NCBI GenBank assembly: GCA_964580495.1
Contig: CAZOKE010000004.1
Location: forward strand, 1-49,664
Length of the DNA stretch: 49,664 bases
Direction: 5' to 3'
DNA from: an uncultured Candidatus Saccharibacteria bacterium
Lineage (GTDB): Bacteria; Patescibacteriota; Doudnabacteria; UBA920; O2-02-FULL-48-8
Under the pieces are notes generated by a model that saw only the letters and a program-made list of their open reading frames with translations, was not told the origin of the DNA and made no database searches. The first letter of the stretch is position 1. Each line of letters starts with the position of its first letter. Below, piece by piece: positions 1-49,664 of the stretch. Made by a program: the position numbers and the translations under genes.

Positions 1-80
1 TTTCGACAGATTTTGTATGTAAACAAATGTAAACCCTTGAGCCGTTCCGTGGGCAGTTAAGAGACATGATTTCCCCTTTT

Positions 81-109
81 TTGACCTACATGTAACTAAT
101 TCGTATAAT
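81..109 (+). promoter_or_regulatory. sigma70-type promoter
   Basis: TTGACC-17 nt-TATAAT, about 30 nt upstream of the ORF at 142. Confidence 0.6.
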
Positions 110-141
110 AACGGCGTCAATTAAGCATTATATTTACAACG

Positions 142-453
142 ATGTCTTGGCTAAGTGAAATCTTTATACTTGTGGGTCTTGTATTAGTAAATGTTGCATG
201 GAACACAAGTAAAGCATGGGGAGTCGCCTTGTTCATAATGGGATGCTTTGCGCTTTTTTATGGCCTTGATGTTTTTATCGATGAGCGGACTAAAAGTCTA
301 TCGGACCGAATTAAGGACTTGGAACTAGAAATAAATACTACAGAGGAAGAAAAACATAAGCGATGGATGAAAGTTAATGATCCTGAAGGATACAGTACAA
401 TGCTTGAAATTGAGTACTCGGCAAGGCAAGCAGAACAAGATAGAAAATCATAA
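142..453 (+). CDS. hypothetical membrane protein (2 N-terminal TM segments, charged tail)
   Basis: 103-aa ORF with ATG start, hydrophobic N-half and an upstream promoter. Confidence 0.7.
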   Translation: MSWLSEIFILVGLVLVNVAWNTSKAWGVALFIMGCFALFYGLDVFIDERTKSLSDRIKDLELEINTTEEEKHKRWMKVNDPEGYSTMLEIEYSARQAEQDRKS

Positions 454-464
454 CTAGATTTTAT

Positions 465-1295
465 ATGGACGAGAAGCTCACTAAACTCAAGTCTAAAATT
501 GCGGAAATAGAACAACTTAAAACCCTCAAAGAGTGGGGGCCTGAATTTCAACTCTGGAAATCGGCGACCGAGCGCTTAGTAAATGATATCTTTGGTCCTG
601 ATTCATTAAAACTCTTTTCGCAACAGACAACTATCTCCTTTTCATATATCGACGATGGCTATAATCATCAACAGTACCTAACAGAATTAGAGAATCGGCA
701 TAAAATCCTAACTGGATTACTTGCGGATTTGCACGAACATCAACCAGTGGAGTCCGAGGGGAGTAAAGATGTCTTAAAAGAGCTTTGGAAAAAGGAACAA
801 GCATTGAAAGAAAATTTATTGCCTACTGTCGAAGCTGAGCGATTACAAGGTTCGTTGATTAAACATTTAGAAGAGACGTTGGTTCCCGATTCTATACCAT
901 TTCTAAGATTCAGGAAGTTGTTGACAGGTCGTCGTTTTCAAACATGGTGGTCAGATATGCAGGGCTACTCAACTGAAAACCCATGGAGCAAAATTGAACC
1001 TTTTCTGGAATTGCTGCAACAACATGAAGCAGAAAAAACTATTAAAAAACGCCTGGAAACGGAAAATCTCTTTGTCGAATCAAGGTCCAATGGTGAAGAC
1101 CAGCATATTTTAGTAGGTCCTAAAGACGGTAGTGGTGAAAAAGCACATATCATAATAGATGGTAAGAGTGGAGAGATTAGGGTTGAAGATAACAGATTAG
1201 AGCCAACTGATCTTGTAAGTAGGATTGTGACGATATTGACTTTACCAAACGGGAAGCAAATCAAAACAACGCGAGAATTGATAGAAGAAATATGA
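465..1295 (+). CDS. hypothetical protein (accessory, possibly defence-associated)
   Basis: 276-aa AT-rich ORF, co-oriented with the nuclease gene; no family recognised with confidence. Confidence 0.75.
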   Translation: MDEKLTKLKSKIAEIEQLKTLKEWGPEFQLWKSATERLVNDIFGPDSLKLFSQQTTISFSYIDDGYNHQQYLTELENRHKILTGLLADLHEHQPVESEGSKDVLKELWKKEQALKENLLPTVEAERLQGSLIKHLEETLVPDSIPFLRFRKLLTGRRFQTWWSDMQGYSTENPWSKIEPFLELLQQHEAEKTIKKRLETENLFVESRSNGEDQHILVGPKDGSGEKAHIIIDGKSGEIRVEDNRLEPTDLVSRIVTILTLPNGKQIKTTRELIEEI

Positions 1296-1365
1296 AGATT
1301 AAATAAATGTTAAAATGCTTTTATATCCTCATAGCACAATAAGAAAATACAACTAAGATAAGTAT

Positions 1366-2223
1366 ATGAACTATTTTGTCTTCCACGTTTCAGACCAATC
1401 TAGATATGGTATTCAAAAAACGGGTATAGAGATTTTTAACGATCTGGTTAAAAGCAAACTGGTGTGGGGTTTTGGTCAGCACACGGCGAATAGGAAGGCT
1501 ATTCAGCCAGGAGATAAGGTACTATTTTATTTAACTGGCCTTAACAATCAGGTTTTCTTAGGTGCAGCGACGTTAAAATCTGGTGCATATACTGACGAAG
1601 CCCATCAATCCGATTCTTGGTTCTTGGATAAAGATATGCTTAGGATTGATCTTGAGGATATAATCGTATTTGATGAACCAAAGCCACGGCAATCATTTAT
1701 AAGCTTGCAATGGAGGCCTGCCCAGGGAGGCTCAAGTAAAATCTCGGAACGCGATTTTATGACTGTGATGGGCGCTGTACCTGACAAAGTTCAGATAATC
1801 TCTGAAGTTGAAAGTGAAATGGCGTTTGCACTGGAAAAGTACCTTGAAGAGTTTATTGTAGATAATTGGGACAAAATAGATTTTGGAGAAAAATTAAAAT
1901 TATTTGTAGATAAAGATGGTAATACAGGTCAGCAGTATTTTACCGAGGAAGTTGGATATATAGATATTCTCGCTCAGGATAAAGATGACAATTTTGTTGT
2001 GATTGAACTCAAAAAGGGCAGGAAAAATGATGAGGTTATAGGCCAGGTTTTGAGATATATGGGTTGGGTTAGAAATAATTTATTGAAAAACAATCAGACT
2101 GTACTCGGATTAATTATAGTCGGTGATAAAGATCCAAAGCTGGAGTATGCTCTTGGTGAAATATCAGACAAGGTCCAAATCAAACTATATTCTATCAATT
2201 TTAAACTTCAAGATTATAGATAG
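1366..2223 (+). CDS. EVE-domain / NucS-like PD-(D/E)XK endonuclease fusion
   Basis: N-terminal WGFG...IQPGDKVLFY (EVE/PUA-like); C-terminal IDILAQD..VVIELK..IGQVLRYMGW (NucS/DUF91-type nuclease motifs). Confidence 0.8.
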   Translation: MNYFVFHVSDQSRYGIQKTGIEIFNDLVKSKLVWGFGQHTANRKAIQPGDKVLFYLTGLNNQVFLGAATLKSGAYTDEAHQSDSWFLDKDMLRIDLEDIIVFDEPKPRQSFISLQWRPAQGGSSKISERDFMTVMGAVPDKVQIISEVESEMAFALEKYLEEFIVDNWDKIDFGEKLKLFVDKDGNTGQQYFTEEVGYIDILAQDKDDNFVVIELKKGRKNDEVIGQVLRYMGWVRNNLLKNNQTVLGLIIVGDKDPKLEYALGEISDKVQIKLYSINFKLQDYR

Positions 2224-2299
2224 ACCATGGCAGAGACTGTGCATAACCGTTTTGACAATAAGATTTAAAAAATAGGATAATTAGACCAGAAGACATACA

Positions 2300-2328
2300 T
2301 TGACTGAAAACAAAATAAATATTACACT
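2300..2328 (+). promoter_or_regulatory. sigma70-type promoter of the candidate ncRNA
   Basis: TTGACT-17 nt-TACACT; a second TTGACA lies at about 2252. Confidence 0.55.
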
Positions 2329-2334
2329 GTTGCT

Positions 2335-3090
2335 TCGCGTTCCCGACTAGCTTTTACAATACCTCTTACTAAAGAAGAGGGTAAGATCTGTTCTTAATAA
2401 AACAAAAACCCTCATACATATAGCATGAGGGTCCGTGCCTGGAACTGAGTTAATTGCTCAGTTTTTTGTTTACCCTATATATTTCAATAAGGTATATCGA
2501 GGGATTTTCTCGAAATTCCTCGACCGATACAAGCTGCCCATTTAAGGGATTCCTGTACCTTCGATATGTTGGTTGTTCCATTGGAACTTCCCATACCTAC
2601 TAAATAAATTTTTGGCGGGTAGGTTTACCGTCCCACTCAACGACGGATTTACTACCTTAAATTTATCGGTATCAAAAAAACTTGTACCAGAAGGCGGGCG
2701 TAAGGGCAGTAAACCCTTTTGGGGAATACGCCTTGCGGCGCATGGTCTTTTGGAAAAAACCTTACGCCAACCTTCAGACACAAGTTTAGTGTCGGGTGTA
2801 CTGCTGATAATGGCGACCAAACCATGTTTGTGAAGCTACACAGTGTTAACTGTTAAGAAAATTTTAACAGCTGAGCATTATAATGTCAATTCGAGGTGGC
2901 TGACGCCGTTTAAACACTCTCATGTGTTATAGCTATAGGCGATAGTGCTGTCTTTGTTTATGTTTCAATAGATTTTATCATTCCGTAACTTTGCATAATC
3001 CAATCCTCGATCTGGTTTAAAGAATTTCGCAGGGTGTCCACCAAAATAGGAAATTTGATTTAAAATTTAACCGGCTGCAGGCCGGTTTTT
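2335..3090 (+). ncRNA. candidate large structured ncRNA (~750 nt)
   Basis: No credible ORF; at least 12 nested helices and two possible pseudoknots; promoter upstream and intrinsic terminator downstream. Confidence 0.6.
3069..3090 (+). terminator. intrinsic terminator
   Basis: AACCGGC-tgcag-GCCGGTT followed by a T tract. Confidence 0.7.
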
Positions 3091-3091
3091 A

Positions 3092-3123
3092 TACTCAGTA
3101 CTTAGTACTCAGAACACAGTACT
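3092..3123. repeat. heptamer tandem repeat (tactcag/tacttag)
   Basis: tactcag tacttag tactcag aacacag tact. Confidence 0.75.
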
Positions 3124-3124
3124 T

Positions 3125-4903
3125 TTATCTCCGTTTCGTATCAATGTACCAGTGGCTCACATCTAAGAAGCGCTCCTGCGGATATATTATGGTATCGAGA
3201 TCAAACCCATGCTCTTTTTTAGGCAAGCTATACAAGTAAATCGCGCTGTCCAGGAAAATCGCCGGAATTTCTTGGGTAATTATAGCTTGGAATTGCTGGT
3301 AATCCTTGCTTCGGACATTTGTGTCATTGGTCCGGCGCGCTTCGGTGAGTAATTTGTCCACGGTAGGATTGGAAAAACCCGAAAGGTTGAGTCCTGGGTC
3401 ATGGGCTTGCGACGAATGCCAGAAAGGGAAAGGATCTGGATCAGCCCCGGTGTTTTCCGAAAACACTAAAGCGTCAAAATTCCGCGGCCGAATATATTGA
3501 TTGTCCAAATCCTGGGCAGAAACTACTACCAAATGGACTGTGGCCCCGACCTTGGCCCACTGGCCTTGGATGATTTGGGCGGTTTTGACGTTCAGGGGCA
3601 TGGCGTTTGTCGCTAAATTGAATTCCAAATTTTGCCGAACTTGGTTTTTGCCCTGTTTGAGCATCCTGTATCGCTGGTTGCTTGCGGGATCAAGCTGCCA
3701 GCCGGCTTTGTCGAGAATACTGCCGGCTTCATCCAAATTGAAATGTGTTGCTTGCTCCAGGGACGGATCGTAACCCAGGTTTCCTTTTATGATCGGCCCG
3801 TAATCAGGTTCTGCTAACCCCAAAAACACATCGTTTATGATCGGCTGCCGGTCAGTGGCTAGCCATAAAGCTTGGCGCACGGCTTTTTGGGACAGAATTG
3901 GATTTTTTGGGAGGTTAAAAAATACGGCTTGGTATTGGGGCAGGCTGATCCGGTACTGATTTTGCCTGTCTGAATTTTCCAAAAACATTTTTTTGTCAAA
4001 CGGGAGGAAACCCAAGCTTTGAATATCTTTGGATTGGTAAGCCTGGATTAGGGCATCCGTGTCCGGGTAGAATTTGAAAGTGAAATAAGTAATAAAGGGC
4101 GAGCTGCTGTAGTATTGGTTATTGGCTTTGAGGGTAATCGATTTGATGGTGCCGTCTGGAGTTTTCCTAATTTCTCGGATCATATACGGCCCGGAACCGA
4201 TTGGGCTCAGGTTTAAGTCCGAAAGCCGGAAATTACTAGCACTAAGATTGCTCCAAATGTGTTGGGGTAGGATGGCGAGCGTGAAGTTGGTGATAAACGA
4301 GGCGGAAACCTCATGCAGAGTGACCCGTACCGTCAGGTCATCGACTTTCTCCACTTTCACGCGATTCCAGTTGGAGATCAAAGGCGAGTCGAAATTTGGA
4401 TTTTGGATCGTTTGGATGGTGTAGGTGATGTCGTCGCTGGTAATTGGTTTGCCGTCCTGCCATTTGAGGCCTGGGCGCAGCTGGATGGTGTAAGTTTTTT
4501 GGTCAGCTGAAATTGCCGGCAGGCCCTGCGCTAAATCCGGGGCCAAATTCATATTTTTATCGAATTTGAGCAGTTGGCCATAGATTAGTTTCGTCAGGTC
4601 CAGGTCCACTGGGGAAGATGGAGCCAGAACAGGGTTTATAAATCTCGGCTGCCCGACCAAGCCTTCGACATGCTCGCCGCCATAATCGGGGATGTTCGAT
4701 TCACCCGAAAAGAAATACGCGTGTACTAAAAAACCGCCGGCGAGGAGAAAGGCTGCGGCCGTGGCGGTGAAAACTGCAAAATCTTTTTTTGTGATGCTTT
4801 CAAGAATTTGCGGCAGGTGGCGCGATCGAACGCGCGGTAACATCCGCAAGCCCTGCCATGCCCGCTGTAAAAAATTTTTTACTTGATTAAACCAGTTTGG
4901 CAT
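3125..4903 (-). CDS. ABC transporter peptide/nickel substrate-binding protein (OppA/DppA, family 5)
   Basis: PDLA..LRPGLKWQDGKPITSDD and PIGSGPY motifs with an N-terminal TM anchor; ATG at 4903 preferred over the ORF-track start. Confidence 0.9.
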   Translation of the reverse strand: MPNWFNQVKNFLQRAWQGLRMLPRVRSRHLPQILESITKKDFAVFTATAAAFLLAGGFLVHAYFFSGESNIPDYGGEHVEGLVGQPRFINPVLAPSSPVDLDLTKLIYGQLLKFDKNMNLAPDLAQGLPAISADQKTYTIQLRPGLKWQDGKPITSDDITYTIQTIQNPNFDSPLISNWNRVKVEKVDDLTVRVTLHEVSASFITNFTLAILPQHIWSNLSASNFRLSDLNLSPIGSGPYMIREIRKTPDGTIKSITLKANNQYYSSSPFITYFTFKFYPDTDALIQAYQSKDIQSLGFLPFDKKMFLENSDRQNQYRISLPQYQAVFFNLPKNPILSQKAVRQALWLATDRQPIINDVFLGLAEPDYGPIIKGNLGYDPSLEQATHFNLDEAGSILDKAGWQLDPASNQRYRMLKQGKNQVRQNLEFNLATNAMPLNVKTAQIIQGQWAKVGATVHLVVVSAQDLDNQYIRPRNFDALVFSENTGADPDPFPFWHSSQAHDPGLNLSGFSNPTVDKLLTEARRTNDTNVRSKDYQQFQAIITQEIPAIFLDSAIYLYSLPKKEHGFDLDTIIYPQERFLDVSHWYIDTKRR

Positions 4904-4916
4904 GATTTGGGGCAAA

Positions 4917-5144
4917 CTATTTGAGGAACAAGACGAGCACTGAGAGTCCGACAAAGATCACAGCCAAAGCGACAGTGAAATAATGGAGTCCTCGGGCCAG
5001 GCCACGCTTGGCGCGGAATACGGAACCCTCACCGCCAAAAACCGTGGACAGGCCGCCTTCGCGCTGCTGCATCAAAACCGAAGCGACGAGGAGCACATCA
5101 ACAATGATGAGGACGAAAGTCAGCAAACTCTGCGATATTTTCAT
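4917..5144 (-). CDS. secG: preprotein translocase subunit SecG
   Basis: 75 aa, two TM segments, VLMQQREGGLSTVFGG motif. Confidence 0.9.
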   Translation of the reverse strand: MKISQSLLTFVLIIVDVLLVASVLMQQREGGLSTVFGGEGSVFRAKRGLARGLHYFTVALAVIFVGLSVLVLFLK

Positions 5145-5207
5145 AATTTGAAAAAATAAATTTAGCTACATTATTTTGCCAGAAAAATTGATTAAAGTCA
5201 ATCTTGG

Positions 5208-5425
5208 TACGGATCCTGTCACAATTCACCCCAAGCACATGCTCACTTACGCTGCGCGCGAGCTTGAATCCATTTGACGGGTCCTGCCGTCGCTCTTCCC
5301 AAAGGTGCTCGACTGTCGTCTGCGCGCCTGTGGGATCCCTTCGCGACGGCACCCGTCTCGTTGATTTCATTGATTGGGAGAAAATGGGTTGCTCGCTAGC
5401 GGGGTACCCGACTCACGCCACCCGT
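5208..5425. repeat. cluster of GC-rich palindromic (REP-like) elements
   Basis: gacgggtcctg...cacccgtc hairpin at 5276-5357 plus a homologous unit at 5208-5278; same family as 40890-40977. Confidence 0.65.
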
Positions 5426-5426
5426 C

Positions 5427-7229
5427 CTAAAGGCTCGCTTTTATTTTTTCTGCGAGCTTGTGCCCCACTGCATTGGAAAGTTCGGTCAGGCTTGCTGACT
5501 TGAGGGAGGAGGGGGAGCCAAACTGCTGCAGTAAAATTTTCTTTTTGGCCGGGCCAATGCCGGGGATTTGGTCGAGTATAGATTTGATCGAAGACTTGGA
5601 TCGTAATTTCCGGTGGTAAGTGACCGCGAATCGGTGCGCTTCGTCGCGGATACGTTGCAGCAGGAACAAGGATATGGAATTTTTTTGCAGGAGTATGGGA
5701 GTAGAACTTCCGGGAACGAAAATTTCTTCCAGCCTTTTGGCCAGGCCGATAATTGGGATTTGCAGATTGTATTGTTTGAGCACTGAAAGCGCTGCATTGA
5801 GTTGTCCTTTGCCGCCATCGATGATAATCAGGTCGGGAAGGGGCCAGGAAGTAGTTTGTAGGTTGTCGTTTGTAGGTTGTAGTGAGTGTTTGAAACGTCT
5901 CTCCAGCATTTCGCGCATCATGGCAAAGTCATCGGGGGTGGATTTTTTATTGATTTTAAATTTGCGGTAAGCGTCTTTTTTTGGTTTGGCAAAATCAAAT
6001 ACCACCATGGAGCCCACGGCATTGGTGCCTTGAATGTTGGAAATGTCAAAACATTCCATCCGAGCCGGAAGCTTTTCCATCCCCAGGACCCGCTGCAGCT
6101 CTTTGAGGGATGACAAAAGCCGGGCTTCTTCCAGTAAATGTTTGTCGCCCTGGGCTTCCAAATATTGCTTGGCATTTTCTTCCGCCAACTTGAGAAGTTT
6201 TACTTTTTCGCCTTTGGCCGGCACCACGATTTTTGATTTGAATCCGCGTTCAGTCAGTATTCTCCCGACTTCTTCGGTGTTGATAATGAATGGAACCAGA
6301 ATTTCTTTCGGGATGTTGGCCGCATCCAGATAATATCTGGTTAAAAAACTTTCTAAAATTTGCTCTGGCGAGGCTTGTTTGGTGTTTTCCAACATGAAAT
6401 TTTCTTTTTGGATAAGTTTGCCCTCTCGGATTAGGAATAAGTTGATGGAAGCCACAGCTTCGATGCGCAGGCCGATTACGTCTTGGTTGACTTTGGCCGG
6501 ATAAACCAGTTTTTGGCGTTCCATGACACGGTTGAGCGAATAAATTTGGTCGCGGACGCGGGCGGCTTTTTCAAATTGCTTGTGAACAGCCAGCAGCTTC
6601 ATCTGCCCTTGCAGCTCTTTTAGGATTACCGATTGCTTGCCTTCAAGGAATTGCATGATTTTGCTGATGTAATTTTCACGGTAGTCCTGAAGACTGATTT
6701 TGCCGATGCAGACTCCCGGGCATTTGCCAATGTGGTAATAAAAACACGGTTTGGTCCCGACTTTGGAATTGGCGCAATAGGGAAACACGCGTCGGACCAA
6801 GCGCAAAGTGTCTTTCAGCGCCAAGCCCGAGGTGTACGGGCCGAAATATTTAGCCGATTTGTCCGTGCGCTGGCGTTCATATTCGATGGTCGGAATTTCC
6901 TGCTTAAGATTTATTTTAAGAAAAATATAATTTTTGTCGTCGCGCAGCCGTACATTATATTTTGGCTTGAGCTGCTTGATGAAATTGTTTTCCAGCACCA
7001 AAGCTTCGAGCTCATTGTTTACGACCGTATAGTCTACATCTGCGATTTGGGAAATCATGAGTTCGATCCGGCGGTCGTAACCGGCATCTTTGCGGAAATA
7101 CGAACTGACGCGATTCTTGAGTTTGTTGGCTTTGCCGACATACAACAAAAGCCCTCGGTCGTCTTTGAACATATAGACGCCGGGTTTCTGCGGGAGCTCG
7201 CTAATTTTTTGTGCTAGCGCTTTTTGCAT
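5427..7229 (-). CDS. uvrC: excinuclease ABC subunit C
   Basis: GIY-YIG N-terminus (PGVYMF..LYVGKA), ECFDISN, PDLIIIDGGKGQL, HhH IPGIGP; likely start ATG 7229. Confidence 0.97.
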   Translation of the reverse strand: MQKALAQKISELPQKPGVYMFKDDRGLLLYVGKANKLKNRVSSYFRKDAGYDRRIELMISQIADVDYTVVNNELEALVLENNFIKQLKPKYNVRLRDDKNYIFLKINLKQEIPTIEYERQRTDKSAKYFGPYTSGLALKDTLRLVRRVFPYCANSKVGTKPCFYYHIGKCPGVCIGKISLQDYRENYISKIMQFLEGKQSVILKELQGQMKLLAVHKQFEKAARVRDQIYSLNRVMERQKLVYPAKVNQDVIGLRIEAVASINLFLIREGKLIQKENFMLENTKQASPEQILESFLTRYYLDAANIPKEILVPFIINTEEVGRILTERGFKSKIVVPAKGEKVKLLKLAEENAKQYLEAQGDKHLLEEARLLSSLKELQRVLGMEKLPARMECFDISNIQGTNAVGSMVVFDFAKPKKDAYRKFKINKKSTPDDFAMMREMLERRFKHSLQPTNDNLQTTSWPLPDLIIIDGGKGQLNAALSVLKQYNLQIPIIGLAKRLEEIFVPGSSTPILLQKNSISLFLLQRIRDEAHRFAVTYHRKLRSKSSIKSILDQIPGIGPAKKKILLQQFGSPSSLKSASLTELSNAVGHKLAEKIKASL

Positions 7230-7275
7230 GCAAGTATTATACTTTTTCCAAGACCTGGCGTCTAAGGAGGCAAGT

Positions 7276-7401
7276 ATGAAGACTGTTTGGAACTTTATTG
7301 ACACCACGGTTTGGATCGCATTCTGCATTCTGCCCACCATGGTCGGTTGCATCGTTTCGCAACGCTGCCGCGACAGTCTGCAGATGTCCCTTGATGGTTA
7401 G
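7276..7401 (+). CDS. small hydrophobic peptide (41 aa)
   Basis: AAGGAGG SD, then MKTVWNFIDTTVWIAFCILPTMVGCIVSQRCRDSLQMSLDG*, followed by a terminator. Confidence 0.5.
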   Translation: MKTVWNFIDTTVWIAFCILPTMVGCIVSQRCRDSLQMSLDG

Positions 7402-7408
7402 TCTTAGA

Positions 7409-7468
7409 ACCCGCCCGCTCTGGCGCATTCCTAACGGACCTTGCCGGGGCGGGTTTTTTGTTTATAAT
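7409..7468 (+). terminator. terminator overlapping a promoter
   Basis: AACCCGCCC...GGGCGGGTTTTTT; contains TTGCCG-16-TATAAT. Confidence 0.6.
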
Positions 7469-7538
7469 GCTTGCACCTGCAATAGCGCAGGCAATACCGG
7501 ATGGCCGGAATGGCCTCAAAGAACCGGAGGGTTCAGGT

Positions 7539-7910
7539 ATGACCGAGCAGAGACGACGGAGGATGCTGAAAGAGTTTCCATGGTTATAGGGAGTTCACCC
7601 TTGTTGGTCCGAGCGAGACGAAGTCAAAGTAGTCGCAGCCGAGACGTTTGATTTTTGGGACAAGCAGGCTTCGACGCTTGAAGGATGGGGTCGACTTTGG
7701 GTTCATTTCACTTCCGAACATCCTTATCTGATTGAAGTCGTCAGAGAAATTCATCTAGACAGAGGGAGGACAGTAAACCAAGAAATTACTTTCATGATGC
7801 CAGCCACCAGATTCCGTGTATTAGATCTTGTGGTGGTACGTGGCAATCTGGTCTACGTTATTCCGTCCCGTTCCAGAGGTTTGTTAGACCGTTTGTTAAG
7901 TAAAAAGTGA
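7539..7910 (+). pseudogene. hypothetical gene with a single in-frame TAG
   Basis: GGAGG SD and ATG at 7539; 124-codon frame broken only by TAG at 7587-7589 (FPWL*G); ends at TGA followed by a terminator. Confidence 0.6.
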
Positions 7911-7916
7911 GATTTG

Positions 7917-7964
7917 CCCTTGGCAGGACCCAGTCTTGCCAAGGGGATTTTTTTGTTGTAAGCT
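7917..7964 (+). terminator. terminator/promoter module, copy A
   Basis: CCCTTGGCA...TGCCAAGGG plus T tract; contains TTGCCA-17-TAAGCT. Confidence 0.65.
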
Positions 7965-7987
7965 GATCTATCCTTCAAGGAGGACTT

Positions 7988-8596
7988 ATGAATTGGACTA
8001 AGGTCAGGGATGAAGTAGAGGAACGCAAAAGGATCTTGGTTGTGGCGGGCACGATCGACAATGAGCAGAATGTTCGGCTGAAGAAAGGAATTCTAAGACA
8101 TAATCTCATTTCGGAGACTGAGCCGATCAAAGTTTTAATTGATTCAAGCGGAGGGGATCTCGTCGCCGCTCTCGAAACTTACGACATGTTCAATATGTCG
8201 AAAGCTCCCATCACAGGTGTTGTTGCTGGTGATTGCATGTCGGCGGCGACGGTCATTTTACAGGCTTGCAATCGCCGTGTTTCGCTTCGCCACAGCAGTT
8301 TCCTGGTCCATTACCCGACACTTCGTCTGAATCTCTGCTTCGAGGATGGTTGGGAAAAAACACTCGAGTTGTACCTGGAGAGTGGCAAGAAAATGCGGGA
8401 ACGAATCGAGCGCATTTATCTGACCAGGACGAAGATGCCTCCATCTGAGATCTCTGAAGCGCTACTTCGGGGCAATAAACATTATGAAGTAATTGATGCG
8501 GACAGAGCGCTCTCACTCGGAATTGTCGACGACATAGTTGACAAGTACGATTTGTTCGGTGCGGAAAAAGCTCAAGATGAGCCCAAACAAAGTTAG
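7988..8596 (+). CDS. ClpP-family serine protease (divergent)
   Basis: IDSSGGD, CMSAA (catalytic Ser), LVHYP (His), ALSLGIVDDI; SD AAGGAGG. Confidence 0.85.
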   Translation: MNWTKVRDEVEERKRILVVAGTIDNEQNVRLKKGILRHNLISETEPIKVLIDSSGGDLVAALETYDMFNMSKAPITGVVAGDCMSAATVILQACNRRVSLRHSSFLVHYPTLRLNLCFEDGWEKTLELYLESGKKMRERIERIYLTRTKMPPSEISEALLRGNKHYEVIDADRALSLGIVDDIVDKYDLFGAEKAQDEPKQS

Positions 8597-8602
8597 AATG
8601 AA

Positions 8603-8651
8603 CCCTTGGCGAGCCTAGCGGCTTGCCAAGGGGATTTTTTTCATATATACT
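8603..8651 (+). terminator. terminator/promoter module, copy B
   Basis: CCCTTGGCG...TGCCAAGGG plus T tract; contains TTGCCA-17-TATACT upstream of uvrA. Confidence 0.65.
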
Positions 8652-8735
8652 GTCCTGGCTAAATTCTGCCGTCCCAATTGATTTGGAACGGCTCTCTCCT
8701 CGTATTTAATTTTGAAACTTAAGAGTGCTTACTAT

Positions 8736-11573
8736 ATGGCAGATAAAATTGAGGTCCGCGGGGCTCGGGTCCACAACCTGAAAAATATCGACGTCGATAT
8801 ACCCAGAGACAAATTGGTGGTCATCACCGGATTGTCCGGTTCCGGGAAGTCGTCTTTAGCTTTTGATACGATTTATGCCGAAGGCCAGCGCCGGTACGTT
8901 GAGTCGCTTTCGGCATACGCCCGGCAGTTTTTGGGATTGATGGACAAGCCGGACGTGGATAAAATCGAAGGCCTGTCTCCTGCGATTTCCATCGACCAAA
9001 AATCAGCTTCGCACAATCCGCGCTCGACTGTCGGCACGGTGACGGAAATTTATGACTATCTTCGCTTGCTTTATGCGCGCGTCGGGGTTCCTCACTGTCC
9101 GGTTTGCGGCCGCAAGATCGTGGGCCAATCCGTGACCCAAATGGCTGACCAAATTATGAGCTGGCCCCAATCAACCAAAATCGTGATTATGGCGCCCATG
9201 ATCCGCGACCAAAAAGGGGAGCACAAGCACTTGCTGGAAGAAGCCAAGAAAACCGGATACACCAGGGTGCGATTCGACGGCACGATCATGGATTTGTCCG
9301 AAGCCTTGCAGCTAAATGTCGACAAGAAAAAGAAACATACTATAGAAGTTGTGGTGGACCGCATAGCTCTGGACTCTGGTGATAGGGTAAGAGTTGCGGA
9401 TTCACTCGAAACAGCACTGGATTTGGGCAATGATTCGGTGATTATAACCAAAGATGACAAAGAAGAAATACTTTTGTCATCCAATTTTGCCTGTCCCGAA
9501 GGGCACATGAATTTGCCGGAACTCAATCCTCGCAACTTTTCGTTTAACTCGCCGCATGGCGCTTGCGTGGACTGCACGGGTTTGGGTACCCGCCTGGAAA
9601 TTGTGCCGGAATTAGTCATACCAAATCCCAAATTGACTTTGGCTGAGGGCGCCATCCGTCCTTGGAGCAAAACCACTTCGCGCATGAGCTGGTACAACCG
9701 CGTGCTGGATGCGGTAGCCAAAGATTTTGGCTATAGCGCCAATGTCGCGGTGCGGGATTTGCCGAAGAAAGTCGTGGATGCCATTTTGTACGGCACTGCC
9801 GATCACAAACTGAAAATTCAGGACGAGTCAGGATACGAGCGCTACACTTCCTTTGAAGGCGTTATCCCAAATTTGGAGCGCAAGTACAAAGAAACCGATT
9901 CAGACTACATGCGCGGAGAAATAGAACAATACATGCGCGTGAAAGTTTGTCCGACTTGCAAGGGCAATCGGCTCAAACCGGAATTTTTGGCTGTGACCAT
10001 CGAAGGCAAATCTATAGTGGAAGTGGCCAAGCTCTCGATTGACGACACCGTGTCGTTTATGGAAGCCCTGCCCAAAAAGCTTTCCGAAAAGGACCTTAAG
10101 ATCGCGCATCAGATTTTGAAAGAAATTGTCGCCCGACTGCGGTTTTTGCAGGACGTGGGTTTGAATTATCTGACACTGGACCGTTCGGCTGACACTTTGT
10201 CCGGCGGGGAAGCCCAGCGCATCCGTTTGGCGACCCAAATCGGCTCCGGCCTAACCGGTGTTTTGTATATTTTGGATGAGCCGTCCATAGGCTTGCACCA
10301 GCGCGACAATGACCGATTGCTTAAAACTTTGAAAAACTTGCGCGATTTGGGCAACACAGTAATTGTCGTCGAGCACGACCAGGAGACCATCGAGGCTTCG
10401 GACTGGGTCATCGACATTGGGCCGGGTGCGGGCAAGCACGGCGGGGAATTGGTGGCCGAAGGAACGCCTGCCCAGATTGCCAAAAACAAGAATTCGCTCA
10501 CCGGCAAATATCTCTCCGGAGCGGAAACCATCCCCATGCCCTCCAGCCGCCGCCGCGGTTCTGCCAAGACTTTGAAAATCGTGGGTGCTAGCGAAAACAA
10601 CCTCAAAAATATTGATGTCGAGATTCCTTTGGGCAAATTGGTGAGCTTGACCGGTGTTTCCGGATCCGGCAAATCTACTCTCATGAACGATATCTTGGCC
10701 AAAGCCTTGTCGTCTTATTTTTACAATGCCAAAGATGCGCCGGGCGAGCACAAGAAGATTTTGGGGATTGAAAATATCGACAAAGTCATCAACATTGACC
10801 AATCTCCGATTGGCCGCACGCCGCGATCCAATCCCGCCACGTACACCGGCGTCTTTACCTATATCCGCGACCTTTTTGCGGCGACTCCGGAAGCCAAGAT
10901 GCGCGGTTACAAGGCCGGCCGATTCAGCTTTAACGTCAAAGGCGGCCGCTGCGAGGTTTGCGGCGGCGACGGCGTGATCAAAATCGAAATGCATTTCTTG
11001 CCGGACGTTTACGTCATCTGCGAAGAGTGCAAAGGCAAGCGCTACAACAAAGAAGCTTTGGATATCCATTACAAAGGCAAAACTATTTCCGACGTTTTGG
11101 AAATGACCGTGGACGAAGCGCATATCTTTTTCCGTTCCGTGCCCTTAATCGCCCGCAAATTGGAAACATTGTCACTCGTGGGTTTGGGCTACATGCACCT
11201 GGGCCAGCAGGCCACCACGCTTTCCGGCGGAGAAGCGCAGCGCATTAAACTTGCGACAGAACTTTCCCGCGCTTCCACCGGCCGCACCCTGTATATTTTG
11301 GATGAGCCAACCACTGGTTTGCATTTTGACGATGTCAAAAGATTGCTGGGCGTCTTAAGCCGCCTGGTGGAAAAAGGAAATACCGTGCTGGTGATAGAAC
11401 ACAATCTCGACGTGATCAAATGCTCGGACTGGATAATTGATTTGGGGCTGGAAGGCGGGGACAAAGGCGGCGAAGTCGTGGCCGTGGGCACACCCGAAGA
11501 GGTGGCAAAAGTCAAAAAGAGCTATACTGGCCAGTACTTGGCAAAAGTTTTAAAGCCAGTAAAAACAAGGTAA
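8736..11573 (+). CDS. uvrA: excinuclease ABC subunit A
   Basis: [10 protein letters not shown], two Walker A motifs ([16 protein letters not shown]), two LSGGEAQRI, Zn fingers; start ATG 8736. Confidence 0.98.
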
Positions 11574-11620
11574 ATATAATTTGATTGATCACGGAAATTG
11601 AGCTAAGCTAATCGAAACTA

Positions 11621-11646
11621 AGAGGATCGCATAGGCGGTCCTTTTT
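11621..11646 (+). terminator. intrinsic terminator after uvrA
   Basis: AGAGGATCGC-atag-GCGGTCCTTT followed by T. Confidence 0.55.
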
Positions 11647-11661
11647 CGCAGGAGGAACATA

Positions 11662-12117
11662 ATGACTGAGCAGAAACCGAGCTCAGCGGCTATTTTGCGC
11701 GAGGTTCTCCAAGTCCGTGGTCTACCGCAGTCGGACACGCAAATCTTTTTAGAGCCGCGTCATCGTTTAGGCGGAGTCTTCCGTTCTACGATCAGAGTCG
11801 AGGCTAGCTTCTACGAACGAAGCTGGTTTGGGTCGAGGAAAGTGTTCCGGGAATTTGAAGAAATTGCTGACCGGCTCTCGAATCAGGATTCGAATCTGCA
11901 TGCGAGAGCCCGCTTCGAAACGGTAGTCGACAACAGAAGTACTTACAAGAAGATACGGCGCGTCATCTTCGAATTCCAGACCAGGGAAATGCCGGAAATG
12001 GCTCTGCGGGAGTGGCAGTATCGAGCTTTGGAGTACAGCATTGAAGGGTCGGTGTACTCCTTGGATGCGATCGACGTCAAAAGCATCCGGCCGAAAGGAA
12101 AAGAGAAAGCTGGGTAA
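11662..12117 (+). CDS. hypothetical protein
   Basis: 151-aa ORF with AGGAGG SD and a downstream terminator-like hairpin. Confidence 0.7.
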   Translation: MTEQKPSSAAILREVLQVRGLPQSDTQIFLEPRHRLGGVFRSTIRVEASFYERSWFGSRKVFREFEEIADRLSNQDSNLHARARFETVVDNRSTYKKIRRVIFEFQTREMPEMALREWQYRALEYSIEGSVYSLDAIDVKSIRPKGKEKAG

Positions 12118-12261
12118 GCAGTAGAGGTTAAGGTGCGCGAGCAATCCGCACCTTTTTTGTTTAGTTATAACAATTTTTTTCGAGCTATTTGGTCAATATT
12201 GCTATGTTGACAATTGCTTCTAGTTATGACACAGTAACTAGTATTAAATTTACCTCTTATT

Positions 12262-13596
12262 ATGTTTGATTTGGTTAAAAAATCAGCCACAACACCAAGG
12301 CCCAAACAGGTGATAAAGCCAGCAATTGCGCCGGAAATCAAAGCGCCAATCGAAAAACCGGAGCCCCAGGAATTGCCTTTGAAATTGCCGGATAATAACT
12401 TTGCGCGAGAATTGGCTTTAGGCTCCAGGCTTTCCATAATCAACCTTATCAATTACCTCATTGAGCATGCGGCGCAGATGCATGCTTCCGATATCCATAT
12501 CGACCCGGGGTTTGATTCTGTGCGCATCCGCTTCCGCATCGATGGCGTCCTCTCGGACCAAAACAGCATCCCCAAATCCATCCACTCCGAAGTAATCAGC
12601 CGCATCAAAATTCTGGCAGGTTTGCGCACGGACGAGCACCAGGCTGCGCAGGACGGCAGATTCCGCATCAAAGTTGGGGAAGGCAATATCGACATCCGAG
12701 TGTCGATCACCCCGACTTACCATGGTGAAAACGCGGTCCTGCGATTGTTGGCTGACCAAGCCGAGGAATTTACTTTGGCTTCCTTGGGTTTTTCGAAGAT
12801 CAACCAAGCCAAAATTTTAAGCGCCATCAAAAAGCCATACGGCATGATCCTGGCTACTGGCCCGACCGGGTCAGGCAAGACCACCACACTTTATACATTG
12901 GTGAAAATTTTAAATAACGAAGAATCATCCATTGTCACAATTGAAGATCCGATTGAATATGCCATCGATGGCATCCAACAGATTGGAGTCAACCCGCGCA
13001 CCGGCTTAACTTTTGCCACCGGGCTTCGGTCCATCCTGCGCCAAGACCCGAACATAATCATGGTTGGAGAAATCCGCGATTTGGAAACAGCCGGGTTGGC
13101 CGTAAACACTGCGCTTACCGGCCACTTGCTGCTGTCTACCGTGCATACCAATGACGCGGCCACAACACTGCCCCGCCTTTTGGATATGAAGATCGAACCT
13201 TACCTCATTGCATCCACCATCAACATCGCGATTGGACAAAGATTGGTCCGCAAAATTTGTCCGCATTGCAAAGTTGAGCGCAAAATTACCGCGGCTGAGC
13301 TCAAAAGCCTCAACGACGCTTTGCCTGTAAAAAAACTGGAACGCAGCGCCGTTTTTTATGAAGGCAAGGGCTGTGAAGCCTGCAATTTTTCCGGGTTCAA
13401 GGGGCGGATCGGCATCCACGAAGTGCTTATAGTGGACAATGCCATCCGCGAAGCCGTGCTGCGCAAAGCGTCCAGCGCCGAACTCAAGACCATAGCCGTG
13501 TCGCAGGGTATGATTCCCATGATCGACGACGGGTTGGAGAAAGTTTTGGCGGGTGTGACTACGATTTCCGAAATCCTAAGAATGCTTTACGAATAA
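12262..13596 (+). CDS. pilB: type IV pilus/T2SS assembly ATPase (PilB/GspE family)
   Basis: ASDIHIDP, GPTGSGKTTTLY, TIEDPIEY, LRQDPNIIMVGEIRD, CxxC Zn motif. Confidence 0.92.
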   Translation: MFDLVKKSATTPRPKQVIKPAIAPEIKAPIEKPEPQELPLKLPDNNFARELALGSRLSIINLINYLIEHAAQMHASDIHIDPGFDSVRIRFRIDGVLSDQNSIPKSIHSEVISRIKILAGLRTDEHQAAQDGRFRIKVGEGNIDIRVSITPTYHGENAVLRLLADQAEEFTLASLGFSKINQAKILSAIKKPYGMILATGPTGSGKTTTLYTLVKILNNEESSIVTIEDPIEYAIDGIQQIGVNPRTGLTFATGLRSILRQDPNIIMVGEIRDLETAGLAVNTALTGHLLLSTVHTNDAATTLPRLLDMKIEPYLIASTINIAIGQRLVRKICPHCKVERKITAAELKSLNDALPVKKLERSAVFYEGKGCEACNFSGFKGRIGIHEVLIVDNAIREAVLRKASSAELKTIAVSQGMIPMIDDGLEKVLAGVTTISEILRMLYE

Positions 13597-13600
13597 TTTT

Positions 13601-14785
13601 ATGTTTGATTTGCGCAAACCAAAAAATCCGGATCAGCCGAAGGCCAAGATTTTTTCCAGCACTCATGTCCAGCCTAAAACCGTATTGGAAGCGCTGGGGC
13701 CTGCGGAAGTGAAACCAAAAAAACTTCGCACAGCTTTCATGCGCTTGTCGCTGAAAGAACAGATTATATTCATCAAGCGCTTAAGCGTGCTCATCCGCGC
13801 CGGCACGCCGTTGCTGGTCAGCCTGCAAATGCTCAAACGCCAGACCAGATCCAAGACTTTGCTTAAGATTTTGGACCAGGTCACCTCGGACGTGGAAAAC
13901 GGGCAGTACTTGGCCACGAGCCTGGCTAAGTTTAGAAAAATTTTCGGCGAGTTTGCCATCAACATAATTGAAATCGGCGAAATCTCCGGCACCCTTTCGG
14001 AAAATTTGGATTATCTGGCTGCGGAATTAAAAAAATCCCAAAGTTTGCGCCGGAAAGTGATCAGCTCGCTGGTTTACCCGGTGTTCATCATTTTTGCGAC
14101 ATTTGGCATCACGGCTTTGCTGACGGTTTTTGTGTTCCCGAAAATTTTGCCAATCTTCCGCAGCGTGAACTTCGACCTTCCCTGGACGACCAAGGTTTTG
14201 ATTTTTATCAGCAACTTGCTTATCGCGCACGGGTGGGAAATTATTTTGGGCTTGATAATTTTGTTTATCCTTTTTTTGTTCGCCCTGCGCAATCAGAAAT
14301 TTCATTATTGGTACGATAAATTCATACTCAAGCTGCCCATCATCGGGGATCTGGCTCAAAGCTATAATGTCACCAGTGTCTGCCGGACGCTGGGCATCTT
14401 GCTGCGCAGCAATGTCGCGATCGTTCGTTCCGTGGCTATCACCTCGCATACTTCCAAAAATTTGGTTTACCGCAAGCAGATGGAAGCCGTGGGCGAAAAA
14501 ATTCTCAAAGGCGCTTTGCTTTCGACCCACTTCGAGCAGTTCCCAAAATTGTTTCCGCCAATGATGACGCAAATGATCGCCGTGGCCGAAACCACGGGGA
14601 ATTTGAGCGAAACGCTTTTGTACGTGGCGGATATGTATGAAGAGGAAGTGGATGATCTGACCAAAAATCTCTCGACAGTGCTTGAGCCTTTGCTTTTGAT
14701 TTTCATGGGAGTGCTCGTGGGGTTCGTGGCGATTTCAATTATTACCCCGATCTACGGAATAACTCAGCATCTAAATCCTAAGTAA
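13601..14785 (+). CDS. pilC: type IV pilus platform protein (PilC/GspF family)
   Basis: Two T2SSF repeats (GEISGTL, AETTGNL), three TM segments, LEPLLLIFMG. Confidence 0.92.
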   Translation: MFDLRKPKNPDQPKAKIFSSTHVQPKTVLEALGPAEVKPKKLRTAFMRLSLKEQIIFIKRLSVLIRAGTPLLVSLQMLKRQTRSKTLLKILDQVTSDVENGQYLATSLAKFRKIFGEFAINIIEIGEISGTLSENLDYLAAELKKSQSLRRKVISSLVYPVFIIFATFGITALLTVFVFPKILPIFRSVNFDLPWTTKVLIFISNLLIAHGWEIILGLIILFILFLFALRNQKFHYWYDKFILKLPIIGDLAQSYNVTSVCRTLGILLRSNVAIVRSVAITSHTSKNLVYRKQMEAVGEKILKGALLSTHFEQFPKLFPPMMTQMIAVAETTGNLSETLLYVADMYEEEVDDLTKNLSTVLEPLLLIFMGVLVGFVAISIITPIYGITQHLNPK

Positions 14786-14786
14786 A

Positions 14787-15299
14787 ATGGAAAAAGAAAA
14801 CGTATTTGCGAGCGAAGCGAAGCAATCTCTTCTTAAGGGATTTACTTTAATTGAATTACTTGTTGTTATAGGTTTACTCGGCATAATCGCGGCTTTGGGG
14901 CTGTTCATCAGCATGGATTTTTACCGCTCCTACGCTTTCCGTTCCGAGCGCTCAACCATAGTTTCCGTTTTGCAGAAAGCCAGAAGCCAATCCATGAACA
15001 ATATCGACGAAAAGCGGCATGGTGTCCGATTCCAAGGTTCTCCGTTGCAATATGTTTTGTTTGAATGCTCCGGCTGTACTACTTATCCCGGATCAAATTC
15101 AACTGATCAGGTTATTTCAGGCTCATACAACGTCTCCATAACCTCACCGGCTTTGCCGTTGGATATTGTTTTTGACCAACTTAATGGCAACTGCATTTCG
15201 GCAAGCTGTGCCACAGCTCTGCAAAGCCTCAATGTCACCGATTCAGGCAAAACTTACCACATCAGCATCAGTCCCATAGGACAAATTGACTGGCAATGA
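14787..15299 (+). CDS. prepilin-type (minor pilin) protein
   Basis: KGFTLIELLVVIG class III signal. Confidence 0.88.
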   Translation: MEKENVFASEAKQSLLKGFTLIELLVVIGLLGIIAALGLFISMDFYRSYAFRSERSTIVSVLQKARSQSMNNIDEKRHGVRFQGSPLQYVLFECSGCTTYPGSNSTDQVISGSYNVSITSPALPLDIVFDQLNGNCISASCATALQSLNVTDSGKTYHISISPIGQIDWQ

Positions 15300-17071
15300 C
15301 AAAAACCGGCAGAAATCAACAAGGATTCAGCACTCTGGAAATCATGATCGCTTTGGTCATCATCGTTTTGAGTATTTCAGCGGTAATGCTCATGGTTTTC
15401 GGAAGCCAATCGACTTCGCTGGGAACCCAAACCAACCAGGAAGCTTTATACAAAGCGCAGCAAGTGCTGGAAGCTGCTCGCGCCCAAGCCAATTTAGATT
15501 TTTTTTCGGTTTCTAGCACCGCTCCAGTCGGAGATGACATTTATACCAAGCAATTAAATGTCACGGATTCAGCAGATGGATTTACAAAAACAGTCACGAG
15601 TCTGGTAAGTTGGGCAGGAAAAAATGTCAGCCTTTCTACGGCACTCACAGATTGGACCGCGATGCTCACCGGCGATACATGCAGCCCGACATTAGTTGGG
15701 GATTGGACAAATCCGCAATTATTGGGCACAGCTGATGTCGGCCAAAACAACGGCGGTACAGACGTCCAAGTTTGGAACAAAAAAGCCTATATCACAGCGG
15801 ATGCTTCCGATGCCAGCAAGGGTGATTTTTATGTCGTTGACGTCAGCGACCCAACAAAATCTAATTTACCCATTTTGGGCAGTGTCAATACGGGTCCCGG
15901 ACTGGCGGCGGTAGCAGTGGAAGGGAACCAGTATGCGTTTGTCGCCAACATCAGTACAGTTTCGCAGCTGCAGGTGATCGATATTTCAAATTCGAGCTCG
16001 CCTAAACTCGTTACTTCTCTGAAAGTCACACCCGCCGGCGATACCGCAGTTGGTAACAGTATTTACTATTCGAAAGGCAGAGTTTATCTGGGCACTACTA
16101 AATCGAGTGGTGCTGAATTTTACGTTATCGATGTCAGCAATCCAAACTCACTTTCAGCCAGTTCTATAAAAGCCAGCTTTGAAATTAATTCTGCTGTAAA
16201 TGCAATTGTGGTCAGGAACGGCATTGCTTATTTGGCGGCTCCGGATGATCCATCCACTCCGGCAATTGCAGAACAGCTCAAAGAGCTGAATGTTGCAGAT
16301 GCAGATAATGGCAACATTAGTTTGCTGGCATCATATGGCCCGAATCCGTCAACGTTATCCGGAGAAGGATTGTACCTTTCCAAGGACAGCAAAACTCTTT
16401 ATCTCGGGGAAGGCGGTGCTAACCCGGGAAACAATCCGCAGTTTTTTGCGCTTAACATCTCCACTCCCGGCACAATTACAAAAATTAGCTCCAAATATAT
16501 TCCGACATCAAAAAGCGTGGGAGTAAATGCTTTGGCAGTGCGAAGCAATCTGGCTTTTCTCTGGACGAGTGACACAAATTTAGGTTTCCAAATTTGGGAT
16601 TTGAATAATCTAGGCAGCAATATTCCTTATGCCGCTCTAAACACCCAGCAGACGGCAACCGGCGGCTTTGATTGCGATGGCAATTTTATTTACACGGCTC
16701 AACAAAGCCAGAAGGCTTTGCAAATTATCGGTCCAGGAGTCATACCATTCGCTTATTCGCTTTCAAATATTCCGGATATGACATTAAATTCGGGAGGCAG
16801 CCCAGTGGCACTCACTATAACAGTAACTATGACTTCCGGAACTCCGCAACCTGTAACACTTACGGCGCCAAATCCGGCTTCATCCGATATCACCATTTCA
16901 CCTGGATCAGTTTTGTCTTGTACGCCCAGCGCGACAGCGCCAAATACTTGTACAGTGACTTTTAATTATTCGGCTCTTTCTGGCGCCAAAACCAAGACTT
17001 ATAACAACCAGATTATTTCTGGCTCGCCCAACGGCATGTCGAGCAATAATTTTAAAATCACCGTCCAATAA
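15296..17071 (+). CDS. large prepilin-type protein with LVIVD-like beta-propeller repeats (candidate tip adhesin)
   Basis: QGFSTLEIMIAL leader; repeats FYVVDVSDP, LQVIDISN, FYVIDVSNP. Confidence 0.8.
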   Translation: MTKTGRNQQGFSTLEIMIALVIIVLSISAVMLMVFGSQSTSLGTQTNQEALYKAQQVLEAARAQANLDFFSVSSTAPVGDDIYTKQLNVTDSADGFTKTVTSLVSWAGKNVSLSTALTDWTAMLTGDTCSPTLVGDWTNPQLLGTADVGQNNGGTDVQVWNKKAYITADASDASKGDFYVVDVSDPTKSNLPILGSVNTGPGLAAVAVEGNQYAFVANISTVSQLQVIDISNSSSPKLVTSLKVTPAGDTAVGNSIYYSKGRVYLGTTKSSGAEFYVIDVSNPNSLSASSIKASFEINSAVNAIVVRNGIAYLAAPDDPSTPAIAEQLKELNVADADNGNISLLASYGPNPSTLSGEGLYLSKDSKTLYLGEGGANPGNNPQFFALNISTPGTITKISSKYIPTSKSVGVNALAVRSNLAFLWTSDTNLGFQIWDLNNLGSNIPYAALNTQQTATGGFDCDGNFIYTAQQSQKALQIIGPGVIPFAYSLSNIPDMTLNSGGSPVALTITVTMTSGTPQPVTLTAPNPASSDITISPGSVLSCTPSATAPNTCTVTFNYSALSGAKTKTYNNQIISGSPNGMSSNNFKITVQ

Positions 17072-17072
17072 C

Positions 17073-17555
17073 ATGCGAACCCAAGCCGGCTTTACATTAA
17101 TGGAAACCCTGATCTATCTCGCTTTGTTCGCGATTGTCATTGGTGGCGGCATGGTGGCCGTATTTGAAATCATCCAAAGTACCGATGCGACCAACAACAA
17201 AATTATTATGCAGGAAGAAGCCAATTTTTTTCTTCGCAAAATCGATTGGAGCTTGACTGGTGCGACTGCTGTCAGTGTCCCGGCTTCCACCAGTTTGCAG
17301 ACTACAAAAAATATCAGCGGCACACCGACACAAATTAATTTTAGTCTCAGTGGCAGCAATCTGAATTACCAGCAGGGGAGCGGCTCTGCGGCCGTCTTGA
17401 ATTCCAGCAGCATTGCTGTTTCCAATTTATCATTTGTAAAAACCAGCACTGCCGGCGAGCCCGACGCGATTACCGCCAGCTTTACCCTGACCTCGGTCCA
17501 AAACGGCCGAGCCGCTTCGGATAATTTTTCGACCACTAAATATTTACGTCAATGA
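17073..17555 (+). CDS. prepilin-type (PilW/GspJ-like) protein
   Basis: AGFTLMETLIYLAL. Confidence 0.85.
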   Translation: MRTQAGFTLMETLIYLALFAIVIGGGMVAVFEIIQSTDATNNKIIMQEEANFFLRKIDWSLTGATAVSVPASTSLQTTKNISGTPTQINFSLSGSNLNYQQGSGSAAVLNSSSIAVSNLSFVKTSTAGEPDAITASFTLTSVQNGRAASDNFSTTKYLRQ

Positions 17556-17947
17556 GACAACGAGGTTTTATTGCCCTTGCGTCGGCGATTATTATTTCAG
17601 TTTTGCTTCTGGCTATCACAGCGGCCATAAGCCTGACAGGATTCTTTGGCAGGTTCAATGTTTTCGATTCGGAGTCCAAAGAGCGCAGTTCGGCTCTGGC
17701 CGAAGCCTGTATCGACACAGCCAAATTGAACTATGCAAATAATTCAAGCTATGCCCCAAACAATCAAAGCGTGTCTGTGGGCTCAGATCAATGTACAATC
17801 ATTTCTTTTTTGAAAAATACCCCGACCACAGGTCAGGACACTATTAAGACCCAAGCTTCTATAAACAAATCTTATACTGACCTGCAAGTTGTGATTAAGG
17901 ATACGGATTTCAGCCTGATTTCTTGGGATGAACTGCCACATTTTTAG
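17552..17947 (+). CDS. PilX/GspK-like minor pilin
   Basis: QRGFIAL leader lacking E5; ALAEACI motif. Confidence 0.75.
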   Translation: MRQRGFIALASAIIISVLLLAITAAISLTGFFGRFNVFDSESKERSSALAEACIDTAKLNYANNSSYAPNNQSVSVGSDQCTIISFLKNTPTTGQDTIKTQASINKSYTDLQVVIKDTDFSLISWDELPHF

Positions 17948-18041
17948 GTATTGCTAATGCTGCCGTTTTGTGCTAAAAATAAGTATTGCCAAACAAAATA
18001 ATAAACTTTAAAGGTCGAATATAGAATAAGGAAATAATTTA

Positions 18042-18581
18042 ATGAAAATTACAAGTAAGCAATCAGGTTTTACCCTCATTGAGATTTTGGTTGTTATGGG
18101 TATTATCGCAGTCTTGGCAGCAATAGTTTTGATTGCTATCAATCCGGCTCGACAGTTTGCGCAATCAAGGAACACCCAAAGGTCTAGCAATGTCAACGCG
18201 ATTCTTAATGCAATTGGTCAAAATTTGGCAGATAATAAAGGAACATTCAATTGCAGTACAGGCAGCATACCGGGAACCACAACCGCAGTGCCAAATCCGA
18301 TCACTTCTGCTAACGTCCCATCTGCTGCCAAAAGGATTGCGAAAGTCACTCCAGCTGGAGCCAACGATGTTGACCTAAGCTGTCTTACCCCAACTTACAT
18401 TGCAGAGTTGCCGTTCGATCCTAGTCCTTCTGCGGCACATTGGACTTCAACCACGGACTATGATACCGAATATTATGTAGTTCAAGACAATTCAAGCACT
18501 GGTGGGGGAAGAATCACCGTTTTTGCCCAAAATCCTGAATCAGCTTTGAGCCAAACTAATTACATTGCAGTAACTCGATAA
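18042..18581 (+). CDS. type IV pilin (probable major pilin)
   Basis: SGFTLIEILVVMGIIAVLAAIVLIAINP; followed by a terminator. Confidence 0.88.
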   Translation: MKITSKQSGFTLIEILVVMGIIAVLAAIVLIAINPARQFAQSRNTQRSSNVNAILNAIGQNLADNKGTFNCSTGSIPGTTTAVPNPITSANVPSAAKRIAKVTPAGANDVDLSCLTPTYIAELPFDPSPSAAHWTSTTDYDTEYYVVQDNSSTGGGRITVFAQNPESALSQTNYIAVTR

Positions 18582-18594
18582 ATTTTTTCGGAAT

Positions 18595-18624
18595 AAAAAA
18601 GTCACCTCCATGGGTGGCTTTTTT
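18595..18624. terminator. intrinsic terminator
   Basis: AAAAAAGTCACC...GGTGGCTTTTTT. Confidence 0.65.
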
Positions 18625-18671
18625 GTTTTATTGCTTTGTTCTATAATGCTTACAGATTAATTTTTAATTAT

Positions 18672-19607
18672 ATGGATCAAATTTTGCCAACATCAGTCCC
18701 CAAAAGCACGCCCAAGGATGTGTTTTATTATCTGCTCTCGATAGTGACGCTGTATATGAGCGCCATTAGTTTTATTTCCCTGCTGTTCCAGTTGGTAGGG
18801 TATTGGTTTCCCGATCCGCAAGCAGTTGCTTACGGCGCGAACCAAACGATCCGCTGGGCGTCTGCCATCCTCATCGTAAGTTTCCCGGTTTATCTTTTCC
18901 TGATGTGGCTGATCAACAAGGACATCACGGCTGACCCATCCCGCCGCGAAGTCCGTGTGCGCAAGTGGCTGGGGTATCTCACGTTGTTTATCTCGGCAAT
19001 TGTCTCGATCGTGGACGTGGGAACTTTGGTTTACAATCTCCTTGGCGGGGAATTAGCCGCGCGAGTGATTTTGAAAATTCTGGTCGTGCTGGTTGTCGCC
19101 GCATCAGTGTTTTTCTATTATCTTCGCGAACTGCGTTCCACCCGCGAGCTCGGGCCGTCCAACAAAATCCTTGCTTGGATTGTGTCCATAGTTGTGTTGG
19201 CGAGCATTGTCGTAGCTTTCGTGGTGGTCGGCTCTCCTACGCGCCAGCGGAAATTGAACTTCGACAGCACTCGGGTCAATAACCTCGCCCAAATCCAAAG
19301 CGAGATCCAGAGTTACTACGCTCGGACCAACACGCTTCCATCAAACCTTGCCAGTCTAACGCAAGGTTTGTCCCCGATATATGTTCCCAAAGATCCGGAA
19401 ACCGGTGCGGATTACGAATACATCGTCAAAAACAATCTCTCGTTCCAGCTCTGCGCTACATTTGACCTGCCATCCGAAGCCAATCAAAATTATCGCACTC
19501 CCGCGATTTATCCTTATAGCGTAAGTGACAACTGGTCGCATGGACCCGGCCGAGTGTGCTTTGATCGCACAGCAAACCCGCAGCTAGACAAACCACCGAT
19601 GAAGTAA
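18672..19607 (+). CDS. DUF5671-like multi-pass membrane protein with pseudopilin-like C-terminal domain
   Basis: PKDVFYYLL, RKWLGYLTLFI, GSPTRQR..D..RV, PKDPETG..YEY..FQLCATF. Confidence 0.75.
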   Translation: MDQILPTSVPKSTPKDVFYYLLSIVTLYMSAISFISLLFQLVGYWFPDPQAVAYGANQTIRWASAILIVSFPVYLFLMWLINKDITADPSRREVRVRKWLGYLTLFISAIVSIVDVGTLVYNLLGGELAARVILKILVVLVVAASVFFYYLRELRSTRELGPSNKILAWIVSIVVLASIVVAFVVVGSPTRQRKLNFDSTRVNNLAQIQSEIQSYYARTNTLPSNLASLTQGLSPIYVPKDPETGADYEYIVKNNLSFQLCATFDLPSEANQNYRTPAIYPYSVSDNWSHGPGRVCFDRTANPQLDKPPMK

Positions 19608-19619
19608 AGACAAAAAAAG

Positions 19620-19651
19620 CAAAACCGAGGCTGATAATGCCTCGGTTTTTT
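19620..19651. terminator. intrinsic terminator
   Basis: AAAACCGAGGC...GCCTCGGTTTTT. Confidence 0.7.
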
Positions 19652-19844
19652 ATTGCATTTGCTTGAGTTTCATGCCGTAATATTTTTATTTATCCAGAGT
19701 TTTACCTCAATACCCCCACCATATCCACATAAAATTGGGGTATTGAGCAAATTTTAGCCAAAATTTGGGGCTTTTCACTAATGCTATCCGGAAAAGCCAT
19801 TGAAAACACTATATTTTCGGGAAACCAGATTTTTCGAATAAACA

Positions 19845-19873
19845 TTGCTTCCGGTTTATTTCGGATTTATAAT
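19845..19873 (+). promoter_or_regulatory. sigma70-type promoter
   Basis: TTGCTT-17-TATAAT. Confidence 0.6.
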
Positions 19874-19887
19874 AGGTTCGACTCCAG

Positions 19888-19933
19888 TACAGGGGAATTG
19901 GGCCACCAAATACAGGGGAATTGGGCCACCAAA
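19888..19933 (+). repeat. perfect 23-bp tandem duplication in a 5' UTR
   Basis: TACAGGGGAATTGGGCCACCAAA twice. Confidence 0.9.
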
Positions 19934-19993
19934 GTCGACAGAAATCAAAAGTTTAAAAAAAGAAATAATAATTTATTAAGAAAGGATTTTATA

Positions 19994-21646
19994 ATGAAAA
20001 AATCTATAGCAATGGGCACAGCTTTGGCTGTTACCATCTTTGCTACTGTTTCATTTATAGTTCCGTTTAATGGAGCAGCAGCATCAACGACTATCACAGT
20101 AGGTAATCCAGCCGTGTCGCGCGCAGTAACTGATACATACCAAAACTTTACGGTTATTGATACCAATAATCCCGTTTCAGCTAATGGCTGGCTGTCTACA
20201 TTCACGTATTATGCCGCCTATACAAAACCATTTGAATTTGTGCTTGTTGATCCTAGCAACGTGGTTCAGTGGGTAAGCCCGACAATTACTCCTGCGACTA
20301 CCGGAGTCCAAACTTATAGCCAAGTAGTCCCGGTGCAAGCAGGATGGAATCTAGGTGTTCACTTTGACTTAACCGGAACGATCCCGTTTGATTACACTGG
20401 AACAGCACCTGCGCCGTACACTCCTAATAACTTTGGAATCCCAACAGTAGGCGTAGCTCTGACTATCGAAGGAACAAGTAATCGTATTTACTCTTGGGGA
20501 GCCACAGGTACATCTGCCACAACCTGTTCTTCCCAGACTCTTGTCAGCGGCACAAATATAAAGAGCGCAGGATGGACGGAAACGACCCAAGCCCCTTCAA
20601 CATCTTTGTTAGCTACTTCATACACCCTTGGAAACCTCAGCAATTCAGCGGTTGCAACACAAACAGTAATTCCACCGTGGGTTGATCCAAGTACTAACTC
20701 AAACTTTACTGGGTCGGGTGCAGTGTGGGTTTCTACTGATGCCACATGGCCTGGAGGAACAGGTAATACAGAAGGTAATCCGAATAATGACCAATGGCGA
20801 TTATTTCAAGACACTTTCACCTTGCCAGTGGGCGCCACAGTTACATCTGCAAACATTGCATTCACAGCTGATAATGCGACAGATGTTTACCTGAATGGTA
20901 ATCCGACACCAATTGCAACCACGGGAAATGTATATGGTCCAGTACCCGTTTCTCTTCCATATAACTTTAGCAATGTATTTACCGCATCGTTTACTCCTGG
21001 CCCATTAACAAACACCTTGAGCTTTGTGGTTCGTAATTGGGGAGGTAATTTCAATCCCAATCCGACCGGGTTATTATACAAAGCAGTTGTAAATTATTGC
21101 ACACCCAATGCAGCCCCAGAATGTCCTGCAGCTCCTGCGGTCGCGGCGGCTTATCTGCAATCACTTGGAATTAAACCTGGTAGCACTCAAGGAAAGAACA
21201 TTATCTCGCAGGTTGCCCAGCATATGGGACTACAGAGTAACTTCGATAATGTACCAGCTTGCCAACTCTCAAATTATTCGAATGCAGTTAAGGCTTATAT
21301 AAACAATTTCTTGATTGAAACATTCACTGCACCTAACTCATTGTATTACAACGGGATGACATCTTCAGCAGGCCTCTATGGCACGGGCACATTCAGCTTT
21401 AGTTGGAATAAAGGGACAGGAGTTGTGACTGGCGGTTATTATAATGAAATCGTTGGGGGAATAACCTATCAAAATGTGGTTAGTTCCGGTACGGTATCTG
21501 GCGGGGTAGTTACTCTGCATTTCACTCGTGCTGTCCCGAATAGTTATTCATTTAATCTTACAGGTGGATCATTTTCGGGAAATACTTTTAGTGGTTTGAT
21601 GGATGGTCCATACCTTTTCACGGCAACAGGAACAATCACTCCTTAA
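19994..21646 (+). CDS. secreted multidomain Thr/Asn/Gly-rich protein with a lectin-like beta-sandwich region
   Basis: Signal peptide MKKSIAMGTALAV; FTADNATDVYLNG...NPTGLLY; start reassigned to ATG 19994. Confidence 0.7.
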   Translation: MKKSIAMGTALAVTIFATVSFIVPFNGAAASTTITVGNPAVSRAVTDTYQNFTVIDTNNPVSANGWLSTFTYYAAYTKPFEFVLVDPSNVVQWVSPTITPATTGVQTYSQVVPVQAGWNLGVHFDLTGTIPFDYTGTAPAPYTPNNFGIPTVGVALTIEGTSNRIYSWGATGTSATTCSSQTLVSGTNIKSAGWTETTQAPSTSLLATSYTLGNLSNSAVATQTVIPPWVDPSTNSNFTGSGAVWVSTDATWPGGTGNTEGNPNNDQWRLFQDTFTLPVGATVTSANIAFTADNATDVYLNGNPTPIATTGNVYGPVPVSLPYNFSNVFTASFTPGPLTNTLSFVVRNWGGNFNPNPTGLLYKAVVNYCTPNAAPECPAAPAVAAAYLQSLGIKPGSTQGKNIISQVAQHMGLQSNFDNVPACQLSNYSNAVKAYINNFLIETFTAPNSLYYNGMTSSAGLYGTGTFSFSWNKGTGVVTGGYYNEIVGGITYQNVVSSGTVSGGVVTLHFTRAVPNSYSFNLTGGSFSGNTFSGLMDGPYLFTATGTITP

Positions 21647-21798
21647 TTTTTGTAAGAAAAATCCGCCCAAGAGAGATCCTGAAACGAGTATAGGATGGAA
21701 CCGATTAGGGCGGGTTTTTTGTGCTTTGGATAGCTTGGCACGTTCGTATTTTTATTTAAAATTATAAACTGGTCGATTAATTAAACGAAAGGAAATTT

Positions 21799-22074
21799 AT
21801 GCGTAGATCTATTGCAATTGGGACTGCTTTGGCAGTCATTATTTTTGCGACTTTTGCATTCATATTTACGTTCTCGGGCGCTTTGGCAGCTTCTGATTCT
21901 TATTGCGGCTCGTCGGCAAATGGGTGTGCTGCCGCGGCTAATGCCGGCGCTCAATGTGGGACTGGTGCGGCTTCCGGAAGTTTTGGTGCATTTGGGAAGG
22001 ACAATAATTTTGCTGGCGGGGCAAATGGTTATCAAACTGGGCTAAACAACAGTGCCGTGTGCGGAAACCGATAA
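21799..22074 (+). CDS. small secreted Gly/Ala/Asn-rich, 4-Cys protein
   Basis: Signal peptide nearly identical to that of 19994; AAAGGA SD; terminator at 22105-22134. Confidence 0.75.
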   Translation: MRRSIAIGTALAVIIFATFAFIFTFSGALAASDSYCGSSANGCAAAANAGAQCGTGAASGSFGAFGKDNNFAGGANGYQTGLNNSAVCGNR

Positions 22075-22138
22075 GGAACTCTAATTCCTTAAACAATATC
22101 CGAAAAAACCCATCCGACCCAGGGTGGGTTTTTTAATT

Positions 22139-22165
22139 TAGTACTAAGTACTAAATACTATGTAC
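22139..22165. repeat. heptamer tandem repeat
   Basis: tagtact aagtact aaatact atgtac, between convergent genes. Confidence 0.6.
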
Positions 22166-22227
22166 GAAAGATTGAAAATAAAAAGGTGAGTCCTCTTGGT
22201 AGAGAACCCACCCGCGCGAAGCGAGGC

Positions 22228-23205
22228 CTACTGGTTCGCGTGAACCTTCGGCTTGTTTGTGAACGACGGATCTGCGTCTACAGCAACACCAGGGTACTGG
22301 TAGCCGGCTCCGGAGATCGTGTTGTTGATGATCTTATCGTTCGTACCTTGGTCAGCCACGCCGGCCTGGTAACCGGCGGTGACGTTTCCCGAAATGTTGG
22401 TGAAAGAGTCGTTCGAGATGGTGTTGTTTACGACTTTCTCGTTCGTCTGGTCCGTGACTGCGTTGCAACTGGCGTCGAGGTTCGACAACCAGACGCCGAC
22501 ATCGTTGTTAGTGACGATGTTCTGCACAATCTGGATGCCGGTGGTAATTGCGCCACTATAACAGTCGCCACCAACGACAATGATGCCGCCCGAGGAGGCA
22601 TTATTGGTTCCGGTATAGGCGTTTCCGGAAACGGTGTTTTTCATCGCGGATCCGGATGATCCGTATCCGAATTGAATCCCGTTCATCGCGATGTAATTCA
22701 CACGACCTTGTCCAGTCACGGTGTTGTTGCTCACTACCGCGTTCGCACCTTGGCCGTTAACCACGATCCCGCCCTTCTGGTAATTCCAGACCTGGTTTCC
22801 CGAGATCTTGCCAGTCGCACTGCCGCCGAGCGTGAATGCCCGGTAATAGATGGCAACACCGTGTTGGGTGCCGTTGGGCGGTACCTCACCGATGTCGTGG
22901 ATGTTGCTGTTGAGCACATCGACTGCCACCGGACCTGCGTCGCCGTTGACCAGCACTCCGAAGTAGTTTGAATTCTTGACCTCGGCTTTCACCGTGCCGC
23001 CGAGGCCGTTGGCGTCGTAGTAGACGCCGATGTTGCACCCGGCCGCGTCCACGGTTCCTGTCACTGTGCCCGATGGATTGATCATGGCCGCGGTCATATT
23101 GATGCCGTCCCGGACGAATCCGGTCGGTGTGCAGGCAGCTGCCTTTGAAACATTGGCGAGCAACATCATGGTGATGACGAAGAGGGCGCAAACCATTCGC
23201 TTCAT
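22228..23205 (-). CDS. secreted right-handed parallel beta-helix protein
   Basis: Signal peptide; repeated N-T-V/I-S-G-N motifs (ISGNQVWNYQKGGI, VSNNTVTG); GGAGG SD; GC-rich codons. Confidence 0.8.
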   Translation of the reverse strand: MKRMVCALFVITMMLLANVSKAAACTPTGFVRDGINMTAAMINPSGTVTGTVDAAGCNIGVYYDANGLGGTVKAEVKNSNYFGVLVNGDAGPVAVDVLNSNIHDIGEVPPNGTQHGVAIYYRAFTLGGSATGKISGNQVWNYQKGGIVVNGQGANAVVSNNTVTGQGRVNYIAMNGIQFGYGSSGSAMKNTVSGNAYTGTNNASSGGIIVVGGDCYSGAITTGIQIVQNIVTNNDVGVWLSNLDASCNAVTDQTNEKVVNNTISNDSFTNISGNVTAGYQAGVADQGTNDKIINNTISGAGYQYPGVAVDADPSFTNKPKVHANQ

Positions 23206-23262
23206 TCGATTCCTCCAGTTGAGTTAGCGAAGACAATGCAAATTGTCTTATTGAACCAAAGA

Positions 23263-23291
23263 ATTGTATGTTTTTTACCACTTTTTGTCAA
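23263..23291 (-). promoter_or_regulatory. sigma70 promoter
   Basis: Minus strand TTGACA-17-TACAAT. Confidence 0.7.
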
Positions 23292-23352
23292 AGATAAAAA
23301 GAAAACGGGTGAGTCCTTCCGAAGAAGAACCCACCCGCGTCACGCGAGGAAG

Positions 23353-23985
23353 TTATTGGCTGATGATGTTGCCGGAATTGCCGGTGGTCGCGTTGACCCA
23401 CGTGCCGAACTTGCCCCCGTGGTAGATCCATCCCCACCAGGTGTAACCGAAGGTCGTTGGTCCACCGCTGAAGTATATCTGCGTCCAGTCCGCAGCGGCG
23501 GCTCCTGAGCAATTACCACTGAGGTTGCATTGCAGATCGAATGTTCCAACCATCCCGTTCGTCGGCCAGCTAGGCGATGGATTCAACGTACCGGTGACTA
23601 TCGCGGTATAGCCGCCTTCGACCGAGCCCTTCTCGGTACCGATGAGCTTCAGCGTTCCTGTCGGATCACCTGGGCTTGTCTGGCCTGCAACGGCCTGAAA
23701 CTTGCCGAGGTACATCACGCGAACGCAGTATTGGCCCGCCGTGTCCGTTGTCCAGATCTGCACGGACTTGTTGAACGTGTCGAGTGCCCAGTAGTTGCCG
23801 GCCTCGCCCGAGTCGGCGTCGTTGCTGATCTTCATGACGACGTTGACCACGAGATCGCCGTCCATTGAGCAGACACCGTTGATCATCGAGCCCCAGTTGA
23901 GCGTCGGCTTGGGGGCGGCGTACGACGTCGTGGCGATGAAGCAGGCGAGGAACATGGCTGCCAGGGGAGCAAAGAATTTCCTCAT
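23353..23985 (-). CDS. secreted hypothetical protein
   Basis: GGAGG SD before ATG 23985; signal peptide MRKFFAPLAAMFLACF; GC-rich. Confidence 0.75.
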   Translation of the reverse strand: MRKFFAPLAAMFLACFIATTSYAAPKPTLNWGSMINGVCSMDGDLVVNVVMKISNDADSGEAGNYWALDTFNKSVQIWTTDTAGQYCVRVMYLGKFQAVAGQTSPGDPTGTLKLIGTEKGSVEGGYTAIVTGTLNPSPSWPTNGMVGTFDLQCNLSGNCSGAAAADWTQIYFSGGPTTFGYTWWGWIYHGGKFGTWVNATTGNSGNIISQ

Positions 23986-24052
23986 TTCGAATTCCTCCGA
24001 TCGGGTTGAGAAGTAGGACTTGCGCGGTATGAGCAAATCCTTGAACCGTCAA

Positions 24053-24134
24053 ATTATATGCTTTTCCTAGGCATTTGTAAAGATTTAGGGCATTGCCCAA
24101 TACCCTTGACAATTGTTGTATTTTATGCTAATAT
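24053..24134. promoter_or_regulatory. divergent sigma70 promoters
   Basis: Minus strand TTTACA-17-TATAAT (24053-24081); plus strand TTGACA-17-TAATAT with extended TG (24106-24134). Confidence 0.65.
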
Positions 24135-24194
24135 TACCAGTCGACAATAAGGTCGGCAGACTGTGTTACTTCGTTTTCCAAGGAGGATAACGAC

Positions 24195-24758
24195 ATGCGC
24201 ACCACCCGTACCATCATCGCGTCGGTGGCCATCGTGGCCTTCGCAATCGTGACGGCGGCCTGCGGCGACATGCACAATCCGACCGCGCCGACTGCTTCGT
24301 CCGCGACGACGACGGCAGCGGTGTCCGATCCGACCAGCAACGGCCACCACCATCACGGGATCTGCACCTACACCAGCGCGTGGTGGGCCGAGCAGATCGC
24401 GAACAGCGGCAACACCTTCGTCACCACCCAGGAGCTGGATGTCCTCGTGCTCTTCAATTTGAAGACCGCGGACAACCAGCCGTTCGCACCAGTAGCGGAT
24501 TACGTCCTGGGGCCTTTCCTGGCCGGAGTCGACGCGGATCCGCTGAGCGTGCAGCTGGCGACCACGGAATTAAACGCCATGCGTGGGTACATCTCGACTT
24601 CGGCGACAGTCACCGTGGAGGGAAGGAAGGCGGGCGAGACGATCTCGCTCAACGATTGGCTCGCGGAAGCGAAGCTGTGGACCGGGCTGACCGATCAGCA
24701 CACGTACTACGCGTACCTCAACGCGATCAACGCGTACTACGGCCACCTCTGCAGCTGA
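24195..24758 (+). CDS. putative lipoprotein
   Basis: AAGGAGG SD; lipobox TAAC; PTAPT linker; HHHH; GC-rich. Confidence 0.75.
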   Translation: MRTTRTIIASVAIVAFAIVTAACGDMHNPTAPTASSATTTAAVSDPTSNGHHHHGICTYTSAWWAEQIANSGNTFVTTQELDVLVLFNLKTADNQPFAPVADYVLGPFLAGVDADPLSVQLATTELNAMRGYISTSATVTVEGRKAGETISLNDWLAEAKLWTGLTDQHTYYAYLNAINAYYGHLCS

Positions 24759-24815
24759 GGAGACAACAACCCTGTTCCTTTCAAGGTTTAAACCTTGGGG
24801 GACAGGGTTTTCTTT

Positions 24816-24880
24816 ATGAGTTCTAAGTTCTGAGTACTAAGTTCGAGTACTCAGTACTCAGAACTTAGTACTTAGTACTC
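24816..24880. repeat. heptamer array in inverted arrangement
   Basis: (agttct/agtact)r units followed by their reverse complements. Confidence 0.8.
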
Positions 24881-24891
24881 TTCTGTGGATT

Positions 24892-24931
24892 ATTCGTAAC
24901 ACATGTCTTGTGCATATCGATGCAATACCTG
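24892..24931 (+). promoter_or_regulatory. conserved upstream motif, copy 1 (ECF-sigma-like or TF site)
   Basis: ATTCGTAACAcATGTCT..TCGAT....TACCTG, shared with 29699-29737. Confidence 0.5.
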
Positions 24932-24981
24932 TCGACGAAAACAAACCACAATTTGTTACCAAACCTTAATTCAGGAGAATT

Positions 24982-25623
24982 ATGAAGGATTCAAAAGTTA
25001 ACACGTTTGTAAAAGCTTCTTTGGGCGGGCTTATGGTAATTTCGATGATGCTGCCGGGGGCGAGTTTTGCGGCGACGGGCACTACGGGCAACGGCGCTCC
25101 ATCCGGTGCGCACTATAATTTGAATATTATCGGGGTTCCGCAAGGCAAAACCGCAGACATGACCGGCAACAATGGTTCCCGCATCTTTGTGCCGCTGTAT
25201 GGCTCGACAAAGATTTTGCTGTCGCAATCCACTGACGGCACATTCCAGGTGCTGGATGCCAATGGTACCGATGGCAGCGCGTCTTTCCAACTGCCAGCTC
25301 CAGGCACTTACAGTGTCTGGGCCAGGGCTTTGGGCAAGCCAGGAGGTTCTTCCACTATGCAGACTTGCGCTGTTGATCCAGTGACCGGCGAAACAATCTG
25401 TTCTACGGACATGCTCGTGAGTGTCCGCGGAACCGGCAAATCGTCGTTTACAAATGTCACCAAACAGCTGACCACGATTACAATTGATCCGACCCTGGCA
25501 GCCTCGCTAGGCTTGACCTGCTCTGGGACGGTAAATATTTTTGATCCGTGCTTGCAGAATTACTTCTGGAGCTATGACAACAACGGATTGAAGCTGCTGC
25601 AGTTGAGATTCTACCAGAATTAG
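24982..25623 (+). CDS. secreted hypothetical protein
   Basis: AGGAG SD; signal peptide; TGNGAPSGAHYNLNIIGV ... NNGLKLLQLRFY. Confidence 0.8.
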   Translation: MKDSKVNTFVKASLGGLMVISMMLPGASFAATGTTGNGAPSGAHYNLNIIGVPQGKTADMTGNNGSRIFVPLYGSTKILLSQSTDGTFQVLDANGTDGSASFQLPAPGTYSVWARALGKPGGSSTMQTCAVDPVTGETICSTDMLVSVRGTGKSSFTNVTKQLTTITIDPTLAASLGLTCSGTVNIFDPCLQNYFWSYDNNGLKLLQLRFYQN

Positions 25624-25736
25624 AATCTAGAAAGTAGAAAGTAGAATTATGAAGGAGAAAAATATGAAGGATAAACGATTGGATCGCCGCGAAGTCGAGG
25701 AGACTGATGATGGCGAGACCACAAATGAATAAAATT

Positions 25737-25761
25737 AAATCCCCGCGAAAGCGGGGATTTT
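25737..25761. terminator. intrinsic terminator with GAAA tetraloop
   Basis: AAATCCCCGC-GAAA-GCGGGGATTT. Confidence 0.75.
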
Positions 25762-25843
25762 ATGTACTAAGTTCTAAGTTCTGAGTTCTAAGTTCTGAGA
25801 ACGTGAGATCAAGTCTTAGTACTCAGTACTTAGTACTTAGAAC
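25762..25843. repeat. heptamer array in inverted arrangement
   Basis: gttctaa/gttctga units, a spacer, then ttagtac/tcagtac units. Confidence 0.8.
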
Positions 25844-25845
25844 TT

Positions 25846-26490
25846 TTAGTAACTGCAGATTGGGGCGCCGTTGAACCATGACGGGGAACCGCCGGTGGTT
25901 TGGACTTGGCAATCCTGCTCGCCCTCGTTTGAGAACGGGATGAGGATCCCGTATTCAGTCGGATTGCCGGAAGCACCGTTCTTCCAGACATATTCGAAAT
26001 TTTTTCCGCCAGAAGCATAAGACGGGTCGTTTGGAACGGATCCGATGAAAGCCGGAACCAGGAAATTTGTGAGACACTGGATGTCTGATTCTGTATTTTG
26101 TGTCCCGACGCTGGTACATGCAGAATTTTGGACATTATTTCCGTTCCCGTTCCCGTTGTTGTTGCAATTGCCTTTGCCGTTTCCGTTTCCGTTGCCATTG
26201 TTGCAATTGGCATTTGCCGTAGCACTGCCATTGGGATAATTTTCTTGGTTGCTGTTGGCATATAATTCCAATGCTGTCCTAAGCTGGGCGACATTGGCTT
26301 TGCGCACCGAGTCGCGCGCTTTGACCCTGGCCGAATTCATTGCGATCAAAATAATCGATGCCAAAAGCCCGATCACGGCAATGACCACGAGGAGCTCGAT
26401 AAGTGTAAATCCAGCACCACTTTTTTTACCACCATTAAAAAGTTTAGAGTGGTGCCGGATAAATCCATTTTTTGTTTCTGATTTTGACAT
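25846..26490 (-). CDS. orphan type IV pilin / GspG-like protein with Asn-Gly repeat insert
   Basis: AGFTLIELLVVIAVIGLL; KARDSVRKA..ALELY; NGNGNGNGKGNCNNNGNGNG. Confidence 0.85.
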   Translation of the reverse strand: MSKSETKNGFIRHHSKLFNGGKKSGAGFTLIELLVVIAVIGLLASIILIAMNSARVKARDSVRKANVAQLRTALELYANSNQENYPNGSATANANCNNGNGNGNGKGNCNNNGNGNGNNVQNSACTSVGTQNTESDIQCLTNFLVPAFIGSVPNDPSYASGGKNFEYVWKNGASGNPTEYGILIPFSNEGEQDCQVQTTGGSPSWFNGAPICSY

Positions 26491-26689
26491 TTTTTTGCTT
26501 TTTCATTATAGCATCTTATTTATATTTTGGCCTATTGCTTGCGTTAAGCAATTGTATTATGCTTATTTCAACAGGACGAAAACCAAAATTTAGAAACAAA
26601 AATAAGCCAAAACCCGGGGTGAAGAGAGGTCTTGACTTTTTTCTTTGCTTACGTTATATTCATTAGTCAAATTAATTAATCACATTTTT

Positions 26690-28846
26690 ATGGCAAAAGC
26701 CACAATGACCAAGGCAACCAAGCCTAGTGTTAGAAAAATCAAAGTCGAAACCAAAATTGAAAAAAGAATGGATGGGATCAGGCCCGCAATTTCTATAATC
26801 GTGGCCATGGCCATGCTGGTGCTTGTGGTCTCCCCAATGATTGCCTTTGCTAACGTGGGATCGATCACGATTTCAGGAATCACTGGTTCTGGCACAGGTC
26901 CTTATATCGCGAATGGAACTTGGTTACCACAAGGAAATCAATGCTGGGAATCTTCACATGGAGGAACTTTCCATTATCAGGTAGAAGTTTTTGAGGATTT
27001 GAATGGCGACAACACATTTACTGCCGGTGTCGATAAGGTCCTTCAGACCGTATCTCCTGCAGCTTGCAACGGTCAATTTACATCACCTGTTTCTGATAGC
27101 AATAAGGATTTAGGAGGCAATTGGCCAGCTTCTGGCCAAAGTGCGGACCAAACATTTGATCTTGCTGTCGGCTCTCATACAATTTGCGCGGTTTTGATCC
27201 ATGTGAATTCCAACGGCAATGATATTGGCAGCACAAGCACATGTATGTCTCATCCGATTGTCATTCCACCTCCGACCACAAATTATACTTTGAACGTGAC
27301 TATTGCATCCGCAGGGACTGGATCTGGAACTGTAACGACTGATGTCGGGGGAGTAAACTGTTCACCGACGTGCACAGGAACTTACCCTTCTGGCACCGCA
27401 GTGGTCCTTACTGCCACAGCCGCTAGCGGTTCGCATTTTGTGGGATGGTCCCAAGACTGTTCCGGCACCAATGACACCTGTAATTTGACAATGGACGCTG
27501 TAAAAAATGTCACTGCTCAGTTTGATTTGGACCCAGTAACTCCTCCCACAACTTCTTCTGATCTGGCTGTGAGTAAAAAAGTTGATAATGCTAGCCCAAA
27601 TGTGGGTGACACTCTGAAATACACAATCACTGTCACAAACAACGGGCCGGATGCGGCTTCAAATATTTCCGTAAACGATTTATTGCCTTTAAATGTCACG
27701 TATGTTTCGGATGATTCCAATGGAGCATATGTCAGGGGGACAGGAATTTGGACCATCACTAGTTTGGCCAACGGTGCTTCGGCAACCTTGAATATCACTG
27801 TCACTGTAAATGCCCTGACTGCCGGTAGCAATTCAAATACAATAACCAATACCGCTTGCGCAAACTTGGCAACTGATCCAAACTCGGCGAACAATTGCGC
27901 CAGCGCCGTTTCGACAGTGCAAGTGCCCGTAGTTAACCCTGCTCCGTCTAAACCAGTTGTCACGGCCCCAAGCTGCAGCAATGTTCCTTATACCGTAACT
28001 ATTACTTGGACCGGGACTCCGGATCCGACCAATGGTTTCTATGTAGATGTCAGCGCGGATAATTTTGCGACTTATTGGAATAAGCAAGTTTCGGGCACGA
28101 CTTTCTCAACTGACGCCTTGACCGGATTTGCTGCATCGACTTCATTTCCGCCGATTGGAAAGATGGAACTGGATCCAGGTACCAATTATCAGACCCGAGT
28201 TTATAATGGTCAGCACAGCGATCCCGCAATCTTTATGGTTCCGACCTGCCCAACAGATGGCGGTGGGGGTAGTGGTCCGGCTACTGCCACTTTGACTGTA
28301 AAAAAACAGGTTATCAATAATGGCGGGGGGACCAAATCTGCCTCCGATTTCTCATTAACAGTTAATGGTGTGACTGTCAGTCAACCAAACCCATTCCCAG
28401 GCAATGAGACTGGTACGGCTCTGACCGTGATTTCATTTGGTGATTATAACGTGACAGAAACTACAACTGCCGATTATACCGCGACTTATTCTGCGGATTG
28501 CAATGGCACCATTGCAGCCGGAGACAATAAAGTGTGCACCGTAACCAATACATTTAAAGCTCCAATCATAACCACTGGTGGTGGTGGCGGCGGCGGAGCA
28601 GTTTTGCTTCCTCCAAGTACCGGCGGTGGTGGGGGAGCAGTAATCTTGCCTCCACCAACTCCAGCTCCCCAAGGGCAAGTTTTGGGAGTGTCCACTAATG
28701 CTCCAGCCCCGACTCCGACACACGGCAAAGTTTTGGGCGCGACCTTACCGAGAACCGGTTTGCCGGGATGGATGGTGGAACTTATACTTATGTTTTCCAT
28801 TGGACTCGTATACTCCAGACAATTGCTGAAAGTAGTTGCACGATAA
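26690..28846 (+). CDS. cell-surface protein with InlB-B-like and DUF11 domains and an LPXTG (LPRTG) sorting signal
   Basis: TAVVLTATAASGSHFVGWS; DLAVSKKVDNASPNVGDTLKYTITVTNNGP; LPRTG followed by a TM segment and basic tail. Confidence 0.82.
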   Translation: MAKATMTKATKPSVRKIKVETKIEKRMDGIRPAISIIVAMAMLVLVVSPMIAFANVGSITISGITGSGTGPYIANGTWLPQGNQCWESSHGGTFHYQVEVFEDLNGDNTFTAGVDKVLQTVSPAACNGQFTSPVSDSNKDLGGNWPASGQSADQTFDLAVGSHTICAVLIHVNSNGNDIGSTSTCMSHPIVIPPPTTNYTLNVTIASAGTGSGTVTTDVGGVNCSPTCTGTYPSGTAVVLTATAASGSHFVGWSQDCSGTNDTCNLTMDAVKNVTAQFDLDPVTPPTTSSDLAVSKKVDNASPNVGDTLKYTITVTNNGPDAASNISVNDLLPLNVTYVSDDSNGAYVRGTGIWTITSLANGASATLNITVTVNALTAGSNSNTITNTACANLATDPNSANNCASAVSTVQVPVVNPAPSKPVVTAPSCSNVPYTVTITWTGTPDPTNGFYVDVSADNFATYWNKQVSGTTFSTDALTGFAASTSFPPIGKMELDPGTNYQTRVYNGQHSDPAIFMVPTCPTDGGGGSGPATATLTVKKQVINNGGGTKSASDFSLTVNGVTVSQPNPFPGNETGTALTVISFGDYNVTETTTADYTATYSADCNGTIAAGDNKVCTVTNTFKAPIITTGGGGGGGAVLLPPSTGGGGGAVILPPPTPAPQGQVLGVSTNAPAPTPTHGKVLGATLPRTGLPGWMVELILMFSIGLVYSRQLLKVVAR

Positions 28847-28902
28847 TTACAGAAAAACCGCGAGTAGTAAAATACTCGCGGTTTTGTTATGCTTGTATTC
28901 GT

Positions 28903-29021
28903 AACCCCTCTGTCCGACTTCGCTAAAAGCTTCGTCGGACATCTCCCCTTATCCTAAGGGGAGAAATAAAAAACATCTCCTCTTAAGATAAGAGGAGGTG
29001 GCGCGAAGCGCCGGAGGAGTT
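28903..29021. repeat. composite REP-like palindromic element
   Basis: tgtccgac..gtcggaca, tctcccctta..taaggggaga, ctcctctta..taagaggag, ggcgc-gaa-gcgcc. Confidence 0.65.
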
Positions 29022-29029
29022 ATGATTCA

Positions 29030-29617
29030 ATGATAAATATGAGGAATTTTTTAAAACAAGCTGGAAAAATTTTATTAGTCCTGATCTGTGCCGGGATTGT
29101 GCTGGCGATTTTGAATTTCGGCTTTGTCTGGCAAAATTTAAGTTATTGGATCCACAAACCGCAGCCAGCGACAGAAACCGTTAATTTGGACACACCGAAC
29201 CGGCTTAGGATTGCCAGCCTAAATTTAGATTTGCCAGTGGTGTACGTGGATAAAGTTTCTGAAACTGATTTCCAAAAAGCTCTGACCCAGGGTGTGGTGC
29301 ATTATCCGGGCACGGCCCTGCCCGGGCAAGCCGGCAATGTTTATATATTCGGGCATTCATCTGACTTTCTTTGGGTTAAATCCGAATACAAGACCGCATT
29401 TGCTACGCTGCCGCATATTGCCATTGGCGACATTATAAACATTACGGATAGCGCAGGAAAAGTTTTTGAATATGTTGTGAACCAAAAGAAAATTGTCTCG
29501 CCAAATGATACTTCTGTCTTAGCCCAAGATCCAAACCAATATGTTTTGACCTTGCAAACCTCGTATCCGGTGGGGACGGCGCTGCGCCGCTACGTGGTTG
29601 TAGCCAAGTTGAAATAA
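29030..29617 (+). CDS. sortase (class D/E-like) with Ser at the catalytic Cys position
   Basis: GVVHYPGT.LPG..GNVYIFGHSS; LTLQTSYPVGTALRRYVV. Confidence 0.88.
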   Translation: MINMRNFLKQAGKILLVLICAGIVLAILNFGFVWQNLSYWIHKPQPATETVNLDTPNRLRIASLNLDLPVVYVDKVSETDFQKALTQGVVHYPGTALPGQAGNVYIFGHSSDFLWVKSEYKTAFATLPHIAIGDIINITDSAGKVFEYVVNQKKIVSPNDTSVLAQDPNQYVLTLQTSYPVGTALRRYVVVAKLK

Positions 29618-29698
29618 CCATGCTCCCCAAATGCCAGGCTTAGGTGCCTGGCTTTTTTTGCGAGTTTATGGTGTATATTGCCAAATTTTTTGCCAGCA

Positions 29699-29737
29699 AT
29701 TCGTAACAAATGTCTATATTCCTCGATTTAGTACCTG
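29699..29737 (+). promoter_or_regulatory. conserved upstream motif, copy 2
   Basis: ATTCGTAACAaATGTCT..TCGAT....TACCTG. Confidence 0.5.
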
Positions 29738-29785
29738 GTATAATTAAGCGTAAGCTATAAATCATTAATTTTTAAGGGATAAATT

Positions 29786-31666
29786 ATGAGAAAAACCGCG
29801 ATTTTGGCGGGTTTGATGCTTATCGCCGCAACTTTTGCCCAAGCAGCTGTTACGGTTGATGTTGCTCCCGTCTCACTCGTTACATCCCCAATTACGGTGG
29901 CTGCTTCCAGCCAGCCGGTGGGGTTATTTTCGTTCGCACTGACAGGCACTGCGGGCGAAACACTGTCATCAGTGGTTGTAACTCTAAACCCAATGACTGG
30001 GTCCACAGTTTCCGGCTCGGACATTGCGTCCTTGGCCGTATACAAAGATGACGGCAACGGGATTTTTGGTTCAGGCGATGTGGTTGCAGGCTCTCAAACC
30101 ACGGTCAATGTCGGCACACCAACGACTATTACCGTCAGCAGCAACAATGCTCTGACCACCAGCACTCGATTTTTTGTGGCCATGTCCACGGGTTCGACCT
30201 GGGGCACTGCCTCAACGCCGGACAGCCTGACCGCGACTTTGGGTACTACCGCAATTTCGACGTCGGCTAATTCTCCGACTGTGACCGCAGTCACAACCAG
30301 CACAGTTTCTTCGCAAGCTACAGTGCCGTCATTAAATTCGGCTGTAGCTTCCAACACTTCAGGCAATAAGTCAGTTGTTTTGACCTTTAGTTCGGCTACA
30401 AATTCGCCAACGATCAATGCCAGCAACATCAACTCAACATTGATGCTGAACAATTCCCATTCTTGGCTCGATGGCAATGGCCAAATCGGCACCAATACCT
30501 GGAGCTCCGATGGAAAGACGCTAACCGTAAACTTAACGAGCAATGTTTCTGCTCCAACTTTAGCAGTTGGCGATACTGTTACCCTTTCCGGCAGTGTGAT
30601 CAAAGATATCACTTCCAGCAACAATGCCACCGGCTCAACCACTATTAGCGGCAGCTTGGTAGCTCCGGCTACTCCTACGCTGTCTGCAGCGGTTGCGTCC
30701 AACACCGGCAACAATACCGGATTGGGAGCAGGGGATTCCGTGGCGCTGACTTTCAGTTCCGCCACCAATGCTCCGGCAATCACCGCCTCAAATATCAATA
30801 CGGTTCTGGCTCTCAATAATTCCCATTCCTGGCTTGATGGCGCCAGCCAAATCGGCTCGGCAACCTGGAGCACGGATGCCAAAACTTTGACAGTTACTTT
30901 GTCTGCAGGGACTTCTGCCCCGACCGTGGCAGTAGGCGATGTCGTTACTGTCGGCGGTTCAGTGATTAAGGATCCTACCAACACCAACAACGCCACCGGC
31001 AATGCCACAATCAGCGGTAACTTCTCCGGTTCGACCAACAATCAGCAAGGCGATGACAACGAGAATGAAAGAGACAATGACGAAGGCGAAGGCAGGGCCT
31101 GCCCCAACACTCTGATCAATGGACTTCTCTATAAGACTGCGGATAGCCCGACCGTTTATTTGGCAGCTGATTGCAGGCTCAAACCTTTCCGCGGCGCGGC
31201 AGTGTTTCATGCTCGCGGCCATAAATTCCAAAACATCATAGTTCTGCAATCTTTGACCGGCTTGACTGTTTCGCAGCAGCCAGCCCTGCCGGCAACCGGC
31301 ACCCTGGTCAAAGGCTCGGATAAAACCGTATGGTTTGTAGAAACCGGCCACAAGCGCAAAGGATTTGCTTCGGCCCAGGCTTTCCTGGGGCTCGGCTTCA
31401 ACTTCGGACAGGTCTCGCAGATTTCCGACAGCGACCTCAACACCATGCCCACAGATCCTAATCCGATCCTGAATGCGACCCAGCACCCTGATGGAGCTTT
31501 GGTGCGCTGCACCACTTCACCAACGGTCGGCCAAATTTCCGGCTCCACAGTTGTGCCGTTTGCCAATTCCGATGCGTTCACGCTTCGCGGCCATACATTC
31601 CAGCAAGTGGCCACAATCAATTGCGCTGTGTTCCACTACGTGCAAAGCGCTCCTGTTTCGCAATAA
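29786..31666 (+). CDS. secreted Ser/Thr-rich surface protein with duplicated Ig-like domain and three C-terminal repeats
   Basis: Signal peptide; two NNSHSWLDG..IG...WS.D.KTLTV units; three G.LVK...TV...F....F..GH.F repeats. Confidence 0.8.
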   Translation: MRKTAILAGLMLIAATFAQAAVTVDVAPVSLVTSPITVAASSQPVGLFSFALTGTAGETLSSVVVTLNPMTGSTVSGSDIASLAVYKDDGNGIFGSGDVVAGSQTTVNVGTPTTITVSSNNALTTSTRFFVAMSTGSTWGTASTPDSLTATLGTTAISTSANSPTVTAVTTSTVSSQATVPSLNSAVASNTSGNKSVVLTFSSATNSPTINASNINSTLMLNNSHSWLDGNGQIGTNTWSSDGKTLTVNLTSNVSAPTLAVGDTVTLSGSVIKDITSSNNATGSTTISGSLVAPATPTLSAAVASNTGNNTGLGAGDSVALTFSSATNAPAITASNINTVLALNNSHSWLDGASQIGSATWSTDAKTLTVTLSAGTSAPTVAVGDVVTVGGSVIKDPTNTNNATGNATISGNFSGSTNNQQGDDNENERDNDEGEGRACPNTLINGLLYKTADSPTVYLAADCRLKPFRGAAVFHARGHKFQNIIVLQSLTGLTVSQQPALPATGTLVKGSDKTVWFVETGHKRKGFASAQAFLGLGFNFGQVSQISDSDLNTMPTDPNPILNATQHPDGALVRCTTSPTVGQISGSTVVPFANSDAFTLRGHTFQQVATINCAVFHYVQSAPVSQ

Positions 31667-31727
31667 TTGCTAGATCAAAAGCGGTCTCGCTTTCCTAAAG
31701 CGAGGCCGTTTTTTGTTTTTGCCCAAT

Positions 31728-31754
31728 TTAGCACTTGACAAGGTTGAGTGCTAA
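31728..31754 (+). promoter_or_regulatory. CIRCE element 1, overlapping the -35 box
   Basis: TTAGCACTT-N9-GAGTGCTAA; promoter TTGACA(31735)-17-TAGAAT(31758). Confidence 0.92.
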
Positions 31755-31773
31755 TTTTAGAATGTATTATAGA

Positions 31774-31800
31774 CTAGCACTCTGGATTAAAGAGTGCTAA
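31774..31800 (+). promoter_or_regulatory. CIRCE element 2
   Basis: CTAGCACTC-N9-GAGTGCTAA. Confidence 0.92.
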
Positions 31801-31891
31801 AAATCCTATTACTTCTCCCCTGTGTGTTTCGTTAATATGCCACTGGCATATTAACTCTCCTGGGAGGAGAGGGAGTTCTAAGCAGAATAAT

Positions 31892-32623
31892 ATGGAAATA
31901 AGGCATCAAAAAATTCTCGCGGCTATCGTCAAAGAATACTCGGAAACCGCGCAGCCGGTCGGCAGCAAGGAAATCGTAGATAAATATAACCTCAAGTTCA
32001 GTTCCGCCACGATCCGCCACGACATGGCCGAATTGGAGAAGCAGGGTTACATCATGCAGCCGCATAAATCCGCAGGCCGGGTACCTACCGATAAAGGCTA
32101 CCGTTTTTTCATCAACGAGTTGATGCGCCGCTTTGAGCTTTCCGAACGGGAGCGCAAGCTGCTGCGCGAGGAAGTCCAAAAGCTTAAGGTCGTGCATGAA
32201 CAGCTGGGCCGCTCAATTTCCAATTTGCTGGCCCAGGTTTCCGGCCAGGCCGCGTTTGCGCTTTTGCCGAACGAGAGCTCGGCCACCGGATTGTCGAAAA
32301 TTATCGGCGAGCCGGAATTTGTGGATGCGAAAAACGTCAAGAACGTCGCGGAATTTTTTGAAAACATCGACGAGTACTCCAACAAATTCATCAAAAAATC
32401 CGATATTAGCGCCGAAGCTCTGCTGGGAGGGGAAACGCCACTGCCAGTGCCCAAGAATTTAAGCCTGGTGGTGTCCAATGTCAAAATGAAAGGCGGCAAA
32501 CAGGGGGTGATCGGCATAGTCGGCCCCAAACGCATGAGTTATGCCAAAAATTTGTCGCTGCTGGAATATCTTGCCAAATTAATTTCCGGCACAGCTATAA
32601 TTATTTTGATATTAAGTAGGTAG
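31892..32623 (+). CDS. hrcA: heat-inducible transcription repressor HrcA (short form)
   Basis: PVGSK, SSATIRHDMAELE, PHKSAGRVPTDKGYR, GIVGPKRMSY; CIRCE upstream. Confidence 0.93.
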   Translation: MEIRHQKILAAIVKEYSETAQPVGSKEIVDKYNLKFSSATIRHDMAELEKQGYIMQPHKSAGRVPTDKGYRFFINELMRRFELSERERKLLREEVQKLKVVHEQLGRSISNLLAQVSGQAAFALLPNESSATGLSKIIGEPEFVDAKNVKNVAEFFENIDEYSNKFIKKSDISAEALLGGETPLPVPKNLSLVVSNVKMKGGKQGVIGIVGPKRMSYAKNLSLLEYLAKLISGTAIIILILSR

Positions 32624-32655
32624 CTTCTTGAAATTTATCGGTTTAGAATCAATTT

Positions 32656-33156
32656 ATGGAAGAAAATAATTCAATTCAGACCCCTACAGATAATGCTTTT
32701 GAACCTATTGAATTGTCCAAAGAAGAGCTTTTGGAAAACTGGAAGCGCGCCGCCGCAGATTTTGAAAATTTCAAGAAACGAAAAGAAGCGGAAAATGCCG
32801 AACTGGTGCAATTCGCCAAAGAGCTGACGGTTTCCAAGCTTATGCCGAGCCTACAGAATCTGGAAGCCGTGCTCAAATACGCTCCGGATGATGACAAGTA
32901 CAAAGATTGGTTAGCCGGGCTCAAAGCAACCATAGTCCAGTTGGAAAAAGACATGGAAGAGCTAGGACTCAAGAAGATAAAAACAGTAGGCGAACAGTTT
33001 GATCCAGGCAAACATGAGGCTGTGGAAGAAGTCGATGGGGAAGCGGGAGTAGTCGTGAAGGAAATCCAGCCAGGGTTTATTTTGAATGATAAAGTAATTA
33101 TTCCGGCCAAGGTGGCTGTCGGTAAGCGTTCGGGAGAGCACGTTTCGGATATATAG
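32656..33156 (+). CDS. grpE: nucleotide exchange factor GrpE
   Basis: RAAADFENFKKR, FDPGKHEAV, GF.L..KVI.PAKV. Confidence 0.95.
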   Translation: MEENNSIQTPTDNAFEPIELSKEELLENWKRAAADFENFKKRKEAENAELVQFAKELTVSKLMPSLQNLEAVLKYAPDDDKYKDWLAGLKATIVQLEKDMEELGLKKIKTVGEQFDPGKHEAVEEVDGEAGVVVKEIQPGFILNDKVIIPAKVAVGKRSGEHVSDI

Positions 33157-33200
33157 GGGTAATTAAATAATTAAGCCCAATAGGGCAGAAAGGAGTAATT

Positions 33201-33617
33201 ATGACAAATTTAGTAAGATGGGAACCATTCAGGGAACTGGAACGAATGTTTGATGAAGATACATTTGCTCCAATGTTTCGCACAATGCGTTCTCCGGCAG
33301 TTGATCTATACGAAACTGACAACGAAGTTGTAGCCGAGGTCTCGATTCCGGGAATGGATGCCAAAAAGGTTGATGTGGAAATCGAAAATAACGTGCTCCA
33401 TATCCGATCAAACGACGAGCAGGTTTCGGAAGACAAAGGCAAGGACTATTACCGCAAGGAAGTCCGCCGAGGTATGTTTGCCCGTTCGATTGCCCTGCCA
33501 ACCGAGGTTGATTCAGATAAGGTCACTGCCACTTCCGAAAAAGGCATCCTCAAGATTGTCATGCCAAAATCGGAAAAGGTAAAACCCAAGAAAGTGGCAA
33601 TTGATATTAAGGATTAA
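33201..33617 (+). CDS. Hsp20/alpha-crystallin small heat shock protein
   Basis: PAVDLYET, F.RSI.LP, GILKIVMPK. Confidence 0.93.
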   Translation: MTNLVRWEPFRELERMFDEDTFAPMFRTMRSPAVDLYETDNEVVAEVSIPGMDAKKVDVEIENNVLHIRSNDEQVSEDKGKDYYRKEVRRGMFARSIALPTEVDSDKVTATSEKGILKIVMPKSEKVKPKKVAIDIKD

Positions 33618-33656
33618 AAAAAGGCCATGAAATCTGATGAATCAGATTTCATGGCC
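33616..33656 (-). terminator. perfect 16-bp inverted repeat; terminator for the minus-strand gene
   Basis: GGCCATGAAATCTGAT-ga-ATCAGATTTCATGGCC with an A7 tract on its left. Confidence 0.65.
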
Positions 33657-33801
33657 GGTGCGGCGAGTTTATAAAGTCTTGTAAGCTCGCTTTTCCGGAA
33701 AAAATAAGCCAGCAAAGGATCAACATAGAACAGACGAAGGCAAACGGAAGAAAACAAATCAAGATGACCAGGGTGAAAACCCTCTGGGATCTAAACTCCA
33801 T
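33649..33801 (-). CDS. small membrane peptide (50 aa), antisense within the heat-shock operon
   Basis: AAGGAGG SD; MEFRSQRVFTLVILICFLPFAFVCSMLILCWLIFSGKASLQDFINSPHRP*. Confidence 0.55.
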   Translation of the reverse strand: MEFRSQRVFTLVILICFLPFAFVCSMLILCWLIFSGKASLQDFINSPHRP

Positions 33802-33890
33802 TATTCCTCCTTCGTACATAGTTTAACATATAACTCTAATAAAAAGCACGGTTCGTTTAAAGAAATAATCTAAGAGAAAGGAACTAATTT

Positions 33891-35759
33891 ATGCCAAAAA
33901 TAATCGGAATCGATTTGGGTACCTCAAACTCAGCCGCCTCTGTTATGGAAGCAGGCAGTCCGGTAATTATTCCATCCGCAGAAGGCCAGACAATGGCCGG
34001 CAAAGCATTCCCGTCATACGTCGCTTTTACCAAAGACGGGCAGCTCCTGGTGGGAGAGCCAGCTCGGCGCCAGGCTGTGACCAATCCGGAAGGTACGGCG
34101 TTTGAGTTCAAGAGAAAAATGGGCACCAACTTCAAATACAATCTGGGCGGCAAAGAGTACACTCCGGAACAACTCTCAGCTTTCTTGTTGCAGAAAATCA
34201 AGAAAGATGCGGAAGCTTATTTGGGCCAACCAGTTACCAAAGCCGTTATTACAGTGCCGGCTTACTTTGATGATTCCCAGCGGCAAGCCACCAAAAACGC
34301 GGGAGAGATTGCAGGATTGGAAGTCGTTCGGGTCATTAACGAACCGACTGCCGCGGCTTTTGCTTACGGATTGGACAAATCCGGCAAAGACCAGAAAATT
34401 CTGGTGTTCGACCTCGGCGGCGGAACGCTGGATGTCACGATCATGGACTTCGGCGAGGCTGACGGCCAGGCGACATTTGAAGTGCTGTCGACTTCCGGGG
34501 ATACCCAGCTTGGCGGCAAGGATATGGATTCAGCGCTTATCAACTATGTCGTTTCCGAATTCAAGCGCGAAACCGGATTGGATCTAAGCAATGATAAAAT
34601 GGCTATGAACCGCGTGCGCGAAGCCGTAGAAAAAGCCAAAATCGAACTTTCGACTGTGCTTGAAACTGACATTAACTTGCCGTTTATTTCGGCAGATGCT
34701 TCCGGACCCAAGCATTTGAACATGAAACTGACTCGGGCCAAGCTTGAGGATTTGGTCAAGCCAATCGTGGAGCGGATGAAGCAGCCGGTGGAGCAAGCTT
34801 TGTCGGATGCACATTTGACTCCGAATGATATCGGCAAAATTATTCTGGTGGGCGGCCCGACCCGCATGCCTGTGGTGCAGAAATTCGTAGAAAGCTACAT
34901 CGGCAAACAAGTTGAACGAGGCATTGATCCCATGGAAGCCGTGGCCAAGGGCGCCGCGGTCCAAGCCGGAGTTTTGTCCGGCGACGTGACCGGCAAAGAA
35001 ATTTTGCTTTTGGACGTCACTCCATTAACCTTGGGAATTGAAACTTTGGGCGGAGTGGCCACTCCTTTGATTGACCGCAATACCACCATCCCGACTTCCA
35101 AATCGCAGACATTCTCAACTGCCGCAGATAATCAAACTTCCGTGGAGATCCATGTGGTCCAGGGCGAACGGCCTATGGCAAATGATAATAAGTCACTAGG
35201 GAAGTTCCACCTGGATGGGATTCCGCCAGCGCCTCGGGGTGTGCCGCAAATTGAAGTTACTTTCGATATTGACGCCAATGGAATTCTCAAAGTTACGGCC
35301 AAAGACAAAGCAACTGGAAAAACTCAGGATATTACCATTACCGGTTCATCCAATCTCAACAAAGAAGAGATTGAGCGCATGAAAAAAGAAGCGGAAGCGC
35401 ACGCCGAAGAAGACCGCAAGCGCCGCGAAACCATAGACGCCCGCAATCAGGCCGACACTTTGATTGCCGTTTCGGAGCGCACCCTGAAAGACGCCGGAGA
35501 CAAAGCTCCGGATGCGGATAAAAAAGATGTGACCGAAAAAATAGAAGCCCTGAAGGCCGTAAAAGATAAAGAAGATTTGCAGGCTATAAAAACCGCCATG
35601 GATGCCTTGTCCAATGCGATCCAGAAGGTTGGAGCAGCCATGTACCAGCAAAATTCGGGTGCTCAACCCAATTCCGGGCCGACATCCGGCGGCCAATCAT
35701 CCGCAACCGAGCAGGGTCCGGTGGATGCCGAGTTTAAGGACGTTTCCGATAAAAAATAA
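33891..35759 (+). CDS. dnaK: chaperone DnaK
   Basis: [36 protein letters not shown]. Confidence 0.98.
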
Positions 35760-35765
35760 ATAAAT

Positions 35766-35836
35766 GCGATCCGAATTACCATCCGAATCTACAAATGATT
35801 AGTGGCATTCGGATGGTATTCGTAGATTAGGATCGC
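35766..35836. repeat. imperfect palindrome built from ccgaat/attcgg units
   Basis: gcgatcc..taccatccgaat...attcggatggta..ggatcgc. Confidence 0.55.
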
Positions 35837-35856
35837 TGAAATGAAAGGGTTTAGAT

Positions 35857-36186
35857 ATGGACCAGCAACAAAACCTCAATATAAAAATCAACGATGATGT
35901 GCTCAAAGGTACTTATGCCAATATGATGATGGTGGCGCACACCAAAGAAGAATTTGTTTTGGATTTCATGAACGTTTTTCCGCCGCAGGGGATTGTGAAT
36001 GCCAGGATTATCACAAATCCGTCTCACATCAAGCGTATCGTGGCGGCGTTGACGGACAACATCCAGAAGTATGAAGCCCAATTTGGCGCCATCAAGGACC
36101 AGCCGGCCGGGAACCAAGCTCCGACTGTGTCGGCAACTTCCGAAAAGAGTTTTGGTTTTTCAGCCGAAAGCTCCAAAAATAATTAA
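35857..36186 (+). CDS. DUF3467 family protein
   Basis: G.YAN...V.HT.EEFVLDF..RII..P.H.KR...AL..NI..YE..FG.I. Confidence 0.85.
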   Translation: MDQQQNLNIKINDDVLKGTYANMMMVAHTKEEFVLDFMNVFPPQGIVNARIITNPSHIKRIVAALTDNIQKYEAQFGAIKDQPAGNQAPTVSATSEKSFGFSAESSKNN

Positions 36187-36207
36187 GCCCAGACTTAAAT
36201 AAATTAA

Positions 36208-37128
36208 ATGCCAAAAATAAAAAGTGTGGTGTTGGGGGTCGTAACCCTGGCCCTGCAGGCTGGGTTATGGTGGTACATGCATCAGTCGTTTAGCTATCAG
36301 GCTTCGAGCATGACTTGGGTCTGGGTCAGTCTGCTGGCGGCGTGCATGATCAGCGTTTCGACTTTCTTTTTCCTCACCGACAAGATGCGCTGGTATTCGG
36401 AACTCATCATTGCACTTTCGGCGCTGTCTTATTTTCTTATTTCTACGAAAAATGAATTCGTCTGGATAGGCGGAATTTTATTTGTGGCTTTCACTTTTTG
36501 GTACGAATTGCGTCTGCACGGCGAAGCCCAGAACCGGCTGGATTTTTCCGTATCCCGCGTGGTCAGTTCCTCGGTCAGCCTCATGGTTTATGGCTTATTG
36601 CTTTTAATTGGTTTTAACATTTATTACAATGTGCAAACCAAGTTTCAGCAAAACCCGGACGAGTTTTATAACCGTTTGGGGCAGCAGGCTGCCAAATCCG
36701 TGCCTTATTTCACGAGCCGTCTTCCTGCCGGCACTAATTTGAATGAGCCCTTCTCTCAATACCTGCAGGACCAAGCGAAACAAGACCCTTCGTATAATAA
36801 ACTTGGCAGTTTTGGCCAAGCCGCCTTGTATGAGCAGGCCAAAGCTGGCTTTCAGCAGGAGTTTCAGATCCAAGCGCAAGACAACCAATCTTTGGCGGAT
36901 ATAATTTCCGAAGTCGCGGTTTCCAGAATCAAGCAAGCGGCCCAGCCATTTGATAAATATTTGCCTTTAATCTTCACAGTTATCATCTTAAGCCTGCTTT
37001 ATGCGTTTGCTTTCCTGCTGCGCTGGGCCATTATTATTATTTCATGGATTTTGTTTCAAATTTTGCTGCTTACCGGTTTTTTCAAATTCGAGAAAGTTGT
37101 TGTAGAAGTAAAAAAGTTAGTTATATGA
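36208..37128 (+). CDS. multi-pass membrane protein of unknown function
   Basis: 306 aa with about 7 hydrophobic segments. Confidence 0.8.
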   Translation: MPKIKSVVLGVVTLALQAGLWWYMHQSFSYQASSMTWVWVSLLAACMISVSTFFFLTDKMRWYSELIIALSALSYFLISTKNEFVWIGGILFVAFTFWYELRLHGEAQNRLDFSVSRVVSSSVSLMVYGLLLLIGFNIYYNVQTKFQQNPDEFYNRLGQQAAKSVPYFTSRLPAGTNLNEPFSQYLQDQAKQDPSYNKLGSFGQAALYEQAKAGFQQEFQIQAQDNQSLADIISEVAVSRIKQAAQPFDKYLPLIFTVIILSLLYAFAFLLRWAIIIISWILFQILLLTGFFKFEKVVVEVKKLVI

Positions 37129-37227
37129 TGCGAATTTGCGAATGTTGCATGCCGAATCTACAGATTGCAAATTCGCAATTAGCATATTTGCAGCAATTCG
37201 TTATATTCTTTGATTCGCATAACATCT

Positions 37228-38394
37228 ATGGCCGCTGATTATTATCAAACATTAGGAGTGTCGAAAACCGCCAGCCCGGAAGAAATCAAGCGGGCGTATC
37301 GGGCATTGGCGCACAAATACCATCCGGACAAAGGCAACGGCAACGCCGAAAAATTCAAGGAAATAAACGAGGCATACCAAATTCTTTCCGACCCATCCAA
37401 GCGACAGCAGTATGACCAGTTTGGCCAAGCCTTCAACGGCGCGCGCGGCCAGGGGAATGCTTACGGCGGTTTTTCCGGAGCCGGACCTGGCGCTTGGGAT
37501 TTTGGTGATATTTTCCGGGGTTTTGCAGGTGGCGCTAATCAGGGTTTTGGCGGCGAAGACGCGTTTGATATTTTTTCCGACATTTTTGGCGCAGGCACGA
37601 ACACCCGGCAATCGCGCAGGGAGCGCGGCATCGATTTGGAAATGGAATTGACTTTGACGTTTCAAGAAGCGGTGTTTGGAGTCGAAAAAGAAATACAGAT
37701 TGAGAAACGTGACACCTGCCCGCATTGCAACGGGACCGGGGCTGAACCCGGAACCAAGGTCAACACCTGCCCTAAGTGCCACGGCACCGGGCAGATCCGG
37801 ACCCAGCGCCGGACAATTTTTGGCCAAATGGCTTCGGTAACCACTTGCGACCGGTGTGAAGGCAGCGGCAAAGTTCCGGAACAACCCTGCCGCGAATGTT
37901 CAGGGAGCGGCAGCAAGCGCATGCTGAAAAAACTCAAGGTAAAAATTCCAGCCGGAGTCGAAGACGGACAAAGAATCCGAATTGCCGGCGAGGGCGAAGT
38001 AGGATATAAAGGTTCCACTCACGGCGATCTCTACATCCGCCTAACCGTAAAGGATCATCCGGAATTTAAGCGCGATGCGGAAAATATTTATTCCGAAGTG
38101 CCGGTGAGCTTCTATCAGGCCGCTTTGGGTGCCAAAGTTTTGGTGGATACGGTTGACGGCAAAGTCGAGCTGAAAATTCCGTCCGGCACCCAAACCGGCA
38201 AGGTTTTTCGACTCAAAGGCAAAGGTGCTGGCGTGCTGAACAGATCGGGCCGGGGCGACCACTTCGTCACAGTCAAAGTCGTAACCCCGACCAAGCTCAG
38301 CAAGAAAGAAAAAGAATTGTTTAAAAAACTAGCCGAAGACCACGGGGAATCGGTTGATGCTGACGAGAGCATGTGGAGCAAGTTTACCAGCTAA
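37228..38394 (+). CDS. dnaJ: chaperone DnaJ
   Basis: J-domain HPD, G/F region, four CxxCxGxG repeats; ATG 37228. Confidence 0.97.
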   Translation: MAADYYQTLGVSKTASPEEIKRAYRALAHKYHPDKGNGNAEKFKEINEAYQILSDPSKRQQYDQFGQAFNGARGQGNAYGGFSGAGPGAWDFGDIFRGFAGGANQGFGGEDAFDIFSDIFGAGTNTRQSRRERGIDLEMELTLTFQEAVFGVEKEIQIEKRDTCPHCNGTGAEPGTKVNTCPKCHGTGQIRTQRRTIFGQMASVTTCDRCEGSGKVPEQPCRECSGSGSKRMLKKLKVKIPAGVEDGQRIRIAGEGEVGYKGSTHGDLYIRLTVKDHPEFKRDAENIYSEVPVSFYQAALGAKVLVDTVDGKVELKIPSGTQTGKVFRLKGKGAGVLNRSGRGDHFVTVKVVTPTKLSKKEKELFKKLAEDHGESVDADESMWSKFTS

Positions 38395-38396
38395 CC

Positions 38397-38432
38397 AAAA
38401 AAGACTTCTCGAAAATTCCAGAAGTCTTTTTT
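38397..38432. terminator. bidirectional terminator between dnaJ and the tRNA
   Basis: AAAAAAGACTTC...GAAGTCTTTTTT. Confidence 0.7.
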
Positions 38433-38506
38433 GGTGGGTGTGGGAGGGATCGAACCTCCGACCCTCTGCTTAAAAGGCAGGTGCTCTACCACTGAGCTAC
38501 ACACCC
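38432..38506 (-). tRNA. tRNA-Lys (anticodon UUU)
   Basis: GGGTGTGTAGCTCAGTGGTAGAGC..CTGC-CTTTTAA-GCAG..GGTTCGATCC..CACACCCACCA; cloverleaf with encoded CCA. Confidence 0.96.
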
Positions 38507-38577
38507 AAATTTACGAAATGCTCGAGTATTATAACGATTTCTCTAGAATATTTCAAGCCTAATGCTATAATGCTTTT

Positions 38578-39261
38578 ATGCTCGAACGATTGCAAAAATA
38601 CATATCTTCAGCTGGAATTGCTTCCCGCAGGCATGCGGAGGAGTTGATTGTGGCTGGCAAGGTCAAGGTCAACGGCAAGATTGTCAGGGAACTTGGGACC
38701 AAAGTTGATCCGGATAAGGACAAGGTGGAAGTCGAAGGCAAAAAGACCCAGGTCCAAAATATGGTTTATATCATGATGAACAAACCGAAACGCTACATGA
38801 CCACGCGCAATGACCCGAGAAAGCGCAAAACGGTTTATGATTTATTGCCTCCGGAATTGCGAAATGTTGTTTGGCCCGTAGGCAGACTGGATTTCTTAAC
38901 CGAGGGCTTGCTGATATTTACCAACGATGGGGATTTGACCCAAATTCTGGCACATCCTTCCAAAGAACACGACAAAGAATACGAAGTCGTGCTTGATAAA
39001 GATATTTCGGAAGGACGGGTCCAGAAATTGCGCGAAGGAATGATAATCGAGGGCAAAAAGACAGCACCGGCCAAAGTCACTGTGGACGGCAAAACAGTCC
39101 ACATCACAATCCACGAAGGCTGGAATCGGCAAGTGCGAAAAATGTTCTCGGCTTTCGGTTATACTGTCCGAAGCCTTAAGCGAGTTCGCGTTGGAAAACT
39201 AAGGTTAGGGGATTTAAAAGTTGGAGAATATAAAACGATACAAAGAAAGGAGATAATATAA
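38578..39261 (+). CDS. rRNA pseudouridine synthase (RsuA/RluB family)
   Basis: S4 domain (ERLQK..ASRR), VGRLD, EGWNRQVRKM. Confidence 0.92.
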   Translation: MLERLQKYISSAGIASRRHAEELIVAGKVKVNGKIVRELGTKVDPDKDKVEVEGKKTQVQNMVYIMMNKPKRYMTTRNDPRKRKTVYDLLPPELRNVVWPVGRLDFLTEGLLIFTNDGDLTQILAHPSKEHDKEYEVVLDKDISEGRVQKLREGMIIEGKKTAPAKVTVDGKTVHITIHEGWNRQVRKMFSAFGYTVRSLKRVRVGKLRLGDLKVGEYKTIQRKEII

Positions 39262-39512
39262 TGAGTGAACGAATTGAATTGCAACATCAAATTTTGGAAG
39301 ATTTGAAAATGCAAAAGAAGCAGTTGGAAAATAGATTTAGCGAAATCAACAAAGCTTATGAGGAATTAGACGTTAAACCTAAAGACACGTTAAGCCAAGA
39401 AGAGGTAGATGAAATGCAGAACTTAGCAAAGGAGCGGGAAAATTTAGTTTTGGAAATGTCAAAAATAGATACACAAATTATGGAGGTCAACAAAGACTCA
39501 GCAAATATTTAA
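39261..39512 (+). CDS. hypothetical acidic coiled-coil protein
   Basis: 83 aa, translationally coupled to the upstream gene, AAGGAG SD. Confidence 0.65.
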   Translation: MSERIELQHQILEDLKMQKKQLENRFSEINKAYEELDVKPKDTLSQEEVDEMQNLAKERENLVLEMSKIDTQIMEVNKDSANI

Positions 39513-39581
39513 TTATTTAGAAAAACAGCTTTTATGGTATAATATAAGGGCTGTTTTCTTTTCTCAAATAAATATTTTTTT

Positions 39582-39621
39582 CACCCTCACCCCCGACCTC
39601 TCTCCCTCGAACGGAGAGGGG
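39582..39621. repeat. REP-like element
   Basis: ccctcacccc..ctctctcc..ggagaggg. Confidence 0.5.
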
Positions 39622-39643
39622 AATCCTATATTGTAGAAATCAT

Positions 39644-40885
39644 TTGAAACCACAAACAGAAGAAAAAAGAAATATAGTCATTCTCGGCGGCGGCTTTGCC
39701 GGAATCCGCTGCGCTTTGGATTTGGGGCATTTGCTGGCTTACGATGAACAATATGAAATTGTTTTAGTCGATAAGAAAGATTATCAGACATATTATTCGG
39801 GTTTGTATGAGGCAGCCACCACCGAACACGGGCTGGTCGAAGCCAAAAAAGTGAAGAGCACGGTTGCGATTCCTTTTGACGAAATTTTTGCGCATACGAA
39901 AGTCAAAGTTTTTAAAGCTTATATTGATTCAATCGATTTGGATAACGGCAAGGTTGTGACTGATTCGCGGATTTTGCCATTTGATTATTTGGTGGTGGCG
40001 ATGGGCAGTGTGGCGGATTTTTACGGCATTCCGGGTTTGGATAAATACAGCTTTACGCTAAAGAGTTTGGACGACGCGATCATGATACGGAACAGAGTCG
40101 AGGAATTAGTAACCAAAAAAGATGCAGCGACTTTTGTCATTGGCGGCGGCGGGTTTGCAGGAGCCGAGTTTGCCGGGGAGCTTTATAACCTCATCCATAA
40201 AGAGTGCGTACATCACGATAAAAATCCGGCAAATTTCAAGCTCATCGTGGTCGAAGGCGGTACGAACTATTTGCCGGGATTGCCTGAAAACGTTTCCAAG
40301 CAAGTTGGGCAGCGGTTGAGCTCAATTGGAATCGAAGCGAAATTTTCGACACTCGTCACAGAAGCTGGGAAAGATTATATTGTATTGAACAAAACCGAGA
40401 AAATATCCTGCGATTTGCTGGTCTGGACCGGAGGCGTGCGGTCATGCAAGATTCCGCTTTTGGATTGCGTTCTGGAATCCGATAAAAAAGATCGAGTCAT
40501 GGTCACGGATTTCCTGAATCTAAAAAAGTATCCCAATGTGTTTGTGGCCGGCGACAATGGCTGCTTTATCGATCCGGTCACAAAAAGGCCAGTGACCCAA
40601 ACCGCGCAGGAAGCGGTGCACCAGGCTAGATTAGTTTCTAAAAATATCTATCGACTAATCAAATTTAAACCGCTGCTGCCATACCATCCGGGCCCGATCA
40701 GGTTTGTGATTCCTGTTTCCGGCAAACATGCGATCCTCTATACTCCATACATCGTAGTCGGTGGATTTTTGGGCTGGCTCATCCGTCGTGCTGCTGACTT
40801 GCGCTATTTTTTGACAATACTCCCGATTACCAAAGCGTTTAGATTCTGGATTTTTGAAAATAGGATATTTATGAAAAATGATTGA
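39644..40885 (+). CDS. ndh: type II NADH dehydrogenase-like FAD/NAD(P) oxidoreductase
   Basis: ILGGGFAG, IGGGGFAGAEFAGEL, LVWTGGV, VFVAGD, TAQEAVHQ; TTG start. Confidence 0.8.
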   Translation: MKPQTEEKRNIVILGGGFAGIRCALDLGHLLAYDEQYEIVLVDKKDYQTYYSGLYEAATTEHGLVEAKKVKSTVAIPFDEIFAHTKVKVFKAYIDSIDLDNGKVVTDSRILPFDYLVVAMGSVADFYGIPGLDKYSFTLKSLDDAIMIRNRVEELVTKKDAATFVIGGGGFAGAEFAGELYNLIHKECVHHDKNPANFKLIVVEGGTNYLPGLPENVSKQVGQRLSSIGIEAKFSTLVTEAGKDYIVLNKTEKISCDLLVWTGGVRSCKIPLLDCVLESDKKDRVMVTDFLNLKKYPNVFVAGDNGCFIDPVTKRPVTQTAQEAVHQARLVSKNIYRLIKFKPLLPYHPGPIRFVIPVSGKHAILYTPYIVVGGFLGWLIRRAADLRYFLTILPITKAFRFWIFENRIFMKND

Positions 40886-40889
40886 TAGG

Positions 40890-40977
40890 AGCGGGTCCTG
40901 GCACGATTTTTACCCCGCACGTGCTCGTCCCTTACGGACTGCACGCGAGCGGGGTCCCCAAAATCGTGCCACCCGCT
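40890..40977. repeat. palindromic element (same family as 5208-5357)
   Basis: agcgggtcctggcacgattt..gtgctcgtcc-cttac-ggactgcacgc..aaatcgtgccacccgct. Confidence 0.65.
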
Positions 40978-41106
40978 TTAAATAGCATTTTTCACTGGAG
41001 AGGTGAGGGGATCAGCAGGCCAATTAAGCCTGTTTTTTTGTTTGTAAGTACAATGGCACAGAAAATTAAACGGGATTAAATTTGTTGCAGAAGGAGTTTC
41101 AAATTT

Positions 41107-41832
41107 ATGAAAAACTTTTTGACTGCAATCCTAGCCGGATCAATGTTGTTTGTCTCAATGCCCACACTGGCCGCTTTCAGGACAAGTTTTAACGTCAGCA
41201 ATGTCGCCTTAAGCCAGACCGATCAAACCATGCCACCCTCTCTTAGCTTTGACCTGACTAATAATTTGGGTACGCGCAAGGTTTTGGCGGACGTGGAGCT
41301 ATATAGTTCATTTGGCACGCGGTTTGGCCAGTACGTGTTTGATAATGTAAGTTTCCATAAAGGCCAAACTCGCAACATTCAAATCACTCCAAATTTATTG
41401 CCGGCAGGAAATTATTTCTATTCTGTAGGCGTGTTCAACCGGAATTGGGGCAAGCGGATTGCTTGGTTTGATGCCGTGGCGTCGTTCAGCTTCCCAACTC
41501 AAGCCGGGCAGCAGATTTTTATGCGCGACATCCAGCGACCCAAACAGAATCTGACCCAAGGCACAGCATTTACCGTCACGCCGGATTTGATCAGTACTGC
41601 TGATATAAATAACGCGACCATTTATGTTTACCTAAACAGCAGCCAAAGCACTATAGCTTATGAGTCCAGTTGTCCAAATGTCAATTTTGTATCCGGGCAA
41701 GTCCAAGCTTGCGCTATGAATGCTCCGGGGACGTTGCCGGTTGGAAGTTACACTATATCAGTGCGAGTTTTTGATTCTGGAGGCAATCTGCTGCAGGAAT
41801 TCACGAACCAAGGCACAATAGTCATCCAGTAA
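41107..41832 (+). CDS. secreted protein with two Ig-like beta-sandwich domains
   Basis: AAGGAG SD; signal peptide; LPAGNYFYSVGVF and LPVGSYTISVRVF. Confidence 0.75.
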   Translation: MKNFLTAILAGSMLFVSMPTLAAFRTSFNVSNVALSQTDQTMPPSLSFDLTNNLGTRKVLADVELYSSFGTRFGQYVFDNVSFHKGQTRNIQITPNLLPAGNYFYSVGVFNRNWGKRIAWFDAVASFSFPTQAGQQIFMRDIQRPKQNLTQGTAFTVTPDLISTADINNATIYVYLNSSQSTIAYESSCPNVNFVSGQVQACAMNAPGTLPVGSYTISVRVFDSGGNLLQEFTNQGTIVIQ

Positions 41833-41887
41833 GAGCTCGTATAGAGCTCTTTTTTTGTGCCCAAAAATTTGCTAGAATGTATCATCT

Positions 41888-42922
41888 ATGCAAAAAGGAT
41901 TTTGGGCAAAGTTAAAAAAACCGATTTTCGCGCTCGCACCCATGGCCAACGTCACGGATGCGGCTTTTCGATCGATTATCGCGCGTTACGGCAAACCGGA
42001 TGTGATGTGGACTGAGTTCGTGCCAGTGGATGGTTTGCTGTCCGAAGGGAAAAATAAGTTGTTGATTGATCTAAAGTATTCGGAAGCAGAGCGGCCGATT
42101 GTGGCGCAAATTTTTGGCGCCGTGCCGGAGCATTTCGAAAAAGTTTCCAAGATGCTGGTGGAATTGGGTTTTGACGGAATTGATATTAATATGGGCTGTC
42201 CGGACAAGGCTGTGCTTAAACAAAAAGCCGGAGCAGCGTGCATTAAAGATCCTAAATTAGCGCAGGAGATTATTGCCGCGGCTAAACAAGGGGCCGGAGA
42301 AATCCCGGTTTCGGTTAAAACCCGGCTTGGGTTTAATAAAGTCGAGATCGATAAATGGATACCAGCTTTGGCAGAAACTAAACCTGCGGCTATAACAATC
42401 CATCTGCGTACAGTCAAAGAGATGTCCAAGGTTGCAGCGCATTGGGATCTCATGCCTGAAATTGTCCAGATGCGAAACGAACTCGCAGCCGAAACACTTA
42501 TCCTCGGCAACGGTGATGTCATGAACCTGGAAGAAGCGGAACAGAAAGTTGCTGAAACCGGATGTGATGGCGTCATGTTCGGCCGCGCGATTTTTGGAAA
42601 TCCCTGGCTGTTTAGAAACATTGATCACCATCGCAATCCTGACGCAAGTCAGGATCTTAAAAAAAGAGATCCTGAATCAAGTTCAGGATTGCAAGTAAGT
42701 GAGCGTATGCGGGCCATGCTGGAGCATACAAAATTATTTGAGCAAGAATTTACCGGGATCAAGAATTTTGAAGTCATGAAAAAGCACTTCAAGGCTTATG
42801 TTAATGGATTTGACGGCGCGAAAGAGCTGCGTACCAAACTTATGGAAACAAAAAATTATGCGGAAGTAGAACAAATCGTGCTTGATCATTATCCTATTCT
42901 CAAGCAAAAGAGTCCTTCGTAA
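41888..42922 (+). CDS. dus: tRNA-dihydrouridine synthase (DusB-like)
   Basis: LAPMANVTD, GIDINMGCP, VSVKTRLG, GNGDV, GVMFGRA. Confidence 0.92.
   Translation: MQKGFWAKLKKPIFALAPMANVTDAAFRSIIARYGKPDVMWTEFVPVDGLLSEGKNKLLIDLKYSEAERPIVAQIFGAVPEHFEKVSKMLVELGFDGIDINMGCPDKAVLKQKAGAACIKDPKLAQEIIAAAKQGAGEIPVSVKTRLGFNKVEIDKWIPALAETKPAAITIHLRTVKEMSKVAAHWDLMPEIVQMRNELAAETLILGNGDVMNLEEAEQKVAETGCDGVMFGRAIFGNPWLFRNIDHHRNPDASQDLKKRDPESSSGLQVSERMRAMLEHTKLFEQEFTGIKNFEVMKKHFKAYVNGFDGAKELRTKLMETKNYAEVEQIVLDHYPILKQKSPS
42633..42692. repeat. RPE-like palindromic element inserted in-frame in dus
   Basis: gcaatcctga..tcaggatct-A tract-agatcctgaatcaagttcaggattgc. Confidence 0.7.
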
Positions 42923-42946
42923 TTTTTTAGTTTGGGAGAGAAAGAT

Positions 42947-42979
42947 AAAAAAGCCGACTCGCGAATGAGTCGGTTTTTA
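42947..42979. terminator. bidirectional terminator between dus and topA
   Basis: AAAAAAGCCGACTC..GAGTCGGTTTTT. Confidence 0.7.
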
Positions 42980-42980
42980 T

Positions 42981-45215
42981 TTATGTTTTGGCTTCAGCGG
43001 GCTGGGCTTCGCGCTCGTAGTCGCATTCTTTGTTCGAGCATTTGAGCACGCCCGAGCGGGGATCTATCATGAGCAGGTCGCCCGACTTGGGACATTTCTC
43101 TCCGGTGGGTTTGCCATTCATAAGGAATTTGCATTTCGGGTATTTGGAGCAGGAATAAAATATTCCGCGTTTGCTTTTTCGTTCCACCAATTCGCCTTCA
43201 CCGCACTTGGGGCAGGTGACACCAGTGCCTTTTTGGATTTTTTTGATGTTCTTGCATTCCGGATATCCGGAACACGCCAGGAAAGCGCCGAACCGGCCGA
43301 ATTTGACGACCATGGGCCGGCCACATTTTTCGCAAACTTCACCCGAGTTTTCATCGATCAATTTTTGTTCCTCCGGCATGGGCCTGGTGTATTTGCATTC
43401 CGGGTAGTTGGAGCAGGCGATAAATTTGCCGAACCGGCCGTGCTTGATGACAAGCGGATGGCCTGAGATGGGGCATTTTTCGTCCAGCTCTTCCACGTGC
43501 TTTTCAACCTCTTTTTCTTTGAGCTTCAAATTCTCATGGAACGGATCGTAGAATTCACGGATTACAGGAACCCATTCTTTGTCGCCATTGGCGACTCCGT
43601 CGAGCTCGTCTTCCATGCGTGCGGTAAATTGGTAATCCACGACTTTTGGAAAATGTTCAACCAGAATATCATTGACTATAAAGCCGATTTCGGTCGGGTG
43701 GAATTTTTTATCGATTTTTTGGACATAGTCGCGTTCCTGGATGGTAGAAATTGTCGGAGCATATGTTGAAGGGCGGCCAATGCCAAGTTCTTCCAAAGCT
43801 TTGATGAGGGATGCGTCGGTAAACCTTGGCGGCGGCTGTGTAAAGTGCTGCTTGGGCAAAATCTTCACGACTTTTGGTTTGTCGCCGGCTTTAAGTTCGG
43901 GCAGTAAACCTTCTTCCTCGATTTCTTCTTCGTCCGTGCCTTCCAAATAAACTTTCATGAACCCGTCAAACTTGATTGTCTGCCCGGTGGAGCGGAAAAT
44001 GTATTTTTTGTCGCCTTTGACTTCGGTATCAACAGATGTCGCGTCAAAAACCGCTTCCGGCATTTGAGTGGCAATAGTGCGTTTCCAGATTAAATCGTAC
44101 AAACGGTGCTGATTGCGGTCCAGATACTCCTTCATGCTTTCCGGATCACGCATAAGGTCGGTTGGCCGGATGGCTTCGTGAGCTTCTTGGGCGTTTTTTG
44201 ACCGCGCTGTGTATTTGCGCGGGGACGGCAGCAGATAATCTTTGCCGTATTTGTCTTTGATGGTTTCTTGAGCGGAGTTTAGGGCGAAATCAGAAAGATT
44301 TACCGAATCCGTGCGCATATAGGTTATAAGCCCGGTGTTGCCTTCCGGTAATTCGACGCCCTCATAAAGCTGCTGGGCGTACATCATGGTCTGCTTGGCG
44401 GAAAATCCCAGTTTGCGCGCGGCTTCCTGCTGCATGGTGGAGGTCGTGAATGGGGCAGCAGGGGAGCGCCTGACTTCTTTTTTTGTAACTTCTATAACTT
44501 CCGCCGGGCGGTTGCGCAAGTCGGAAATAATTTTATTGGCAGCGGTTTCGTTTTTGATCGAAAGTTTGTCTAAACTTTTGCTGTCGATTTTCGCGAGCTT
44601 GCCCAGGAAATTTGAATCTTTATTAAAAGTCGCTTCTATGCTCCAGTATTCTTCCGGTTTGAATTTTTGGATTTCGCGCTCGCGTTCAACTATCAACCGA
44701 ACAGCAACGGATTGTACGCGCCCGGCCGAAAGCCCGCGCCTGACCTTTTTCCAAAGGAACGGTGAGAGTTCGTAGCCGACCAGGCGGTCGAGGATGCGCC
44801 TTGCTTGCTGCGCATCCACCAAATGCAAATCAAGTTTCCGTGGGTTTTCCAAGGCTTCAGCGATCGCGGTTTTGGTGATTTCGTGAAAGGCGATGCGTTT
44901 GATGTCTTTTTCATCCAAATCCAAAGCCGAAAGCAAGTGCCAGGCGATAGCTTCGCCCTCACGATCTTCGTCAGTTGCCAATATCACTTCTGGCGCGTCT
45001 TTGGCCAGTTTTTTGAGTTCCGTAACTTTCTTTTTGGCTTTAGGCGGGACAACATAAGTTGGTTTAAAATCATGTTCAATATCAATTCCCATTTTGCTTG
45101 TGGGCAGGTCGCGGATATGACCAAAAGACGCCTCGACTTTGTATTTGCCGTCGAGGAATCGACTTATAGTTTTAGCTTTGGTGGGAGATTCGACTATGAC
45201 TAGTGTTTTGGCCAT
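42981..45215 (-). CDS. topA: DNA topoisomerase I
   Basis: LVIVESPTKAKTI, LATDEDREGEAIAW, SAGRVQS, ITYMRTDS, C-terminal Zn ribbons. Confidence 0.98.
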   Translation of the reverse strand: MAKTLVIVESPTKAKTISRFLDGKYKVEASFGHIRDLPTSKMGIDIEHDFKPTYVVPPKAKKKVTELKKLAKDAPEVILATDEDREGEAIAWHLLSALDLDEKDIKRIAFHEITKTAIAEALENPRKLDLHLVDAQQARRILDRLVGYELSPFLWKKVRRGLSAGRVQSVAVRLIVEREREIQKFKPEEYWSIEATFNKDSNFLGKLAKIDSKSLDKLSIKNETAANKIISDLRNRPAEVIEVTKKEVRRSPAAPFTTSTMQQEAARKLGFSAKQTMMYAQQLYEGVELPEGNTGLITYMRTDSVNLSDFALNSAQETIKDKYGKDYLLPSPRKYTARSKNAQEAHEAIRPTDLMRDPESMKEYLDRNQHRLYDLIWKRTIATQMPEAVFDATSVDTEVKGDKKYIFRSTGQTIKFDGFMKVYLEGTDEEEIEEEGLLPELKAGDKPKVVKILPKQHFTQPPPRFTDASLIKALEELGIGRPSTYAPTISTIQERDYVQKIDKKFHPTEIGFIVNDILVEHFPKVVDYQFTARMEDELDGVANGDKEWVPVIREFYDPFHENLKLKEKEVEKHVEELDEKCPISGHPLVIKHGRFGKFIACSNYPECKYTRPMPEEQKLIDENSGEVCEKCGRPMVVKFGRFGAFLACSGYPECKNIKKIQKGTGVTCPKCGEGELVERKSKRGIFYSCSKYPKCKFLMNGKPTGEKCPKSGDLLMIDPRSGVLKCSNKECDYEREAQPAEAKT

Positions 45216-45260
45216 TTGCGTTTGATCTTATTAAAAAAATTCGTCGCGCCTTGGAGCCGA

Positions 45261-46316
45261 CTATCTAATTGTGCTGAAAAGTACTGGCCTTGTCAAGCCG
45301 ATTTTTTCTAAAATTTTTTTTGTTTCAGTTTCATCCGCCCATCTGGGGCAGCAAAAATTTTCTATAATTACCGGTTTTAATTCAATTTTTTGGAGAGAAA
45401 GTTTGTTGTTTTCATTTGTAAAAGTCATAGTCGCGGTTAGCCCTTCTTTGGTTTCCTCGCTCCACATTTGGTCAAATACGAAATTTCCCATGGCATAAAA
45501 TATCCAACCATTTTTATACTGCTCGACCGGCTCGACCCAATGCGGGTGGTTGCCTATGACCAAATCGGCACCGGAATCAACAGCAGTGTGGGCAAAATCT
45601 TTTTGGAAAGTGGTGGGCAGCCGCTGGTATTCGATTCCCATGTGGCTAGAGATGATAAGATAATCCACTTTTGGCCTAAGGCTTTTGATGTTTTCTGCTA
45701 ATTGCTTGAGATTTGTGCCGTAGCAAATATCTTTACCGGCGGGTCCTGTGTTGGTGCCATAAGTATAGGCCAAGAAACCAAATTTTATCCCGTTTTTGAA
45801 AATAATCCTGCCGCTATGGCAATCAGTTCCGGTGCCGATTGGGATTATGTTGTTTTTATTCAAAAGGTTTAAGGTATAAGCTACCCCCTCGGCGCCATTA
45901 TCCAAAGCATGATTGTTGGCGGTGGAGAGCACATTAAATCCAGCTTTGGTTAAGCCTGAAACCGCCTGCGGGTTGGCGTCGAACTTCAAGCTTTTGTCCA
46001 CATAATATGGCCCGCTCGAGCTGAAGGGCGACTCGAGATTGGCAAAAGCAATGTCGTTCTTTGACGTTTCAGCAAAAACATTTTGAAACGGCAAGGAAAA
46101 ATCATTTGCCGCCTCCATTTTGGCTTCCACGTTTCTAGAAAGCATAATATCGCCGGCGAAAAACAAGGTGGTGGTAGGTGGGTTGTAGGTGGTAGCGGCT
46201 GGTTTGGAATAACCGAAATTGTTTGTGCCCCAATTTATTTTGAATACAAAAAATAATGCTGTGAGGAACAGCACAATTAAAATCGCTAACCATAAAATTA
46301 TTTTGTTTTTGATCAT
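45261..46316 (-). CDS. CapA family (poly-gamma-glutamate synthesis-like) metallophosphatase
   Basis: AGDIML, ANLESP, ANNHALD, HMGIEY, GNHPHWV, YAMGNFVFDQ. Confidence 0.88.
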   Translation of the reverse strand: MIKNKIILWLAILIVLFLTALFFVFKINWGTNNFGYSKPAATTYNPPTTTLFFAGDIMLSRNVEAKMEAANDFSLPFQNVFAETSKNDIAFANLESPFSSSGPYYVDKSLKFDANPQAVSGLTKAGFNVLSTANNHALDNGAEGVAYTLNLLNKNNIIPIGTGTDCHSGRIIFKNGIKFGFLAYTYGTNTGPAGKDICYGTNLKQLAENIKSLRPKVDYLIISSHMGIEYQRLPTTFQKDFAHTAVDSGADLVIGNHPHWVEPVEQYKNGWIFYAMGNFVFDQMWSEETKEGLTATMTFTNENNKLSLQKIELKPVIIENFCCPRWADETETKKILEKIGLTRPVLFSTIR

Positions 46317-47404
46317 CTGATTTTTGCAAATTTTCCTCCGCCCAGATTTTTGACGCGGCCCTTCATCTCCAGTAAAGCCAAGGTGGCATTAATTTGTGAC
46401 GCGGGCATTTGCAGGCTGCGAGTCAGCTCATCGACATGGATCGGATCGCGGGTTAAAATTTCCATGACTTTGGTTTCGTTGTCATCCGTGGTGATGTCGA
46501 GCTCGATTTCCGCCGTTTGCGGGTCCATATTCAGTTCATCAAATATATCGTTGACATGGGTAACTAGTTTCGCGCCTTGCTTGATCAAATTATTGGTGCC
46601 GCGGCTGACTTCGGAAAAAATTGATCCGGGCACAGCGAATACTTCCCGGTTTTGTTCGAGAGCAAATTTGGCGGTGATCAGCGAGCCTGAATCAATGTCG
46701 GCTTCAATGACTACGGTGCCTACGCTTAAGCCGGCAATAATCCGGTTGCGGACCGGGAAGTTTCCTTTTTGGATATTCGCTCCTAAAGCGTATTCGGAAA
46801 GCAGGCAGCCGGTTTCCAAGATCTTCCGCGAAAGCTGGAAATTTTGCTTAGGAGCAATACTGTCGTCATCCAGCGGGGAAGCTAGCACTGCGATACAAGC
46901 GCCTCCTTGATCGGTTGCTGTTGTGAGAGCCTCGGCATCCACGCCGTAGGCCAAGCCTGACACGACAGTCAGCCCGCTTTCCGCCAAACCGGAGACGATT
47001 TGCTGGGTTGCGAGCTTCCCATAAGACGTAATTTTCCTGGTGCCAACAACGGCAACACAAGTGGAGTTGAGGATTTTTTTGTTGCCTCGGACATAGAGGA
47101 TGGGTGGAGCTGCTGAGATCTCACCAAGAATTTGAGGGTACTGATGGGTGTTGGCGAGAATAATCTCGATTCCGAGTTTTTTCATATACCCGAACCTGGC
47201 GGGTGGGTCGATATCTTTTTTAGCCGAAACAATATCCTCGGCAATTTTGGGTGTCAGTCCGGCTGAAACATAGCCAGACCTGGATGCTTCCCAAGATTTT
47301 TTCCAAGATCCGAAAAAATTAAATACCTGTGTCAATCTAACAGCACCCAGTTGCGGCACCAAATTGAGGGCATTGGCATAGATTTGCTCTTCTAAAATAT
47401 CCAT
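46313..47404 (-). CDS. dprA: DNA-processing protein DprA
   Basis: VAVVGTR, VSGLAYGVD, FPVRNRIIAGLS, SGSLITA..ALEQNREVFAVPG. Confidence 0.96.
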   Translation of the reverse strand: MDILEEQIYANALNLVPQLGAVRLTQVFNFFGSWKKSWEASRSGYVSAGLTPKIAEDIVSAKKDIDPPARFGYMKKLGIEIILANTHQYPQILGEISAAPPILYVRGNKKILNSTCVAVVGTRKITSYGKLATQQIVSGLAESGLTVVSGLAYGVDAEALTTATDQGGACIAVLASPLDDDSIAPKQNFQLSRKILETGCLLSEYALGANIQKGNFPVRNRIIAGLSVGTVVIEADIDSGSLITAKFALEQNREVFAVPGSIFSEVSRGTNNLIKQGAKLVTHVNDIFDELNMDPQTAEIELDITTDDNETKVMEILTRDPIHVDELTRSLQMPASQINATLALLEMKGRVKNLGGGKFAKIR

Positions 47405-47568
47405 AAATAAGCCATTTTTGCTTAGGGTTTACCCCAAGCTATTGACAAAAGCTGCAAAATTTGCTAAGATTAGTCGTTGGTTATACCCTTATCACTTTTG
47501 CCAGTATTCTCTATCATTTATAATTATGCTGGTATCCAACGAATTTAATCTGAAGCAATTGATAAATT

Positions 47569-47597
47569 TTGTCAAAAGTGATAACGGGGTATACTAT
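47569..47597 (+). promoter_or_regulatory. sigma70-type promoter
   Basis: TTGTCA-17-TACTAT; another promoter TTGACA-17-TAAGAT at 47442-47470. Confidence 0.55.
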
Positions 47598-47603
47598 ATT
47601 AGA

Positions 47604-47806
47604 ATAGTCCGGCAGATTGCAAATTTATATTTTTAGTGTCTTTGATCCTATCTTACGAGCGGTGAAAGTGAGCAGCATCCCTCCTATTGTTCGCAAGTAA
47701 CCACAAGTTAAGGCTGGTGTGGTTTTCCGCAAAAGTCTTGCGCTCGTAGGTAGGGTTAAGGACATTATCTACTTCCCAGGAGGAAAAATTCGTAAACTCG
47801 ACGACC
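47604..47806 (+). ncRNA. candidate 6S-like rod-shaped RNA
   Basis: Outer stem, A/U-rich bubble, ~26-bp inner stem (47635-47661 with 47741-47766), branched apex; about 200 nt after a promoter. Confidence 0.45.
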
Positions 47807-47820
47807 CAAGCGAGGGCACT

Positions 47821-47958
47821 ATGGTAGTCACGATTGCGAAGCTGTATTGCATCCTCAGCGTCGTCGGCACTGTGGTTCTGGTTATTGGAGCCACGATTCG
47901 CTACAGAATCAATTCCAGAAAGGAGAGACTGCTTCGATTGGGCAGTTCACAACCCTAG
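47821..47958 (+). CDS. small single-TM peptide (45 aa)
   Basis: GAGGG SD; MVVTIAKLYCILSVVGTVVLVIGATIRYR... Confidence 0.45.
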   Translation: MVVTIAKLYCILSVVGTVVLVIGATIRYRINSRKERLLRLGSSQP

Positions 47959-47973
47959 TCGCTCGGAGGACAC

Positions 47974-48153
47974 ATGGACCCAAGCTTCGTGCCTCGCCTG
48001 CGGAAACCGACACAGACCCTCACCAAGGTTCCCGCCGCTCCCAAATCCGAAAGCGAATCCCGGAAGGACCAGCCCAACTGGTTCGAACGGGCGAAAACGG
48101 TCCGCACCAAAGCGGATGCCGAACGCTTTCTGGACAACTTCATGAAGTTGTAG
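47974..48153 (+). CDS. small hypothetical protein (59 aa)
   Basis: GGAGGA SD; MDPSFVPRLRKP...FLDNFMKL*. Confidence 0.5.
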   Translation: MDPSFVPRLRKPTQTLTKVPAAPKSESESRKDQPNWFERAKTVRTKADAERFLDNFMKL

Positions 48154-48161
48154 GAGATCCG

Positions 48162-48386
48162 ATGCTATTCGCGACGCTCCCTCCTGGGTATCAGGAGGAA
48201 ATCGACAGTCTCGTCGAGCAAACTGACCGTCTCGTAGGCGACCGGTTCGGGATTCCGCGGAATCACGAAACCAACGAGATTCCGTCCGATCAGGAGTACT
48301 TCCAATTCGGACTCGAAGCCAAGGCAATGCCCGAGCGGCTGCCGTTGGTGTTGAAAAATCGTCGAAGGCATCACTCCCACCTTTAA
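48162..48386 (+). CDS. small hypothetical protein (74 aa)
   Basis: AGGAG SD overlapping the previous stop; MLFATLPPGYQEEIDSL... Confidence 0.5.
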   Translation: MLFATLPPGYQEEIDSLVEQTDRLVGDRFGIPRNHETNEIPSDQEYFQFGLEAKAMPERLPLVLKNRRRHHSHL

Positions 48387-48426
48387 ATGATCCGTTGCTC
48401 CCAGCAACGGATAAGGCTCAAAATCT

Positions 48427-48474
48427 AAAAGGACACGCGTCCTTATGTTCCCACATAAAACACGTGTCCTTTTT
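48427..48474. terminator. bidirectional terminator
   Basis: AAAAGGACACG...CGTGTCCTTTT. Confidence 0.65.
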
Positions 48475-48489
48475 ACTTTGGGAAAATTT

Positions 48490-49029
48490 TTAACCGTTGA
48501 AACGCGATTGGGCAATATCTAGCCCTTCGGTTTGCAAAACCTCCACCGCTTGTAAGGCTTTCTCTAAAACTTCTTTAACGATTGGCTCTTCTTCTTTGAT
48601 AAAATTTTTCAAAACATAATCCTCACCCGGCAGTTGTCCTCGGGTTTGCGGGTTATTGATGCCAAGCCTGATCCGGATAAAATCTTGGGTCCCTAATTGA
48701 TCGATGACAGATTGTACACCATTGTGGCCCGCGGCCGAGGCATTTTCTTGGATACGCAATGAGCCGAGTTCTAAATCCAGCTCGTCATGAATTAAAATGA
48801 GTTCGGCAGCCGGGTAATATTTCAATAGTTGAGCCACGGCTTCGCCGGAATTGTTCATAAATGTCTGCGGTTTGGCCAAAATCACATCCTGGAGCTTGAT
48901 GATTTGGAATTCATATTTATTTTCCCATTTTTCCGATCCTGCCAAAAAATCCAAAACTTTGAAGCCAAAGTTATGACGCGTGTTTTCGTATTTTGTCCCT
49001 GGGTTTCCGAGCCCGACGATTAGATACAT
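48490..49029 (-). CDS. pth: peptidyl-tRNA hydrolase
   Basis: LIVGLGNPG..YENTRHNFGF, KPQTFMNNSG, HDELDL, GHNGV, RIRLGI. Confidence 0.96.
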   Translation of the reverse strand: MYLIVGLGNPGTKYENTRHNFGFKVLDFLAGSEKWENKYEFQIIKLQDVILAKPQTFMNNSGEAVAQLLKYYPAAELILIHDELDLELGSLRIQENASAAGHNGVQSVIDQLGTQDFIRIRLGINNPQTRGQLPGEDYVLKNFIKEEEPIVKEVLEKALQAVEVLQTEGLDIAQSRFNG

Positions 49030-49039
49030 AAAAAAGTGA

Positions 49040-49567
49040 TTAGTGGTTAGTGGTCAGTCTTAAGTAAACGTCCCGAAGCATGCGAGCGTCATCCAGTGCG
49101 TTATGTGCTTTGTATGTCGATGAATCGATCCCAAGTTCTGCCAGCAGTTTGGGTTTATTTGGGCCGCTGAAAATTTCCGGATTTTGGCCCAAACCAAAGA
49201 GCATGGAGGCGAAGTCGAGAAAAATCCAATGGAATGGGTAATTTTTTGTGACATCCTTGTTGCCGATCATTTTGTAAAAATAAACCGCATCAAAAAAATT
49301 GACATAAGCCACTAGATAAGGCTTTGATTCGCCGAGGAAGTTTTTGATCTGTTCAAAAGCGGCTTCTTTGCTGACTTTGGTTTGGGTCAGGGATGGCAAG
49401 ACATTTTTTTCAACCCAAGGGTCGACTTCGGCTGTGTGCTCCAATTCCAAATAAAGTTCCTCACCGCTTGGCTTGACGAATGCCAGTGATAAAATTTCCC
49501 CTTTGTAGGGATCGAGCGAGGAGAATTCCGTATCCCAAAACACGACGTTTTCGGAAAAAGGCTTCAT
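49040..49567 (-). CDS. DEDDh 3'-5' exonuclease/exoribonuclease
   Basis: WDTEF ... FD ... HNALDDA. Confidence 0.85.
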   Translation of the reverse strand: MKPFSENVVFWDTEFSSLDPYKGEILSLAFVKPSGEELYLELEHTAEVDPWVEKNVLPSLTQTKVSKEAAFEQIKNFLGESKPYLVAYVNFFDAVYFYKMIGNKDVTKNYPFHWIFLDFASMLFGLGQNPEIFSGPNKPKLLAELGIDSSTYKAHNALDDARMLRDVYLRLTTNH

Positions 49568-49664
49568 TGTTTGCGAATATATTTAATGATGATCGGTGTT
49601 CCTTCGAAACCGAACTTGAGGCGGAATTGTTTTTCAAACCAGCGCTTCCAAGAGGGGGAGATGG
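49564..49664 (-). CDS. der: ribosome biogenesis GTPase Der (3' end, partial)
   Basis: ...SWKRWFEKQFRLKFGFEGTPIIIKYIRKQ*, matching the KH-like C-terminus of EngA/Der. Confidence 0.75.
   Translation of the reverse strand, partial: ISPSWKRWFEKQFRLKFGFEGTPIIIKYIRKQ

What the first reader, a model, noticed from the sequence alone, without database searches (positions are those of the whole stretch)
2300..3090. Candidate ~750-nt highly structured non-coding RNA with its own promoter and terminator
Seen in sequence: about 900 bp without a credible ORF in an otherwise gene-dense genome. It is bracketed by TTGACT-17-TACACT (2300-2328) and an intrinsic terminator (3069-3090). It is packed with helices: 2408-15/2425-32; 2443-49/2457-63; 2497-2507/2513-23; 2524-29/2664-69 enclosing 2595-2600/2619-24 and 2628-32/2642-46; 2690-94+2697-2705/2760-68+2771-75; 2777-81/2789-93; 2850-56/2864-70; 2891-96/3005-10. 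Two pairings cross the 2697-2768 helix (GCAGTA 2706-11/TACTGC 2799-2804 and CATGGT 2741-46/ACCATG 2821-26), so they are possible pseudoknots. I could not see the signatures of RNase P RNA, tmRNA or group I/II introns. Established: size and ornateness resemble the large ncRNA classes GOLLD, ROOL, OLE and MISL. Inference: a new or divergent large ncRNA in a CPR bacterium.
Basis: partly seen in the sequence, partly recalled or inferred. Interest (0 to 1): 0.85.

Follow-up and report, generated by a model that had tools for sequence, protein, structure and literature searches.

The report
Small pseudoknotted RNA gene, opposite strand
The gap holds a real, previously undescribed structured RNA of about 180 bases, found only in a few Saccharibacteria and read from the opposite strand, not the 750-base giant RNA first proposed.

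Summary
All 13 of 13 helices check out, there is no ORF over 92 aa, and both strands fold better than shuffles (z -5.3 and -6.3).

The region is not one 750-nt plus-strand RNA, though. Only 2672-2852 is conserved elsewhere, and the conserved unit is on the MINUS strand.
- It has a near-consensus promoter at 2889-2861 (TTGACA-17-TAAAAT with an extended -10).
- It is a ~180-nt RNA with two covarying pseudoknots.
- A closing helix followed by U7 (2680-2674) ends it.

I found 13 distinct members: 6 of 146 Saccharimonadales species genomes, 6 metagenome contigs and 1 IMG/VR contig. None was found in 144 other Patescibacteria sampled.

Covariation is strong. 97% of cells are paired, and 21 of 37 pairs change on both sides, a value reached by 0 of 500 shuffles. 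Rfam 15 has no match, and RNase P RNA and tmRNA lie on other contigs.

In 9 of 13 loci a novel 41-66 aa basic protein follows the RNA, and in 3 a tRNA follows. The window's copy is intact but has neither, and its genome lacks the protein.

Function is unproven. My best guess is an autonomous protein-binding small RNA; an attenuator-type leader is the main rival.

The parts
2861..2889 (-). Sigma-70-type promoter of the RNA gene: -35 TTGACA (2889-2884), 17-nt spacer with TG at 2869-2868, -10 TAAAAT (2866-2861). The inferred start is near 2852-2854.
   Evidence: The scan gives 11 of 12 matches with TG, and the sequence was printed. Equivalent promoters sit at the same distance in homologues: L024 12/12, L026 11/12, L037 9/12. 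The others were read by eye.
2672..2852 (-). Conserved structured RNA, about 180 nt. The ends are inferred from the promoter and the U-tract, and from where conservation starts and stops.
   Evidence: CM R1 matches 2660-2849 on the minus strand at 142.9 bits, E 1.9e-24. BLASTn to G036 gives 73% identity over 2668-2793, E 2.6e-11. Folding gives z -4.24.
2810..2825 (-). Hairpin Pa: AUGG (2825-2822) pairs with CCAU (2813-2810). Its loop carries UGGUC (2819-2815).
   Evidence: Helix 1 has 4 pairs, all with changes on both sides somewhere in the family, and 100% of cells paired.
2743..2747 (-). 3' strand GACCA of pseudoknot PK1. It pairs with the Pa loop UGGUC at 2819-2815.
   Evidence: PK1 was not part of the covariance model. 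It has 5 pairs, 3 of them with changes on both sides (GGUC/GACC, GGAC/GUCC, GAAC/GUUC, GAUC/GAUC, GGUU/AACC), and 100% of cells paired.
2794..2804 (-). 5' strand of pseudoknot helix P2: GCAGUA(CACCC). It pairs with 2716-2706, (GGGUU)UACUGC.
Evidence: A script found a helix of 8-17 bp at the same relative place in 10 of 11 sequences, with a different sequence each time. For 6 of the 11, no shuffle out of 200 reached it; for the other 5, between 1 and 11 did.
2777..2793 (-). Hairpin P3: GACAC-UAAACUU-GUGUC. Its 3' half is also the 5' strand of the closing helix P1'.
   Evidence: Complementarity was checked. The sequence is nearly invariant in the family (partly because my search pattern required it), and L030 has a one-sided A-to-G change that keeps pairing.
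2678..2688 (-). 3' strand GGUACAAGUUU of closing helix P1'. It pairs with AAACUUGUGUC at 2787-2777.
   Evidence: The helix appears in the MFE and centroid folds and in RNAalifold. Divergent members covary: L037 has AAAUCUGU/AUGGAUUU and L051 has AAACCGUU/AACGGUUU.
2690..2775 (-). P4 domain. The long stem 2775-2771 + 2768-2760 pairs with 2705-2697 + 2694-2690. It encloses P7 (2741-2728, GCAA loop) and P6 (2724-2713, AAAA loop).
Evidence: In P4, 7 of 11 pairs change on both sides. In P7, 3 of 4 do. The window's P7 has a GCAA loop on the minus strand, and P6 closes with GAAA in five relatives.
2674..2680 (-). U7 tract directly after P1'. It is the probable intrinsic termination point of the RNA.
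   Evidence: Read directly from the sequence. Family members have U4-U7 here, and 8 of 12 have six or more (read). Conservation ends here.
2400..2671 (-). Window-specific, strongly structured 3' extension made of consecutive hairpins. It ends in an intrinsic terminator at 2434-2406 and contains a 43-aa ORF (2581-2450).
   Evidence: Folding gives z -6.23, and the terminator scan finds a 12-bp stem plus T-run. No homologue was found anywhere. The ORF is not related to the family's small protein: hhalign probability 0.09% and tblastn finds nothing.
2441..2465 (+). Plus-strand terminator-like hairpin plus T-run. It may end the convergent EVE/PD-(D/E)XK gene transcript (stop at 2223).
   Evidence: The assignment is an inference.
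2890..3068 (.). Unstructured, unconserved spacer between the RNA promoter and the neighbouring gene's terminator.
   Evidence: Folding gives z +0.61, with 141 of 200 shuffles as good. No meaningful homology was found.
3069..3087 (.). It is most likely the terminator of the minus-strand solute-binding-protein gene (3125-4954).
   Evidence: A hairpin lies at the same position after the 67%-identical orthologue in G001.

Best explanation
Shown:
- The gap contains a discrete RNA gene on the minus strand.
- It is a member of a previously undescribed RNA family restricted, as far as searched, to a few Saccharimonadales (Saccharibacteria) and their mobile DNA.
- Covariation supports a compact fold. 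A long rod (P1' + P4) carries two capped hairpins (P7, P6). A 5' arm (hairpin Pa plus a linker) docks into the rod's multiloop through two pseudoknot helices (PK1 and P2).

Inferred from the sequence:
- Transcription starts about 2852 from a near-consensus sigma-70 promoter (2889-2861).
- The closing helix P1' is flanked by an A-tract and a U7 tract, so it most likely also serves as the intrinsic terminator. That would give a stand-alone RNA of about 180 nt.

Inferred mechanism:
- The RNA works as an autonomous, abundant small RNA whose folded core binds a protein.
- In most relatives the obvious partner is a 41-66 aa lysine-rich beta-protein encoded 60-100 nt downstream. It lies behind the RNA's own terminator, so the RNA would be made in excess over the protein.
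- The window's copy is intact, but the genome has no such protein. Here the RNA must act alone or with another partner.

They are a window-specific hairpin-rich tail (2400-2671), an unstructured spacer (2890-3068), and the neighbouring gene's terminator.
For: Real and conserved:
- There are 13 distinct members.
- On an 11-sequence alignment, 97.0% of 396 cells are paired against 85.6% in shuffles. 21 of 37 pairs change on both sides, a value reached by 0 of 500 shuffles. Sliding the partners by 1-3 columns gives 32-48% paired.
- PK1 was not in the model that made the alignment and is still 100% paired, with 3 of 5 pairs covarying.
- P2 is present in 10 of 11 sequences.

Strand:
- 43 G-U cells against 3 A-C cells. 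That gives 97.0% pairing on this strand and 86.9% on the complement.
- True hits score 105-162 bits, while their reverse strands score about 18-35 bits.

Discrete gene:
- Promoters of 9-12 of 12 matches sit upstream in the window, L024, L026 and L037. In those three relatives there is no promoter-like site between the RNA and the next gene on that strand.
- Conservation starts just downstream of the -10 box and stops at the U-tract.

Not a known RNA:
- Rfam finds nothing at gathering or E<=10 in the window, and nothing at E<=1 in 7 homologous loci.
- RNase P RNA is on contig 16 (98 bits) and tmRNA on contig 18 (107 bits).

Not coding:
- There is no Pfam hit.
- The alignment with the G036 homologue contains two 2-nt indels.

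Protein partner:
- The small ORF family is on the same strand in 9 of 13 loci.
- In 146 genomes of the order it occurs in 7. All 5 strong hits (E<1e-15) have the RNA directly upstream.

Autonomy:
- G000 (98.4% complete) has the RNA at 143 bits but no copy of the protein, while the control search found it in 4 of 4 other carriers.
- 3 further loci carry a tRNA instead of the ORF.
Against: - No transcript evidence exists: no RNA-seq run holds the stretch. Start, end and abundance are therefore inferred.
- The U-tract is only U4-U5 in 4 of 12 members, and the 'terminator' would have a roughly 95-nt folded insert. Read-through may be the rule, which would make the RNA a 5' leader.
- In 12 of 13 loci a short gene follows on the same strand. 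No intervening promoter was seen in the 3 relatives scanned. This fits a cis-regulator as well.
- Several helices have local competitors: P3 against P1', P6 against the inner end of P2, and a hairpin after P1' in 7 of 11. That is more typical of a switch than of a static scaffold.
- Binding to the small protein is untested. The protein has no known family or fold match.
- The alignment used for the statistics was fitted to the model's structure, and P1'/P3 are nearly invariant partly because my search pattern required them.
Confidence: 0.45

Rival explanations
1. The RNA is a cis-acting attenuator or riboswitch-like leader. The pseudoknotted domain senses a signal, either the co-encoded basic protein or a small molecule. 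When it folds, P1' closes and, with the U-tract, terminates transcription. When P3 holds GUGUC instead, RNA polymerase reads through into the small ORF or tRNA.
For: - In 12 of 13 loci a short gene (9 ORF, 3 tRNA) follows on the same strand at 40-100 nt.
- No promoter-like site lies between the RNA and the ORF in L024, L026 or L037.
- P1' plus an A-tract/U-tract looks like a terminator.
- There are mutually exclusive pairings. P3 and P1' share GUGUC. P2 overlaps the 3' arm of P6 by 2-5 nt in 10 of 11 sequences.
- The RNA and the protein co-occur in 5 of 5 strong cases.
Against: - The downstream gene is not constant: it can be an ORF, a tRNA or nothing.
- The window's copy is intact (143 bits, 11/12 promoter) although G000 has no copy of the protein. 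The next 270 nt are unrelated to any homologue.
- 3 more loci lack the ORF within 2.7-14 kb.
- No ligand or gene-function logic links a tRNA and a basic mini-protein.
Confidence: 0.28
2. The RNA and the small basic protein form an addiction or defence-type pair laid out like a type III toxin-antitoxin locus (promoter, RNA, terminator, protein gene). The RNA neutralises the protein, and orphan RNAs such as the window's persist as anti-addiction or relic copies.
For: - The gene order puts an internal terminator between the RNA and the protein.
- Distribution is patchy: 6 of 146 genomes, and neither of the two other genomes of the same genus.
- The setting is mobile or accessory. An IS1595 transposase or its remnant lies upstream in 5 of 13 loci. 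Tyrosine integrases are adjacent in 2. One member is on an IMG/VR contig.
- The window's copy borders a low-GC island with a PADLOC PDC-S02 candidate defence protein, E 1e-41.
Against: - There is no tandem repeat array, which is the hallmark of type III antitoxin RNAs as I recall it.
- The protein is 41-66 aa with no nuclease family or fold match, and it has no PADLOC-type annotation.
- Four of the IS-linked loci are one syntenic lineage, so they are not independent.
- 20 of 23 IS1595 copies in the order have no such RNA nearby.
- Several loci sit among ordinary chromosomal genes, such as an S1-domain protein, adenylosuccinate lyase and a SpoU methylase.
Confidence: 0.1
3. The RNA is a new self-cleaving ribozyme that cuts itself off the co-transcribed tRNA or mRNA.
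For: - It has a compact double-pseudoknot fold of about 180 nt with invariant junction nucleotides.
- It lies directly upstream of tRNAs in 3 loci and next to integrases or IS elements. As I recall, that is a setting common for small ribozymes.
Against: - It matches no ribozyme family in Rfam.
- No cleavage site can be inferred.
- The built-in U-tract already offers a way to end the RNA.
Confidence: 0.06
4. One reading: one plus-strand ncRNA of about 750 nt, running from a promoter at 2300-2328 to the terminator at 3069-3090.
For: - All the listed helices exist.
- The plus strand of 2335-3090 folds with z -5.27.
Against: - Only 2672-2852 is conserved.
- G-U against A-C counts and the promoters put the RNA on the minus strand.
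- Two back-to-back terminators at 2406-2465 would stop a plus-strand transcript after about 140 nt.
- 2890-3068 is unstructured.
- The 3069-3087 hairpin belongs to the neighbouring gene.
Confidence: 0.02
5. The conserved palindromic block is a DNA-level element, such as an attachment site, a transposon end or a single-strand origin, and not an RNA.
For: - It lies next to IS1595 and integrase genes.
- The flanking AAACTTGT.../...ACAAGTTT segments are inverted repeats.
Against: - There is strong strand asymmetry (43 G-U against 3 A-C).
- GNRA-type loops occur on one strand only.
- A consensus promoter points into the block in every member examined.
- The pseudoknot pairings covary.
- There is one copy per genome and no terminal-repeat partner.
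Confidence: 0.03

Closest known systems
Type III toxin-antitoxin loci (ToxIN-like; organisation recalled, not from a call)
   Same: The order is promoter, structured pseudoknot-forming RNA, internal terminator, protein gene. Distribution is patchy and linked to mobile elements.
   Different: The RNA is a single 180-nt unit with no tandem repeats. The protein is a 41-66 aa basic beta-protein with no nuclease signature. The RNA also occurs with a tRNA or with no partner.
Protein-binding leaders and transcription-terminating riboswitches
   Same: It is a complex, covarying, pseudoknotted 5' element. A U-tract terminator lies upstream of a short gene, and there are alternative pairings (P3 against P1').
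   Different: It has no Rfam match. The downstream gene varies (ORF, tRNA or none). The closing helix of the folded domain would itself be the terminator stem. An intact orphan copy exists in G000.
6S RNA (ssrS)
   Same: It is similar in length (about 180 nt) and has a strong promoter. As I recall for ssrS-ygfA, it is often co-transcribed with a downstream ORF. RF00013 finds no 6S in G000 (the control found it in only 5 of 14 genomes).
   Different: The fold is branched and pseudoknotted with a free 75-nt 5' arm, not a rod with a central bubble. It is present in only 6 of 146 genomes of the order, so it is not a housekeeping RNA.
Large ornate ncRNAs GOLLD, ROOL, OLE
   Same: It is an orphan, highly structured bacterial ncRNA with pseudoknots, and it sometimes lies on mobile or viral DNA.
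   Different: The conserved unit is about 180 nt, which is three to four times smaller as I recall their sizes. There is no cmscan match at E<=10.

Membership tests
Any Rfam 15 family (including GOLLD, ROOL, OLE, RNase P, tmRNA, group I/II introns, riboswitches, ribozymes) | Covariance-model match at or near the family's gathering score | tested here: not met
   At gathering score the only hit in the window is a tRNA at 38435-38506. At E<=10, 2150-3200 gives only 7 hits of 11-24 bits against cut-offs of 50-100, and none covers the conserved core on the minus strand. At E<=1, 7 homologous loci give only tRNAs and chance hits.
RNase P RNA / tmRNA | It would be the genome's copy of these single-copy RNAs | tested here: not met
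   RF00010 matches contig 16:5143-5525 at 98.2 bits. RF00023 matches contig 18:21627-22012 at 106.7 bits. ARAGORN finds no tmRNA in the window.
6S RNA | A rod-like hairpin whose 5' and 3' ends pair, with a large central bubble; near-universal within a lineage | tested here: not met
   The consensus fold has a free 5' arm, two pseudoknots and a branched core. Only 6 of 146 genomes carry it.
Type III antitoxin RNA | A tandem array of short (about 36-nt) repeats upstream of an endoribonuclease toxin gene (feature recalled) | tested here: not met
   There is no tandem repeat in 2200-3090; the only array is a 7-nt unit at 3092-3123. The downstream protein is 41-66 aa with no Pfam, PHROG or NCBIfam hit apart from one weak PHROG of unknown function.
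Transcription-attenuating leader / riboswitch | It lies in the 5' UTR of a gene on the same strand with no separate promoter | tested here: inconclusive
   This holds in relatives: 12 of 13 loci, and no promoter-like site between the RNA and the ORF in the 3 of 3 scanned. It does not hold in the window, where no homologous gene follows.
Transcription-attenuating leader / riboswitch | Mutually exclusive terminator and antiterminator pairings, and ligand- or protein-dependent termination | not testable with these tools
   Competing pairings exist in the sequence. Their use needs transcription or probing assays.
   There is no Pfam hit. The pairwise alignment with G036 has two 2-nt indels inside the block. 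Substitutions are compensatory in the stems.
IS1595-family element (RNA as part of the transposon) | The RNA lies inside the terminal inverted repeats and travels with the transposase | tested here: inconclusive
   A transposase or its remnant lies upstream on the same strand in 5 of 13 loci. It is the only copy in G036, G084 and G124. However, those loci are syntenic, and no convincing terminal repeats enclose the RNA. 20 of 23 copies in the order lack the RNA, and G000 has no such transposase.

The most novel reading that the evidence does not exclude
The RNA is a new functional RNA class with an active mechanism of its own, either a ligand- or protein-triggered strand-exchange switch or a self-processing ribozyme. 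In this reading the 5' arm invades three local hairpins (P5, P6, P3) to form PK1, P2 and P1'. The RNA would be paired with a new mini-protein and spread by IS1595 or integrase elements among Saccharibacteria.
Probability: 0.15. Interest if true: 0.85.

Novelty: new variant of a known kind. Interest (0 to 1): 0.6.

Why it matters
Saccharibacteria are ultra-small epibionts with about 0.8-Mb genomes and very little non-coding DNA. A strongly promoted 180-nt RNA with two covarying pseudoknots is therefore unlikely to be idle.

The family matches nothing in Rfam 15. Four literature searches (search listings only) found no description of it.

It comes with an equally unknown mini-protein. Only 10 relatives were found among 5.8 billion protein clusters.

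Folds of this complexity have usually turned out to be ribozymes, riboswitches or RNP scaffolds. That makes it a good candidate for biochemical study, and a handle on gene regulation or mobile-element biology in CPR bacteria.

For the scan itself, the case shows that an ORF-free, helix-rich gap can be a mosaic. Here it is one real RNA plus terminators and lineage-specific hairpins, rather than one giant RNA.

Tried and rejected
- RNase P RNA, tmRNA and 6S as identities: the first two lie elsewhere in G000. 6S was not detected anywhere in G000, and the fold and distribution do not fit.
- Protein-coding reading of the two longest ORFs: rejected.
- The window's 43-aa ORF (2581-2450) as a diverged copy of the family's small protein: rejected. 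hhalign gives probability 0.09%, and tblastn against 2201-2700 shows only noise.
- A tRNA remnant in the 3' tail: ARAGORN at default finds none. A relaxed run calls a plus-strand tRNA-Cys(aca) at 2492-2570 only at ps80, which I took as a false positive.
- Attachment-site idea: the tRNA-3'-end-like 16-mer at 3028-3043 is unique in G000 with up to 2 mismatches, so this is not supported.
- DnaA-box or origin idea: exact TTATCCACA is frequent in the fetched relatives. The window has no exact copy, and the one-mismatch count is at chance level (16 against 10.3 +/- 3.6).
- GenBank phages and PLSDB plasmids: no blastn match to the RNA.
- A relaxed pattern scan of viral contigs gave 9 loci, and none matched the model at E<=0.1.
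- G053's 31-bit model hit (L039) looks unrelated by eye. Pattern hits L022, L027, L028 and L033 are chance matches and were dropped from all counts. L021, L025 and L032 duplicate L002, L023 and L020 and are counted once.
- Weak small-protein hits in G135 and G056 have no RNA nearby with filters off.
- Fold of the small protein: AlphaFold mean pLDDT 78, four short strands. No Foldseek PDB match at E<=0.001. The PDB profile search's best hit is TRAP/MtrB at E 0.05, which is not significant.
- Expression: no RNA holder is listed for 2250-3150. There are only 4 DNA runs from one soil-metagenome study, and read laying was not used.
- The class-level genome search covered the same 146 genomes as the order search and added nothing.
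- The search for related loci with the small-protein alignment failed because no stretch was conserved enough.
- Supplementary files of papers were not consulted.
Full report
WHAT IS IN THE SEQUENCE

The interval 2224-3124 has no ORF longer than 92 aa. It lies between a plus-strand EVE/PD-(D/E)XK gene (1366-2223) and a minus-strand solute-binding-protein gene (3125-4954).

The stretch 2335-3090 folds better than dinucleotide shuffles on both strands: plus z -5.27, minus z -6.25, with 0 of 20 shuffles as good in each case. Split into parts on the minus strand, the signal is uneven:
- 2671-2852: z -4.24
- 2400-2670: z -6.23
- 2890-3068: z +0.61, with 141 of 200 shuffles as good

The genome (G000) is 841 kb in 40 contigs and 98.4% complete. 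The window starts at a contig end. The nearest homologue lies in a record titled as an uncultured Candidatus Saccharibacteria MAG, which belongs to the same order as G000.

NOT A KNOWN RNA

Rfam 15 at gathering thresholds finds only a tRNA elsewhere in the window. At E<=10 the region gives seven chance-level hits of 11-24 bits against cut-offs of 50-100. G000's RNase P RNA and tmRNA are on other contigs. Seven homologous loci scanned at E<=1 gave no family for this RNA either. There are no tandem repeats in it.

HOMOLOGUES AND THE TRUE UNIT

BLASTn of 2300-3090 against 60 relatives gave one meaningful hit: G036, 73% identity over window 2668-2793, E 2.6e-11. The other six hits were 22-70 nt stretches at E 1e-4 to 8e-3. 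Across 146 genomes of the order, BLASTn of the core again found only G036.

The pairwise alignment already showed compensatory changes and two 2-nt indels, which is incompatible with coding. I then took a gapped pattern from two invariant blocks. It retrieved one IMG/VR contig, the same Saccharibacteria MAG, and 12 metagenome contigs. Eight of those 12 are true homologues (six distinct sequences) and four are chance hits.

A covariance model (R1) then found G088, G084 and G089. With filters off it also found a divergent copy in G124, upstream of the small ORF. That makes 13 distinct members:
- 6 of 146 species genomes of the order, including G000
- 6 metagenome sequences
- 1 'viral' contig

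None was found in the two other genomes of G000's own genus. None was found in 144 Patescibacteria genomes of other orders, or in GenBank phages or PLSDB plasmids. Conservation begins a few bases downstream of a -10 box and stops at a U-tract. In the window this corresponds to about 2852 down to about 2672.

STRAND

The RNA is on the window's minus strand, for four reasons:
- In the annotated pairs there are 43 G-U cells and 3 A-C cells. That gives 97.0% pairing on this strand against 86.9% on the complement.
- The capping loops read GCAA, GAAA or AAAA on this strand.
- True hits score 105-162 bits, while their reverse complements score about 18-35 bits.
- Each member examined has a strong sigma-70-type promoter pointing into the block. 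The window has TTGACA-17-TAAAAT with TG, 11 of 12 matches. L024 has 12/12, L026 11/12 and L037 9/12. The others were read by eye.

STRUCTURE (RNA ORIENTATION, WINDOW COORDINATES)

- Pa: hairpin 2825-2810
- PK1: Pa loop UGGUC (2819-2815) pairs with GACCA (2747-2743)
- P2: 2804-2794 pairs with 2716-2706
- P3: hairpin 2793-2777
- P1': closing helix 2787-2777 with 2688-2678, followed by U7 (2680-2674)
- P4: rod 2775-2760 with 2705-2690
- P7: hairpin 2741-2728
- P6: hairpin 2724-2713

RNAalifold on a MAFFT alignment of nine sequences independently predicts Pa, P1', P4 and P7. 14 of its 35 pairs have compensatory changes.

On the 11-sequence model-fitted alignment, 97.0% of 396 cells are paired (shuffles give 85.6 +/- 1.0). 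21 of 37 pairs change on both sides (shuffles give 8.8 +/- 1.7). None of 500 shuffles reaches any of the five measures, and slid partners pair in only 32-48% of cells.

PK1 was not in the model and is 100% paired, with three of five pairs covarying. P2 was found by script in 10 of 11 sequences as an 8-17 bp helix of different sequence each time. L030 has a split version by eye.

P1' covaries in the divergent members L037 and L051.

Two caveats apply. The alignment leans towards the model's nested helices. P1' and P3 are invariant in nine members because my search pattern demanded them.

2706-11/2799-2804 is P2 and is supported. 2741-46/2821-26 is one register off the conserved PK1.

COMPETING PAIRINGS

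- P3 and P1' share GUGUC.
- P2, as found by the script, overlaps the 3' arm of P6 by 2-5 nt in 10 of 11 sequences.
- A segment able to pair with ACAAGUUU follows P1' in 7 of 11.

Whether these are used as a switch cannot be decided here.

CONTEXT

In 9 of 13 loci a small ORF follows 60-100 nt downstream on the same strand. It encodes 41-66 aa, with the motif I/V-F/Y-x5-L-R-N/D-G-K-x-I/V-Y-A-K-x-x-G-x-K-x-F-P and a lysine-rich tail.
- It has no Pfam or NCBIfam match, and only one weak PHROG of unknown function.
- Only 10 relatives were found among 5.8 billion protein clusters.
- It is predicted as a four-stranded mini-protein with a disordered tail (pLDDT 78), with no PDB fold match.
- In the order it occurs in 7 of 146 genomes. 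All five strong hits have the RNA directly upstream.

Three loci have a tRNA instead (Thr-CGU, Ser-GCU and one long-arm tRNA) and no small ORF in the fetched DNA. Two have the ORF followed by a tRNA.

G000 has no copy of the protein, and the control search found it in 4 of 4 other carriers. The window's 43-aa ORF is unrelated. So the window's RNA is an intact orphan: 143 bits, all helices present, promoter 11/12.

MOBILE-DNA LINKS

An IS1595-family transposase or its remnant lies upstream on the same strand in 5 of 13 loci. It is the only such gene in G036, G084 and G124.

This link is weaker than it first looks:
- The G036 and G084 loci share about 69% DNA identity across the transposase gene and the DNA upstream of it, and G036/G124 and G084/G089 also share flanking similarity, so I take these four as one inherited arrangement. 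That leaves about two independent associations. The other is L023, whose transposase is 40% identical.
- 20 of 23 IS1595 copies in the order have no RNA nearby.
- No terminal repeats enclosing the RNA were found.
- G000 has no such transposase.

Tyrosine integrases adjoin two loci.

In the window the RNA sits at the edge of a low-GC block (33-39% against 46-54%). That block encodes a PADLOC PDC-S02 candidate defence protein (E 1e-41). The same-genus genome G001 has neither the RNA nor this block after the orthologous solute-binding-protein gene. Other members lie among ordinary chromosomal genes.

- 2400-2671 is a run of near-perfect hairpins ending in a minus-strand terminator (2434-2406), back to back with a plus-strand one (2441-2465). 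It has no homologue anywhere searched. It may be a read-through tail, the 3' UTRs of two convergent units, or the relic of what once followed the RNA.
- 2890-3068 is unstructured and unconserved.
- 3069-3087 is most simply the terminator of the solute-binding-protein gene.

INTERPRETATION

Shown: a conserved, covarying, double-pseudoknotted RNA family whose gene is on the minus strand; the promoter was found by scan.

Inferred: the ends of the RNA, termination at P1'/U7, and binding to the small protein.

I favour an autonomous small RNA that binds a protein (0.45). The reasons are that the unit runs from promoter to U-tract, it keeps its integrity in a genome without the protein, and it tolerates different downstream genes.

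A cis-acting attenuator or leader is the main rival (0.28). It is supported by the constant upstream position, the lack of intervening promoters and the competing pairings.

Lower-ranked readings are a type III-like RNA-protein addiction pair (0.10), a self-cleaving ribozyme (0.06), a DNA-level element (0.03) and the original 750-nt plus-strand model (0.02).

No transcript data exist: no RNA run is listed.

Noticed in passing
window 1-3100 (ORFs 142-453, 465-1295, 1366-2223, all +): A low-GC block (33-39% against 46-54% beyond 3150) at the contig end. It encodes an EVE + PD-(D/E)XK protein that hits the PADLOC candidate defence family PDC-S02 at E 1e-41, and a 276-aa protein that hits PDC-S35 weakly (3.8e-5). 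It is probably an accessory or defence island. Same-genus genome G001 lacks it at the orthologous site.
   Followed up: partly
L020 about 2190-2290, L025 3771-3946, L021 442-638, L030 about 3150-3300: The tRNA genes that follow the RNA in relatives are embedded in long stems (13-37 nt) formed by their own 5' leader and 3' trailer, and a terminator overlaps the stem. This is an unusual tRNA transcription unit.
   Followed up: no
16 of 39 fetched loci (e.g. L026 1191-1199, L029 4887-4895, L038 1466-1474); window: none exact: Exact TTATCCACA (DnaA-box-like) occurs once or twice per 2-10 kb in the Saccharibacteria loci. It often lies 280-630 nt downstream of the RNA on the same strand, and it clusters upstream of the IS1595 gene in L021. 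The 49.6-kb window has no exact copy.
   Followed up: partly
L036 about 1420-1500 and L051 about 1640-1715 (minus strand): The spacer between the RNA and the small ORF shares conserved blocks (GUGGCUACAA..., GCAAGGG...) between two genera. In L037/L038 a stem appears to sequester the ORF's AUG. There may be a second regulatory element.
   Followed up: no
L057 3440-3710 (G001): Downstream of the tRNA in G001, a TTGACA-17-TATACT promoter is followed by about 200 nt without an ORF before the next gene. This may be another untranslated leader or a small RNA.
   Followed up: no
window 3092-3123: A 7-nt tandem repeat, TACTCAG x 4.6, lies between the terminator hairpin and the stop of the solute-binding-protein gene.
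   Followed up: no
It could define a short plus-strand transcript. It is not conserved anywhere searched.
   Followed up: no
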